NCBI GenBank assembly: GCA_963755915.1
Contig: CAVWLP010000003.1
Span: 1,216,001-1,280,000 of the forward strand
Origin: an uncultured Phycisphaerales bacterium
GTDB lineage: Bacteria; Planctomycetota; Phycisphaerae; Tepidisphaerales; Tepidisphaeraceae
Direction: 5' to 3'
DNA length: 64,000 bases
Shown: positions 1 through 64,000 of the stretch, piece by piece
How the letters are laid out: every line of letters starts with the position of its first letter
How positions within the stretch are numbered: position 1 is the first letter of the stretch
The notes under the pieces: model-generated
What the model saw: only the letters and a program-made list of their open reading frames with translations
The model's database searches: none
Told to the model about the DNA's origin: nothing
Position numbers and translations under genes: made by a program

Positions 1-13
1 ACTTGTCGGGCGG

Positions 14-1042
14 ATGCAAGAAGAAGAGGCTATTTCGCGATCGAGGGTGCAGGATCTGGGAGAGCTTCGGCGGTTTTTGGTGGAGGGATTTGGGGCCAAT
101 GAGTCGGCGGATTGTTTTGATGAGCGGGTACTGCATTGGAAATATTTTTTGCCGATTGGGGGGAGCGGCGAGTCGCGAAGCTTGATCGTGCGGCATGAGG
201 GGAAGATCGTGGGGCATATCGGGATGTGCCCGCGGGAATTTTATGTGCCGGGGAAGGGGCGGATTTCGACGGTGCATTTTATCGATTGGCTGGCGTCGCG
301 CGAGCATCCGCTGGTGGGGGTGACGCTGATGATGCAGGGTTGCGAGACGGCGCAGACGCAATATGGGATCGGCGGCAGCGCGCAGGGGCGGGCGATGCTG
401 AAACAACTGGGGTATGAGCAAGTCGGGTCGGTTGGGGATTATGTTCGGGTGATTTCGCCGGGATATCGATTGCGGAAACGCGGGGGCGTGCGGAAATATG
501 CGGCTGCGATGCGCGATGCGGGACGTATGCTGCTGCGGCGCGTAGCGGCGCCTTCAACGGAATTTGGACTGGAAAAAGTGGAGCGGTTCACAGAAGCAAT
601 CGAACCGCTGACCCGTGTCGAATCGGGTTGCATCTACCCAATACGGACGCGGGAGCTGCTGAACTATTATCTTCAGTTTCCGCTGGGCAATATCAGCGGA
701 TGGACGATCTGCGAGAAGAACCATCCCATCGGCTCTGCGCTGCTGGGAGTATTTATGGATGAAGGCGTGCGCGCGGGGCGGATCATCGAGTGTTTTCCGG
801 CACCCGCGGCGCGGGAGAACTGGCATGCAGTGGTTTGGGCGCTGGTGCGGGAGCTGAAATCTCGGGATGTGGAGATTATTTCGTGTTACGCGTCTTCGCC
901 GTGGCTGCGGGAGGGGCTGGAGGAATGCGGGTTTTATTTGCAGAGGGAGCTGCCGCTGGTGGTGCGGGATCCGCAGGGGCTTTTGCCGGGGGGGTTGCCG
1001 TTTCATATGACGCGGCTGGAGGGGGATTATGCGTATCTCTAA
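14..1042 (+). CDS. GNAT-like N-acetyltransferase, probably associated with a polysaccharide locus
   Basis: 342 aa ORF. 'LHWKYF', 'IVGHIG' and 'IDWLASREH' resemble EPS-locus GNAT proteins. Overlaps the downstream deacetylase. Confidence 0.6.
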   Translation: MQEEEAISRSRVQDLGELRRFLVEGFGANESADCFDERVLHWKYFLPIGGSGESRSLIVRHEGKIVGHIGMCPREFYVPGKGRISTVHFIDWLASREHPLVGVTLMMQGCETAQTQYGIGGSAQGRAMLKQLGYEQVGSVGDYVRVISPGYRLRKRGGVRKYAAAMRDAGRMLLRRVAAPSTEFGLEKVERFTEAIEPLTRVESGCIYPIRTRELLNYYLQFPLGNISGWTICEKNHPIGSALLGVFMDEGVRAGRIIECFPAPAARENWHAVVWALVRELKSRDVEIISCYASSPWLREGLEECGFYLQRELPLVVRDPQGLLPGGLPFHMTRLEGDYAYL

Positions 1043-2104
1043 GCGGCGGCGGCTGGCGAGGATGCTGGCGGCGACGGGGGTTTTGCGCGGGATCGAGCGG
1101 CTCTTACCGCGCAGGGGCGTTGTGATCTGGAATTATCATCGGATTGGATCGGCGGACGGAAATCCATTCGATGATGGGGTTTTTTCGGCGACGGCGGAGG
1201 AACTTGGGAAACATTTGAAATACCTCAAGCAAAACTTTCGCCTGATCACGATGGGGGAATTCTTGCGGAGCGTGGAGACGGGATATCGAGATTGGGGCGG
1301 AGCGGCGGCAATGGTGACGTTTGATGATGGGTATCGGGATAATTTCGAGTTGGCGCTGCCGGTGCTGAGGGAAGCGGGCGTTTCCGCTGCGTTTTTTCTT
1401 CCGACGGAATTTCTTGAAAGCCGGAAATTGCCGTGGTGGGATCGGATTGCGTATGGGATTAAAAAGACTCAGGTGGATCGGATTTCGCTCGATTATCCGG
1501 TGAGAGTGGAGATTGATTTGCGCGCGGAGACAACGCCCCCTCCCCGACCCTCCCCCGGAGTACCGGGGGCGGGGGAAATAATTGGAGCGGCGATTCAGCG
1601 GGTTATTGGGATTTATAAATCGGCGGCGGCGATGGACGATGGGCGATTTTTCGCTTCGTTGGAATCGGCGGCGAAAGTCGAGGTGGATGAGATCGGACTT
1701 GCACGGGGACTTTTTATGGATTGGGAGCAGGCGCGGAAACTGGTGGCGGCGGGGATGAGCATTGGGGCGCATACGCACACGCATCCAATTTTGTGCGGCT
1801 TGGGGAATCGCGGCAGCGATGGGAACTTGTTGAGTCCAAAAGGATTCTGGAGGACCGGCTAAACCTTAAGATCAATGCGTTTGCGTATCCGGTGGGAAGC
1901 ATCGGAGCGTTTTCGGAGACGACCAAAAGGCTGGTACGGGAGTGCGGGTATCGGGCGGCGTTTTCGTTTTACGGCGGGATAAATTTTCCGGGGACAACCG
2001 ACGCGATGGATGTGCGTCGTTGTGCGGTGGATGCGACGGATGAATTCGACGAGCTTCGGGCGCGGGCGGTTTTTCTGAGCGCGTTTGGGAAGTCTGTGGT
2101 GTGA
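1029..2104 (+). CDS. Polysaccharide deacetylase (NodB/CE4), frameshift near 1794
   Basis: Motifs NYHRI, TFDDGYRDN and GAHTHTHPIL in ORF 1029..1862. The C-terminus (ELVESKRIL...FAYPVG) continues in ORF 1721..2104. Confidence 0.85.
1535..1576. repeat. REP-like palindrome, CCCTCCCCCGGAGTACCGGGGG family, in-frame inside the deacetylase
   Basis: Hairpin CCCTCCCCCGG-AGTA-CCGGGGGCGGG, translated as PPPRPSPGVPGAGE. Related copies at 51790-51862 and 62044-62080. Confidence 0.75.
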
Positions 2105-2209
2105 ATTGTGCGGTGGCAAATTGGTGAAGATGGCGTGGTTGTGCGGGGGGGATTGGGGTAATGAAAATCAGTCGGAATATTCGTGATTTGGAAACAATCG
2201 GGTGGTAGA

Positions 2210-4964
2210 TTGCGGGTCACTTTGCGGAAAACGAAACGGGCGAAAATTCGAGGAGTTTGCGGGGTGATTGCGCTGGCGGCTGCTGCCGGCGCGGCGGGGA
2301 TTGCGCGGGCAGGAGTGGGATGGGTATGCGGAGAACGCGCAGCACACGGCGTTGTCGGTGATTGGGTCGCAGCCGCTTCAGACGGTGCATTGGAGTGTGC
2401 CGGTGGATTTGGATCCGCAGTATACGAACGGGGTTTTGTATACGCATTACGGGTCGCCGGTGATAACCAATGACGATACGGTGATTGTGCCGGTGAAGAC
2501 GGGGGCCTGGGGCGGTTATGAGCTGAATGCGTATCAGTACAACGGGACGACGGCGAACGAGTTGTGGAGCCAGTCGACGAACTACACGCTGCCGGCGACG
2601 GGGAATTACGATTGGACACCGCCATATTCGCCGTCGCTTTCGGGGAACACTTTGTATTACGCGGGGGATGGGGGGACGGTGTATGAGCGGGGGAATCTGG
2701 ACAGCGCGGGGGCGACGACGCCAACGCAGGTGGCGTTTTACGGGTCGCTGTCGACGTATCAGGCGAATGAGGCGGCGTATAATGCGGACGTTTCGATCTG
2801 TACGCCGATCACGACGGATTCGGCTGGGGATGTTTATTTCGGGTATGAGACGACGAGCAATGCGCCTGGGGGATTGACGAGCGGGATTGCGCGGATCAGC
2901 GCGAGCGGGGTGGGGACATTTTTTCCAGCGGATCAATTGATGTCGGGGGGTGTTAATGCGGGGATGAACCAGGTGGTGATGAACTGCGCGCCGGCGCTGA
3001 GCAACAATGGAAGCAGCGTTTATGTGGCGATGAGCAACGGGAATTTCGGGACGGGGTATCTGGTGGAGTTGAATTCGACGACGCTGGCGCAAGAGGCGAG
3101 CGTGGAGCTGATGGATCCGAAGACGGGGACACCGGCGGAGCTGCCAAACGATGGGACGGCGTCGCCACTGATCGGGCCGGATGGGCAGGTTTATTTGGGG
3201 GTGTACGATGATAAGAATACGAGCCGGGGGTGGATGGAGCATTACAGCGCGAATTTGTCGCAGACGCTCACACCGGGGGGATTTGGGTGGGACGACACGG
3301 CGTCGATCGTGCCGGCGTCGATGGTGCCGTCGTATCACGGGACGTCGAGCTACCTGATCATGACGAAGTACAACAATTACGCGAGCACGGGGGGGAATGG
3401 GGAGAATGAGCTGGCGGTTTTGGATCCGAATGTTGGCGTGACCGATACTCGGTACAACACGACGGGAGCAGGCGGGGCGACGATCATGCAGACGGTGGAG
3501 ACGGTGCTGGGGCCAACGCCGGATACGGCGATTCTCAGCGAGTATCCGAATGCGGTGGATGAATGGTGTGATAACACGGCGGTGGTGGATCCGGCGACGG
3601 ATTCGGTGCTGGTGAACAGCGAGGATGGGAATCTTTACCGGTGGAATTTGCAGACGAATTCGCTGACGCAGGTGGTGAATATCACGAATGGGGTTGGGGA
3701 GGCGTATACGCCGACGGTTGTGGGGCCGGATGGGACGGTGTATGCGATAAACAATGCGACGCTGTGGGCGGTGGGGGCGAGTTCGAGCACGACGGTTTAT
3801 TCGACGTGGTATTCTTCCGTCGGGGGAAGCTGGGGCGGGAGCAACTGGAGCGCGGCTACGCCGGGGAATGCGGGGGATAATGTGACGTTTGATACGTCGA
3901 TTTCGGGGGCGAGCGTGGTGACGCTGGATGGGAACCGGACGGTAGGGGTGATGAATTTTTACGGCCCGGTTTCATATACGATCGCCCAGGGATCGGGGGG
4001 GACGCTGACGTTTAATAATGGGGCGAGCGGGGCACAGATCAATGATTGTTATGGGAATCATACGATTTCCGCGCCGGTGAGCCTGGCGGGGACGACGACG
4101 ATCGCGGTGGAAGAGACAGGGAATGTGCTGACGATATCGGGAAATATTTCGGGGGCGGGGGGAATTGTGCTGGGGAATACTTCCAGCGCGGTGAGCGCGG
4201 GGAGCGTGGTGCTGACGGGGTCGAATAATTATGCGGGAGGGACGACGGTTACCGGAGGAACGCTGATCGTCGGCGCGAACGGGGCGCTGGCGAATGGGAA
4301 TGTGGCGATCAGCGGAGGGATGGTGCAACTGGGGCAGGGGACGGGGCTGGCGAAGATGACTTCGCTGAGCATCAGCGGCAACGGAGTGCTTGGGGGCGTG
4401 CTGGATATCGTGAATAATCATACGATTATTTCGTATGGGGCGAGCGATCCGGTGGCGGCGATCGAGGGGTATATTCAGTCGGGGTATAACAATGGCGGGT
4501 GGAACGGGCCGGGGATTATTTCTTCGGCGGCGCAGACACTGACCAATGGGCTGCAATATGGCGTGGGGTGGGCGGATGGGGCAGATGGGGTTGTGGCGGG
4601 GATTTCTTCGGGGCAGATTGAAGTGAAATATACGCTGCTGGGAGATGCGAACCTGGATGGGGTGGTGAATGGTTCGGACTTCAGCATCGTGGCGGCGAAT
4701 TTTGGGCTGGGACATACGAACTGGGACCAGGGGGATTTTCTGTTCACCAGTTCGGTGAATGGGGCGGATTTCAGTGCGCTGGCGACGAATTTTGGGCAGG
4801 GGGACAATGGGGCGGATGCGGGAGTGACGGCGGCGGACGTGACGGCGCTGGATGCGTTTGCGGCAGCAAATGGGCTGCTGGCGGATGTGCCGGAGCCGGG
4901 GTGCGCGGCGCTGGCGGTTGCCTTGGGGCTGGGGGCGCTGGGGCGGAGAAAGCGGCGAACGTAG
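2210..4964 (+). CDS. PEP-CTERM surface protein: beta-propeller-like N-domain, autotransporter-type beta-strand repeats, dockerin-like cassette; frameshift near 2308
   Basis: The signal peptide (RKTKRAKIRGVCGVIALAAAAGAAGIARA) is in the frame of ORF 2183 and the mature part is in ORF 2268..4964. Contains LTGSNNYAGGTTVTGGTL and GDANLDGVVNGSDF, and ends VPEPG + TM + RRKRR. Confidence 0.85.
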
Positions 4965-5070
4965 AATAATTCGCCGACTCTTTTTTTGAGATTCCCGAAT
5001 TTTTTGTGGCTGTGAGATTGAAGCGGCGGTTATAGTGGGCTCCTTAACTAATTCGTGGAAAGGAAGCCTT

Positions 5071-5751
5071 ATGAGCAGGTGGGCAGAGAATTGCGAATTT
5101 GGCGTTATTTTTTCGGATGAAATTGGACGGGCGGGGGGGAAAGTCACTGAGGCGATTGACTGCGAGGGGAAGCTGTTTGCGCGGTCGGTGCTGCGGCGGG
5201 CGGCGGATGTGGGGCCGGGGGATAAAGTCCGCGGGGGAGTGGCGATGATGGCATCGGGGACGGACGTTTTTGTGCATCCTTACGTGTTTCGGAAGGTGTG
5301 CTCGAACGGGGCGATCATGGGGACAGCGATTCAGACGCGGCAGATTTCGCGGGATAATTGGTTTTTGGATCCGCAGTGCGAGGGGGACCTGGAGACGAGC
5401 GTTCGCGGGGCGATCCGTGGGTGCTGCGAGCCGGAGGCTTTCCGGGCGGCGGTGGGCGGGATGCGCTCGGTGCGCGAGACGGCGGCGGATATGGCGCTGA
5501 TGGTGGCGGCACAGTTTGGAGGGCCGCAGAAGAGCCGTGCGAGAGCGCTGCCGAAATCGCTTTGGGGGGAGATCATGCGGAGATATGAGGAAGACAGGGA
5601 TTCATCGGCGTATGGGGTGATGAACGCGGTGACGTCGGTGGCGCGGGATACGGGCGATCCGGAGACAAAGTGGCGGCTGGAGGAGTTGGGGGGAGGGATT
5701 GCAATGATGGTGAGGAAGAACGTGAGAAGGTGCGAAAGTGTGAAGGTGTGA
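5071..5751 (+). CDS. DUF932-like hypothetical protein
   Basis: RBS AAGGAAG before ATG 5071. 'PYVFRKVCSNGAI' and 'AYGVMNAVT' resemble the DUF932 family. Confidence 0.55.
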   Translation: MSRWAENCEFGVIFSDEIGRAGGKVTEAIDCEGKLFARSVLRRAADVGPGDKVRGGVAMMASGTDVFVHPYVFRKVCSNGAIMGTAIQTRQISRDNWFLDPQCEGDLETSVRGAIRGCCEPEAFRAAVGGMRSVRETAADMALMVAAQFGGPQKSRARALPKSLWGEIMRRYEEDRDSSAYGVMNAVTSVARDTGDPETKWRLEELGGGIAMMVRKNVRRCESVKV

Positions 5752-5759
5752 AAGGTGAA
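5722..5759. repeat. Short 8-bp tandem repeat GTGYGAAR
   Basis: GTGAGAAG GTGCGAAA GTGTGAAG GTGTGAAA. Confidence 0.6.
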
Positions 5760-5812
5760 GAATTCCTCACGGCGGCGCGGTTCGACTAAGCTCACCGAAG
5801 TCCGTGGGCGTT
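5760..5812. repeat. CCCACGG...CCGTGGG palindrome carrying the 24-bp micro-element (5779-5802)
   Basis: 48/53 identical to 62468-62520. Confidence 0.85.
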
Positions 5813-5826
5813 TCCATGCTTGCAAG

Positions 5827-5857
5827 AAAAAGCCCGCCGGGGAGGCGGGCTTTTTTT
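5827..5857. terminator. Bidirectional rho-independent terminator
   Basis: AAAAAGCCCGCC-GGGGA-GGCGGGCTTTTTTT between convergent genes. Confidence 0.9.
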
Positions 5858-5883
5858 GTTGGCGTATGTGTGGGGACCGGGGT

Positions 5884-8800
5884 TTAGTTTCGCCGGCGAC
5901 GTGCCAGCAAGCCGGCAGCGCCCATCGCCAGCAGCCCAAGCGTGGCCGGTTCCGGCACGGCGGCGATCGTCGGCGCGGGTAGCCCGTTGGCGGCCGCGAA
6001 GGCGTCGAGCGCCTGCACGTCTGCCGGCGTGACCGTCACGGCAGCGCCGCTGTCTCCCTGGCCGAAGTTGGCCGCCAAGGCGCTGAAGTCCGAACCGTTG
6101 ACCGACGAGCTATACAGGAAGTTCCCCTGGTCCCAGTTGGTGAGGCCGAGGCCGAAGTTGGCGGCCAGGATCGAGAAGTCGGAGCCGTTGACGGTGCCGT
6201 CGAGATTGGCGTCGCCAAGCAGCGTGTACTTCAGTTCGATCTCGCCGCTGCTGAGGCCGGCGACGGCGCCGGTCTTGTCGTTTCCGTCGGCCCAGCCGAT
6301 GCCGTATTTCAAGTTATTGGTGAGCGTCTGGGCAGTGCTGGAAATAATTCCGGTGGTTCCGTTCCAGCCACCGTTGTTGAAGCCGGCCTTGAGGTAGCCA
6401 AGAATCGTGCCGATCGGATCACTGCTGCCGTAGTCGATGAAGAGATGGTTGTTGGTGATGTCCAACACGCTGCCCGAGGCAATCGTCAGCGAGGTGATGT
6501 TGATGTTGCTGAGGTCATGGGTGGCGTTGTTTGCAACCCAGCCACTGCCAGCCGAGGTGTTGCTGGCGAAGACGACGTTGCCGCCGTTGATGGCCAGGCT
6601 GCTGGTGGTGAGGCCGACGCCGAGGGTAAGGGTGCTGGTGTTGCTCTTGGTGAATCCGCCGGTGGCGACAATCAGGCCGCCGCCGGTGATGGAGTAATTG
6701 CCGGAGCTGTTGACCGTGACCGAAGCGGGGCTGACGGTGCTGGCCAGGGTCACGAAGTAGTGACCGGCGTTGGTGTCGTTGAAGGTGACGGCGTCGCCAT
6801 TGGCATAGGTCGTCGCGGCTGAGCCGTTGTTCCAGTTCTTATTATTGTTGATGTCCCAGGTTTGGCCATCATCCGGCGTGCTGGAACCGAGGTTGTCCCA
6901 GAAGACGGGGCCGGTTGAGCTGCCGGCGGAGACGACGAGATCGACGAATCCGTTCTGGGCGGTGGTGCTGAGGGAGTAAGTATATCCGGCCTGGGAGGGG
7001 AGGATGAAGTTGGTGAGAGTGGGAGTTCCAAAGGAGCCTTCGAAGAGCTCGTAATCGCCGACGGTGGTGGGATTGGTTCCGAAGGCGATTTGGGAGCCGG
7101 AGCCGACGGAGAGGGTCCCACCGGCGAGGATGTTGATGAGGTCGCCGGTGTAGTTACCGGCGACGACGGTAGTACCGAGGTCGAAGTCGAAGGTGGTGTT
7201 GCTGCTCGAGGCGATAGCGCCGACGTTGAGGAGGCCGATGGAACCAACACCGCCTGGGGCGATGGTGTGAGCGCCGGAGCCGGCGACGAGGGTTCCGGTG
7301 ATGGTTCCGCCGGTTGCGCCGGCGGGTGTGGCGAGGGTTCCGCCGTTGAGGGTGACGTTGCCGGTTCCGGTGGCGGAGCCGTTGGAGCCGTTGGCGGCGA
7401 TGAAGAGGCCTGAGGTGAGGGTTGTGCCGCCGGAATAGGTGTTAGCGCCGGAGATGGTCCAGGTTCCGGTGTTGTTGACGGCGAGGCCCGGGGTGGTTCC
7501 GTTGGAGATTACGCCGCTGATGGAGTTGCTGGCGGAAGTGCCGCCCAGGGTGAGGGTGGGCGTAGCCCCAGAGGAAGCGCCGGTGACGGGGCCGGCAAGT
7601 TGGACGGCGCCGCTACCCGTGATCGAGCTGTTGGACTGGACTTCGAGTTGATCGATGTTGGCGGTGAGAGTTGGGGCAACGGGAGTGGCGACGGCGGCGG
7701 GGTTGCCGATCCCGAATCCGCCGACGGTGTAGGAGCCGACGGTTGGGGCGGTGGTGTAACCGGAGCCGGGGAGAAGAGCGACGGCGCCGACGGCGGTGAA
7801 GTCGTCCTGGTTGGCGGTGACGGCCACGCCAGAGCCGGAGGAGTCGGTGACGGTGATAGTGGGTATGCCCCAATAACCGACGCCGGGGTTGGTGATGTTG
7901 AAGCCGGTGATGGCGCCACTGGAGACGATAGCGGTTGCGGTAGCGCCGGTACCACCGCCGCCGGAGATGGTGACGGTTGGCGTGGAGGAATAATTGGATC
8001 CGCCGCTGCCGGCGGCGATGGTGAAGGTGTTGTTGGTGAGACCGAGCAGGAGCTTGAGGTTAGCGCCGGTGCCGGTGCCACCGGAGACGGCTTCGAGATC
8101 GTCTGGGATTCCGGAGCCGCCGCTCGTGACGGTGTAGCTCTGGACGCCGGTGGCGATGGAGGCGGCGGTGGAGGTGTTGCTGTTGACGAGGTTTCCGCCG
8201 TTGAGGACGACGATCTTGTTGAGAGATTGACCGTTAAGATCGAGCGTTCCGCCGCTGGTGACGACGGCGTTTCCGCCGCCGCTGCCGACGATTTGGCCAC
8301 CGAAGCCGAGTGCGTTGGCGCTACCGACCTGGAGAGTGCCTGAACCGATGTTGGTAGCGCCGGTATAGGTGTTGGAGCCGGAAAGGTTGACGACGCTGGA
8401 GGCGCCGCCGCTCTGCGAGACAGTTCCCGAGCCGCTGATGACGCTGGAGACGGACGTGTTTCCGCTGAGGTTGAAGATAAGTCCGCCGTTGTTGACGATG
8501 TTTCCGGATCCGATGGAGCCGGTGGATCCGTTACCGACGCGGAGGTTACCGGCGTTGATGATTGTGCCGCCGGAGTAGGAGTTGCTGGAAGAGGTGAGGA
8601 CGAGGTCCCCCGCTCCGACCTTGGTGAGTGAGCCGACGCCACCGATGGCGGAACCGACGGCGATGGTGTTGGTTTCGGTATCGATCGTTCCACCGCCCGA
8701 GTTGATGGTGACGGAGCGGGAAACGGAGGGGGTGAACGCGCCACCGAACTGGAGGGTTCCACCGCCGAAGGTGATGGGGTTGGAGGTTGATCCGAGGTTG

Positions 8801-11380
8801 TCGTCGGCGGTGACGGTGGCGATTCCCTGGTTGAGGTTCAAGCCGCCGGAGAGGCCAGCGTTGTTGCCGCTGAGGGTGAGATCGCCGGGGCCGAAGGTGG
8901 TGAGGCCGCCGGTGCCGGTAATTTTTGCGGAGATGGTTGGGCTTCCGTTGCTGGAGTAGACGACGCCTTCAGCGCCGCCGAAGGCGAGAGCACCGTTGCC
9001 GGCGGAGTCTTCGATGGCCGCGCCATTGAGGATGATTCCGGCCTGTCCGGAGCCGCCGCCGACGGTGAGGGTGTTGCCTTCGAGGTCGATATTGAAACCG
9101 TTGTTTTGGATGGCATAGGCGGATTCAGGGCCGGCGAGAGCGACGGCAGCGGCGGGCTGGTAGACCGAAGTCGCGCCGAAGGAGGAGGTGTAAAGGGAAG
9201 CGGCGGAATTGAGTCCGGTGGTGTTGTTGTAGGTGAGGAAATCGCCGTCGGAGTTGCCCGCATTATCGCCGACGATGGAGGGGTTGACGATTCCGTTGGT
9301 GGTTGAGACACCGCCCTGGACGATGATCTGCATGGTTCCGCTGGTCCCGAGATTGGAGGCGAGGGTTGCGCCGGAGCCGTTGACGTAAAAGACGAGGGTT
9401 CCGTTTCCGGAGCGGCTGAGGACGGAGTTAGATGCTGCGCCCGAGCCGCCGATGGTGACGGTTTCGCTGGGGTTGCTGCCGTTCTTCACGCCGATGACGG
9501 CTCCGCCCGCGTAGGAGAGCTGGGTGGAGGAGGAGGCGTTGGCCAGTGCGTAAGCGATGGCCATCGTCGCGTTGTTGGGATTGAGAAAGAGGGTTGCGCC
9601 GCTGAGGGTGACGGCGCCGCTGCTGAGGGGGCTGCCGCTGGCGGCCATGTTGGCGAGGAGCGTAACGCCGTTGGTGATCGTGGTTCCGCCAGTGTAGGCC
9701 ATGGCGGTGCCGCCGAAAGTGACGGTGCCCGGGTTGGCGACGTAAACGGCGGAGATTCCCGTACCGGAGGTGGCAGCGTTGGTCGAGGGGGTATAGATGG
9801 TGGCGCCGCTTTCGTCGTCAAGACTGTCGTTGACGACAACGGCCGCTCCCGGAGCGGGGGTGAAGGAGAAGCTGGGAGCAAAGAGGTCGTTGGTTTGATT
9901 TCCGGAGGTGATCGTGCCGGAAGTAACAACGACGGCTCCGGTGGAAGCGCTGGAACCATTGAGGTTGAAGGTTCCGCCGTCGACGAGGACGGTGTTCTGG
10001 CCCTGGAGGTTGTCGCCGAGGGAGCCGAGGAGTTTCAGAGCCCTGCTGGACCTCGATGGGACCGGTGAAGGTTTCGTTGTTGGGGGCCGTGCCGTTATCT
10101 TCGAATTTGATGACTCCGGGCCCGGTTTTGATGATACCGCCGGTGCCGGAGATCACGCCTTCGAGCTGAATGTCGGTGGAGGTGGTTCCTGATTGGGTCG
10201 AGTAGAAAGTGCGGTTGACGGAGCCGAGGTCGATGGTTTTCTCATCGGACATGCTGAAGGTGGCGGTGGTGGAGTTGACGAAGAGGAGGCCGTCGGTGCC
10301 CGAGGGGCCGGTGCCTTCGAGGCCGACGCCGCCTTTGAACTTGGGGTCGCCGCTGTCGGAGACGACGCTATCGGAGCCGACGAGGATGAGGCCGAAGCCG
10401 CTCTGGGTGATGAGGTTGATGGAGCTGAGGCTGCTGGACTCGGTGAACATCCCGCCAGGGAGATCGGTGAGGGACTGGATGCTGGGGAAGGTTGAGGCGG
10501 GATAGGGGTTTCCGTTGTAGAACGGCTGAGAGAGGCTGGTGGCGACGCTGTAGTCGAAGTTGGGCGCGTCGGCGTTGTCACCGACGACGACACTGACGTT
10601 GGGCGAAATGCCGGTGGCGGTGGCGATATTGACCGTGCCGTTTTCGACGGTGAGGGTGCCGGTGTTGGTGCTGGCGGTGGCGGATTCGAACTGCCATTCG
10701 CCCGCGCCGGTTTTGATCATGTTGATCGCGGAGGCGGCGCCATTGACGATGGGCGCGAGGAACTGGTTGCTGGTGGAAGTAGAGGACCCGGTGAGATAGA
10801 CGGTCGGGGTCACGGTAGTTCCGGCGGAGATCTGGCCCTGAATCTTGAGGCCGGTGGTGGAGGAGTCGTTTTCGAAGACGAAGTTGGAAGCGCCATTGGC
10901 GGCTTCGAGAACGATGGGGTCGTTGATGGTGATGGAGTTTGCGGCACTCACGCTGGAAGTGACGTAAATGTCTCCGGTGCTGGGGGAAATGGTCCCGGTC
11001 CCGCCGGTGAGTTCGAGATTGTTGCCGGAGTCGGCGACTTGCCCGATGGTAAAGTTGGTGGCGCCGCCGGAGAATTCGACGGTTCCGAGGTCCCAGTTGC
11101 CGACGTCGAGGTTGACGACGTTGGAGCCAGGCGTGCTGTTGAAGATTGCGGTATCGGTGTTGGTGATGGAGCCGGTGTCGTTGCCGGGGACGGCGCTGTT
11201 CCAGTTGCCGACCTGTGACCAGTTGTTGCCGGCGCCGGCGTCAGTCCAGGTGGCGGTGGTGACGGCCAGAGCGTTTTTTGTATGGGTAAAAGAGACGGCG
11301 GCGGCAGCGACGGCGGCGGCGGTTGAGATGGCGCGCGCGCGGCGAGAATGACCTTTTTGCTGAAGATAGAACTTCCGCAT
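5884..11380 (-). CDS. Giant (~1830 aa) PEP-CTERM protein with autotransporter-associated beta-strand repeats and dockerin-like cassette; frameshift near 10040
   Basis: Signal peptide MRKFY...[11 protein letters not shown]...ALA. Many 'NTYSGGTT' repeats. The downstream frame is open from about 10040 into ORF 5884..9702. Ends [24 protein letters not shown]. Confidence 0.85.
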
Positions 11381-11536
11381 GGAACCCTCCACGTAGATAA
11401 AATTTGCTTAGATAGTTCTCCGACTCACTGACTCGAAATATACCCCTTGTGGGCGGGATCGCCTTGTCAAAAGCTTTGCATAAAAAGAGGGAATTCGTTG
11501 CATTTTTTGGGGGCAACAAAGATTAAAAGGGCCAAT

Positions 11537-11570
11537 AAAAGGGGCGTGCGCTGGAGGATTCGCGCACGCC
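11537..11570 (-). terminator. Putative terminator after the pseudopilin gene
   Basis: Stem GGCGTGCG/CGCACGCC, followed on the minus strand by CCTTTTATT. Confidence 0.55.
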
Positions 11571-11596
11571 GGAAAATCAGAGGAGTTTATTGCGGA

Positions 11597-12664
11597 TTAC
11601 GGGAGGCCGGGGAGACCTTTGATCCAACCCTGAGCAAACGGATTATTATCGGCGGGCGGGGGAGGGGGCGTAGACGCGGGCGGATTCAGAGGCCAGGGAG
11701 ATCCGGGCGTCCCGTAGGCTGCGTTCCAGTAATAAGGGAGCTGTGTCGTAGCGGGGGGGCCGATGTAGCAATCGTAGAAATCGCCCCAGCCCGAGTTGCC
11801 GGCGTAGGTGTAGGGCCACTGTCCGCCCACATGGGTGTAAGTATTGCCGGAGCCATTATATCCGGCAGCCACCGTATTTGTCGGAACGAGCATTTGAGTG
11901 TAGGGGTTGATGGTGGAGACATGCCCGTCGGCGGATAGGACGTTGCACATTTTCCCGCCGCCGTGGGGCGCGTACCCGCGATTTGGATCGCCCGTGCCCC
12001 CTGCGATTTGGTTATTGACGACAGTAGCCCAGGACTGGAAGTAGTCTTTATATCCTGCCGGCCAATTTTTGGTTCCGTTGAAGTTGGGTTTGACAGAGTC
12101 GGTGAGCAGAATGACGTTGCCGGGCACCTGGGTGATTTTTGGATTGGAAGCAACAGGGTAGATTCCGGTTGTGATGGCACCTCCAAACTTACTGACCCCC
12201 ATAAAGTAGTTGTAGATGTAGTCGCCGAAATAGAGACCGGCGTCACCAGAGGTTGCGGCGTACTGGGATTGCGGCGGATCCGTGCTGTGATCGGCCGCCG
12301 GATCGCGCAGGAGGCCAGCACAAATCGTCCAGTTTCCGATGTTGTAGCCATTGATTCCACTGGAGGCATTGGGATTTGTGGGAGCGCCGGCCTTGCCGAG
12401 TTCCATGCCAATGAGCTGATATTCCCACCAGTCGATTTCACCGCTGGTGATCTGGTAGTAACAGGGAAGGACGCACTGCTGATTGTCGCCGGCATACATC
12501 GTCCAGACGAGGTAGAACTGGCGTTCGTTGGAAGCGCAGGCGACGGTGTTGGCCTGATCGCGAGCTTTCTGGAGCGCGGGGAGAAGGATGCCAATGAGGA
12601 CGGCGATGATGCCGATCACGACCAGAAGCTCGACGAGAGTGAACGCCCGAATCCGCTTAGTCAT
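11597..12664 (-). CDS. Prepilin-type N-methylation protein with DUF1559-like region and H-X9-DG-like C-terminal motif
   Basis: [35 protein letters not shown] and [17 protein letters not shown]. Confidence 0.9.
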
Positions 12665-12771
12665 AAGAGACCTCCGACAGACCGCGCCGACATGAAAATT
12701 GCGGCACCTCCGTACGCGCCCAACCCTACAACTTATACGTCGGGTAAGCCATCGCGTTTCCTGACAACTTT

Positions 12772-14790
12772 TTATGAAATCGTTGTACTTTTTGATGAAG
12801 AGATTGGGGCTGGATTGTCGGGGGCAATCGTTATGGGGCGAAGATCGGAATTGGAGTATTCGCCCACGCTTCCGTCGTCGCTGGAGTTGCGTTTCATCGT
12901 GGCCAGGCGGGTGAAGAAAAGGCGGAGATCGTTTATTCCGCCAACGCCGAACCAGAGGAGGGTGATGATGACCACCACGACGGGGATGATGATTCCGACG
13001 TAAAGCCAGTAGGAGGCCCAGAGGCTGGTGGGCCAGGGGCGGATGAAGTTCCAGATGGTGCCGACGAGGACGACGGCGAGCCAGAACATGGACCAGAAGA
13101 AGATGCCGCCGGAGACGATTTTGTCCCAGAAGGTGAAGTCTTCGTCGAAGCCGAGGAAGCGGGTCCAGTTGAGATTCATTTTGCGCTGTCGTGCGACGGC
13201 GGGGGTTTCGGCCTGGTCGTCGGCGACGGCGTATTTTCCGCGGTGAAGGAGGCGGTCCATGTCGAAATCTTCGCGGGAGGTGAGCAGAGAGATGAGGATG
13301 TAAACGACGGCGGCGGCGGCGGCGGCGATGAAGCGCGATTGATTCCCGTTGAAATTGAAATAGCGAGAGAGGGAGGGGATATCGTGGTGGATGAGGATGC
13401 TTCCAAGGGTGATGCCGGAGCCGGTGATCAGGGCGGCCCAGGCGGCGGAGGTGGTTCCTTTTTTCCAGTAGAGGCCGCCAACGATGGCAGCCCCCCCACC
13501 GCAGAGGAAGACGCCCTCAGTGACGAGCCACCACATGACGATGTCCATTTTCTGATGGAAGAAGGTGCTGAAGAGGAAAGCAAAGACGGCGACGCCGATG
13601 ACGGCGAGGCGGAGAAGAAGGACGTGGTGAGCGGGCTTCATCGGGGTTTTGCGCAAGGGAAGGACGATGTCCTGGATGAGGATTCCGCCCCAGGTAAGGA
13701 TGTGGCTGGCGTCGCCGGACATGAGGGTCAGGACCATGATGAGGCAGAAGAGCCCTTTGACGCCGACGGGGAGCATATAGCGCAGCGCGATGGGGACCTG
13801 CATCTGGGAGCGGACTTCGGGGTCGGAGATGGCGGCGATGGCATTTTTGCCTGGAAAATGGGGGGATTTCATGAAGGTCATGGCGCCCAGGACCAGGACG
13901 ACGAGCATGACGTTGCGGGCCATCGTGCGCCAGTAGCCGAGGACGAGGCCCATGCGGGATTCATGGGGATTGCGGGCGGCGGAGGCGAAGGAATTGTCCT
14001 TCTGGACGGCGTTGGTGCCGTAGATGAGGGTGAGCAGGACCATGATCGCGTACCAGGCGTTGTAGTCCTTGGTCTTGGTCTGATCGAAGGGATTGACCAG
14101 TGAGTTGCCGGGCGGGGCGCTGGTGATGGTGGCGCGCATTTCCGGCCAACTGATGACGCAGAAGATGGCGGCGATGACGATGACCCAGACGAGGTGGGAG
14201 ACGATGCCTTCGATGCAATCGGTGACCATGAGGGTGATCTGCCCGCCGACGAGCATCATGGTCAGGGTGCAACTGAGATAGGCGGCCATGATGAGGCAGT
14301 TGGTGGGGACGGCGAAGCCGAAGGGGTGGACTTTTTCGGGGAGGTTGAGGAAGTAGACGAAGAAGGTGGAAGAGACGGCGGGGAAGATGCCGTAGTTGAG
14401 GATGCCGGAGAGGAAACCGAGCACGCCGGCGAAGAGGCGGAAGCGGCGGGAATAGCGCATCTCGAAGAACTGGCCGAGGGTCATGGCGCGGGTCTGGCGA
14501 TAGCGATAGACGACGAAGCCGAAGATGGCGACGAGGAGGAGTACGGGAGTGGAAAGAGAATCCCACCAGGAGAGGCAGAAACCGGCGGCGAGAAGAGGCT
14601 GGAACTTGGCGAGGGTATTGGCGATGCCGGTGGAGGCCTGGCCCTTGGAATTGCAAAGGATGTAGCGGCCGGCGGCCCGTCCACCGGCGACGAAGTCGGC
14701 AACGGATTTGACGTAGCGTCGGGTGTAGACCGCGCAGGCGATCACGAAGAGGATGGGCAGGACGGTGAGGATCCAGTCGATCGGATGCAT
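12772..14790 (-). CDS. Sodium:solute symporter (SSS) family transporter
   Basis: About 14 hydrophobic segments. [12 protein letters not shown] and [19 protein letters not shown] motifs. Confidence 0.9.
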
Positions 14791-15042
14791 GAAGCAGTCG
14801 CCAAGTGCTTGTCGTTGAAATCGTTGCCGCGCTTGCGGGGATTATCACCTTTCGGGGGCGGGTGAGCCAAGCATTTCAAAATGTACAAAGGATTTGTCAA
14901 TGATTGTCAGCCGGGGGAAGCAAGAGCGGGTTAAGATGAAGCTTGCCATTGGAATAGGTTGGAGTTCACGAGAAGGTTGATTTGGCGCGTTTGATTCGGC
15001 CCGTTTTGTAGCTTGTGCTGAATTTTGCGAGGGAAACAACTT

Positions 15043-18000
15043 ATGTTGCGGAGAAATGCAGGGGGCGAGGCACTGCGCGGTGGGGATTCATCTTCAAAAT
15101 CTGCGAAGCGTCGGCGGATTTATTCGGCGACGCGGATTGAGGCGGTCGAGAGCCGCATCATGCTCTCGCTTCCGCCTCTGCCGGTGATTCCGACAGGCGC
15201 TGGGCACTTGTTTGAGGTGACGTCCTACGGCGCGGTGGGGAACGGATCGACCAACGACACCGCGGACATCCAGGCGGCGATCAACGCGGCTTCGAATGCG
15301 GGTGGGGGAATCGTTGAATTCACCGCGGCGAGCGGCGCATATGAATCCGGCGAGCTCACGATGGCCAGCAACGTGGATCTACAGATCGATTCGGGGGCCG
15401 AATTGCAGGCGGTGAGCTCGCTTGCGTCGTCCAGCACGTTTATTTCATGCAGTCACACCAGCAATTTTGAAATTACCGGTTTGGGAAGCGGGTCGAGCAT
15501 GGGGCGCATTGACGGGAACAACGGGGGCGTGGCGGCCAGCCTGAACATGATTACGCTCAACGACGTGAATATTGGGCTGATCCAGAACGTGCAGATTACG
15601 AACTCTCCGCACGAGCATATCAACGGCAGCGGGGGAAGCGATAACGATGTAACGATCAACGGGGTGGTGATCAATACGGGCTCAGCAGTGGGGCAGACGG
15701 ATGGGATCGATCCGCAGGGAACGAACTGGCTGATTGAGAACTGCACGATTTCCGATGGGGACGATGATATTGCGGTGAAGCCGGAATCGGTTTTCTGCTC
15801 CAATATCATCGTAGAAAATTGCACAATTCTGTCGGGACACGGGATTTCGGTGGGCGGGGAGACGAACGCCGGATTGAACGGATTTTATGTGAACAACGTG
15901 ACGTTCAACGGGACGACGAACGGGCTGAGGCTGAAGGCGGACGTAGGGAACGGGGGCGTGGTGGAGAACGTGGCTTTCTCCAACATCACGATGACGAACG
16001 TGCAGTATCCGATTCTGGTGGACAGCTATTACAACCAGAGCAACGATATCCCGACGAGTCCAACGAGCGTGACGTATTCAGCGTACGTGGCGGAGAGCAC
16101 GCCGCTGTGGGAAAACGTGATTTTCGCGAACGTGACGTCGACGAATACGGCGAGCAATTCGGTGGCGGGGATCATTTACGGGCTGCCCGAGGCGCTGGCG
16201 ACGAATTTTGATTTTGTGAACGTGAAGATTTCGGCGCATGTTGGCATGCAGATCGACTATGCCAGCGGGATGTATTTCGATGCGAACACGAAATTCACGG
16301 CAGCCAGCGGGAGCGATGTTTTCGGGTCGACGACGGGATCGCCGACGTTTCCGAATCCTTATGATTCGGTGGACATGGCGGCGGGGTATGCGAATGCGGA
16401 CATCGGGTCGCCGACGGTGCCGAACGAAACTTCAGAGGCGATTTACGATCCGGGTTCGACGCAGTGGACGATCATGGGGGATGGGGGCGGATTTTCGGGG
16501 TCGAGCGATCAGTTTAATTCGTCGTTTGGGAATGTCATCGGGAACGCGACAGAGGAGGCGGAGCTGACGAGCCTGAGCGCGGTGAGCGGGGCGACGCCGA
16601 TTGCGGGGGTGATGTTCCGGAACAGCAACAGCGCGACGGATCCGTTTGTGGCGATGGTGCAGACACAGGGGGGCATAATTGATTTTGAATACCGGACGAC
16701 GGCGAGCGGCGCTGTGGCGGTGGGCAATACTTTCATTGCGACGGTGGGGACGTATTACCTGGAGATCACGCGGTCGGGGAGCACGTTTACGGGGTCTTAC
16801 AGCACGAACGGGACGAACTGGACAACGCTGGGAACGATATCGATCGCCGGCATCGGGACGGATGCGAAGGCGGGTCTGGCGGTGACCTCCAGCAGCAACG
16901 GGAACGAGACGACGGCGCTGTTTTCACATGTTTCCGTGCTGACGGGGCCGAGCGTTGCGACGGCGGCGTCGGCCAATCCGAACGCGACGAATGGGCTGAC
17001 GACGAGCCTGAGCGTACTGGGATCGGAGAACGGAACCGATAGCGGGTTCACCTATATCTGGCAGTCGGGGACTCCCGGGGCGGCGCAGGTGCTCTACACA
17101 GACAACGATACGAATACGGCGAAGAATAATACGGCCACGTTCCCGGCGACGGGGACGTATCCGATGACGGCACTGATTATCGATCCGCTCGGGCTGAGCA
17201 CGAGCAGCTCATTTTCGCTGGCGGTGGACAGCGTCTATGCGGCGCTCTCGGGGTCGACGCTGGATATCACGCTTAACGGGAACGGCGCGGTTTCGCTGAG
17301 CGGGTCGGGAAGCACGGTGACGGCTTCGCAGAACGGGGGCTCGGTGAATTTCACCGGCGTAACCAATATCGTGGTGACGGATTCGGGGACGGGCGATACG
17401 CTGAATTTCAACGGCGGACTGACGACGCCAATCACGTTTACGGGGATGGGAAGTTCGACGGTGAATGTGAACGGGGGAACGCTGAATTTCGCATCCGCGG
17501 CGACGATTGCGCTGGGGGTGCTGAATATCAATACCGCAGCGCTGGCGGCGGTACCGGTGAATTCCTCGGCACAAACGCAGCTTCTGCTGAATGGGCTTTC
17601 GATCAACGGCGGGACGCTGGATTTAAGCGATAACGAGATGTTTATCACCTACGGCAGCGGAAGCGACCCGATGTCGATGATCTATAGCTATCTCCAGTCG
17701 GGCTATAACAACGGCGATTGGAATGGGACGGGGATTATCTCGACATCGGCGCAGACGCCGACGAATGGATTGAACTATGGGCTGGGGTTCTCGGACGGGA
17801 AAGATGGAGTTGTGAGCGGATTGTCGTCGGGACAGATCGAGGTGAAGTATACGCTGGTGGGAGATACGAACCTGGACGGGACAGTGAACGGGACGGACTT
17901 CAGCATCCTGGCGGGGAATTTTGGGCTGGGGTATACGAACTGGGACCAGGGTAACTTTTTGTTCGGGTCGTCGGTGAATGGGTCGGATTTCTCGGCGTTG

Positions 18001-18258
18001 TCCGCGAACTTTGGGCAGGGAGCGGTGCTGCCTGCGGTGGCAATCGTTGAAGCGCCGGAGGTGCCGGTGATCGTGACGACGACGAGTACAACCGCTGCTG
18101 CGTCGACGAGCACGCCTGCAACGTCAACCGGGACGGGAAAGACGACCGTGGCGGCGGCGACGAGCAGCAATGGAAGCCAGACAACGGATTCGGGGGATTC
18201 GACGACTGGCGATGTGATGCGGCAGGTACTGAAGAAGCAATCGAAGCATAGGGGTTAG
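15043..18258 (+). CDS. Extracellular multidomain GH28 polygalacturonase (LESR signature, GH28, ConA-like/DUF1349-like, PKD-like, dockerin-like cassette)
   Basis: IEAVESRIMLS; GH28 motifs QTDGID, GDDDIAVK, GHG, RLK; C-terminal [14 protein letters not shown]; Ser/Thr-rich tail; no PEP-CTERM. Confidence 0.85.
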   Translation: MLRRNAGGEALRGGDSSSKSAKRRRIYSATRIEAVESRIMLSLPPLPVIPTGAGHLFEVTSYGAVGNGSTNDTADIQAAINAASNAGGGIVEFTAASGAYESGELTMASNVDLQIDSGAELQAVSSLASSSTFISCSHTSNFEITGLGSGSSMGRIDGNNGGVAASLNMITLNDVNIGLIQNVQITNSPHEHINGSGGSDNDVTINGVVINTGSAVGQTDGIDPQGTNWLIENCTISDGDDDIAVKPESVFCSNIIVENCTILSGHGISVGGETNAGLNGFYVNNVTFNGTTNGLRLKADVGNGGVVENVAFSNITMTNVQYPILVDSYYNQSNDIPTSPTSVTYSAYVAESTPLWENVIFANVTSTNTASNSVAGIIYGLPEALATNFDFVNVKISAHVGMQIDYASGMYFDANTKFTAASGSDVFGSTTGSPTFPNPYDSVDMAAGYANADIGSPTVPNETSEAIYDPGSTQWTIMGDGGGFSGSSDQFNSSFGNVIGNATEEAELTSLSAVSGATPIAGVMFRNSNSATDPFVAMVQTQGGIIDFEYRTTASGAVAVGNTFIATVGTYYLEITRSGSTFTGSYSTNGTNWTTLGTISIAGIGTDAKAGLAVTSSSNGNETTALFSHVSVLTGPSVATAASANPNATNGLTTSLSVLGSENGTDSGFTYIWQSGTPGAAQVLYTDNDTNTAKNNTATFPATGTYPMTALIIDPLGLSTSSSFSLAVDSVYAALSGSTLDITLNGNGAVSLSGSGSTVTASQNGGSVNFTGVTNIVVTDSGTGDTLNFNGGLTTPITFTGMGSSTVNVNGGTLNFASAATIALGVLNINTAALAAVPVNSSAQTQLLLNGLSINGGTLDLSDNEMFITYGSGSDPMSMIYSYLQSGYNNGDWNGTGIISTSAQTPTNGLNYGLGFSDGKDGVVSGLSSGQIEVKYTLVGDTNLDGTVNGTDFSILAGNFGLGYTNWDQGNFLFGSSVNGSDFSALSANFGQGAVLPAVAIVEAPEVPVIVTTTSTTAAASTSTPATSTGTGKTTVAAATSSNGSQTTDSGDSTTGDVMRQVLKKQSKHRG

Positions 18259-18581
18259 CAGAACGAAGACAGCGAAGTATTGAGCGGGCTGATCTTTGTT
18301 GCGGGCCATTGTCGCAAATTATTCGCCGAAAGTCGTAAAATAGACGGCCAATAATACCGAGAAAAGCAGGCGTTTCTGCCGGATTTTGGAGCCATTTTGG
18401 CGGATTATGACGGCTGTCCGGGCGGGGTGGCTGACGAAAACAGCCTGAAATCGTGTGCAAAACGTGCAACTTTATTCGCCATTTAATGCAAAGGTTCGCG
18501 GATGCGTTTTTCGCAAATTGGGGTATGTTCATTTTGACCAGTATCAGATCGACATGTCCTATTTACGAGAGGAGCGGGCTA

Positions 18582-19655
18582 ATGCGAGGAATTTCGAAGG
18601 GTAGTCGCGGGTTTCGGGTATTAGCGGGGGCAAGCATTGCGGGATTGGCCGCGATGTACCCTGCGAAGTCGATTGCGTCGCTGTTGCCAGTGTCGGTTAT
18701 GGACGACACTTTCACCAATGGCAGCACGGTTGACAGTGCGTCGCAGTCTTACAACAACACGGCGTCGCCGACTTCGGATTCGACGAACTATGACATTGCC
18801 TCGAGCAAGAGCTCGACAGCATCGACCTCGGGGACGATTCCCAACGGCGGGCCGCTGAAGCTTATCACGGTAAGCAGTACGTCAGGGATCACGCAGGCCG
18901 CGGCGGTGTTTACGAGCACGCCAGTTGTGCTGCAGAACGTTGGGGATGAGATCGAGCTGACGGTTTCGTTCACGAACACAGCGGCGGTTGATACCTCCGC
19001 GTTTTCAAGTGCCGCGGTATATCTGGGACTTTATAGTTCTGGTGGAGCGACCCCCTATAACAACATGGGCAACGGCAGCAGCAGCGTCAATACGATCACA
19101 GGGCTGAATAATACGGAGATCAGCGACAACACCGGCGGCACACAAAACTGGGTGGGTTACGAGACGGACTACTTTGGGGGAAGCAAGCCGAAGATTTATT
19201 CCCGCCCGGCGCAGGCAACCACGACGACTAATGTTGATCAAGCGCTCGTGGGGACGGGCCAGACCGGCGGATATGCGACGGCAGGCACACAGTCGACGTA
19301 TACCAGCGAGAGCTCGACGGAAGCGTATCTCACGACAGGAGACGTGTACACAGACGAGATTACGATCACGCTCAGCGCGGCGGACATCTATACGATCACG
19401 CAGGCCATATATAACGGATCCACCGACACGGGCACGGAAATCGGCACGACGACCTCCGGTCCATTGGCGGCCCTGGGCGCTGGCGCTGGGTTTGACGGCC
19501 TGGCCATCGGCTACCGCGAAACAGCTGGGGGGACAGGCGAGGAAATGGACATCAACGCGGTTGATGTGACGACGACGGTTCCCGAGCCGGCTACGATCGG
19601 GCTCCTGGGGCTGGCCGGCGCGGGGTTGCTGGCCCGGCGGCGGCGAAAGGCCTGA
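18582..19655 (+). CDS. PEP-CTERM protein, Ser/Thr-rich
   Basis: RBS AGGAG, signal peptide, ends [25 protein letters not shown]. Confidence 0.9.
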   Translation: MRGISKGSRGFRVLAGASIAGLAAMYPAKSIASLLPVSVMDDTFTNGSTVDSASQSYNNTASPTSDSTNYDIASSKSSTASTSGTIPNGGPLKLITVSSTSGITQAAAVFTSTPVVLQNVGDEIELTVSFTNTAAVDTSAFSSAAVYLGLYSSGGATPYNNMGNGSSSVNTITGLNNTEISDNTGGTQNWVGYETDYFGGSKPKIYSRPAQATTTTNVDQALVGTGQTGGYATAGTQSTYTSESSTEAYLTTGDVYTDEITITLSAADIYTITQAIYNGSTDTGTEIGTTTSGPLAALGAGAGFDGLAIGYRETAGGTGEEMDINAVDVTTTVPEPATIGLLGLAGAGLLARRRRKA

Positions 19656-19692
19656 TTCAGCGGCGTCTGATTCGGGAAATCTGAATTTGCAT

Positions 19693-19726
19693 TGAAGAGC
19701 CGGCATTTTCCATGCCGGCTTTTTCA
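19693..19726 (+). terminator. Rho-independent terminator
   Basis: AGCCGGCAT-TTTCC-ATGCCGGCT followed by TTTT. Confidence 0.85.
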
Positions 19727-19784
19727 TTTGGCGCGGTGGGACTTTGGGCTATGCTGCCCGTCTGTCCCGCCGGTGACATTTGCG

Positions 19785-21661
19785 ATGGATCATGGACCGT
19801 TGGATATTGCGCTTCAGGAGGGAATTCGGCGGCACCAGGCCGGGGATATGAAAGCAGCGGAGGCTGTTTATCAAAGTATCCTGGCGCAGAAATCCGACCA
19901 CCATCCGTCGCTGCACCTTCTGGGGGTGATCGCGCTCCAGAGAAGGGAGTTCGCCCTGGCGATTTCGACAATTAGCCGGGCGATCGCGATTGAGCCGCAA
20001 GTCTGGCTCTATCACTGCAACGTCGGGAAAGCGCTCTACGAGAGTGGCCAGACGGGGGCAGCCATATTGGCGTTTCAGACCGCACTGCGACTGGGAGGCA
20101 GATCGATTGAGTTGTACAACGACCTTGGCAACGCTTTGTGCCGGGAGGAAAAGTATTGGGAGGCGACACGGATTTACCGGCAGTGCCTGGAAACCAATCC
20201 CAATTCCGCCATCGTGCACAACAACCTGGGGAACGCGCTGGTTGCGATGGGAAGCATGGAAGAGGCAATAGCAACATATCGGCGAGCACTGGAGATCAAT
20301 CCGGAATATTCAGATGCGGCATTTAATCTTGGCAACGCGCTATACAACGCGCGGCAATGGAAAGACGCGGCCGCGGCCTATCGTCGGACGATCGGGCTCG
20401 ATCCACGGGCAACGCAGGCCCACCTGAATTTAGCTAATTCACTGCTGGCGGACGATGCCGTGGAAGAAGCCGTGGCGGCATATCTGGGCGTCATCGAAAT
20501 GGATCCAAACTGTGCCGAAGTTCACAACAACCTGGGCACGGCGCTGAAATCGCTGGGACGACTTAAAGAGGCAATCACAAGGTATCGCGAGGCGATCCGG
20601 ATCGATCCGGCTTATGTAACTGCCCACATGAATCTCGGAATGGCGCTTCTTCTGACCGGCAATCTTGAGGAGGGATGGGAAGCGTATGAATGGCGGTTGA
20701 AAGTGAAAGACCATTTACCACCCTGGACATCGGGGCGCAGAGGTGGGAAGGGAATGCAAAGAAAGGTCAAACGGTTTTGCTGACCGCCGAGCAGGGATTT
20801 GGGGAGACAATTCAGTTTGTGCGATTTGCTGCGATGGCGGCACAGGCAGGCGCGAACGTGATCGTGCAATGCCAGGCGGAGCTGGTTTGCCTGCTGCGAT
20901 CAAATCGGGAGTTCGGGCAGGTGATCTCGCTCACTGAGGGTGCGCCGAAATTTGACGTGCATTGCCCGCTGGTGAGCCTGGGGCGGGTCTTTGCCAGGCG
21001 AAAAGATTCAATCCCGGCGGCCATCCCATATCTATTTGCCGAGAAACAACTGGTTGAATCCTGGAAACAAAAGCTGGGCAGGGATGATGGCAAGTTGACA
21101 GTTGGACTGGTCTGGACGGGGAATCCGCTCTTCAAGGAGAACGCCAGACGGTCGATGAGGCTGGAACAATTGGCGCAGCTGGGGAGCGTGGAGGGTGTTG
21201 AATTTTATAGTCTTCAGAAGGGGAAGGCCGGAGAGCAGGCGAAATATCCGCCGGATGGACTAAAGCTGATAGACCTGGGTCCGGAGCTAAACGATTTCGC
21301 GGAGACGGCGGCAGTGATGTCGAACCTGGATTTGATCATTACCACGGACACATCGATTCCGCATCTGGCCGGGGCCTTGGGGCGGCCGGTGTGGCTCATG
21401 CTGCAATTTGTGCCGGATTTTCGGTGGATGCTGGAGCGGGAAGACAGTCCGTGGTATCCGACGATGCGGCTGTTTCGGCAGAGGGCGCCGGGGGATTGGG
21501 AGGGGGTGATCAGCCGGGTTGCTGCGGCGCTGAAGGATTTGCGGCTGACAGGGCTACGGAACTCGTGTCGAAGCCTCGTTCATCGAGTTCGTGAAAATGT
21601 CGGAAAAGACTGCGTACGAACACGTGAAATCAATGAGCGAATTTCAGATTCGCTTTGTTGA
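19785..21661 (+). CDS. TPR-repeat glycosyltransferase (GT9-like C-terminus), frameshift near 20710
   Basis: About 8 TPRs (HNNLGNAL), then GWEAYEWR, EQGFGETIQF, DLIITTDTSIPHLAGALG and SPWYPTMRLFRQ. The exact 3' end is uncertain. Confidence 0.85.
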
Positions 21662-22081
21662 GGGCGGCAAACTGTTCACCGCGTTTATTATCAGGCCGGA
21701 AGATATTGAGGAAAAGTGCAAACACTTGCCGGTGCTGTCGCTGACGAAAGACGATGTGACGTTCTCAGTTGGCTTAAAGGATACAGGTCTCGGTGATCCA
21801 GACGTGCCTACTGGACGTTTTGAACGTCCTGAAGTCAGTTTTACTAAGTACGTATTCCCGGCGACATGGGTCGCATCGATGCTAAAGATGGCTCATCTGA
21901 CGTAGCATTAGAGGTTTGCGATAGCTATGCACGCTTTCCGGATGGAAGCGAATGTCCCAGCGTGCGTATCTGGTTTTTTGGTCAGCGGAATTCGATAGAA
22001 AGAGTATTCCCTTTACTGCTCGGTTTTCTCGCAGCGTTTAGCGCCGAAGACTTTGACGAATTGATACGCGAACTAAACTGA
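21597..22081 (+). CDS. Low-GC hypothetical protein, probably one gene frameshifted near 21870
   Basis: Consecutive overlapping ORFs 21591..21905 and 21866..22081 in an AT-richer tract. No recognisable domain. Confidence 0.4.
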
Positions 22082-22310
22082 CGCGAACCTTTACATCGAT
22101 TTCCCTTATGCCTTCTTGAAACGCATCCATTGGATCGCCACCGCCCTCAAAGCACCGACACTCGTCCCCCATTCCGGCTGAACCAGCGCCACATAAACGC
22201 ATTACTCTCCGAAGGCTTTTGCCTGCATCGCTTTATGTTCGTCGATCCGCTGGGGAGTGCGAGACAGATATCCGTATAGAAGTTAGTATTCACTAATCAA
22301 AATCCCAAAA

Positions 22311-22340
22311 CTGTCAGATTTTGTCAGATTCTGTCAGATC
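22311..22340. repeat. Three 10-bp direct repeats YTGTCAGATY
   Basis: CTGTCAGATT TTGTCAGATT CTGTCAGATC. Confidence 0.8.
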
Positions 22341-22601
22341 GCCCCCCCCAGGAGCCAATTCCAGCAGCTAAACCCAGGACCCAAACCCAGAAACTAAACC
22401 CGCCGCAACCCCAAAACCCGGTCATTCCCCGCAAGGTCCTCGATACTGCGGAAATCCGAAAAAGCGTGAGCGTTCAACCAACCGCATCTTTCCCGCGCGT
22501 AGCTTGGTCGGTCAGACTCGGCGGGATGAGCAAATCCCATCAGCAGCGGCGTCTGCGCTGGCAGGCGATCGTTTCGTCGCTGGACCTATGCGGGGTACCG
22601 A

Positions 22602-24260
22602 TTACTGATTCGCCAATCCAACTGTCTGCGGCGGGGGATTGACCATCCGCGGCAGGGCTTGGGGGACGGCATCGACGTGTTCCAGCGTGATATTCGTCGC
22701 ATGCTGAAGCTGGAGATCGGGGATGGCGGAGGCGCGGATGGTGACGTTGCGGAGGGTGGTGCCGTCGGCGTCGATGATGGCGCCGCCCTGTTTGGCGGTA
22801 ATGTCGGCGTTTTCGATGGTGACGCTTTGGAGGGGCATCTCGGGCAGGCCGTGAATCTGGATGGCGATGTTTGCGCTGTGGCAGAGGATGTTGCGGATGT
22901 TGATGTTGCGGAAGAGCGGCGTTCCCGGGCCCAGCGGCTCGGGGGCTTCCTGGGTGACGGTGAGGGGCTTGGCGACCAGGGGCTCGGGAGGGGGCGGGGC
23001 ATCGAAATCCGGGGGCGGCGCGGGGCGAGTGGTGGGTTTTTTCACCATGTAATACATGTCGAGATTGATGCAGGCGTTGGTGATGTTCCACATTTCCAGG
23101 TTGTGGATGTCGATGTTTTCGACGATTCCGCCGCGGCCGCGGGTGGACTTGATGCGGATGGCCTCGTCGGTGCCGTTGAGGATGCAGTCGTGAACGTGGA
23201 TGTCGCGGATGTCGCCGGAGGTTTCGCTGCCGATGGCGATGCCACCGTGGCCGTGGCCGAGGATGCAGTTTTCGACGGTGACGTCTTCGGTGGGCCGGTG
23301 CAAGCGGCGGCCTTCCTCGTTGCGGCCGGACTTGAGGCAGACGACGTCGTCGCCGGCGTTGATAGTGCTGCCGTCGACGAGAACGTGGCGGCAGGAATCG
23401 ATGTCGATGCCGTCGCCGTTCTGGGCGTAGTAGGGATTGAAGATGGTGATGGCATGGACGGTCACATCGTCGGTGAGGAGGAGATGGATGTTCCAGGCGG
23501 CGGAATTTTGGAAGGTGACGCCGTCGAGGAGGACGTTATGGCAATTGGAGAGGACGACCAGAGGTGGGCGGAGCATGTCGTGAAAACGCTCAAAATCCTG
23601 GATACGCGGGGTCCGGAGGCTGGCGCGGAGGGCAGCGAGGGCGATTCCGCGGCGCCTGGCGTTGGGCACCGGGTACCAGGTGTCTGAGCGGGTGTCGACG
23701 AAGCCGCCGGAGGCGACGAGGGTGTTCCACTGGTCGGGGGTGAGCTTGGATTTTTTGACCATGCGCCAGACCTGCCCCTGACCGTCGATGGCGCCCTGGC
23801 CGGAGATTTCGACGTCGTGCAGGTTGTCGCCCATGATGGGGGAGGCGCACATATAAGTCTGCTGGCCTTCATAGTTGGTAAGGACGAGGGGGAAATCGGC
23901 GCGATTTCGGCTGAAGACGAGGATTGCGCCTGCGTCGAGGTGAAGGTCGATCTGGCTCTGGAGGCGGATGGGACGGGTGAGGAAGTTACCGGCGGGGATG
24001 ACGACGTGGCCCCCGCCGGCGGCGGAGCAGGTGACGATGGCGCTGGTGATGGCGTTGGTGTTATCGAATTTGCCGTCGCCGATAGCGCCGAAATCGGTGA
24101 TGGTGAAGGAGCGTGAGGGGATATCGGGTGCGGAGATGACCGGTTGCGCCGGCGCGGCGGCGGAGACATCAGGCGCGGGGGCGGACTGGCAGGCGCTCAG
24201 GGCCAGAAGGAAGCAGGCGAGGAGCGCGAAGCGGCAATGGCGATTCATGGGGCGATTCAT
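22602..24260 (-). CDS. GH28 polygalacturonase, predicted lipoprotein
   Basis: Lipobox LSAC. Motifs NGDGIDID, GDD, GHG, RIK. Confidence 0.92.
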   Translation of the reverse strand: MNRPMNRHCRFALLACFLLALSACQSAPAPDVSAAAPAQPVISAPDIPSRSFTITDFGAIGDGKFDNTNAITSAIVTCSAAGGGHVVIPAGNFLTRPIRLQSQIDLHLDAGAILVFSRNRADFPLVLTNYEGQQTYMCASPIMGDNLHDVEISGQGAIDGQGQVWRMVKKSKLTPDQWNTLVASGGFVDTRSDTWYPVPNARRRGIALAALRASLRTPRIQDFERFHDMLRPPLVVLSNCHNVLLDGVTFQNSAAWNIHLLLTDDVTVHAITIFNPYYAQNGDGIDIDSCRHVLVDGSTINAGDDVVCLKSGRNEEGRRLHRPTEDVTVENCILGHGHGGIAIGSETSGDIRDIHVHDCILNGTDEAIRIKSTRGRGGIVENIDIHNLEMWNITNACINLDMYYMVKKPTTRPAPPPDFDAPPPPEPLVAKPLTVTQEAPEPLGPGTPLFRNINIRNILCHSANIAIQIHGLPEMPLQSVTIENADITAKQGGAIIDADGTTLRNVTIRASAIPDLQLQHATNITLEHVDAVPQALPRMVNPPPQTVGLANQ

Positions 24261-24262
24261 GG

Positions 24263-25591
24263 TTAGTTGTTTCCTTCCGGCAAATCAGCGAGGCCCTGCA
24301 CGGTGGAGTCGATGATCAGCGGAGCTCCCTTGGTGGAGGTGATGCGGCAATCGATGAACTGGACTCCGTTGGCGTGGAAAATCTGCATTGGCTTTTTGGC
24401 GGAAACGTGGACCCGGGTGAGAATAATATCTTCCAGCGGCATTTCGGGAAGTCCCACGATCTGACCGGCGATCTGGGAACCGGTGGAGGTGAGATCGGTG
24501 ATGCGGATATGGCTGACGCTGGGTGTGCGATCGAGGGCCCGGCCGTGGTCTTGCCGGGGATCGGTGGGGATTTTGGGATAATAGCTGGTGATGAGGATGG
24601 AATTTTTGACGTTGTGCATGGTGAGGTTTTCGTAGGTGACGTTTTCGACGGGGCCGCCGCGGTTGCGCGAGGACTTGATGCGTATGCCGGCCTCGGTGCC
24701 GGTGAAGGAGCAGTTTCGGACGAGCATGTTTCGGAGTCCGCCGCTGGTTTCGCTGCCGACGGACATGCCGTGGCCGTGGAGGAAGGTGCAGTTCTGGATG
24801 AGGAAGTTTTCGCAGGAGGGGTGTGAAGGGTCGAGGATTCCGCCGGCCTTGACGGCGATGCAGTCGTCACCGGTGTCGATGGTGCAGTTTTCGATGAGAA
24901 AGTTTTGGCCGGAGGGGTCGATGCCGTCGGTGTTGGGGGAGATGGCCGGGGCTTTAATGTGGATGCCCTGGATGGTGACGTTTTTGCACTGCATGGGGAG
25001 AAGGTGAAACATCGGGGAGTTGGTGAGGGTAACGCCCTGGACGAGGATATTGGTGCAATTGGTGAGCATGATGAGGGCCGGGCGGTGCGGGAGCCATTGC
25101 CAGATCATGGGGTCGGTGCCTTTGGGGGGGACGAGCTCTTTCCAGAATCGAGCGCCCTGGCCGTCGATGGTACCGGCGCCGGTGATGGCGATATCGTGAC
25201 CGTCTTTGAGGGTGATGGCGCTATCGTATAGGCCGTCGACGAGGTTGTAGTCGTCGGGGTTGGGGGTGAGGCGGAGGGTCGCGCCGGACTCGAGGTGGAG
25301 GTTGAGATTGCTGGCCAGGACGAAGGGGGTCACAAGGTATTGGCCAGGCGGCACATCGACGGTTCCACCGCCGGCTTTTGTGCAGGCGTCGATGGCGGAC
25401 TGGAAGGCGCGGGTGTCGAAGGTTTTGCCGTCGGCCTTGGCGCCGAAATCGGAGATTTTGAAGGTCCGATCGGGAATTTTCGGAAGGGGCACGGAGAAAT
25501 CGCTGGGAAGCGTGGCCTGTGCGGGGCACTTGCACGCCATGACGGGGAGGATGATGGCGGCGATGCAGATGAATTTAAAGATGGGGTTCAT
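24263..25591 (-). CDS. GH28 polygalacturonase, secreted
   Basis: Signal peptide. Motifs NTDGIDP, GDD, GHG, RIK. ATGA overlap with the upstream regulator. Confidence 0.92.
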   Translation of the reverse strand: MNPIFKFICIAAIILPVMACKCPAQATLPSDFSVPLPKIPDRTFKISDFGAKADGKTFDTRAFQSAIDACTKAGGGTVDVPPGQYLVTPFVLASNLNLHLESGATLRLTPNPDDYNLVDGLYDSAITLKDGHDIAITGAGTIDGQGARFWKELVPPKGTDPMIWQWLPHRPALIMLTNCTNILVQGVTLTNSPMFHLLPMQCKNVTIQGIHIKAPAISPNTDGIDPSGQNFLIENCTIDTGDDCIAVKAGGILDPSHPSCENFLIQNCTFLHGHGMSVGSETSGGLRNMLVRNCSFTGTEAGIRIKSSRNRGGPVENVTYENLTMHNVKNSILITSYYPKIPTDPRQDHGRALDRTPSVSHIRITDLTSTGSQIAGQIVGLPEMPLEDIILTRVHVSAKKPMQIFHANGVQFIDCRITSTKGAPLIIDSTVQGLADLPEGNN

Positions 25592-26781
25592 TTGTTTCGG
25601 CCGCTGCGATAGCGTGCGGGCGTTTCCCCCATGGCGGCTCGAAATACGCGGGTCATGTACTGTACGCTGCTGAATCCGGTGGCGCGGGCGACCTGCTTGA
25701 TGGTCATGTCGGGGCTGAGCAGAAGCTCTTTGACCCTGGCAAGGCGGACGCGCTCGATTTCCTCGTGAATGGTGCGGCCGATGACGCGCTTCAGGCGCTG
25801 CTGGAGGGTTGCTCGGGACATGCCCATGTGAGCCAGGACATCGACGACGCGGAGCCCCTGGCAGCCGTTCTCGCGGATGTAGCGGAGGGCGCGGTTAACC
25901 TCGTCGTCGTCGCTGGCGACGGTGTCGGTGGAAAGGCGGGTGAAGATTCCGCGCGGGGCGAGGCGCTGTCCGGTTGGCGTGCTGGATTTGCCGCGCATCA
26001 TTATTTCGTCGAGCAGCGCGGCGGCGGTGTAGCCGATGTGCTCGGCGTTCACGTCCACGCTGGTGAGGGGGGGAATCGATAGATCGCACAGGTGCTCGTC
26101 GTTGTCAGCGCCGATGACGGCAACTTCATCGGGAACAATGGCACCGCAGCGGCGGCAGGCGTCGAGGACCTGGAGCCCCCGTTCGTCGTTGCAGGCCATC
26201 ACGCCCACGGGCTTGGGAAGGGAGTCGAGCCACTTGGAGAGGAGTTCCTGTTCCATCTCCCAGTTGTCGGGGGGGCAGTCGGCGGGGAAGACGTCGCAGG
26301 TTCCACCGGCAGCGCGGACGACTTCAGCAAAGGTGACGCCGCGCTCGTCGAGGCCGGGATGAACACCGGCGGGCTTTCCGCAGAAGGCGAAGTGCTTCAG
26401 GCCGCGCTCAAGAAGATGTTCCGCGGCGAGGCGGGCGATCTGATCGTGATCCGGGCCGACGTATGGGAACTGCAATTCACCGACGGTTCCGCGGAGGTTG
26501 ACGACCGGGACGCCGGAATGGAGGAGGAGATTGGCGATTTCCGGCGTGTCGATGCGGGCGAGGATTCCATCGCCATGCCAGTTGGTAAGCCAGGGGGGCG
26601 GCGGATCGCCCAGGCCATGGGGATGGAAATAGGTCGACCATCCACCGTGCTCGCGGTTGTATTTGGAGACCCCGCGGAGGAGCCCCCGGCCGTAGGAACC
26701 GCTGGTTTCGATAAGGAGAGCCACGTGGCGCATTGGGCCCCTTGGCAACTCGATGGGCCTGGAGTGGGTCTGCTGGCGCAT
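25588..26781 (-). CDS. XylR-family regulator (LacI-type sensor domain plus AraC HTH)
   Basis: VALLIETSGSYGRGLLRG, LPKPVGVMACND, GFSSVQYMTRVFR. The start may be 26733. Confidence 0.9.
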   Translation of the reverse strand: MRQQTHSRPIELPRGPMRHVALLIETSGSYGRGLLRGVSKYNREHGGWSTYFHPHGLGDPPPPWLTNWHGDGILARIDTPEIANLLLHSGVPVVNLRGTVGELQFPYVGPDHDQIARLAAEHLLERGLKHFAFCGKPAGVHPGLDERGVTFAEVVRAAGGTCDVFPADCPPDNWEMEQELLSKWLDSLPKPVGVMACNDERGLQVLDACRRCGAIVPDEVAVIGADNDEHLCDLSIPPLTSVDVNAEHIGYTAAALLDEIMMRGKSSTPTGQRLAPRGIFTRLSTDTVASDDDEVNRALRYIRENGCQGLRVVDVLAHMGMSRATLQQRLKRVIGRTIHEEIERVRLARVKELLLSPDMTIKQVARATGFSSVQYMTRVFRAAMGETPARYRSGRNK

Positions 26782-27273
26782 TGCGCTGGTTGGGGAATTG
26801 GGGGAATCTGAAGGGAATTTTCGGACCTGTTTAGCCGGAGATGCAGTCGGTTTAGGCTTTCGGGGCTTAGGAAGCGTTTTCGTTGCGTTTGGTTTCGATG
26901 AAGCGACCAAAACTCCTCCAGACTTATACAAATTTATCACGCGGGAGGGGGGTAAAAAGCGATTATGCAGAAAGTATAAAAGTTTTATAATTTTCTACCA
27001 TACGCGGCGGACACATTATGGGGTTGCGGCAAATGTTTATGTGATTGCGAAAAGTGAAAAAACGCGCAGGCAAAAGTTGTCAGGAGAGAAAGCGATTCCG
27101 TTCGAATAGGTCACGGAAAATGACCAAAGTGAAAATACGGCAGGGTAATAACAGATGAAACCTTTACACAAACTCATACATCTCGGCCGGCGGAGGTTTG
27201 AGTGTGGTAGACTCCAGCGACGAATGATTTCCCCAAATCGCGGGGACAAGTCGATGAAGATTCTGGTGTGGGC

Positions 27274-28866
27274 ATGAGCACGATGGATGCGGTTTCAGTA
27301 AAACAGGCGGGGCAAGTGTCCCAATCGACCCAAATGCAGCCGGCTCCGGGGCCGAAATGCGGGGACTGGCTTAATGTTCGCCAACTGGGGGCGGTGGGGG
27401 ATGGCGTAACCATATCCACCGGCAGCATCCAGCGGGCCATCGATCAATGCGGGAGCAGCGGCGGGGGTACGGTATTTCTTCCGGCGGGGAGATACGTTTC
27501 GGGGACGCTCTGGCTTCGCAATAACGTGACGCTGCATCTCGAATCGGGCGCGGTTCTGATGGGGGACACCGACCCCGCCGCCTATCCGATGTGGGCCGGA
27601 GCGTGGGAAGGACCGGGGGCGCAACGGCGGCACGCGCCGCTGATTGCAGGGGAAGGATTAACCAATATCGCCCTCACCGGACGGGGCACGATTGACGGGC
27701 GCGGAAAGACGTGGTGGGACGCGTTTACGCCAACCCGGGCCCGGACCTGCGGCCGTCAATGGTGCGGTTGGTCGATTGCCGGGACGTCCTCATCGACGGG
27801 CTGCATTTCATCAACTCGGCGCGATGGGCCCTGAACCCTGTGGCGTGCGACAACCTGACGATCCACCAGGTAACGGTCCGAAATCCACCCGATTCGCCGA
27901 ACACCGATGGAATCAATCCGGATTCGTGCAACAATGTTCACATCGCCAATTGCCACATTGACGTCGGCGACGACTGCATTGCGATCAAATCGGGATCGGA
28001 AGAAGACGGGCGGCGGACACTGCGGCCGTGCCAGAACATTACCATCATGAACTGCACCATGCTGCACGGGCATGGCGGGGTGGTGATCGGGAGCGAGATG
28101 TCGGGCGGCGTGCGCAATGTGGCGATTTCCAACTGCGTATTCTGCGGGACAGAACGCGGCATCCGGCTCAAAGCGCGCCGCGGGCGCGGCAGCGCGGTGG
28201 AAGATATCCGCGTGGACAACATCGTCATGGACGATGTTCTGTGCCCGATCGTGCTGAACCTGTTTTATATCTGCGGCGCCGAAACCAACAGCGTGTTGCT
28301 AGATCCACGGCCCCAGCCGGTAACGGCACGGACGCCGCAGTTTCGCAGACTGCGGTTCAGCAACATCACCGCGCGGAAAGTGAAGTACGCCGCTACGTTC
28401 ATGCTTGGTTTGCCGGAAATGTCGGTCGAGGACATCGTGCTGGATGGGGTTTCGGTCTACATGGACACGACCAATTCCCAGGCCGGTTCACCGGCGATGG
28501 CCGCCGGGGTTACTGATATGTGCCGGGCGGGGTTTGTGCTGCATAACGCCCGGAACGTGAAGCTGCGGGGAATCGATCTCTACGATCAGTTCGGCCCGGC
28601 CGTGGTGATGAAGAACTCGCAGGAAGTTTTGATCAGCGACCTGTGCGCCAGCGCCGACAAGGATCCGCTGATCGTGGTGGACGGAAAAGCCGCCACCGTG
28701 AGCGAAGAACGCGACGATGCCGGCGGCGGACTGATGGCGGGCGAAGATGGACAACGGGCGCAGGATTTTTACCCGCGGATGGCGCTATGGGCGGCGGCGC
28801 ACCTCGCGAGCGGGGACGGATGCGGCGCTGTCGAAGCTGGCGGCGGAATCGCCGGACTTGACGTAG
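27274..28866 (+). CDS. GH28 polygalacturonase without signal peptide; frameshifts near 27725 and probably 28740-28810
   Basis: GAVGDG...GGGTVFLPAG in ORF 27268. NTDGINPD, GDDCIAIK, GHGG and RLK in ORF 27711. The computed ORF runs to 28937, but the likely true end is ...DAALSKLAAESPDLT* at 28866. Confidence 0.85.
28817..28862 (+). repeat. 46-bp direct repeat, left copy
   Basis: 41/46 identical to 30762-30807. Confidence 0.85.
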
Positions 28867-28870
28867 TGGG

Positions 28871-30705
28871 TCAGCGGGTACGCGAGACGAGGATTGCGCC
28901 GGTCTTGGAAAAGTGTTCGGCCTGCGCCTTTGAATAGACTGCGCGGCGTAAATCTACCAGGTAAAGTCAGCGCCTTCCACTTTCGCGCCGCTGAGGTTTG
29001 CACCGACAAGACATGCTTTGCGAATTTCTTCGGGGGATTTGAAATCTTGTTCGTTAAAATCATCGGTGTAGAAGCCGGTGCGCGAGCCTTCGGACGGGAT
29101 GGTGCTGCCGACGAGGCCACTGCGCGTGGAACCGAGATGGAAGCTGGCGTTTGTGAAATCGGCGCCGCGGAGGTCGGCGTTTTCCCATTCGATGTCGGCG
29201 AGGCCTGTTTCCTTAAGGTTGGCGAAGGAGAATTTTCCGCCGGGGATCAGGGTTCCGGTGAGAAGCGATTTCAGGAGAATCGCACCTTCGAAATTTGCGT
29301 AGGGCAGATGTAATCCTTCGAGATTGCAGGCCAAAAGGCGTGCTCTGGGAAAAGCAGCGCCGGTCCATTGAGCATCGGTCATATCAATTCTGTACAACTG
29401 GGCATGTGAAAAGTTCGTTGACAGAAAGTTGGCTCCGGAGACTGTCGTTAGCGCAAGAATCGCGTTGGAAAAGACTGCCCATTGGCAGTTCGTCTCTTCA
29501 AGCACCGCCTGCTCGAACTTCGCCCCCGTCAGTATTGAACGGGAAAGGTTCGCGCCTTTGAGATTGGTGAGGGAGAATTTGGCTTTGACGGCGGAAGCAT
29601 CCGAGAGATCGGCGGACTGGAAGGAGGCGTTTTCAAGGGAGATTTGGTCGAGCCGGGCGTCGCGGAGATTTGCGCGATCGAAATTCGCGGAGTCGGCGAA
29701 GGCGAACATTAGGTTCGCGCCGCTTAGATCTGCTCCCGAGAGATCTGCTCCAGAAAGGACGGCTTCGCTCAAATCGAGGCCTGCCCACCGGGCATTTGGC
29801 AATTCTGCATTCGTCAGGCGCAGTCCATGTCCGGAAGACGGCCGCCAATCGGGATCGAGGCGGAGCAGTATGCTTGCGGCCATCGGAACGGCGGTATGCG
29901 AATACTGATCTTTTGCAAGTTTCTCGAGGCGCTGGACGGCCAGGCGATTGGGCCGAACGGCGGCAGCGATTTCGGGAATCAGTTTCGCAAAGGCAGTGGA
30001 ATTGAGTTGACCGGGAACCGAGCCGCGAGATAGTTCATCGGCAATCTGCCCGGCAGTGTAGATGTCCTTGACGATGTTGTGGCGAAACCATTCGTCATGT
30101 TTCGACATAACTTTCGCATCCATCTCTTTCGGGGATTCTGCGGGCAGTGTTGAAATGTGGATGCACAAGGCCTCGCGTGCGCTGAGAAGAGATGAATCGC
30201 GGGCCATCAAATCCATCACCAGCGTCAAAAGCTGCGGGTTGCCTTTCAATGCCGGTAGTGTTGGGTCGTCCTTCAGGCGTGACAATACAGAGGCGCATTG
30301 GGGGCGGTGGACCGCGACCAAATACTCAAGGCAATCATCAAGAGTCCAGGGGCAAAGCTCAAAAACGGCGAGCTTTTCGCGGTTATCTAAAGCCGCGTTG
30401 CATGCGACAATCTGCGTTGGGGACTCCCCCGACTCAACAGTCTCAGATTTGCTTGGATCGACGAGCCGAATTTGAAAGTTTGGGGGAATTACGGCCCGAA
30501 GATGTTTAAGAGCGGTGGTCTTCCCACCGCCGGGTCCTGCGGCGATTACGATACGGCCTTCCATTTTGGATTGAAGGATTGGAAGGACAAGCTGCTGGAG
30601 AGGTAGCGCGGCGCTGGAGCCGGGGCGGTGGGCGCGGGGGGTAACGGCCGCGACGCGCGGTGCGAGGGGGTCGTCGGGCGCGGGTACCGATTGGTGGCTG
30701 TCCAT
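28871..30705 (-). CDS. P-loop (NACHT-like) domain plus pentapeptide-repeat protein; frameshift near 28963
   Basis: Walker A 'IAAGPGGGKTT' and a long A(D/N)L/F pentapeptide array. Adding one T restores ...ADFYLVDLRRAVYSKAQAEHFSKTGAILVSRTR*. Confidence 0.85.
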
Positions 30706-30761
30706 GCAATCATCTTATCCTGCCTAAGTTGGGTGGAAAGAAAAATCGCGGCACGTGGAGG

Positions 30762-30807
30762 CGGATGCGGCGCTATCCAAACTGGCGGCGGAATCGTCGG
30801 ATTTGAC
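30762..30807 (+). repeat. 46-bp direct repeat, right copy (orphan gene 3' end)
   Basis: Encodes DAALSKLAAESSDLT. Matches 28817-28862. Confidence 0.85.
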
Positions 30808-30917
30808 TTGGATCCTCTGACAAGATGCGACGACATCACAATGGACCCCACGGCGGCGATCTCCAGACCTGCATGTAGTCGCTAATTGCAAACTAACTGC
30901 GTCCCCGTTTCGGTTTT

Positions 30918-32276
30918 CTATACCGCCGTCCGGCCTTCGTACTGCCCGTATTCCAGCCAGTGAATGAAACCGTCGGGGAATTCGCCTGCCGTCACGGCGG
31001 CCGCTACGTCGGGATTGTCCGAAAGATAAGTCTGCTCGTTGTAATAGTTGGAGACGACGGCGCCTTCGTACTGGCCGTATTCAATAAACCACTCATAGTC
31101 GGACGTGAATGGCTGGCCCGAGACGAACGGCGATATGTAACCGTTGTCGGCGTCACAAACCGCGGGAGAGAAGTAGAGCATCGGGCTGAGCCCTTCGTAC
31201 TGGCCATACAGGACGTAATGCTCGTAGGCGGAGGTGACATCGCCCGCCTGCACCGCGGCGGCGATGGATGGATAGAGCGAGAGGTAGTAATCGCTGTCAA
31301 AATAAAGCAGCCCACCGCGGTTCTCGTACTGGCCGTACAGGTAATACTGCATGAAACCGGAGCTGACCTTCCCCGCCTGGACCGCGGCGGCGACATCGGG
31401 ATTCTGCTGCAGATACCAGCTTTCATTCCAGAATGGCGAGGGGCTGTAGCCTTCGTACTGCCCGTACGCGACGTAGTGATCGTACCCGGTGGCAAACTCC
31501 CCGTCGGCGACGGCAGCGGCTACGTTGGGGTACTCTTCCAGGTAATAATGCTCATCAAACAGCGAATTCTGGCTGACCAGCGTTTTGGTGGCCAAAAGCA
31601 CTTTGGTGTTGTTGGCTTCCACCACGTAAATGTAGGCCGTGTGGGTTCCGGCACTGAGCATCGGGGTGGAATAGGTAAAGCCGTGGTTTGTCGAGCCGAG
31701 GACCGCCTGTAGATCCGGCCGGGACTGATCGGCGGAGAAAGTCTGCGTAGGTCCGCCGGTGATGGCGACTTCGACGTTGGCGGGGTTGGAAGGTTGCGTG
31801 GGGTCATACGCCCAGCCGCTGATCACGTTCATGTCGGCGGTGTCGATCCAGCCGGGGAGAGCAATCGCGAAGCTGGCGGAAGTCGCGCCAGTGAGGGAGC
31901 CGTCGCTTGCCGTGAGCGTGTAGTTGCCGGGAGTGTCGAGAGCGATGGTGCCGAAAGTCGCCACGCCGTTTGACGCGGTGGCGTGGCCCGACCCGGACTG
32001 CGGTCCGCTGGCAATGGTCAAAGTTACCGTGGAATTGTCCGTGGTAACGACGTCGCCGCTCGAATCTTCGACTGCTACCGTAATCGGCGGTGCAATTTCG
32101 ATTCCCGCGAAAGCGTTAGTCGGCGGCTGGATAAAGGCGAGCTTCGCGGCGGCGCTGAATAAGACCCGCGACTCAAGAAACTCCAATTTGCATGGGGAAT
32201 GAGGCGAGGGGCTCCGACGATCGTGCTGTGCACGCATGCCAACGCGGAATCGACTATTTCGCACGGGGTTCTTCAC
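30918..32276 (-). CDS. LESR-signature exoprotein with Ig-like domains and five 43-aa 'YL..NPDVAAAV...YGQYEG' repeats
   Basis: KLEFLESRVLFS, LAFIQPPT..A (Ig-like), and tandem repeats at the C-terminus. The start may be 32237. Confidence 0.8.
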   Translation of the reverse strand: MKNPVRNSRFRVGMRAQHDRRSPSPHSPCKLEFLESRVLFSAAAKLAFIQPPTNAFAGIEIAPPITVAVEDSSGDVVTTDNSTVTLTIASGPQSGSGHATASNGVATFGTIALDTPGNYTLTASDGSLTGATSASFAIALPGWIDTADMNVISGWAYDPTQPSNPANVEVAITGGPTQTFSADQSRPDLQAVLGSTNHGFTYSTPMLSAGTHTAYIYVVEANNTKVLLATKTLVSQNSLFDEHYYLEEYPNVAAAVADGEFATGYDHYVAYGQYEGYSPSPFWNESWYLQQNPDVAAAVQAGKVSSGFMQYYLYGQYENRGGLLYFDSDYYLSLYPSIAAAVQAGDVTSAYEHYVLYGQYEGLSPMLYFSPAVCDADNGYISPFVSGQPFTSDYEWFIEYGQYEGAVVSNYYNEQTYLSDNPDVAAAVTAGEFPDGFIHWLEYGQYEGRTAV

Positions 32277-32421
32277 AAATTTGCTTTATCCGTGCCGGTC
32301 CCCGTTTCGGATCCTCCAGCTTATTGCGAGTGTCAAGTTTTGTATCGATCCGGCCAATTCACCTTAAGTTGAGGTCCTGGCGCAAAAAGTGACGGGGCAA
32401 AACCGCCGATAATACTCGCGA

Positions 32422-34670
32422 GTGACCGAGCGTTTCGTTGGGGGGGTCGGTGTCCCCACGCCAATTTCGCAGCAGTCGAAGTCCGCGCACAGCGTGGCGC
32501 GGGGGTCATTGTTCCCATATTTTTCTGCACGCTGGTTTGCAGCTCGGCCATGCTTTTTTTTGTGGAGCCGATGTTTGCGAAGCTGCTGCTTCCGCTGCTG
32601 GGTGGGACGCCGGGGGTTTGGAATACGTGCATGGTTTGCTTCCAGGCGCTGCTGCTGGCGGCATATGCGTTTGGGTACTGGTCGATCGGCCAGCTCGGGG
32701 TGAAGCGGCAAACGGTGGTGCAGATATTGCTTTTGATCGCGGCAGCGCTGGCGTTGCCGGTGGCGCTGCCGCGAGGATATTACCCCCCCGCCGGGGGCAA
32801 TCCGATTCTCTGGGTGATGGGAAATGTGATCGTCGCGGTCGGGCTGCCATTTTTCGCGGTGGCGACGACGGCCCCGGTGATGCAGCGGTGGTTTTCCGCG
32901 ACCGGACACCGGGCCGGCAGTGATCCGTATTTTCTTTACGCCGCCAGCAACCTGGGAAGCCTCGCGGCGCTGATCGCCTATCCGACACTCGTCGAGCCGA
33001 GGGTAGGGCTGCGGCAGCAGGCGCAGCTCTGGTCAATCGGATATGCCTGGCTGGTGGCGCTAACGGCGGCCTGCGCTGTTTGTACGGCCTGGGCAGATCG
33101 TGCAGAAAATCGAGCGGGAAGGAATTTCCTGGCAACGGAGGGGCCGGTGGATTTTGCTGGCGATGATTCCCTCCAGCCTGCTGCTGGGAACGACGACGTT
33201 TATCACGACGGACATCGCGGCTGTGCCAATGCTTTGGATCGTGCCGCTGGTGATCTATCTGCTGAGTTTTATTTTTGTGTTTTCGTCGCGGCAGGTTTTG
33301 CCGCATCAACTCATGATGCGGCTTCAACCGGTTTGCGTGCTGTGGGTCGCACTGTTCATGCTCGGCCGCGTGGGCCAGCCGGTTTGGATGGTGCTGGCCG
33401 TGCACCTGGGATGCTTGTTTGTGTCGTCGATGGCGTGTCATGGAGAGCTGGCGAAAGACCGTCCGTCGGCGGGAAGGCTGACCGATTTTTATCTGATGAT
33501 GGCGCTCGGCGGGGTCCTGGGGGGCCTGTTTAATGCGCTGGCCGCCCCACTGCTGTTCAACAGCGCGGTGGAATATCCGGTGGCGCTGATCGCGGCATGC
33601 TGGGTTTGTGGGAGAAAGAAGCTCAGCCGCAGGGGAATGATCGTGGATTTCGTTTGGCCGGTCATCGTCGGGGCGCTTGCCTGGGGCGTTTTGCGCCGAC
33701 CGCCGGCGAGGCGATTTCAGCGAGGATGCTGGCCGTTGGCGTCGCAGTGATGATGGCGGGGTTGGCACTGCCCTGGCGGCGAAGGTTTGTGCTTTCACTG
33801 GCAGCACTGTTTCTGGTGGGCGGGGCGGAGGTGGGGAGGGGCGAAGTTTTGCTGGCGCGGCGGAGTTTTTTCGGGATTCACCGGGTGGTGAGGAATCCGG
33901 ATGGGCCATTCAATGATATTTATCATGGGACGACGGTGCATGGGCGGGAGTTTGTGGACGCGTCGGGCAGACCGGTGCGGGCGACAACGCCGCTGACGTA
34001 TTACAGCCGCAGCGGGCCGATCGGGGAGATCCTGGCGAAGGAGATCGCGGCAAATCCGCGGCGGCGAATTTCGGTTGTGGGGCTGGGGGTCGGAAGTTTG
34101 GCGGCTTATGCGCAGGACGGGACGCAGATCACGTATTATGAGATCGATCCGGCGGTCAGGTGGATCGCGCGGGATTCCGGATATTTTTCGTATCTGAAGT
34201 CGGCGCAGGATCGCGGAGCCGTTGTGAAGATTGTCATGGGGGACGCGCGGCTGACGCTGGGGACCGCGGTCTCGAAATCGTGTGATGTGCTGGTGATCGA
34301 TGCGTTCAGTGGGGATGCGGTTCCGGTGCATCTGCTGACCCGGCAGGCGATGCGGATTTATCTTGATAAGCTCGATCGCGGGGGGATTCTGGCGTTTCAT
34401 ATTTCGAATATGTATCTGAACCTGCTGCCGGTGTGCGCGGCGCTGGCGAGCGATGGGGGATGCGTTGCGCTATATCGAAACGATCTGGACGTGAGTCCGG
34501 AAGAAGCGATGGCGGGGAAGTCGGCGTCGCAGTGGGTCGTCATAGCGCGGGATGTGGGGGATTTGGGGGTGGTGAGCGGGGATTCGAGGTGGAAACCGCT
34601 GAAGGCGGTGGGTAAGCGGGTGTGGACGGATGATTTTTCGGACATATTCAGCGTTTTTCAGTGGAAGTGA
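32422..34670 (+). CDS. Membrane 'fused MFS/spermidine synthase'-like SAM-dependent transferase; frameshifts near 32503, 33090 and 33685
   Basis: LFFVEPMFAKLLLPLLGGTPGVWNT, DPYFLYAASNLGS, CHGELAKDRP, GLGVGSL, YEIDP, GDAR, DAFSGDAVPVHLLT and WTDDFS, spread across four overlapping ORFs. Confidence 0.85.
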
Positions 34671-36923
34671 TGCGACGCCGGCGCTTCAGGACGGCGAGGG
34701 TCGAGAAGAGCAGCAGACCGGCCGAGGCGGGTTCGGGGACGGCGAGGGAAAGGCCGTTGGCGGCGGCGAAGGCGTTGAGGGCCGACCAATCGGCGGCGGT
34801 GACCTGCGCATCGGCGCCGCTGTCGCCCTGGCCGAAGTTGGCGGCGAGGGCGGAGAAATCGGCGCCGTTGACGGAGGAGCTGAAGAGGAAATTTCCCTGA
34901 TCCCAATTGGTGACGCCCTTGCCGAAATTGGCGGCGAGGATGCTGAAATCACTTCCATTGACGGTACCGTCGAGATTGGCGTCGCCGAGTAGCGTGTATT
35001 TGACTTCGATTTGCCCAGAGGAAAGCCCGGCCACAACGCCGTCCTTCCCATCCGCGTAGCCGACGCCGTAGGCGTGGTTTGCCGCGGCAGCGGAGGAGAT
35101 GATTCCCAACCCGTTCCATCCGCCGTTGTTGTAGCCGGATTTGATGTAGCCAGCGATGGTGCTGAGGGGATCGCTGGAGGAATAAGTGAGGATGAAATGG
35201 TTGTTGCTGATATCAAACTGTCCCCCGGTGGAGATGGTGAGCGAGGAAAGGTTTTGCCCGCCCACATTGGGGGAGAGCTGGAGGGTGCCGGTGGGTTGAA
35301 TGGCGACAGCGACGCCGGTGGGAAGGGCGCCGGGGTCGCCGGCGATGAGGATGCCGGCGTCGATGGTGGCGGCGGAGAAGGAATTCCGGCCGGTGAGAAG
35401 GAGAATTCCGTTGTCGGTCTTTTCGATGGAGCCATCGGTGAGGGGCGCGGAGACGACGACATCGGCGGCGGCGTTGCCGTGCATGATTTCGAAGAAGACG
35501 TCTTTACCGCCGAGATCGACGTAGCCGGGGGCTTCGCCGGGACCGACGGCGGAACTGGCGATGGTGCCTGTCCCGGAGGTGGCGTCGAACGTCACATCGT
35601 AGAGATCCAAGCTGGCCGGATAAACAGGATCGGCGGAGAGGGTGATCGTGCCGCCATTCAGATACAAAAATGCCTCGGACGCGTTGAAGACAGCCCCGGG
35701 AGCGAGAGAAACGGAGCCGGCGTTTTGATAGAAGGCGTCGCCACCAGACTCTTCGAGAAGCTGCTTGGCGCCGACGGTTATCGTTCCGGTGTTGACCGTG
35801 GTTGACTGGAAGACCGTCGGCGCGTCGACGGTGATGGTGCCGCTGTTGGCGATCTCAGTGGGAGCGTAGGCGTAGTCGTCGCTGCTGGTGGAAGGGGATC
35901 CGACGGCCGTGAAGGTGAGGTTTCCGGAGTTGATGAAGGTTCCGTCGGCTTCAAGCGTTTCGGCAGTGGTTCGCGCCCGACGAGTTCGACATTCCCTGAA
36001 TTGGTCGCAGTTGAGGCTGCGAAAAAAATGATGCCACCGGAGTAGGATGCGGGATTGGGCTGGAATTGGACGGTGACGCCGGAGGGAACGCTCGACCCGC
36101 TGACGTCGCCGACAGCCCCGACAAACTGGAATGTTCCGCTACTCACGGTTGAGGAACCGAGGCTGAGGGTTGGGGCGTCGAAGCTGGAATCGTTGTTGAG
36201 GGTGACGGTGCCGGTGACGGACCCGCCGTTGTAGTTGAACGTGCCGGCGGTAAGGAGCAGAGTGCCGGCAACATTGAGATTGCCGAACCCTTGACTATAG
36301 GTGTTGGAGGTTCCAGTGAGGGAAACCGTGGAACCTGCGTCAATCGCCGTATTGGCGAGGCTGGCGATGGGAGAGGCCAGCGTTTCGTTGGCGTTGAAGA
36401 CGAGCGTGCCGTCTTCGATCGTCGTGGCGCCGGTGTATTGGTTGGGGGCATAGAGTGTGAGCGTTCCATCGCCGAGCTTGGTGAGGCCGCTGGTTCCCGC
36501 AAGCTGCGCGTCGATGGCGGTGGAGACGCCGGGACCGACGGTGATGTCGCCGGTTGCGAGCGTGAGGGTGTCGGAAGCTCCGATGAGGGTGAAGCCGGCG
36601 TTGAAGTCGAGGGAATTGGCGAAGCGGTTGGCCTGGAGCTGGATTTGGCCGACGGTTCCGAGTCCGAAGGTGAGGTCGTCGCCGGGTGCGGAGTTGGGGG
36701 GAGCGGAGTCGACGACGGCGTTGGAAGTCCAGTTGTCGGGGTTGGACCAGTTGGTTCCGTCGCCCGGAACCCCGACGGCGGCATTGCCGTCCCAGGTGGC
36801 GGAGGTTGCCAGGACCGGTGGAGGTTTGAGGAAAACCGCGGCGGCGGCGGGAATGAGCGCGGCGAGGCGCACGGATTTGGAGACGTTCTTGAAGCGCCAC
36901 GACAAATGCTTGCACTTTTGCAT
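34648..36923 (-). CDS. PEP-CTERM protein with autotransporter beta-strand repeats and dockerin-like cassette; frameshift near 35975
   Basis: Signal peptide, [45 protein letters not shown] + KRRRR. Confidence 0.85.
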
Positions 36924-37044
36924 CCCACTACCCTCTTAAATGAGTTGAAGAGAGGGGCAGCATAGCGACGGAGCGGGGAATCCGTCTACAAATTTTCGTA
37001 CCGCGCCTGCGGATTGGGGTGAGAGGAGGGGGTGGTCGGGGGGC

Positions 37045-37080
37045 ATGTCCGAAAATGTCCGGAAATGCCCGGGATTTGAC
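37045..37080. repeat. 10-bp periodic ATGTCC repeats
   Basis: ATGTCCGAAA ATGTCCGGAA ATGCCCGGGA in a divergent intergenic region. Confidence 0.55.
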
Positions 37081-37267
37081 GATGAGTTTTTTTCTCCCCT
37101 GGCTGGGTGCGATCTGCCGGGCCAGGCTTGGGGGGAATATGCGTGGGTGATGAGGTGCATCTATATATAGGTCCGAAAGGTGTACGTTTTGTACCTATTT
37201 TTGGGAAATCGGCGGATTTTTTTGAAATTTTTTTTCGGGGGTGGATCGTTGGGGGCGGCGAAAAGAC

Positions 37268-37300
37268 GCGCCCCGCAAGCGGGGGCGGCTACACGGGGAG
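37268..37300. repeat. GTAG-type REP-like palindrome, empty (uninterrupted) form
   Basis: GCGCCCCGC-AAGCGGGGGCGGCTACACGGGGAG shares the GGCGGCTACACGGGGAG end with 48764-48819. Confidence 0.75.
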
Positions 37301-37407
37301 AGGAGAAGCAGTGTTGGGGGCGGGGGTATTATGGACCTTGGACAGATGTTAAAAAAAGGGGCTGGGGCGCGTGATATTCTACAAATCTAGAACCGATAAA
37401 TGGAGCG

Positions 37408-40400
37408 ATGCATTTCTCTCGCCGGAGAGGCTGCGAGCGGATGAAAGCGTGGTCGGCGCGGAGGCGACGAGTTTTAGCGGCGGCAGTCATTGCGCTGGTG
37501 GAAGCGCAGGGGCAGCGGCGCGCGGCGGCGATGCCGGGCGGCGGGCAGGTCGTGGCGGGGTCGGCGGGGATTTCTTCTTCGGGAAACGCGATGGTGGTTC
37601 GGCAGGCGACCAACCGCGCGATCATCAACTGGAACCAGTTTTCGGTCGGGGCCCGGGAGTCGGTGACGTTTGATCTGCCGACGAAGTTATCGGCCGTTCT
37701 GAACCGGGTTACGACGCTTACGCCTAGCGAGATCGACGGGACGCTGGCTTCCAATGGGAGTGTTTATTTGATCAATCCCAGCGGGATTATTATCGGACCG
37801 CATGGCGAGATCGACGCACAGAGCTTCGTGGCGTCGTCGCTGGACGTGAATAACACGGTTTTCATGGGAGGGGGGAATCTTGCGTTTGCGGGGTCGTCAT
37901 CGGCGGCGGTGGTGAACGAGGGGACGATCAACGCGATGGGGGGAAGCGTCGTGCTGATGGCGCAGAGGGTGCGGAACAGCGGGCAGATCAGCGCGGGCGG
38001 GGGATCGGTGAACCTGGCGGCGGGGAGCGAGGTTCTGCTTCAGCAATCGAGCACGCCGGGATTCACGGTGCGGGTGATGGGAAGCGGGTCGGTGAGCAAC
38101 AGCGGGCTGGTGCAGGCGACGATGGCGCAGCTCGCGGCCAACGGGGGGAACGCGATGGCGCTGGCGATCAACAACACAGGGATCGTTCGCGCGACCGGGG
38201 TGAGGAATGTCGGCGGGCATATTTATCTGAGCGCGGGGGGCGGGGAAGCGAGCAATAACGGGACGCTGGATGCTTCGCCCGGCGCGGGGACGGGCGGGGA
38301 AATCGTGATGACTGGGAAAGATGTGATGGTGGGGAGCGGATCGCAATTGCTGGCGACGGGAGCCAGCGGCGGCGGGGAAATCCTGGTGGGTGGGAGCTGG
38401 GAGAATGAGGATCCTTCGGTGCCGCAGTCGGTGGGAGCGGTTGTCGAGAAAGGGGCGGTGCTGGATGCATCGGCGACGCAGTCGGGGGCGGGGGGGACGA
38501 TCGTGGTGCGATCGGATGTGGAGAATGCGGATTCGGTGACGCGGGCGTATGGAACATTTCTGGCGCAGGGGGCGGGCGTTGGGATGGGCGGGCGGGTGGA
38601 GACGTCGGGGCACTGGCTGGACGCCGGCGGGGCGACGGTGTCGGCGGCGGGACCGGGGGCGCGGGGGAGTGGCTGCTGGACCCGTATAACCTGGTCATCA
38701 ATTCGTCGACGACCAATGGAATCAATGAAACGTCTTCGCCGTGGGTTCCGACGTTTAGCGGGGCGAACGTGGATGCCGCGGATATCGACACAGCGCTGAA
38801 CGGCAACAACAGCGTGACGATCTACACCGGAGGGAACAGCGGGGGTGGAGATTCGGGGAATATCACCGTCAATGCGCCTATCACCAAGTCGAGCGGGAGC
38901 GGCAACGTGACGCTGACCCTCCGGGCGGACAACAACATCATCATCAACGATCCGATTACCGCGACTTCCGGGGTAATGAACATCGTGCTGGATTCGCATT
39001 ACAGCACGGGAGGGAGCACGGCGGGCCTGATCATCCTGGACTCGAATCTGAGCACCAACGGAGGGAATGTGAGCTTCGGGACGGACCGGACATATGGCGG
39101 GGCGCTGATCGGCGGAGATGTTTATCTGAATGCAAGCAGCGCGCAGACAATTTCAACGGCTCCTTCGGCGCGGGCACCGGCGGAAGCGTGACAGTGTGGG
39201 GGCAGGTTCTGATCGCAAATCCGAATGGGCTGGCGATCGATACGGCGGGCGGGGCGGTGAATTTTGAGAGTACGGTGGATTCGGGTGATACGTATTCGCT
39301 GGGAGCGGATGGGAGCGTGACTTGGGCGCAGGCGGTGACGGATGCGCAATCGGGGACGGCGGCGGGGACGAGCGTGGGGGATACGTATCTGGCGACGATC
39401 ACGACGTCGCTGCAGAACCAGATCGCGGCGAACGCGGCGGGATATCAGCCGGCGTGGCTGGGGGGACATCGGCCGATCGTTGGGGGGACGACGAGCCAGA
39501 CCTGGTATTGGGTGACGGGGCCGCTTGGGCAGGCAAATGGGGGGACGGGGACGGCGTTTTTTACGGAGTATTACACGGACCAGGTCTCCAATGCCCCAGA
39601 TGGGACGCCGATCAATGGGGCGTTTACGAACTGGAACAATGGGGAGCCGAACAATGACGGGGGAGTGAATACGACACAGGCGGCGGAGACGACGCTGCAG
39701 TTTGAGGGAACTAACGCGCTGTGGAATGACATATCGCAGAATGACGACTACCCGTATGTGGTGCAGAAAAACCTGGCCCCCAGCACGCTGACGGTCAACG
39801 CCGGCGCGGGGCGGGTGACGTTTGCGGGATTGGTGGGGAGCAACAAGGCGCTGGCGAGTTTGACGGTCACCGGGCCGGTGACGGTGAGCGGGGGTGGAAT
39901 TACCACAACCGGCGCTCAGACCTACAACAATCCGATTGCGCTGGGGTCGTCGAGCACTTATTTCGCGGCGACGGCGAGCGATCTTACGATGGGATCGAAT
40001 ATCAGCTATACGCTGGGAACTCCGGCGACCGTCACGCTGCAGTCGTCGGGAAACATCATGCTCTCCGCCGGCACGTCGATCAGCGGAGCGGGGAGCGGCG
40101 GGCTGGGCGTGACGCTGGATTCCGCGGCCTACGGCGGAACCAGCGGCGCGATCATATCGAGCGCGGGATCCTCAATAAATTCCAACGGCGGTGACGTGGT
40201 GCTGGGCGGCGGAACAACGCCCATCTCCACCCCTGCGTATGGAAATGCGACATACATCGACGGTGTTTTGTTTCTTGCAGCAACGATTTCCACCGGAACC
40301 GGCCAGCTCACCATCAATGGACAGGGATATTCCGGAGGAACCCTGGCGGATGCGGGGGTGGCACTGACCACCAACGGCGGGTCGGGACCGGGGAGTTCGA

Positions 40401-42591
40401 TCACATCGGGTGGCGGGGCAATTTCGATCAATGGCACCGGCGGGAACAGCTCCGGGGGATCGTTGGGAATCGCGATCGTTTCCGGGTCTTCGGTTGCCGC
40501 GACCAACGGAGCGAATTTGACGATCAGCGGCACGGGAGCTCCGGGAAATGCGGTTGGCAACATTGGGGTTAACATCTTTGCATCGACGGTATCGGTGGAC
40601 ACGGGAACGCTGACCATCACCGGCACAGCCGGTGGCGGCACGGGAGGCAGCGGTGTTTTCGCGCCCAACGGCTCGCAGATTCTGTCGAGCAGCGGAGGGC
40701 CGATCGATATCATCGCTACCGGCAACAGCGGTGGGACGGCGCTGTTTCTGAGCGGCGGGGCAATCGTCGGCGGAGCATCGGCAGGTAATGTGACCCTCGA
40801 AGCCGACTCATTGAGCGCCGATCCGCAGACGCAGATCGAGGGTACGGGCACTTTGACGATCTTCCCCGTGAGCGCGGGAACGTCCATCGGCATTGGCGAC
40901 GGCGCGAATGGGACTCTCAGTCTCGATAGTACGACTCTCGGCACCATTCAGAGCGGATTTTCGGCCATCACGTTCGGCGACAATTCGCACACAAGCCAGA
41001 TTGAAGTGGCGGCAGCGAATCTGGGTGGAAATGTAAACCTGATCGCGGGTACGGGTGGAATATCAATCGACGGAAATTTTGTTGTTTCCAATGTCCTGAG
41101 TCTGACTTCCAGCGGCCCGGTGACGCAGAGCGGGCCGATTTCGGCGCAGTCGCTGCTGCTGGGCGGGAGCGGGAGCGTTACGCTGAGCGACTCGAACAAT
41201 TCTGTAGGAACCGTTGCGGGAAATGTCTCGGGGGCGGGCGTGGAATTTGTGGATTTCTCGAGCCTGACGGTGGGGAGTGTTTCGGGAACGAATGGGCTGA
41301 GCGACAGCGCGGGGGCGGTGACGCTGGTTTCCGGCTCGAATATCGTGCTTTCGCAGGGGGTTTCGGGAACGGGAAGCGGAACAACGGTGGTGCTGGCGGC
41401 GGGCGGGAATTTTGTGAATTCGGTAGGCAGCGGGGCGATCGCGACCGGGTCGGGGAGATTTTTGGTTTACTCGACGAACCCGGCGGATGATACGGACGGG
41501 GGACTGAGCGCCGGGCATCTTTATGACGAGACGTATGCCGGGAATCCGCCGGGGAGTATTGGGGCGGGTGGGAATCTTTTTCTGTATAGCTATTCGCCGG
41601 TGCTGACGTTTACGGCGGATGGCAAAACGAAAGTGTATGGAGAGGCGAATCCGGCGCTGACGTACCAGGTGGCAGGATTGGTGAATGGGGACACGCTTTC
41701 CGAGGCGATTTCGGGAACGGCGGCAGTTTCGACGAATGCCACCGCGGATTCGGGGGTGGGAAATTATGCGATTGCGCCGACGCCGGAACTCTGGATTCGC
41801 TGATGGGGTATTCGTTTGATTTTGTGGCGGGGAATCTTTCGGTCACGCAGGCGCCGCTGACGATTACGGCGAATGATGCATCGAAAGTTTACGGGGCGGC
41901 GCTACCGACGTTCAGCGCGAGTTTTTCGGGACTGCTGAATGGGGATTCTTCGAGCGTGGTTTCGGGCTTGCAGTTTTCGAGCAGCGGGAGCGCGCAAAGC
42001 GGGGTTGGGCAGTTTAGCGTAACGCCGGGCGGGGCATTGGCGGGGAATTATTCGATCAGTTATGTCGGGGGGACACTGACGGTAACGCCGGCGCCGCTGA
42101 CGATCGCGGCGGTGAATCAGGCGCGATTGCTGAACGTGCCGAACTCGGCGCTGGCGGTGGATTTTATCGGGCTGGTGAATGCGGATGTGCCGGGAGATGT
42201 TCTTAGCGTGACGCTGAGCACGACGGCACAGACGAGATCGCCGGCGGGGGATTATCCGATCATCGTCTCGGGCGGGGTAAACGGAAATTACGATATTACA
42301 AGGGTTGATGGCACGCTGACGGTTGCGCCGCTGCCGACCGAGGCAATCCAGGGGGAGTGGCAGACGGTGCAGCAGTCGGCGCCGAATTTTGGCGTGGTTC
42401 AGACCAGCATTTTGCCGACGGCGCAGACGGGGGAGCAGGCGCCGGCGAGGGGGTTGCCGGGGAATCTGGTTATGGAGGCGAATGTTCCCGGGCGGGTGAG
42501 GGGCAGAGGGAATATCGCGCTGAGCCGGGAGCAGATGATGCAGAATGCGATTATGCATGTGAGTTCGTTTGATGTGGGCGTGGCGCGATAA
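37408..42591 (+). CDS. TpsA / filamentous-haemagglutinin-like exoprotein with C-type lectin-like and MBG domains; frameshifts near 38657, 39158 and 41783
   Basis: TPS domain (IINWNQFSV, LNRV, YLINPSGIIIG); restored WLLDP motif; WLGG...WYWVTGP...NWNNGEPNN...WND; MBG-like 'KVYGEANPALTY' and 'APLTITANDASKVYG'. Confidence 0.85.
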
Positions 42592-42605
42592 TTGGAAAGG
42601 TTGGC

Positions 42606-44309
42606 ATGTTAAGGACGGCTTGGGTTGCGATTCTGGTGATGGGTCTTGGTTCGGCCGCATGGGGGCAGGATGCCGAGCGGCTGGCGCCGAAGGTGCCCGC
42701 GCCTGGTGGGCCGGCGCAGTTCCAAGCGCCGGGGCCGGCGACGAAGCCGGGGGGAAATGCGGTGGTGGTGGATGATTTGCGCGGGATGGTGTTTGTCGAC
42801 TCGCAGTGGGCGCTGAAGGAATCGTCGGAGGTGAAGGGGATCGACGTCAGCGGGGCGAAGCTTTTGGACAATCCGAAATTTGTGGCCCAGGTTTCGCCGT
42901 TTCTGGGCAAGCCGCTGACGATGGACGGGCTCAATGAGATTTGCCGGCTGGTGGTGCTCTATTGCCGGGGGGAGGACCGGCCGGTGGTGGACGCGATCGT
43001 GCCCGAGCAGGATGTCACGCGGGGGACGGTGCAGATTTTGCTGCTGGAGGGAAGGGTGGGGAAAGTGGTATCGGAGGGGAATCGATTTTTCCCGAGCCGA
43101 TTGTTTGTGGATGCGATTCGATCGAAGCCGGGGGATGAGATTGTGCAGTCGAGCTTGATGGACGACGTGGATTGGCTGAACCGGGATCCGTTTCATCATA
43201 CGGATTTGCTGCTTCAAAGCGGCGCAGAGGTCGGGCAGACGGATGTGGTCCTTCAAAGCGAGGACCATTTCCCGGTGCGGGTTTACGCGGGATATGAAAA
43301 CACGGGGCCGATCAGCACCGGCGGGGATCGGTGGCTGACGGGTTTTAACACCGGAAACACCCTGGGTCTGGACGACCAACTGAATTACCAGTTCACGGCC
43401 AACAGCGATATCCAGCGGTTCATCGCGCATAGCGCCAGCTATGTTCTGCCGCTGCCGTGGCGGAATATCCTGACGATTTTCGGCAACTGGTCTTCGACGC
43501 GGGTGATGACGGACCCGGAGATTTTCCAGACGGGGCAGGCGTGGCAGGTGAGCGGGCGATATGAGATTCCCCTGCCGCGCGCGGGAAATTTTCAAAGCTC
43601 GATCATTCTCGGCGGAGATTTTAAGCGCACCAACACCAACGCCGATTTCGGCGGTGACAGCGTGTTTGCATCCAACGTGGACGTCGTGCAGTTCATGGCG
43701 GGGTACGACCTGAGCGAGGCCGACTCGTGCGGGTCGGGGGATGCGTCGATCCAGGGATTTTTCTCGCCGGGATTCATCGGTGGGCAGGATGATGACGCGA
43801 GCTACGAGCAGGCGCGGGCTGGGGCGGATCCGCAGTATGGCTATGGGCTGGTCTCGGCGGATCGGACGACGAATCTGCCGGCGGGATTCTCCTGGCTTTC
43901 GAGATTTCAGGGGCAATATGCCAGCGGGCCGCTACAGGGGAGCGAGCAGCTTGGGATCGGGGGGATAGATTCGGTGCGAGGATATTTCGATCGGGAAGGG
44001 AATGGGGATGACGGCATCATTTTTTCAAATCAGCTCCAGTATCCGGTGAACCTGCCGAAGGTGGCGGGGGTGACGAACCAGGTGATGTTTTTAGCGTTTG
44101 TGGATTATGGCGTGGCCTGGCTGCGGGATGCGCAAATTGGGGAACAGAGCCAGGAGAATTTTCTGGGAGTGGGGCCGGGAATCAGCTATCGGCTGGGGTC
44201 GTGGATCAGCATTGATTATGACTATGGGTGGAGATTGGCGCGAGGGGATCCGGATGTTCATGCGACGGGGAGGAATCATTTGCGCGTCGTGGTGAGTTTT
44301 ACATATTAA
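42606..44309 (+). CDS. TpsB / ShlB-FhaC-HecB family outer-membrane transporter
   Basis: Signal peptide, POTRA-like region (VPEQDVTRGTVQILLLEG), IGGIDSVRGY loop motif, C-terminal aromatic residue. Confidence 0.92.
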   Translation: MLRTAWVAILVMGLGSAAWGQDAERLAPKVPAPGGPAQFQAPGPATKPGGNAVVVDDLRGMVFVDSQWALKESSEVKGIDVSGAKLLDNPKFVAQVSPFLGKPLTMDGLNEICRLVVLYCRGEDRPVVDAIVPEQDVTRGTVQILLLEGRVGKVVSEGNRFFPSRLFVDAIRSKPGDEIVQSSLMDDVDWLNRDPFHHTDLLLQSGAEVGQTDVVLQSEDHFPVRVYAGYENTGPISTGGDRWLTGFNTGNTLGLDDQLNYQFTANSDIQRFIAHSASYVLPLPWRNILTIFGNWSSTRVMTDPEIFQTGQAWQVSGRYEIPLPRAGNFQSSIILGGDFKRTNTNADFGGDSVFASNVDVVQFMAGYDLSEADSCGSGDASIQGFFSPGFIGGQDDDASYEQARAGADPQYGYGLVSADRTTNLPAGFSWLSRFQGQYASGPLQGSEQLGIGGIDSVRGYFDREGNGDDGIIFSNQLQYPVNLPKVAGVTNQVMFLAFVDYGVAWLRDAQIGEQSQENFLGVGPGISYRLGSWISIDYDYGWRLARGDPDVHATGRNHLRVVVSFTY

Positions 44310-44321
44310 AAACCCGAAACC

Positions 44322-45983
44322 TCACGCGTAGCTGTGAAGTCCCACGAGGAAGAAGTTCACGCCGATCCAGTTGAAGAGCATGATCCAGAAGCCCACGAAA
44401 CCCAGGAGCGCCGTCCACCACGCTTTATCGATCGTCACCACACGGACATGCACCGCAATGAGGTAAACCAACCACGTCACCAGCGCGAACGTCTCCTTCG
44501 GATCCCATCCCCACGGCCTGCCCCAGCTCTGATCGGCCCAAATCGCCCCCAGCATGATTCCCGCCCCCAGCATCCAGAACGCGAGCTGAAGGACCACGAG
44601 ATTGCACATATCGAGCGTGGCCAAGAATGAGCCGGGCGAGACGGATCGCGGGCCGGCGCCGAAATAATATTTGCCGAGCCACCAGGTGCTCAGCAGAAAC
44701 GCCCCGCCGATAAGCGAATAACTGGCCGTGACCATGGTGACGTGGATGTAGAGCCAGTAGCTCATCAGCATGCCCTGGACCTGGCCGATTTCTCCGCCGA
44801 TCTGTCGACCGGCAACATAGGGCGCCGCGAAGATGGCGACGAGCGCCAGCATTCCCACGAAGCTGAATGCGGCGCCGAAGAGGCCGCGCGATTTTCGCAA
44901 TTCCAGCGTTAGCCCCACGACCGCGCCGAACCAGGCGGAGCACATGACGCTTTCAAATTCATTTTTGATCGGCGGAAAAATTCCGCCCACCAGCCACCAG
45001 CGGATGGCGATGCCGGTGGTGTGAATGAGCAGCGCGACGATCATGAATCCGATGGCCCAGGGCCGCAGCTTGGCAATGCCCGCCTGGGCGGACATGAGGA
45101 AGAGCACGAACGACAGGAAATAAAATGCCGCCCCGGGAATCGTGAGCATGGTCAGGCGGTTGTACAGCACCTCCGTCATGCGCTTCGCGTGGGACGGATA
45201 GTTGGCCGGATTCACCTGGATGAGCAGATCGGCCAGTGCCGCGGCGCTGCGGTTGACGAGCCCGGCGTCGCGTGATTCCCACCCGTTCACGAGCCCGCCG
45301 TTGGCGGCGAAGATCTGCTCGAAAATCTCCTGCTTATCCTGATAGCCATCCAGCGGCGGCGGCGGGGTTTCGTTGTGCTGCTTGAGAATTTCAACCAGGC
45401 CCGGCACATTGCCAAGAATTTCGGTGGGCGTGTGCCAAAGCCCGTCGCCCCCGCTTGGGGCAGCGGGAATGATTTCCGCCGGGATGAAATCGTGCTGCTG
45501 GCAGATCTGGTCCATCGCTGAAAGGCCGATGAGGACCTGGTTGATCGCCTTGCTTTTGGTCACGCTGGAAGCCTGCACCTGCTGGAGGAGATTCTGAACC
45601 TCGGGCCGCTCGAGGAAGGCGAGAGAGACGGTCCCCTCCTTGACGATCCGCTGTTTTTCCGCGTCGTCGATGTTTTGCAGGTTCTGAAATTCCTCGCGAA
45701 GCGGAACATTCTCGATCTTGATGATGTCGCGGGTGACGTACTGATCGGGGTGGAAGGAAATATCGAGCAGGGTGTAAAGCGACGAATGTCCGTCGAGTTT
45801 TTCATGCCCGGTGATCTGCCAGATCGCCTGGCGGGCGAAAGTGTCGAGGGTCTTCATCGTCTGGTTATTCTGGACGGCAGCCATCTCCAGCGGAGAAAGA
45901 TCGAGCTGCTGCTCGAAATCGTCCGCGAGGGCGGCGGAGCCGAGGGCGAGTAAGGCGACGATGGCGAACAGGATCGATTTCAT
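44322..45983 (-). CDS. ccsA: Cytochrome c biogenesis protein CcsA/ResC (system II)
   Basis: WADQSWGRPWGWDPKET WWD motif, YWLYIHV and terminal GLHSYA. Confidence 0.9.
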   Translation of the reverse strand: MKSILFAIVALLALGSAALADDFEQQLDLSPLEMAAVQNNQTMKTLDTFARQAIWQITGHEKLDGHSSLYTLLDISFHPDQYVTRDIIKIENVPLREEFQNLQNIDDAEKQRIVKEGTVSLAFLERPEVQNLLQQVQASSVTKSKAINQVLIGLSAMDQICQQHDFIPAEIIPAAPSGGDGLWHTPTEILGNVPGLVEILKQHNETPPPPLDGYQDKQEIFEQIFAANGGLVNGWESRDAGLVNRSAAALADLLIQVNPANYPSHAKRMTEVLYNRLTMLTIPGAAFYFLSFVLFLMSAQAGIAKLRPWAIGFMIVALLIHTTGIAIRWWLVGGIFPPIKNEFESVMCSAWFGAVVGLTLELRKSRGLFGAAFSFVGMLALVAIFAAPYVAGRQIGGEIGQVQGMLMSYWLYIHVTMVTASYSLIGGAFLLSTWWLGKYYFGAGPRSVSPGSFLATLDMCNLVVLQLAFWMLGAGIMLGAIWADQSWGRPWGWDPKETFALVTWLVYLIAVHVRVVTIDKAWWTALLGFVGFWIMLFNWIGVNFFLVGLHSYA

Positions 45984-47967
45984 TGCGCGACCAACTCCGT
46001 TTTTTTTGCGGCCGCCCTGGCGATGGCATTCTGCTTCATGCGGCGAATGACGATCGGCTTCAGGTAGAAGGCATAGAGAAGACCCGTCACGATCATGATG
46101 CAACCCGCGAGCATGATATCAACCCCGGGGCGGTTTCCGACGCCGACGGTGGAGGACTGGCCGTCCGGGTCGTAGCCCGCCTGGAAGAAAATCCAGTTGC
46201 CATGATCGTAATAGATCGGGCTGTTAAGGCTGGCGACTTGCGTTTCCGAGTCGCCGTCGGGGTCGGTCATTTCTAGGGTGGACCGGAAGTCGCGAAACAT
46301 GCCGCTGCCCGTGGTAAGCCCGCCGGGATAGGGGACCATGTCGAAGTTCTTGAGATGAAGAGCAACCGGCATGGGCCGGCAGGTAAAGCCGAGCTGGAGT
46401 TGAAGGGGAGCGCTGGCGCCGGGGATCTGCACCACGCCCATGGTCCAGGGGATCATCGGTTCCAGGAGCATGGGATCGGGCGCGGATAGAGATCGCAGGG
46501 CATGGGGACGTCCTGCGACCAGTTTCCGCAGGTGACCCGGGCGATGAGAACCTGCTTGACGCCCGATTCCCCCTGGTCCTTGATCTGATTCTGGGGCGGG
46601 GTGGGAATGACGCGGTCCTGGATTTGGAAGTGAGCCCGGCGATGAACCGTGGCCGCGGTGGGCTGGTTGTCGAGGGCAATGGAGATTTGTCCGCCCTGGG
46701 TGAAATCGGTGATTTTCGCGGGGGCGGTGAAAGTGGTGTGGATGTCGAGGAGGGATTTGTCGCCGGAGGCGAGGAAGAGGTGTTTTTCGTCGCTGCCGCT
46801 GGGAAGGAGTGCTGCCGGATCGGTCACGAGAAAATCGAGGTCGAGGTCTTTGTCGATCGGCGTTTTCTGGCGGTTGCCTTTCACGAATGGCGGGGTGGTG
46901 CTGGGATCCATCTTGAAATCGGTCTGCGTGGATTTGCCGGCGAGGATCATGCGCCAGAATTCCTTGCCGCCCGGGGGGACGATGTGAAGCGTCAGTGCCT
47001 GCACGATTTCGTGGGTGCCGAACATGGGGAAGGCGGGATTATATGATTCGACGGTGATGGTGTAGCCGGGGGAAAGCTTCGTGGCGTTGCCGATGCCCGC
47101 TTCGAATTTCTGGGGGGGCTGATTGGGGAGGGTGGCGGTTAGTGAGAAGATTCGGTTGACGGAATCGCGGATGTCGGAGACGGAGGCATCGGAAACCTGG
47201 CGGTATTCCAGTTCCGTGTTGCCGAAGAACTGGTGGGCGGCGGATGGATCGATGGTGCGAAGCATGACCGGGGGCTTGCCGTCCATGGAGACCTGGACGC
47301 CGACTTCGGAGGAGGAGGGGTCGTCGAGAATATCTTCCTGTACTTCGGCGTAGGCGTAGAAGCCGACGATGTCGATGGCGACGGGCTGCGAAACGCCGAG
47401 CCAGTCGGAGAGCTCGTTGGAGGTATCGGACTGCAGGCCGATGGGGATGAAATTGTGAATGCCGGTGAGGTCTTTGCGATGGAGGCGGTCGGGATCGTGG
47501 TCCTGGTCGTAATTGCCGAAGCGCGGCAGGGAGGGGAGCGGGCGCATGCCGTACATTTCGCCTTTCAGGACGCGGGCGTAGAGGGCGCGCTCTTCGGAAT
47601 CGTAAAAGAGATTTACAACATGGTTTACGGGGATGAGGGTTTTGCCTTCGACCTTCAGGTGGTAGTAGAGGGAGGTGCCGACGATGAGGGTGATGATGCC
47701 GCTGTGGATGCACCACACGCCATAGCGCGGCGGCGTGAGGGGGATGCGGTTGAGGGTGACCGTCGCAAGGTTCAGGCACAGCAGCAGCATCATCAGCTTC
47801 AGCGGCCAGGCGTCGAAGAATTCGAGTTCGTTGAGCTCGAAGTATTCGCGGACGGCGGGGAGTCCGGAGCCGACGGCAATATAGAGCCCGATGAGGATCA
47901 TCAGCGTGATCCCGAAGATCACGTTGTTCAGCGTGTAGGCGATGAGAATTCTGGCGAATCTGGCCAC
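45980..47967 (-). CDS. ResB-like cytochrome c biogenesis protein; frameshift near 46485
   Basis: N-terminal TMs with 'GVWCIHSG', C-terminal 'LNSPIYY..FFQAGYDP...GVGNRPG' + TM. ATGA-coupled to ccsA. Confidence 0.8.
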
Positions 47968-48068
47968 GGTGGTTGAAGATCGGCGATTCTAGAGGGGGGG
48001 CGGCGCAATTCCAGCAGGCGAATCGTCACAGGGGGACAAATCACCCCGCAATTTTTTTATTTTTCCTC

Positions 48069-48114
48069 TTTACAGTCGGTATTTGTTAGGTATTATGATA
48101 CCCTAACAAACACC
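48069..48114 (+). promoter_or_regulatory. Sigma70-like promoter overlapped by an operator-like palindrome
   Basis: TTTACA-N16-TATTAT, with inverted repeat GGTATTTGTTAGG...CCTAACAAACACC. Confidence 0.55.
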
Positions 48115-48131
48115 AATCAAGGAGCAATGGA

Positions 48132-48728
48132 ATGCTGACAGTGAGATATATTGAGAGGATGTGGGAAGGGCGGAAATATCAGCGGCTTTTGGATGAATTG
48201 ATTGGCCCGCGGGTGGAGGCGCTGGCCGCCGGTGAATTGCGGGAGATGCCGACAGCAGCAGCGGCCGCGATGGCCCTGGTTCGGCTCGACGAAATGCTCC
48301 AGGCGCATGTCCCGATCTGCGGAATATTGATCCGAACCCTCATTGCCTTTCAGGACGCCGACGGGGGCTGGGGAGACGTGGCAACCACCGCCCTTTGCGT
48401 GCGGGCTCTTTCCCTTCAAAACGGGCAGGGGGCGGTCATTGAGCGGGGGATTCAATATCTCGCGATATTGCAACAGCCCGAGGGGATTTGGCCGAATATT
48501 CCGATTCGGCGCATGCCGGAGGATGCGCTGGTCTCGGCATTCGTGATGCTCCAACTTGCGGATAATTCGCGGTTTGAGGAGGTAGTAAGATTTGACGCTG
48601 CTGTCCAGTGGTTTACGGGGCGGCGAGGATTTCTGGACGAGAATGCGCGGGCGATCTGGGATCAGGCTCGCCTCCGTCTGCCGGCGCACAGCACAACCCG
48701 CGCTGGGGCGGAGGCGAGCTGGTCCTGA
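48132..48728 (+). CDS. Hypothetical protein with prenyltransferase/squalene-cyclase QW-like repeats
   Basis: RBS AAGGAG; FQDADGGWG and LQQPEGIWP. Confidence 0.6.
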   Translation: MLTVRYIERMWEGRKYQRLLDELIGPRVEALAAGELREMPTAAAAAMALVRLDEMLQAHVPICGILIRTLIAFQDADGGWGDVATTALCVRALSLQNGQGAVIERGIQYLAILQQPEGIWPNIPIRRMPEDALVSAFVMLQLADNSRFEEVVRFDAAVQWFTGRRGFLDENARAIWDQARLRLPAHSTTRAGAEASWS

Positions 48729-48763
48729 TCCGGTGGGTTGGAATGGTTGATTAAGTTCGAATA

Positions 48764-48819
48764 GCGCCGGGCGGTTCGACACAGCTCACCGAAGTCAAGC
48801 CCGGCGGCTACACGGGGAG
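48764..48819. repeat. GTAG-type REP-like palindrome filled with the 24-bp micro-element (48773-48796)
   Basis: GCGCCGGGC[GGTTCGACACAGCTCACCGAAGTC]AAGCCCGGCGGCTACACGGGGAG. Confidence 0.85.
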
Positions 48820-48843
48820 CGATCAGGATCGTAGGATTGGGGC

Positions 48844-49933
48844 ATGGGTGAGGTTGCGGATCGGTTGCCGAAGGCTGTCGCGGTGATTGAGCGCGGTTGT
48901 GCGGCGGGATTGCATACCGGGGCGCAGATTTATGTTTTGCGCGGGGGTCAGGCCGTCGTCGATGCGGGGATTGGCAAGGCGCGGTCGGATATTCCAATGA
49001 CATCCGATTCGATTCTTCTCTGGCTCTCGGCGGGCAAGCCGCTGGCGAGCGTAATGTTCGGCAGATTGTGGGAGGCCACCGCAGTGGGCCTCGATGATCC
49101 CGTCGTCAAATTTATTCCCGAGTTTGCGGCGCGAGGCAAGGAGGGAATCACCGTTCGTCATCTGCTCACGCATACCGCGGGAATACGTATGGTCCAGTGG
49201 TCGCCCTCCTGGGAGGAGACGATCGCCCGGATCTGCGCGGCGCCGATTGAACCGCGGTGGATCCCCGGAAGAACGGCGGGCTATCACCCCCTCACGGCGT
49301 GGTACGTCCTGGGCGAAATTTTCCGGCGGGTTGATCCCGCCCATCGGCCTTATGAGCGCCTCATCGCCGAGGAGATTTTCGAGCGTGTCGGCATGAAAGA
49401 TTGTTTTCTGGCGATGACCGGCGAAGAGTTTCGCCAGCTTTCCGACAGGATCGCCCCTTTGAGCCTAACCAATGCGTCCAAGGCTTCGCCACCGACGTTT
49501 GATACTGAAGCGGGATGTTCGATCTGCTCCCCGGGGGCAAGCGCGAGGCCCAGCGCGCGAGCTCGGGAAATTTTACGAGATGCCTCTGGACGGCGGCCGA
49601 GGCGTGATTTCACCGCAGACGGTTGAAGCCCTTACCGCGCGGCATCGCGCCGGCGTCGAGGATTTGACCTTCAAGGCGATCATCGATTGGGGGCTTGGAT
49701 TTATCATCGATTCAAAGCAGTACGGGCAACAAGCACCGTATGGATATGGGCCCTATGCATCGCCGCGGACCTTCGGGCATTCGGGGAATCAATCTTCGGT
49801 GGGGTTTGCCGATCCGGAGAATGGCCTGGTGGTCGTGGTGATTTTTAATGGGATGCCCGGTGAGGAAGCCCATCAGCAAAGAAGGCGCGAGACGCTGGCG
49901 GCGATTTATGAGGACCTGGGAATCACGTCATAG
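48844..49933 (+). CDS. Serine hydrolase, beta-lactamase class C-like; frameshift near 49546
   Basis: SAGK (SxxK), ITVRHLLTHTAG, AGYH, FGHSG. Confidence 0.9.
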
Positions 49934-51765
49934 CTATTTGGCGCGGGAATGCCGTAGTACGTTTTCGAGAAGCGGGTGAGTTCATCCTTGTCGCGCGAGA
50001 CGACGGCGTCTTTCGGCATACCTTCCAGCCAATCCCGCTCGATGGATTTATTGGGATCGCTGGTATCTACATCGAAGACGGTTTTATAGTTCAGGCGGGA
50101 CATGGGGATTTGATACCAGAAGGCGCTGGCGTCGCCGACGAGGTCGAGCGTGCGGTCGCCGAGAGTGCGGGTATCGACAAGGCGGAAGCCTTCGAGATTT
50201 TCCCGGCCGATCAGGGCAACTTTCGTGTGATCGATTTCCAGATATTTTCCCAGCTTCTGTACCAGGAAGACGCAGGAAAAACAGGACAGGCCCACGGCAG
50301 CGCAGGCGCACAGTGTGATCCACGGACGCGAGTCGATCATCGCAATCATCAGGACGAGAATGGGGATTGCAGGAGTCATGAAACGGCTTTGCAGATGGGT
50401 GAATCCCATCCAGAAGATCGATTGAAAAAGCAGCAAAATCGCGAGGAAGATCATGGGCGGTTTGCGGATCCCCAAAACCAGCGCCACCCCGGCGAGAGGA
50501 AAGAGGGCGTAGCCGAAGCGCGGGTCGGCGAGGACTTCATTCCAGAAGGCTTTGTGATGGCCGGAAGGTGAGCGATAGCGCGGGTCGGGAAGATAGGCGT
50601 TTTCCCATCGCTGCGCCTGGACCGGCGTGAAATGATCGCGGCCGAAAACGCTCATGGCTTCGGGGAAAACCGGATTGCCGGACCATTGCCAGTCTTTGAT
50701 GAGCCAGGGGGAAAGCAGCAAGACCGCGGCGAGAAGATAGGCGGCGATGGGCAGGAAAATGCGCGGCGATGCCGCGGCGAGAATGGCAGCAAGGGGAATG
50801 CCGACGAAGACGAGCGGAGCGACGGAAAGTTTTGTCCCCGCGGCCAGTCCCGCGAAAACGCCGGCGACGGCGAAGGTTTGCCAGGTCTTGGCGCGGAGTG
50901 ACCAGGCGATGGCGAGCGTGATAAAGAGAAGCGTGCCCCCTTCGTTATAGGCGATGGGTGCGAGGAGGCCGGTCCAGGGGGTGGCGAAGAGAAGAGCGCC
51001 GGCGACGATGCCGCGCGATTTTCCGCCGGCCGCGGCGAAAGCTGCCCAGGCGGCCAGGGCGCAGAAGCCGACGTGCATGAACTGTGCGAAGTACATTCCG
51101 GCCCAGGGACCGCCGTGGAGGAACATCGCGAGGAGATAGTGCATCTCGACGTTGAAAGGGAAAAACGAGAAAACATTGTGGTGAAGCGGATCAATTCGTC
51201 CGGCTTCGAACCATTCGCGGGGAACCTGGAGGTGATATTCGACGACGTCGTAGCCGTTGGGTTCGTCGCCCCAGAGAAGTCCCGGCGGGAAACAGGCCGC
51301 CAGGGCGATGATCCCCCCCACCGCGGCAGTGGCGATCCAAATCGCGCCGGCAGAGACCGGTTTTTGCAGCCATGCGCCGGCGTCCCAACTTTTGTTGCGA
51401 GCGTAGAGGGTGATGAGGGCGATCAGATCGCCGAGGCAGATGATGGCGACCGCGAAAATCTGGTTCATCCAGCCGAGGAGGCCGAGGAAGAGGACGAGGA
51501 GGGAAATGATTCCCAGGCCCAGCGCGATGGAGGTGACGATGAGGAGCGAGTCGATGGGGTGTGCTGGCAAAACAGATTTCGCGGCCAGCCAGCCGATTCC
51601 GCCGGCGGCGAGGAGCCAGAGGAAAGCCAAGCCGCCGTCCTGCAAAAGGCGGTAGAGGGCCAGACCCCAGGATGGGCCGGCAAGGGTGAAAAAGATTGAA
51701 AGGAAAACGATGGCGCCGACCACGAATGCAGCGGCGCGGGATTTGAGTGCGGTGGCCAGATTCAC
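49906..51765 (-). CDS. Multi-TM GT-C-type (ArnT/PMT-like) membrane glycosyltransferase
   Basis: YDVVEYHLQVPREW, AGLAAGTK and PWLIK...GNPVFP. GTGA-coupled to hemA. Confidence 0.7.
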   Translation of the reverse strand: MNLATALKSRAAAFVVGAIVFLSIFFTLAGPSWGLALYRLLQDGGLAFLWLLAAGGIGWLAAKSVLPAHPIDSLLIVTSIALGLGIISLLVLFLGLLGWMNQIFAVAIICLGDLIALITLYARNKSWDAGAWLQKPVSAGAIWIATAAVGGIIALAACFPPGLLWGDEPNGYDVVEYHLQVPREWFEAGRIDPLHHNVFSFFPFNVEMHYLLAMFLHGGPWAGMYFAQFMHVGFCALAAWAAFAAAGGKSRGIVAGALLFATPWTGLLAPIAYNEGGTLLFITLAIAWSLRAKTWQTFAVAGVFAGLAAGTKLSVAPLVFVGIPLAAILAAASPRIFLPIAAYLLAAVLLLSPWLIKDWQWSGNPVFPEAMSVFGRDHFTPVQAQRWENAYLPDPRYRSPSGHHKAFWNEVLADPRFGYALFPLAGVALVLGIRKPPMIFLAILLLFQSIFWMGFTHLQSRFMTPAIPILVLMIAMIDSRPWITLCACAAVGLSCFSCVFLVQKLGKYLEIDHTKVALIGRENLEGFRLVDTRTLGDRTLDLVGDASAFWYQIPMSRLNYKTVFDVDTSDPNKSIERDWLEGMPKDAVVSRDKDELTRFSKTYYGIPAPNSYDVIPRSS

Positions 51766-53156
51766 GCCTCACCGTCGGAATTAACGCTACCCCCACCCTG
51801 ACCCTCCCCTCTTCGAGCCTGAGCCTCAGAGCCGAAGGCCGGAGGATCGAGGGAGGGGGGGGAGGGGAGAGACGGCGGCTCCTCTTCGAGCTTGAAGAGT
51901 TTCTCGACGGCATGGAGATATTGGGTCATGGGGGCGTGCAGCGCATCGGACCCGCGGAGGACCTGGATGGGGTCGTGCAAGAGTTTGTTGACGATTCGGC
52001 GGGTGAGTTCTTCGAGGTGCTGCTTGTCCGTAGGCGTGATGCCGGAGAGCTTGGAGATGGTTTTGTGAAGCTCGTCGAGGGCGACGGCGTGGGAACGCTG
52101 GCGAAGGTGGTCGATGAGCGGACCGAGCATGCGGGCGCGGTGCCAGACGATGAATTCGGCGACCTGCTGGTCGACGATCTGCGCCGCGACCTGGGCGGCC
52201 GCGGAGCGATTTTCCTGGTTGGCCTCGATGGCCCGCTGCAGGTCGTCGAGGTTGTAGAGATAGACGTTTTGGATGTTGCCGACATCGGAGGCGACGTCGC
52301 GCGGGAGGCCGATGTCGATGATGAAGACGGGGCGATACCTTCGGCGGCGGATAACGGCGTCGAAGATGGGGCGGGTGATGATGGGGTGCTGGGCGCCGGT
52401 GCCGGTGATGATGATGTCGGCGGCGGTGAGGTGGTCGGGGAGATTTTCCATGCCGCAGGCCGTGGCGGAGAATTTTTCGGCCAGGAGCCTGGCCTTTTCC
52501 AGGTCGCGGTTGCAGATGAGAAGTTTGCCGGGCTTGAGGGCGGAGACGGCGCTTAAGACAAGCTCGCCCATTTTTCCGGCGCCGATGTTGAGGACGGTTT
52601 TGTCGGTGAAGACGTCAAAGATTCGCCGCGCGTATTGGACGGCGACGCTGGCGACGGAGGTGCGGCCTTCGCTGAGGGGAGTTTGGGAACGGACCTGCTT
52701 GCCCACGGCGATGGCGCGCTGGAAGAGAGGATGCAACATCGGCCCGGCCGCCCCGGTGGCGGCGGCGGCTTCGTAGGCTTCGCGCACCTGGCCGAGGATC
52801 TGGGTTTCGCCGACGACCATGGAATCGAGGGAAGCGGCGACGGAAAACAGGTGGCTGATGACGTCGCGCTCCGATTTGCTGTAGAGGTTGTTTTCGAATT
52901 CTTCGGGCGGCACGTTGCGAAGACCGGCGAGGAAACCGGTCAGCTCATGCTCGCGGGGATGGCCGTGGGTTGGGCGGGCCAGGTAAATCTCCGTGCGGTT
53001 GCAGGTCGAGAGAAGGACGGCTTCGCACTCCGGGAATTTCTGGCGGACCTCTGCCAGGGCCTGGTTTCGCTGGTCGCTCGAGAAGGCAAGGCGCTTGCGC
53101 AGCTCCAGCGGGGCGGTTTTGTGATTCAGTCCCAGGAGAAGCAGTCGTTGCATCAT
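51762..53156 (-). CDS. hemA: Glutamyl-tRNA reductase
   Basis: GLNHKTAPLELR, LSTCNRTE, SLDSMVVGETQILGQV, IGAGKMG, DIGLPRD. Confidence 0.97.
   Translation of the reverse strand: MMQRLLLLGLNHKTAPLELRKRLAFSSDQRNQALAEVRQKFPECEAVLLSTCNRTEIYLARPTHGHPREHELTGFLAGLRNVPPEEFENNLYSKSERDVISHLFSVAASLDSMVVGETQILGQVREAYEAAAATGAAGPMLHPLFQRAIAVGKQVRSQTPLSEGRTSVASVAVQYARRIFDVFTDKTVLNIGAGKMGELVLSAVSALKPGKLLICNRDLEKARLLAEKFSATACGMENLPDHLTAADIIITGTGAQHPIITRPIFDAVIRRRRYRPVFIIDIGLPRDVASDVGNIQNVYLYNLDDLQRAIEANQENRSAAAQVAAQIVDQQVAEFIVWHRARMLGPLIDHLRQRSHAVALDELHKTISKLSGITPTDKQHLEELTRRIVNKLLHDPIQVLRGSDALHAPMTQYLHAVEKLFKLEEEPPSLPSPPSLDPPAFGSEAQARRGEGQGGGSVNSDGEA
51790..51862. repeat. CCCTCCCC-family palindrome with a 30-bp micro-element insert (51810-51839), within the hemA 3' end
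   Basis: CCCCCACCCTGACCCTCCCC[TCTTCGAGCCTGAGCCTCAGAGCCGAAGGC]CGGAGGATCGAGGGAGGG. Confidence 0.75.
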
Positions 53157-53160
53157 TCGA

Positions 53161-53994
53161 TTACCGGCCTGCGGGCATAAACATAACGGTGATAATGGTA
53201 GCGACCATCAGCACAAACCCGACGATGCTGAGCATGGCCGACTTCCGTCCACGAACGGCGGGCGTAATCGGCGTGTGCAGGGCGACGGCGTAAACGAGCC
53301 AGACGGAGAAGGCGAGAAGCACCTTGGGGCTGGTCATCCAGTGCGGCCCGAGGCGCGTGTTGGGCCCGGCCTGGATGATTTTCGCCACGCCCGTGACGAT
53401 CCCAATGGTCAGCAGCGCAAACCCGAAGGTGACGGCCCAGTAGGTGAAGTTCTCCAATCGTTCGAGGCTCGCCCCGGGGGCTTCGGCGATGCCCGCCTTT
53501 CGGCGCAGCCTGGCGCTGGCGAGGAGGTAGCAGGCGCCGACGGCGGCGGCAACGCCGAAGGCCGCCATGCCGGCGAAGCTGCTGGTGCGGTGGATCAGAT
53601 TCCAAAGACCAGCCGACTGATTGGCGGTCGATGGGTAGATCCCGAAAAGGGCCGAGCAGATGAGAAGCAGCATGACAACGGGAAGCAGGAACCAATCGAG
53701 ACCGGGGATGGGGCGGTGGCGCTGGATGTAAAGCGTGAAGCCGGCGAGGAGGATCGCGAGCGTCGCCATCGTTTCGAAATTGTCGGCCATGGGCAGCCAG
53801 GTTCCGCGTGCGACGGATCGCCAGATCACCGCGGCCAGGGCGAAGCAGATTCCGAAATATGCGAGGGATTTCGCGGTGAGACGAAGCGTGTTGCCAGGCT
53901 TCCAGATGCGCACGATGGAACAGAGTGCGCCGGAAAGGAAGAGGGCCGCGGAGATGAGAATCAGGGCGATCTGCCCGGCGGTGACGGAATTCAT
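53161..53994 (-). CDS. CcsA/HemX-like membrane protein of the hemA operon
   Basis: About 8 TMs; SLERLE...GFALLTIGIVTG...W...PKV. Confidence 0.8.
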   Translation of the reverse strand: MNSVTAGQIALILISAALFLSGALCSIVRIWKPGNTLRLTAKSLAYFGICFALAAVIWRSVARGTWLPMADNFETMATLAILLAGFTLYIQRHRPIPGLDWFLLPVVMLLLICSALFGIYPSTANQSAGLWNLIHRTSSFAGMAAFGVAAAVGACYLLASARLRRKAGIAEAPGASLERLENFTYWAVTFGFALLTIGIVTGVAKIIQAGPNTRLGPHWMTSPKVLLAFSVWLVYAVALHTPITPAVRGRKSAMLSIVGFVLMVATIITVMFMPAGR

Positions 53995-54653
53995 GCGGCT
54001 CCCTTCGGCTGATGGTCGAAGGGAGGCAGATCTGGAAATTTTTGGCGGAGCCAGCCGCAGAGGCCCGTGAAACCGCCGGATTGAAGCTGCGCGGCCGCTT
54101 CGGAAGTTGCCAGTGCGCGGAAGATTTCCCGCCGGCGGGCGATGGGCAGGCCGACAGCCTTGATTTTGGGCCGAAGGAGCTGAAGCGCGCCGGCAAGATT
54201 GATCCAGTCATCGGTGACGCTGCCGGCCAGAAGATCGCGAAGCCCCGCGGCCAGCGCCGGGGATCCACCCGCGGAGACGGCGACGATGATCGGCCCGCTA
54301 CGAAGGATCGCCGGCGAGATGAAATCGCTGGGCTCGTCAGGGTCCTCGCCATCGCCCCGCTGCACGAGAATGTTCCGCTTGCGGGCTTCTGCAACGACGG
54401 ATTCGTTGGCCGCGGAGGAATCAGTCGCGGCGAAGACGAGGTTTGCCCCCTCAAGATCGGCGGCCTCGAAGCTGGCGGTTTTTCGCTGCACCTCGGCCGG
54501 AAATTCGCGCACGAACTTCGGCGCGACAGCCCGGACGTTCTTTGCCCCGGCAGCCAGGAGTGCGGAGGCTTTTCGCGCGGCGACCGCCCCACCGCCGACG
54601 ATAAGGATCTGTCGCTCGGAAACGTCGAGGAGGATGGGATAGAGGTGCGGCAC
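53991..54653 (-). CDS. Precorrin-2 dehydrogenase / sirohydrochlorin ferrochelatase (SirC / CysG N-terminal type)
   Basis: LYPILLDV...ILIVGGGAVAARK, VFAATD, AVSAGGSPALA. GTG start at 54653. Confidence 0.9.
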   Translation of the reverse strand: MPHLYPILLDVSERQILIVGGGAVAARKASALLAAGAKNVRAVAPKFVREFPAEVQRKTASFEAADLEGANLVFAATDSSAANESVVAEARKRNILVQRGDGEDPDEPSDFISPAILRSGPIIVAVSAGGSPALAAGLRDLLAGSVTDDWINLAGALQLLRPKIKAVGLPIARRREIFRALATSEAAAQLQSGGFTGLCGWLRQKFPDLPPFDHQPKGAA

Positions 54654-54950
54654 GAAGCGGGGAATTTTAGAGGGTTTACCCGCTGGGGTGTAGCGACGGG
54701 GCAAAATGCCCCATTTTGCAACCCGCGATCGCCGTGCCGGCGACATGGCATGGAATGAATCGCGACACAAAGCGGCCTGGCCAGGAAATTTCACGTGCCG
54801 AGCGGAAGTGATTCTGACCATTCCGGTTTTTCGTAAGTCCAGAAAATAAAAGGATTTTAACCCAAAAATGAGCAATTTCCGGTTTGTGGGTGGGCAGGTG
54901 TCTGCTATGAAGTGAGGCTCCGGTGTGGAAGCCATTTGGGAGAGAGACGG

Positions 54951-55772
54951 ATGAACATCAAACACCGGGGGGCGACAATCGGACTTGGCTTGATTTTTCT
55001 AGCATTCGGGGCGTCGGCAGGGGCACAGACGATCAATCTCTATCAGGGCTCGACCGGAGGCACGCCACAGTTGCAGAACTGGCTTACCTATCAATACAAT
55101 CCACTTTCGACGGGTCCAAGCACCTCGAGCACCGGCGGGCCAACTGGGAATACGACCTTCGATACCACCTCCACTGACGCGGAAGAGGGTGGCTGGTCGA
55201 ATTATTCGTATAACCCCATCACCTCGTCATCGGCGATCGTGAATTCCTCGTTCCCCGCGCTGAATCCGGCCAGCGGATTCTCGGTGAACTGGGATCTGGC
55301 CGTGACTTCGGAGTCAAACACAAGCACCAATCGAGCCGGATTTGATGTGATCGTGCTGGGCAGCGATGGGAAGGGCGTGGAGCTTGGTTACTGGGGAAGC
55401 GATGTGTGGGCTCAGGAATATGTCTCCGGGACCGGGTTTGAGCAGAACCCGCTTCAGGACAGCGATACCCAGAATAACGATGTGTTCGACACTGGCCCGT
55501 CGCTGATCGATTACAACCTTTCGGTTTTGGGGGGAAACTACACGCTGACGGCCAACGGAACGACAATCCTGACCGGGGCGACGCAAGACTACAGCGGGTC
55601 GGCGATGCTGCCGTATACGCTGGATAATTTTGTGTTCATGGGCGATGACACGTCGGAGGCCGCGGCGAGTGCCACGTTTACGTCCCTGTCGGTGACCGTC
55701 CCGGAGCCGATAACAGGCATGGGCTTGCTCGGAATGGGATTGTTCGGGCTGATGCGAAGAAAGCCGCGATAA
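54951..55772 (+). CDS. PEP-CTERM protein, choice-of-anchor Y-like
   Basis: Signal peptide; NRAGFDVIVLGSDGKGVELGYW, NFVFMGDDT; VPEP + TM + RRK. Confidence 0.8.
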   Translation: MNIKHRGATIGLGLIFLAFGASAGAQTINLYQGSTGGTPQLQNWLTYQYNPLSTGPSTSSTGGPTGNTTFDTTSTDAEEGGWSNYSYNPITSSSAIVNSSFPALNPASGFSVNWDLAVTSESNTSTNRAGFDVIVLGSDGKGVELGYWGSDVWAQEYVSGTGFEQNPLQDSDTQNNDVFDTGPSLIDYNLSVLGGNYTLTANGTTILTGATQDYSGSAMLPYTLDNFVFMGDDTSEAAASATFTSLSVTVPEPITGMGLLGMGLFGLMRRKPR

Positions 55773-55841
55773 TCCGCCGCCCGGCGGGATACGGGCTTTT
55801 TCCGTGGAGGGTGGCGGGAAAATCGTCTATCCTTCCGAGCC

Positions 55842-56756
55842 ATGAGCGACGTAAAGATTGGCATCATCGGTGGGACGGGGCTGGGGCAATTACTGGCAAG
55901 AGGCGATGGCCGGCGGCACGTGATGCAGACGCCCTTCGGGGCCACCAGCGATGCGATTATCGAGAGCGATTGGGAGGGATTGCCGGTGCTGCTGCTGGGC
56001 CGGCATGGTCCGGGGCATGTGATTCCGCCGAGCATGGTCCCCTTTCGCGCGAATATTTTCGCGCTGAAGCAATTGGGCTGCACGCATATTATCGCCTCGG
56101 GCGCCTGCGGGAGCTTGCGGCAGGAGTTTAAGCCGCGCGATCTCGTCGCCGCGGATCAGATGATTGACCGGACGTTCCGGCGGGCGGGAACATTTTTTGA
56201 AAATGCGGCCGTGCATGTGGAATTCGCGGAACCTTTCTGCCCGGTCCTGCGTCGAATTCTTTTGGAACAAGCGGGAACCGACGAGGCGATCACGCTGCAC
56301 GATCGCGGCTGCTATGTCTGCATGGAAGGCCCGGCGTTTTCTTCCCGCGCGGAGAGCCTGATGCACCGTCTCTGGGGCGGCGATTTGATCGGCATGACAG
56401 CCCTGCCCGAGGCGAAACTGGCGCGCGAAGCCGAGATTCCCTACGCACTGATTGCCCTGGTAACAGATTATGACTGCTGGAAAGCGGTCACGCCCACCGC
56501 CCCCGGCCAGCCGCCCCCCCCACCGCCGGAGCCTGGTGCCCTGCTCGCGGAAATTACCGCGAATTTGGAGACGGCCGCGGGAAAAGCCATGGAGTTGATC
56601 CGGCGGGTGCTGCGGAAGATTGCCGCAGAGCCGGGGATTCTGTCGGCATGCCCGGCAAAGGACGCCCTGAAATTGGCGATCTGGTCAGATAAATCGAAGA
56701 TTTCCCGCGAAGAAATTCGGCGGCTCGCACCGATTTGGGGACGCTATTTCGGCTAG
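55842..56756 (+). CDS. mtnP: S-methyl-5'-thioadenosine phosphorylase
   Basis: IGIIGGTG, RHGPGH, EGPAFSSRAES, GMTALPEAKLAREAEI, VTDYDCW. Confidence 0.93.
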   Translation: MSDVKIGIIGGTGLGQLLARGDGRRHVMQTPFGATSDAIIESDWEGLPVLLLGRHGPGHVIPPSMVPFRANIFALKQLGCTHIIASGACGSLRQEFKPRDLVAADQMIDRTFRRAGTFFENAAVHVEFAEPFCPVLRRILLEQAGTDEAITLHDRGCYVCMEGPAFSSRAESLMHRLWGGDLIGMTALPEAKLAREAEIPYALIALVTDYDCWKAVTPTAPGQPPPPPPEPGALLAEITANLETAAGKAMELIRRVLRKIAAEPGILSACPAKDALKLAIWSDKSKISREEIRRLAPIWGRYFG

Positions 56757-56767
56757 GATATGGGGGT

Positions 56768-59700
56768 ATGACGTTGCGAGTTGCCAGTTGCCAGTTGCGA
56801 GTGAAATGCGGGGGATCTCGCCACTCATTTTCCTGCCGCGCTCTTTGTTCGCTCTGCAGTCTAATCACCATCGTGGCCATCGTGGCGCCTGCGATGGCGC
56901 AGCGGGGTTTAATTCGTTTTGGTAACGGCCCGATGGTCCCGATGCAGGGCTTCCAGGGGGTCGGGGGCGACGATGCGATGGGCGGCGTTTATGTCCGCGA
57001 TTCCGCCATCGCGATGGAGAAGCTCGCCCTCGCCCAGCGGATGGAGCGGCTGCACGAGTGGAGCAAGTCGGCCGATGTCTATCAGGAAATCCTCGACAAA
57101 TATCAGGACCGCGTCGTCCCCACGCATACGGATGAGCTAAGCCAAACCGTGGATCGCTATGCCTCGGTTACGGAAACGGTGCGCGAGTCGCTCTGCAAAT
57201 GGCCGCAGGAGGGGCTGCTGGTTTATCGCGGAAGATACGAAACGATCGCCCAAAGCCTTCTGAACGCTGCGGGAAACGACGGCATCGACAAGCTTCACGA
57301 AATCCTCGCGAAATATTTCCCAACGGAAGCCGCAAAGACCGCCGGCATTCGCCTGATGGATTTGTGCTTCGAGGAGGGGGATTACGCGGAAGTGAATCAG
57401 ATCGGCAAGGAGCTTCTGGAGTGGCATCCGGATTTAATCGCCGAGCGGCCCATGGTGCTCTACCGCACGGCCCTGGCCGCGAAACTGGCGAATCAGCCTC
57501 AGGACGTCCAGCGATATGAGACCCAGCTCCAAAACCAATTTCCCCAGGCGACCGGAGTAATCCGCGGCCAGCAGGTGGTGCTGGCCGACTCGCTGGAGAA
57601 GGAGCTGGCGAGTGCGACCGTGGTGCGGGCGGAAAGCCCGGATTCCTGGCCGATGGTCGGCGGAAACGTCGAACGCTCGCAAATCTGCATGTCTCTCGTG
57701 AAGCCGGGGGCGCGCTTATACAACATTCTGGTCACCAGGTTTAATTGGGATGCCCTCCAGGAAACCGCCGACAGGGATAACCGTGAGCACGCCAGTGACG
57801 AACAGCGTAAAAAGGGAATTGGGCTGGGGATCATGCCCGCGGTCGACAAGGGGGAGCTCTTTTACCAGGACAACACGCGTATTTACGCGCTGGATCTCGA
57901 CAGCGGCGTTCCCTTACCCCAGTGGGTGGACACCTATCCGATGCAAAACGGCGCCTTCACTCCCGCGTGGAGTCCCGCTCCAACGCCGGTGCCGCTCGGC
58001 CGCCAACTTTGCGTGACGGTGACGGACAAATACGTCGCGGCGGTGATGGGCTTGTCCGACCCGCTTTCATCCAGCGATCCCCTGCCGGGCCAGGATTCGC
58101 ATCTGGTTTGCCTTGATCGCAAGAGCGGCAAGGAGCTTTGGGAAACCTCGCCGCACGATTTCTCCGATGCCCAACTGGCACTGCGCGAGCTGCGGATGGG
58201 CGGATCGCCGCTCATCGTCGGGGACAACCTTTATGTGATCGTCCACGGAATGAAGGGGCAGTTTGAGGATTGCTATGTAGTCTGTTACGCCGCCGCAACC
58301 GGCCAGTTGCGCTGGGCGACGTTTATCGCAAATTCCAACGGCGACAATTTGCTGGAGGCCGGCGGAATCGGGTCCTACCTCTATTCCGACGCGGTTTCGC
58401 ATCTTGCCTATTCGGCGGGCCGGCTCTTTGTGATCACCAATCTTGGCGCGGTCGCGTCGCTCGATGCCTACACAGGCACGATCGCCTGGCTGAACATCTA
58501 TCGCACCGAATCCACCGGCGGAGCGATGTACAACTTTCCGCAGCGGATTATCCGTCAGATTCCGCCCGAGGATGATGAAACGCCGACGGCGCCATGGGTC
58601 TACAATCCGGCCGTTGTGCAGGATGGGAAAGTATTCGTAATGCCGTCGGACGGGCATGATTTGCTCGTCTATGACGCCGCCAGCGGAGACCTGGTCAAAC
58701 GAATCTGGCTGACCGATTTGCAGGAGGAGCGCGATCCCAACGTCCCCAGCACGCCGGACCTGCCCACCACGCTGCTGGCGGTGAAGGGGGACATGGTCTA
58801 CCTCGCCGGCGAGCGACAGGTTTGGCAGGTCCCCTGGCAACTGATTCCGCATGACGCGTCGAAAGTCGATTCGATTCCCGGATACTGGCGATCGACGGAG
58901 GGCGACCAGGATCCATCCGCGCAGGATAAAGCCGATGACGATCAGTTGGTCGAGGTCCGCGGTCGCGCGTTTGTGACCGGGGATGCAGTCTATGTGCCGA
59001 CGGAAAAATATCTGCTGCGGATTCAACTGGCATCGGGCCTCCTCGATTCAGCCAACAGCACGTTTCCAAAGAACGGCTGGGAATCGGGTAAAGAGGGGCC
59101 GGGAAATGTGATCGCGACGCAGGACCATCTGATCGTCGCCGGCGATGAGAACATCGCGGTCTATACGGATATCGCGATGGCGCAGGCGAAATTGAACCGC
59201 GAAATCGCCGAGGCCCCCGCCAGCGCCGACGCCCGGCTGCATTATGCCGAGGTGATGTTCGCTGCTGCCCAGCCCGATGCGGCCCAGCAGCGGCTTGAGG
59301 AAGGTTTTGAGCTGCTCGGCGGCACGCAATCGCTCAGGTCTGGATCGACGCGCGACCGGGCATTCAACGATGCCCTCAGCTTTGCACGGCGGTCGGAGGG
59401 GCATGAAGGCGAAGCCGATCGAATCGAGCGGTTTTTCGATCTGGCCCAGGCCGCGGCGCTTTCCACTGCGCAGCAGGTCAGCTACCGGCTGGCGCGGGCG
59501 GAATACGATTGGAAGCGCGACAATCGTGACGCCGCCTCGGCCATTGAGCTTTACCAGGAAATTCTCGGCGAGCCGACCTTCCGCGCCGTGCCCATGCCCG
59601 ACCCGCACGGCAACGCGACGATCGCGGCCGGAGATGTCGCCGACCAGGCGATCACCGAGATTAAGGGAACACCCGATGGCGTACTGGCGTACCGCAAGTT

Positions 59701-61569
59701 CGAGGAGGCCGCGGCGCAGAAGCTCGCAGCGGCGCAGGCGGCGGCGGATCCGGAGCGGCTGCTGGATATCTCTCGGGTCTATCCCAATTCGACGGTTGGC
59801 GCGACGCGATGCTGGCGGCCGCTAATTGTTACGAATCCCGCGGCGATGCGCGAATGGCAACGCAGGTCCTGCGGCAAATCCTGGCGCGTTTCAAAGATCA
59901 GACCCAGCCCGCGGTTTTGGTCGCGATGGCTCGCAATTACCTCAAGCTGCCGAACCATCTCGACGTCGCCGTTTCACGTCTCCAGCTTGCCGCCGTTCAG
60001 GACCCGACCGGCGTGACCCAGCAGGCGATGACGCTGCCGGATGGGTCGGTGCTGCCGAACGTGCCGATTACCTTGGCGCGCAATGCGCTGATGCGCTACG
60101 AAGTGGAAGCGAGCCTGCAGAGCGTTCCCGATTTGCATTTGCCGACGCACGAGCAGTCGCAGGCCTTTCGCCAGGCGACGGGGCGCTGGGCCAGGCCTTT
60201 TGTGCCGGCGTCGAAAGACCTGGAGATTCAGGGCGTCGACGCCATGGTCGTTCCGATGGAGGAATTCGCGCGCGGCGACCGGGTCATCGCCTGGTCGGGC
60301 GGCACTGGACTGACGGTCTATCCGGCCGGGTCGAACAAGGCGATCTTTGCGTGCGCGGCGATTTCGCAGCAGCCGGTCGGGGCGGCCTGGGTGGGAGACA
60401 AGCTGATCGTCTGGAGCAGGACATCCGTTTCGCAGCTCGACGGCACGTCGGGCAAGCAACTGTGGGACATGGACACCTCGTCGCTGCCGCCGATTTTGGA
60501 TCCCGACAATTCCGAGCCCACGCCGCCGGAAGTCGACATGCCCGGCGGCCCCGAGGAAGTGCTGGAAGTGAAACCGGTGGCACAGCGCGTGATCGTCTCG
60601 ACGTCGACCGGGCGGCTGCTGGCGGTCGATCCATCCGCGGGGCATATCGCCTGGCAGACGCGGGTTACAGGGCTGATCAATCCCCTGCTGGCCAACGATG
60701 ATTTCACGGTCATCCGCACGCAGGACGGGCAATCCGTGGAAATCGTGGTTTATAATTCCTTCAGCGGCGAGCTGCTGGGCAGAAAGCAATTTGGGGTGGA
60801 TACGCAGGCCTATCCGATCAACCTGGCGCTGGCGGCCGATGGGACGCTGGCCTATACGCTGCCGAATCAGCTTTGCATCAAGGATCTCTTTGAGGCGAAT
60901 CTTTCCCCAACGGGGATGGACTCTCAGATCCCGCAGACGGCTGCCCCGGACCAGCCGCAGATTTTTCTAAATGCGGCCCGGCCGGAGCCGCACCAGCTTC
61001 TCATTCACAGCGGGCGGGTGTTCGCCATTGCCAACAGCGGGAAGGATATCCGGATCTATTCTGTGGACAGCGGGGAGCCGTGGCAATATCGGCGCGACTA
61101 TTCACCGCCGATCGACTGCTCGGTCCTTCCGACGCAATCCACGAGCGGCGACGTTCAGCTTTATATCTCGGGGAATTACCTCTTCGCGCTCAGCCCCCGG
61201 AGCCTGATCGCGTACCGGCTCGATCCGCCGGGCAAGCCGTGGGAGGCTTCGTTTGATGCGACGAAGGTGACGAATTACCAGCAGCTCCTTTTCGGGCGGG
61301 ATTACCTGGGGCTGGTGGATCGCCCGAACCCGCCGGCGACGGAGAGCAACCGGCCGGGGAACCGGGTGACGCTGAATTTCTTTTTGCGCCGGGCGAAGGA
61401 TTTGCCAGATGAGGAATCGGGGCTGCTGATTTTTGATCCGGAGTTTCAATTAACGGAAGACAACCTGCAGTTGCAGGCGGTGGATGGGGGAGTGGCGTTT
61501 TTTACGGGGCGGAGGATTGAGTTTTTGATGGGGGCGAGAGAAGCGATGGGGAATTTGTCGCCGATATAG
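56768..61569 (+). CDS. Giant PQQ-like beta-propeller / TPR envelope protein; frameshift near 59800
   Basis: Signal ...APAMA-Q, WPMVGGN..RS, repeated 'LD..SG..LW' blades and helical repeats. The start position is uncertain. Confidence 0.8.
56773..56800. repeat. 7-bp tandem repeat GTTGCSA x4
   Basis: GTTGCGA GTTGCCA GTTGCCA GTTGCGA. Confidence 0.75.
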
Positions 61570-61610
61570 AAGAGATTGCCGAATGCCAAATGCCGAATTT
61601 AGATAGCGTC

Positions 61611-61859
61611 CTAATTTGGAAAATGCTGCCACACATAAACAGCGAGGATGGCACACTGGATAGCTACTAAGGCAAACAGGACCAAAACTCCCCAGAAGAC
61701 CATTGGGGCATCGTACCTCCAATTTGCGAAAGTGGGTGGCCAAGCGCGATAAGTGCGGTTCGGTGGAAAACCTGGACGAAGCAATCTATAGATCGCTATT
61801 GGCCCAAGGAATACCCCAGACGAGAGAATCATAAGGATCAGGGTCTTTGGGCTAATCAC
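61611..61859 (-). CDS. Small two-TM hypothetical protein, low GC
   Basis: 82 aa ORF with two hydrophobic segments in an AT-richer patch. Confidence 0.45.
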   Translation of the reverse strand: MISPKTLILMILSSGVFLGPIAIYRLLRPGFPPNRTYRAWPPTFANWRYDAPMVFWGVLVLFALVAIQCAILAVYVWQHFPN

Positions 61860-61964
61860 TTGTGGGCAATTTTACCATTCGCGCACGAAAAAGCCGCCCG
61901 AGAGCGATCCGGCTTGTGGGTTCAAATTGAGACATCACCCCTGTTTTGGATCGTCTTCTTTGGC

Positions 61965-62038
61965 GTACCGCCGATGTCCTCATCGGCGGAAGTTGGATGG
62001 GAGGGCGGGGATTCCGCCGGTGAGGACACCGGCGGCAT
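61965..62038. repeat. Inverted pair of REP-like hairpins (REPIN/BIME-like)
   Basis: GTACCGCCGATGTCCTCATCGGCGGA and the inverted copy TCCGCCGGTGAGGACACCGGCGGCAT. Confidence 0.75.
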
Positions 62039-62043
62039 TTTAA

Positions 62044-62080
62044 GCCCCCACCCTGACCCGTCCCGGAGTACCAGGGGGGA
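62044..62080. repeat. CCCTCCCC/CGGAGTACC-family palindrome, intergenic copy
   Basis: GCCCCCACCCTGACCCGTCCCGGAGTACCAGGGGGGA. Confidence 0.7.
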
Positions 62081-62166
62081 AAAGACAGAGGACGGGGAAA
62101 GAGGAGAAAAAGGCTGCGGTTGCTGGGTTATCACGCAAAGTCTATAATCAGCCGATTATCCCTGTT

Positions 62167-62430
62167 ATGCCTACCACGGTTTCCAAGCCGACCAACGAGC
62201 CATCCATGCGGGAGAAGGTCCAGACCGTGATCGACCTGATCCGGCCGGCGGTGCAGGCGGATGGGGGGGATATCGAGCTGGTGGATGTGACGGGCGAGGG
62301 CGTGGTGCAGATCCGGTTTCATGGGGCGTGCCACGGATGCCCCAGCAGCCACATGACGCTTCAGATGGGCATTGAAAGAAATCTCCGCGAGCGAATTCCG
62401 GAAGTGACGCAGGTCATTCCCGTCCAATGA
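62167..62430 (+). CDS. NifU/Nfu-domain Fe-S carrier protein
   Basis: IRPAVQADGGDIELV...GACHGCPSS..TL..GIE. Confidence 0.93.
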   Translation: MPTTVSKPTNEPSMREKVQTVIDLIRPAVQADGGDIELVDVTGEGVVQIRFHGACHGCPSSHMTLQMGIERNLRERIPEVTQVIPVQ

Positions 62431-62467
62431 CTGGTGGTGGGTCGATTTGGGCTCCGTGTCGAGATAC

Positions 62468-62520
62468 GAATTCCCCACGGCAGCGCGGCTCGACTGAGCT
62501 CGCCGAAGTCCGTGGGCGTT
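62468..62520. repeat. CCCACGG...CCGTGGG palindrome with the 24-bp micro-element (62487-62510)
   Basis: 48/53 identical to 5760-5812. Confidence 0.85.
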
Positions 62521-62546
62521 CCGGAAGCGAACGGACCCAGTACCCT

Positions 62547-63014
62547 ATGACCGACGAATCCCTAATGAAGGAGGCGGTCGCCGAGGCGCGGGGTGCGCTG
62601 GCGATGGATGAGGTGCCGGTGGGATGCGTGATTCTGCACCTGCCAACGGATCGGATCATCGGGCGGGGCCACAACCGGCGGGAGACCGACGGCGATCCGA
62701 CGGCGCATGCCGAGATGATCGCGCTGCGGGAAGCCGCGACGGCGCTGGGGCACTGGCGTTTGAGCGAATGCGCAATGGCGGTGACGCTGGAGCCGTGCCC
62801 GATGTGCGCGGGGGCGATCGTCAATGCGCGAATTGCGCGGCTCATCTACGGATGCGACGACCCAAAGGCGGGGGCGATCCGGACGCTCTACCAGATCTGC
62901 GACGATCCGCGGTTGAATCATCAGGCACAAATAACCGGCGGAGTAATGGCGGAAGAGTGCGCGAAGCTTCTTCGGGAATTCTTCCAACAGCAAAGGGCCT
63001 GTGGGAAGAAATAA
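62547..63014 (+). CDS. tadA: tRNA adenosine(34) deaminase
   Basis: EVPVG, DPTAHAE, TLEPCPMCAGAI, DPKAG, RLNH, FF..R. ATG at 62547. Confidence 0.95.
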   Translation: MTDESLMKEAVAEARGALAMDEVPVGCVILHLPTDRIIGRGHNRRETDGDPTAHAEMIALREAATALGHWRLSECAMAVTLEPCPMCAGAIVNARIARLIYGCDDPKAGAIRTLYQICDDPRLNHQAQITGGVMAEECAKLLREFFQQQRACGKK

Positions 63015-63024
63015 GGACGCGGCG

Positions 63025-63540
63025 ATGAAGCATTTCGGGCTCATCCTCGTCTCGATGCTTTTGTCCGGTTGCGCGAGCGTTTCCAGCAAAGTTGCGGATC
63101 CTCCGACTACAAATCCCACTGTCGATTCACCGGACTGGTGGAAGACGGTGACGGCGCCGCTGGGTGGACAGCAGATTGTCTCTCCCGACAGCTTTGCGGT
63201 AATCGTGCCGCGGAGCGACGTGGACCTGGAATCGGAGATGGGGCAGGTTCCCGTCTCGGCGGGAATCGCGTCGCATTTTTATTTTTTCAGGTGCCCCTGC
63301 GGAAAAGTGAAATTGCTGGGGGATTTTCTGGCGCGGGATTATGAGGCGGATGACGTGATCGACGCGCTGAGGAGCGGGCAGTTTACCGTGGTTTCGATGT
63401 CGCCGATTTTGCAGAACACGCGGCCGAGCATGATGTCAATCCGGTTTCAGGCGGAGGGGGATGGGGACGATCTTGTCCAGACGCTTCGCAAGGCGCTGGA
63501 TGTTTGCTTGCGGCATTCGAAGAACGACGCCGATGAGTAA
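63025..63540 (+). CDS. Lipoprotein, DUF1259 (LppY/LpqO)-like
   Basis: Lipobox LSGC; VPRSD...LLGD...E.DDVIDAL...LRKALD. Confidence 0.6.
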   Translation: MKHFGLILVSMLLSGCASVSSKVADPPTTNPTVDSPDWWKTVTAPLGGQQIVSPDSFAVIVPRSDVDLESEMGQVPVSAGIASHFYFFRCPCGKVKLLGDFLARDYEADDVIDALRSGQFTVVSMSPILQNTRPSMMSIRFQAEGDGDDLVQTLRKALDVCLRHSKNDADE

Positions 63541-64000
63541 CGACATAGAGGCCCGTCCGGCAATTTCGGATCGAGCGGCCAGCTTTTTCCTCTGCGGCAT
63601 GCTGCTGGTCTGCACCGCGGCCGTCTATTGGCAGGCGCACACGTTTGAGTTTGTGGATTGGGATGATTTCAATGAGGTGACGCAGAATCCGCTGCTGCAT
63701 CCGCCAACGTGGGAACATCTGAAGGAGATCTGGGGTGGGCCGTATATTCAGATTTATGCGCCGCTGAGTTACACGGCGTGGTGGGGGCTGATGTGGATTT
63801 CGCCGGGGGCGGAGGCGTTTCATCTGCTGAACGTGGGACTGCACCTGGTGTGCGTGGGGTTGGTGTTTTCGATATTGCGGAAGTGCGTGAAATCGCCGGC
63901 GGCGGCGCTGGTGGGGGCGGCGATTTTTGCGCTGCATCCGATGCAGGTGGAGACCGTGGGGTGGGTTTCGGAGATGAACAACCTTCTGGCGGCGGGGCTG
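63533..64000 (+). CDS. TMTC-like (GT-C) membrane protein, N-terminal part; runs off the window
   Basis: Not in the ORF track. Manual translation gives MSNDIE...FEFVDWDD..VTQNP...YAPL...FHLLNVGLH...IFALHPMQVETVGWVSE. Confidence 0.85.
   Translation, partial: MSNDIEARPAISDRAASFFLCGMLLVCTAAVYWQAHTFEFVDWDDFNEVTQNPLLHPPTWEHLKEIWGGPYIQIYAPLSYTAWWGLMWISPGAEAFHLLNVGLHLVCVGLVFSILRKCVKSPAAALVGAAIFALHPMQVETVGWVSEMNNLLAAGL

Follow-up and report, generated by a model that had tools for sequence, protein, structure and literature searches.

A probable SDR-like 24-nt micro-insertion element and its sister module in a Planctomycetota-like genome

The hairpin at 48764-48819 of the DNA analysed here (a stretch of 64,000 nt, hereafter the window) raises the question of how a module of only 24 nt comes to lie, with base precision, inside repeats that are unrelated to one another. 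The window corresponds to G000:C3:1216001-1280000, part of a three-contig assembly (G000) of 6.63 Mb and 59% GC whose flags give 81% completeness and 8% contamination; the proteins most closely related to its TadA come from Planctomycetota MAGs (61% identity). Searching the window with the pattern GGYTCGACNNAGCTCRCCGAAGTC, which defines the 24-nt module (element A), returned the three copies reported in the initial annotation, all on the plus strand and with 0 mismatches (Table 1), against 0.01 matches expected by chance; at least three matches were reached in 0 of 100 shuffles. As also annotated, GC directly precedes all three copies and C ends them. Their sequences are stop-free in 4, 5 and 5 of six frames, and the four open frames announced earlier hence apply to one variant, the other two having five.

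The host at 48764-48819 is intergenic, with ORF 48132-48728 (+) before it and ORF 48844-49626 (+, beta-lactamase family) after it, while the one at 5766-5812 has convergent genes on either side and an adjoining terminator-like hairpin. Excision in silico of the copy at 62487 restored a perfect hairpin, CCCACGGC-AGC-GCCGTGGG, which confirmed the earlier reading of this host, and the annotated uninterrupted relative of the 48764 host, with complementary changes in its stem, was likewise located. Empty members of further host families, which are filled elsewhere in the genome, also occur in the window (Table 1).

Table 1. Element A, element B and their hosts in the window (positions and strand) and host families of A in the whole G000 genome (slash, junction)
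Feature	Position	Strand	Remarks
Empty REP-like host of B (CCGGTACTCCGG/GGGAGGG)	1548-1566	-	
Type I host hairpin CYCACGGCRGCGC/CGTGGGCG, A two bases into 3' arm	5766-5812	+	
Element A, variant GGT..TAAG..ACC	5779-5802	+	Pattern match
Empty type II host, family of 48764-48819	37266-37300	+	Stem differs in sequence yet is complementary
Type II host: REP-like hairpin, tail GGCGGCTACACGGGGAG, A in its loop	48764-48819	+	
Element A, variant GGT..ACAG..ACC	48773-48796	+	Pattern match; G001 orthologous site also filled (L069)
Element B YCTTCGRCYCTGAGGCTCAGRCYCGAAGRG	51809-51838	-	Centre of abundant REP-like hairpin, host about 51790-51858
Empty heptamer tandem array ([AT][AT]TGCC[AG])x3	61575-61595	+	Host family A-filled at 8 other places
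Empty type IV host CCGCCGGTGAGGACAC/CGGCGGCA	62014-62038	+	Family filled with A at 8 other genome places
Type I host hairpin carrying A	62474-62520	+	Upstream of tadA-like deaminase gene (ATG at 62547)
Element A, consensus variant GGC..TGAG..GCC	62487-62510	+	Pattern match
Type II hairpin, tail GGCGGCTACACGGGGA			23 copies filled with A
Type I hairpin CCCACGGCRGCGC/CGTGGGCG			20 copies filled with A
Tandem heptamers [AT][AT]TGCC[AG]			8 copies filled with A
Type IV host CCGCCGGTGAGGACAC/CGGCGGCAC			8 copies filled with A
MITE of about 90 bp, left inverted repeat TTGCCAC/AGAT...			5 copies filled with A
CTCTGCGC repeats			4 copies filled with A
REP family flanking a RAYT gene, GTTTAGCCGCGAC/CCGCAGGG			2 copies filled with A
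Remaining contexts			One further pair and 8 singletons, plain hairpins included

We then asked of the whole G000 genome how often, and in which surroundings, the module occurs. Allowing up to three substitutions, and once GCAGGC-ending matches belonging to an IS21 tandem array had been removed, 80 copies of A were counted (44 exact, 20 with one, 13 with two and 3 with three substitutions), of which C2 carries 59, C3 18 and C1 3, with 35 on the plus and 45 on the minus strand. Clustering of 12+12 nt of flank sorted them into 16 contexts of 23, 20, 8, 8, 5, 4, 2 and 2 members plus eight singletons. Position and orientation of A are constant within each host family, and differing sub-variants of A are found inside one host family. 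The base before A is C in 79 of the 80 copies, the preceding dinucleotide being GC in 53, AC in 23, TC in 3 and GG in 1; when each context is counted once, the left flank has C at -1 in 16/16, R at -2 in 14/16 and C at -3 in 12/16, that is, usually CRC. The junctions show a repeat of 1 nt (C) at most. Hairpin DNA had been proposed as the target of A, and hairpins indeed are hosts, but so are heptamer tandem repeats, a MITE terminal repeat and element B, and what these sites have in common is the left-flank motif.

A genome-wide search with 11+11 nt of joined flanks and up to 3 mismatches uncovered 568 non-redundant empty-like sites in G000, about 35-43 of them for most type I queries. Since such sites are plentiful, the hosts form repeat families in their own right, and A occupies a minority of their members. 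The proposal of a module below MITE size that occupies unrelated hosts, with filled and empty sites both visible, is thus borne out at the scale of the genome. Two pairs of copies form inverted doublets (C2:858093/858174 and C3:426283/426364), each spaced 81 bp start to start. The genes beside the five MITE-borne copies showed no homology to one another, and inspection by eye of C1:33396-35999 and C3:426364-428943, which lie between paired or clustered copies, revealed no transposase-like translated frame.

To what extent A is a hairpin in itself was addressed by folding and by co-variation. The 24-mer alone folds at -1.1 and -3.3 kcal/mol, no better than its shuffles (z +0.33 and -0.39), whereas composites of A or B with their hosts retain the host stem, with z scores of -2.4 to -2.8: 48764-48819 folds at -13.6 kcal/mol (z -2.74), 62474-62520 at -13.9 kcal/mol (z -2.41) and the B composite around 51809-51838 at -18.7 kcal/mol (z -2.84). 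The composite at 5766 is the exception, its host stem not being kept (z +0.67). Across 141 copies from G000, G001 and other genomes (43 distinct sequences), mutual information was strongest for the pairs 3:16 and 2:17. Among the distinct sequences, 3:16 is T-A in 25, C-G in 16 and otherwise in 2, and 2:17 is G-C in 36, A-T in 2, T-A in 1 and otherwise in 4, while positions 9-10 are hypervariable. This complementary co-variation supports a putative 3-bp stem, GGY/RCC, with a variable apex, as judged from few sub-families and perhaps three independent double changes. The description of the 24-mer as a hairpin is therefore supported in part only, by the co-variation and not by the fold of the module on its own.

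A second module, element B, is the 30-mer YCTTCGRCYCTGAGGCTCAGRCYCGAAGRG, present in about 36 copies in G000, a few loci of which are possibly counted on both strands. About 17 copies are central in a very abundant REP-like hairpin (...GGTACTCCGG/GRGAGGG...) and 4 lie in other heptamer arrays; 579 empty-like host sites of B were found, heptamers counted in. At 8 places B follows base 10 of A, and the hosts there are those in which uninterrupted A is found. The resulting 54-nt form, which came to light when half-elements were searched for and which is composed of the first 10 bases of A, YCTTCGRCYCTGAGGCTCAGRCYCGAAGRG and the last 14 bases of A, occupies ordinary A sites in hosts of types I, III and IV, in the TCTTGGCG family and in a plain hairpin. 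Nesting also reaches a third level, with an A-like 25-mer in B in A at C2:701063 and B in A in B at C2:814578/814670, and two viral loci have A in A, after position 8 (L190) and after position 13 (L177). Invariably, a G precedes B and another closes it, just as A has C before it and at its end, and the two elements have the motifs TCGAC, CTGAG..CTC and CGAAG in common.

We assessed the location of the 80 copies relative to genes with a crude gene model (5816 genes, 81.5% coding), which placed 64 of them in intergenic DNA, 3 at the edge of an ORF and 13 inside predicted ORFs, often near gene ends. Most of the 13 intra-ORF copies are close to the ends of over-extended ORFs. Where both neighbouring genes run in parallel, A is co-oriented with them in 18 cases and opposed in 23 by this same model, which gives no sign of an orientation-dependent RNA function. 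Rfam returned 0 families at gathering score over the whole window and, at E<=1 around 48650-48900, none on the element, with two weak miRNA-model matches upstream of it; a known RNA family was accordingly rejected as the identity of A. Public-read look-up listed no RNA data sets covering the region. Four soil-metagenome runs from one study contain it as short contigs that end at the repeats, and for these no within-population 24-bp polymorphism was listed. Repeats with A break short-read assemblies.

Comparison with relatives revealed how the module varies between species. With up to 1 mismatch, A is present in 14 of 31 genomes, most abundantly in G001 (84 copies) and G000 (64), followed by G006 (31), G011 (16), G004 (12) and G009 (12); G003 and G008 have no copies, and numbers thus range from 0 to 84 within one genus. 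By rank, A occurs in 10 of 12 other genomes of the genus, in 3 of 6 other genera of the family (one of these three is represented by the unpublished genome G014 through a single 1-mismatch match, and 2 of 5 remain if it is set aside) and in 0 of 12 genomes of other families of the class. A reversed pattern, used as control, gave 0 matches in all 31 genomes. The closest relative, G001, is 88% identical to G000 over 1.4 kb around the 48773 site, which is filled in both. Starting from 50 exact G001 copies, we found syntenic flanks in G000 for 31, of which 17 were resolved and the remaining 14 excluded from outcome counts; identity between the two species at the compared loci is about 85-94%. Four loci show exact 24-bp gaps in G000 with the host otherwise conserved, namely L042 (RAYT-REP), L050 and L051 (type I) and L062 (type II), and the heptamer host L030 a gap of 31 bp (24+7). 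Five are filled in both species (L037, L041, L046, L056 and L069), six lack host and A jointly in G000 (L029, L031, L033, L039, L057 and L058), and the alignment of L040 is ambiguous. These alignments indicate that both the 24-mer alone and whole filled hosts vary between the two species. The clean 24-bp indels at orthologous loci that the initial annotation had called for are consequently at hand, in these four cases and in the coding one that follows.

The copy at C2:3013067 lies inside an 897-residue open frame with TPR repeats and a Glyco_transf_41 match (2.2e-58). A homologue of solved structure, 5djs_A, can be aligned over this region and lacks about 21 residues there. The gene, which is OGT-like, belongs to a tandem set of three paralogs that G000 and G001 share. 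In paralog 1, both species carry the type I hairpin on the reverse strand and no A; paralog 2 has hairpin and A in G000 and the hairpin only in G001, an exact difference of 24 bp and 8 codons (GLRRAQSS); paralog 3 has hairpin and A in G001 and neither in G000. The in-frame coding insertion anticipated for A hence exists, but in a frame that differs from that of the peptides then named. The host repeat itself is also inserted in the paralogs, contributing roughly 13 codons to which A adds 8. With paralog 1 and paralog 2 of G001 serving as rough outgroups, the paralog 2 difference suggests a gain of A in G000; gene conversion among the paralogs is a plausible source of it. This is the sole G001/G000 case with a rough polarity, and that polarity is taken from the paralogs.

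Beyond these relatives, exact A was found in 8 of 400 other genomes of the phylum, drawn evenly, with 1-3 copies each (control, 0/401), and at 18 loci in 15 IMG/VR viral contigs of 41-70% GC, 17 of the 18 with C before the module. Chromosomal contigs, a small contig and viral contigs all carry it, and its consensus does not change between genera that share only about 70% identity in coding DNA. A, or the activity that writes it, reaches beyond one genus and into phage DNA.

We next searched for an enzyme or a parent element that could mobilise A. G000 has two Y1_Tnp genes, one at C3:1125094-1125798 with GGGACGCAGCTAG hairpins on its flanks, the other at C3:576251-576835 flanked by a GTTTAGCCGCGACCCGCAGGG REP/REPIN that is itself a host of A; A was not found flanking either of them. 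Y1 matches occur in 27 of 31 relatives, with no relation to the copy number of A: G011, with 16 copies, has one weak match of 25 bits, and the copy-free G003 and G008 have 6 and 3. Homologues of the two G000 Y1 proteins were not found in G011 (83% complete) and are present in copy-free G003. Five viral carriers of A, two of them complete with terminal repeats, were checked, and a Y1 gene was found in 0 of 5. The proposed mobilisation of A by a RAYT-type enzyme is not supported by these results, given other repeats at the flanks of both genes, no phyletic tracking and no Y1 in the five viral records. Planctomycetes are known to carry class 3 Y1 genes with atypical flanking hairpins (PMC6006769), which is a lead and not a match.

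Nor did G000 yield a longer autonomous element with the ends of A, as the search returned only B-nested forms, a 26-nt variant and chance matches in genes. An RNA or reverse-transcriptase route is a possibility as well, because G000 has 15 RT matches, 12 of which are one group II intron seated in the CTCTGCGC repeat family. A separate candidate came from about 28 copies of a 2.9-kb IS21-family element in which GGCTCGACGGTGCTCGCCGCAGGC, 20/24 identical to A as counted by us, is repeated 2-12 times in tandem. Read in frame, the array gives GSTVLAAG repeats in the linker of istA, and in a 52%-identical paralog a single unit of this kind belongs to the native linker (GSTALV). It was rejected as an insertion of A since the single native unit of the paralog identifies the array as a VNTR of istA.

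The reading that we consider probable is that A is a non-autonomous micro-insertion element, mobilised in trans with base precision. Trans-acting machinery of the cell would write the 24-nt module into DNA to the exact base and would probably remove it just as precisely. A would land directly 3' of C, usually CRC, always facing the same way with respect to this motif and duplicating one C of the target at most, preferring repetitive or hairpin-forming targets such as REP-like hairpins, heptamer arrays, the MITE inverted repeat and B. Landing of B inside A would produce the nested composites, and filled host repeats would also multiply or vanish as whole units. As for the chemistry, we prefer, with considerable doubt, a single-strand HUH/Y1-type process. 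Its logic fits best because of the one orientation, the insertion 3' of a motif, the lack of duplication, the precise empty sites, the small stem and the preference for DNA that can become single-stranded or extruded. Cleavage would then follow C at both ends (CRC^GG... and ...GTC^N), the small GGY/RCC stem would be the recognition hairpin, and precise excision would lead to re-insertion 3' of a short motif in an IS200/IS605-like manner. More broadly, and with some hesitation, we consider that Planctomycetota and their phages may harbour active mobile modules of 24-30 nt (A, B and variants) that are cut and joined after one defined base, enter hairpin or repeat DNA, one another and, in frame and with a gain of 8 residues, genes, are precisely removable and are moved by a trans enzyme other than the classical REP-associated RAYT.

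A rather unlikely alternative would dispense with ongoing insertion altogether: after a few old illegitimate insertions, A would now spread only through the multiplication of its host repeats (REPs/REPINs, MITEs, heptamer arrays) and through filled/empty conversion by homologous recombination. Such passive spread would account for the identical position and orientation within each host family and for the 6 of 17 resolved loci at which host and A move as a unit, and an exact 24-bp difference within one host family could come from gene conversion by a filled copy elsewhere; yet 8 of the 16 unrelated contexts are singletons and offer no family to convert from, and one and the same host family carries different A sub-variants. 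The mosaic look of the three OGT paralogs around the site and the RAYT that one host family has of its own likewise fit it, as does the negative search for a dedicated enzyme of A (Y1 genes, G000, relatives, viral records). Against this weigh the C (usually CRC) rule of the left flank, which holds across all contexts and at 17 of 18 viral loci over a wide GC range, the unchanged consensus in genera with strongly diverged coding DNA, and the nesting of A and B in each other and of A in A at fixed internal positions.

Quite improbable, in turn, is that A is a functional cis-element rather than a selfish one, kept by selection as a binding site or a structured RNA module for a nucleoid, termination or RNA-processing factor. 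Function would leave unexplained the base-precise presence or absence in unrelated hosts, and the unbiased orientation towards neighbouring genes, the lack of an Rfam match at the thresholds applied, the spread from no copies to 84 among species of one genus and the presence of A in frame in a gene, in other repeats and in phage contigs all speak against it, even though strong conservation of the consensus across genera, compensatory base-pair changes and a largely intergenic location (64/80 under the crude gene model), often near gene ends, are what it would predict. That faulty assembly or sequencing created the module (from an adapter or linker, or by chimeric collapse of repeats) is hardly credible: the completeness and contamination flags of G000 and the breaking of metagenome contigs at these repeats might invite the suspicion, but copies recur in viral contigs and in the independently assembled genomes of many species, they include variants and compensatory changes and are conserved at orthologous sites, and one of them keeps a long reading frame open.

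Among known systems, REPs and REPINs resemble A in being short extragenic repeats of tens to hundreds of copies with occasional inverted doublets, and a single-strand HUH mechanism would fit the insertion of A 3' of a short motif without duplication. However, of the REP/RAYT tags GTAG and CGTC (as defined in PMC3733652), the former is found in 0/80 and the latter in 8/80 copies, mostly of one sub-variant; A has neither a stable palindrome nor an A-flanked RAYT gene, and other REPs, among them the family belonging to a RAYT, serve as its hosts. MITEs, which are defined by terminal inverted repeats, a target-site duplication and a size above about 50-70 bp, measure 70-300 bp in PMC3733652, several-fold more than the 24 nt of A, whose ends, GGCTCGAC and GACTTCGG, are not inverted repeats and which duplicates 1 nt at most. 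PATEs derived from IS200/IS605 are, as A would be, small, non-autonomous and mobilised in trans. Insertion 3' of a fixed motif and without duplication is established for IS608 and ISDra2. For PATEs, PMC6006769 describes a fixed tetra- or pentanucleotide 3' of which they insert, always oriented the same way and leaving the target unduplicated. A likewise is orientation-specific and 3' of a short motif (C at -1 in 16/16 contexts, CRC preferred) and has clean empty sites, but it has room for one tiny stem (3 bp supported) in place of two subterminal hairpins, and a parent IS with its ends was not found in G000, where Y1 genes are present and none is linked to A.

The Rickettsia palindromic elements (RPE), of about 100-150 bp, are inserted in frame in protein genes without destroying them, which recalls the host hairpin with A in the OGT-like paralogs; the phylum is another one, and A contributes only 8 codons. 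BIMEs of enterobacteria are mosaics in which REPs and short linker motifs are juxtaposed as modules, and they share with the repeats described here the character of mosaic intergenic repeats built from short modules. A differs in being inserted at a base-precise internal position of unrelated repeats, and we know of no clean module indels at orthologous loci for BIMEs.

Collectively, these data indicate that A is a real, non-chance, base-precise and SDR-like micro-insertion element with a sister element, B, and nested composites, in a new phylum, and the closest known parallel is provided by the cyanobacterial SDRs. Elhai and co-workers are said to have described, in 2008, SDR1-8 as dispersed repeats of 21-27 nt in heterocyst-forming cyanobacteria (Nostoc and relatives). 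These are reportedly embedded in tandem heptamers and minitransposons, sometimes nested in themselves, and reportedly share a hairpin with compensatory changes, an RNA intermediate having been suggested. The genome group with A and B represents a second, independent system beside them. Useful in this system are polymorphisms that are exact to the base between sister species, the simplicity of the target rule, the interaction of two element families, complete phage genomes with A, an in-frame insertion in an enzyme gene and a range of 0-84 copies within one genus, which makes a phyletic search for the enzyme possible. If found, the machinery would define a minimal substrate for DNA transposition and explain part of the mosaicism of intergenic repeats. 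If modules of this kind are indeed active, A and B would be among the smallest transposable units and SDRs one instance of a wider, overlooked class of micro-transposons; modules of the A type can, moreover, add 8-residue inserts to proteins.

Citing papers class SDRs with short interspersed repeats of unknown origin (PMC3116915) and place the precise insertion point of SDR5 in HIP1 between nt 3 and nt 4 (PMC4390886). Our search for mechanistic follow-up on SDRs, or for such elements in Planctomycetes, gave citations of the SDR paper only, and the literature searched offered no mechanism, since the 2008 description, for the copying of repeats far shorter than MITEs. A is like the SDRs in length (24 nt, with 80 copies in G000 and 84 in G001), in precise embedding (8 copies in heptamer arrays, 5 in the MITE inverted repeat, 43 in two hairpin families) and in nesting (B in A, A-like in B in A, B in A in B, A in A). 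A possible counterpart of the SDR hairpin is the co-variation of 3:16 and 2:17, with a stem of 3 bp, no thermodynamic signal and few independent events. The host phylum differs, cyanobacteria there and Planctomycetota-like here, and the likeness drawn here is one of description. Beside what is reported of the SDRs, A also presents orthologous 24-bp indels that distinguish two species, a gene that it has entered in frame, and copies carried by viral contigs.

Three tandem OGT-like paralogs (TPR + GT41), present in G000, the Phycisphaerales genome under study, and in its sister genome G001, contain the type I REP-like hairpin in frame within a loop region; presence or absence of the 24-mer varies by paralog and by species, and one paralog is missing the whole insert. 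The exact 24-mer was also found in 15 predicted viral contigs (IMG/VR; loci L173-L190) with GC contents of 41-70%, two of which are complete genomes with terminal repeats, and in viral loci L190 and L177 one 24-mer is nested in another.

Nesting extends to a second micro-element of 30 nt, element B, which is near-palindromic; its copy in the window occupies the middle of a REP-like hairpin that is very abundant. B has about 36 copies in G000, and 8 of these interrupt the 24-mer. A repeat family of the CTCTGCGC type hosts both a 24-mer variant and a group II intron (1984 nt, with an RT ORF of 474 aa), all 12 near-identical copies of which are inserted in this family. The genome further encodes two Y1 genes, each flanked by its own repeats; the REP family at the RAYT-like gene numbers about 60 copies.

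A 26-nt variant of the 24-mer, with two extra bases (GC) in mid-element, occupies yet another host context (..ATCCG[TC]GCC / .. / CATCCGCG.AATCCGCGG). Two filled hosts are arranged head-to-head in each of two REPIN-like doublets, exactly 81 bp apart from start to start in both. Within the window, the copy at 5779-5802 is followed 27 bases downstream by a terminator-like GC hairpin and a T run, with convergent genes on either side.

Coordinates of elements, genes and repeats (C, contig; L, fetched locus)
Feature	Location	Context
RAYT-like Y1 gene	L014 = G000:C3:576170-576835	REPIN doublet and single REP of family GTTTAGCCGCGACCCGCAGGG as flanks
Second Y1 gene	L013	GGGACGCAGCTAG hairpins as flanks
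Group II intron, example copy	G000 C2:1297476-1299459	
Element B	window 51809-51838	REP-like hairpin, about 51790-51858
Tandem OGT-like paralogs	G000:C2:3010971-3015105 (L157, L160); G001:C4:526612-530773 (L161)	
istA array of 24-bp units	L001 430-573 = G000:C3:146627-146770	about 27 further copies
26-nt variant	G000 C1:33302, C2:2457096, C3:219181, C3:219241	
Head-to-head pairs	G000 C2:858093/858174, C3:426283/426364	
Terminator-like hairpin	window 5829-5856	

A unit of the same length is found in an IS21-family element (istA/istB) of 2.9 kb with about 28 copies in G000, whose istA linker carries an in-frame tandem array of a variable number (2-12) of 24-bp units, translated as GSTVLAAG repeats. 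Despite the likeness of this unit to the dispersed 24-mer, with which it shares 20/24 positions, in a paralog it constitutes native linker sequence.
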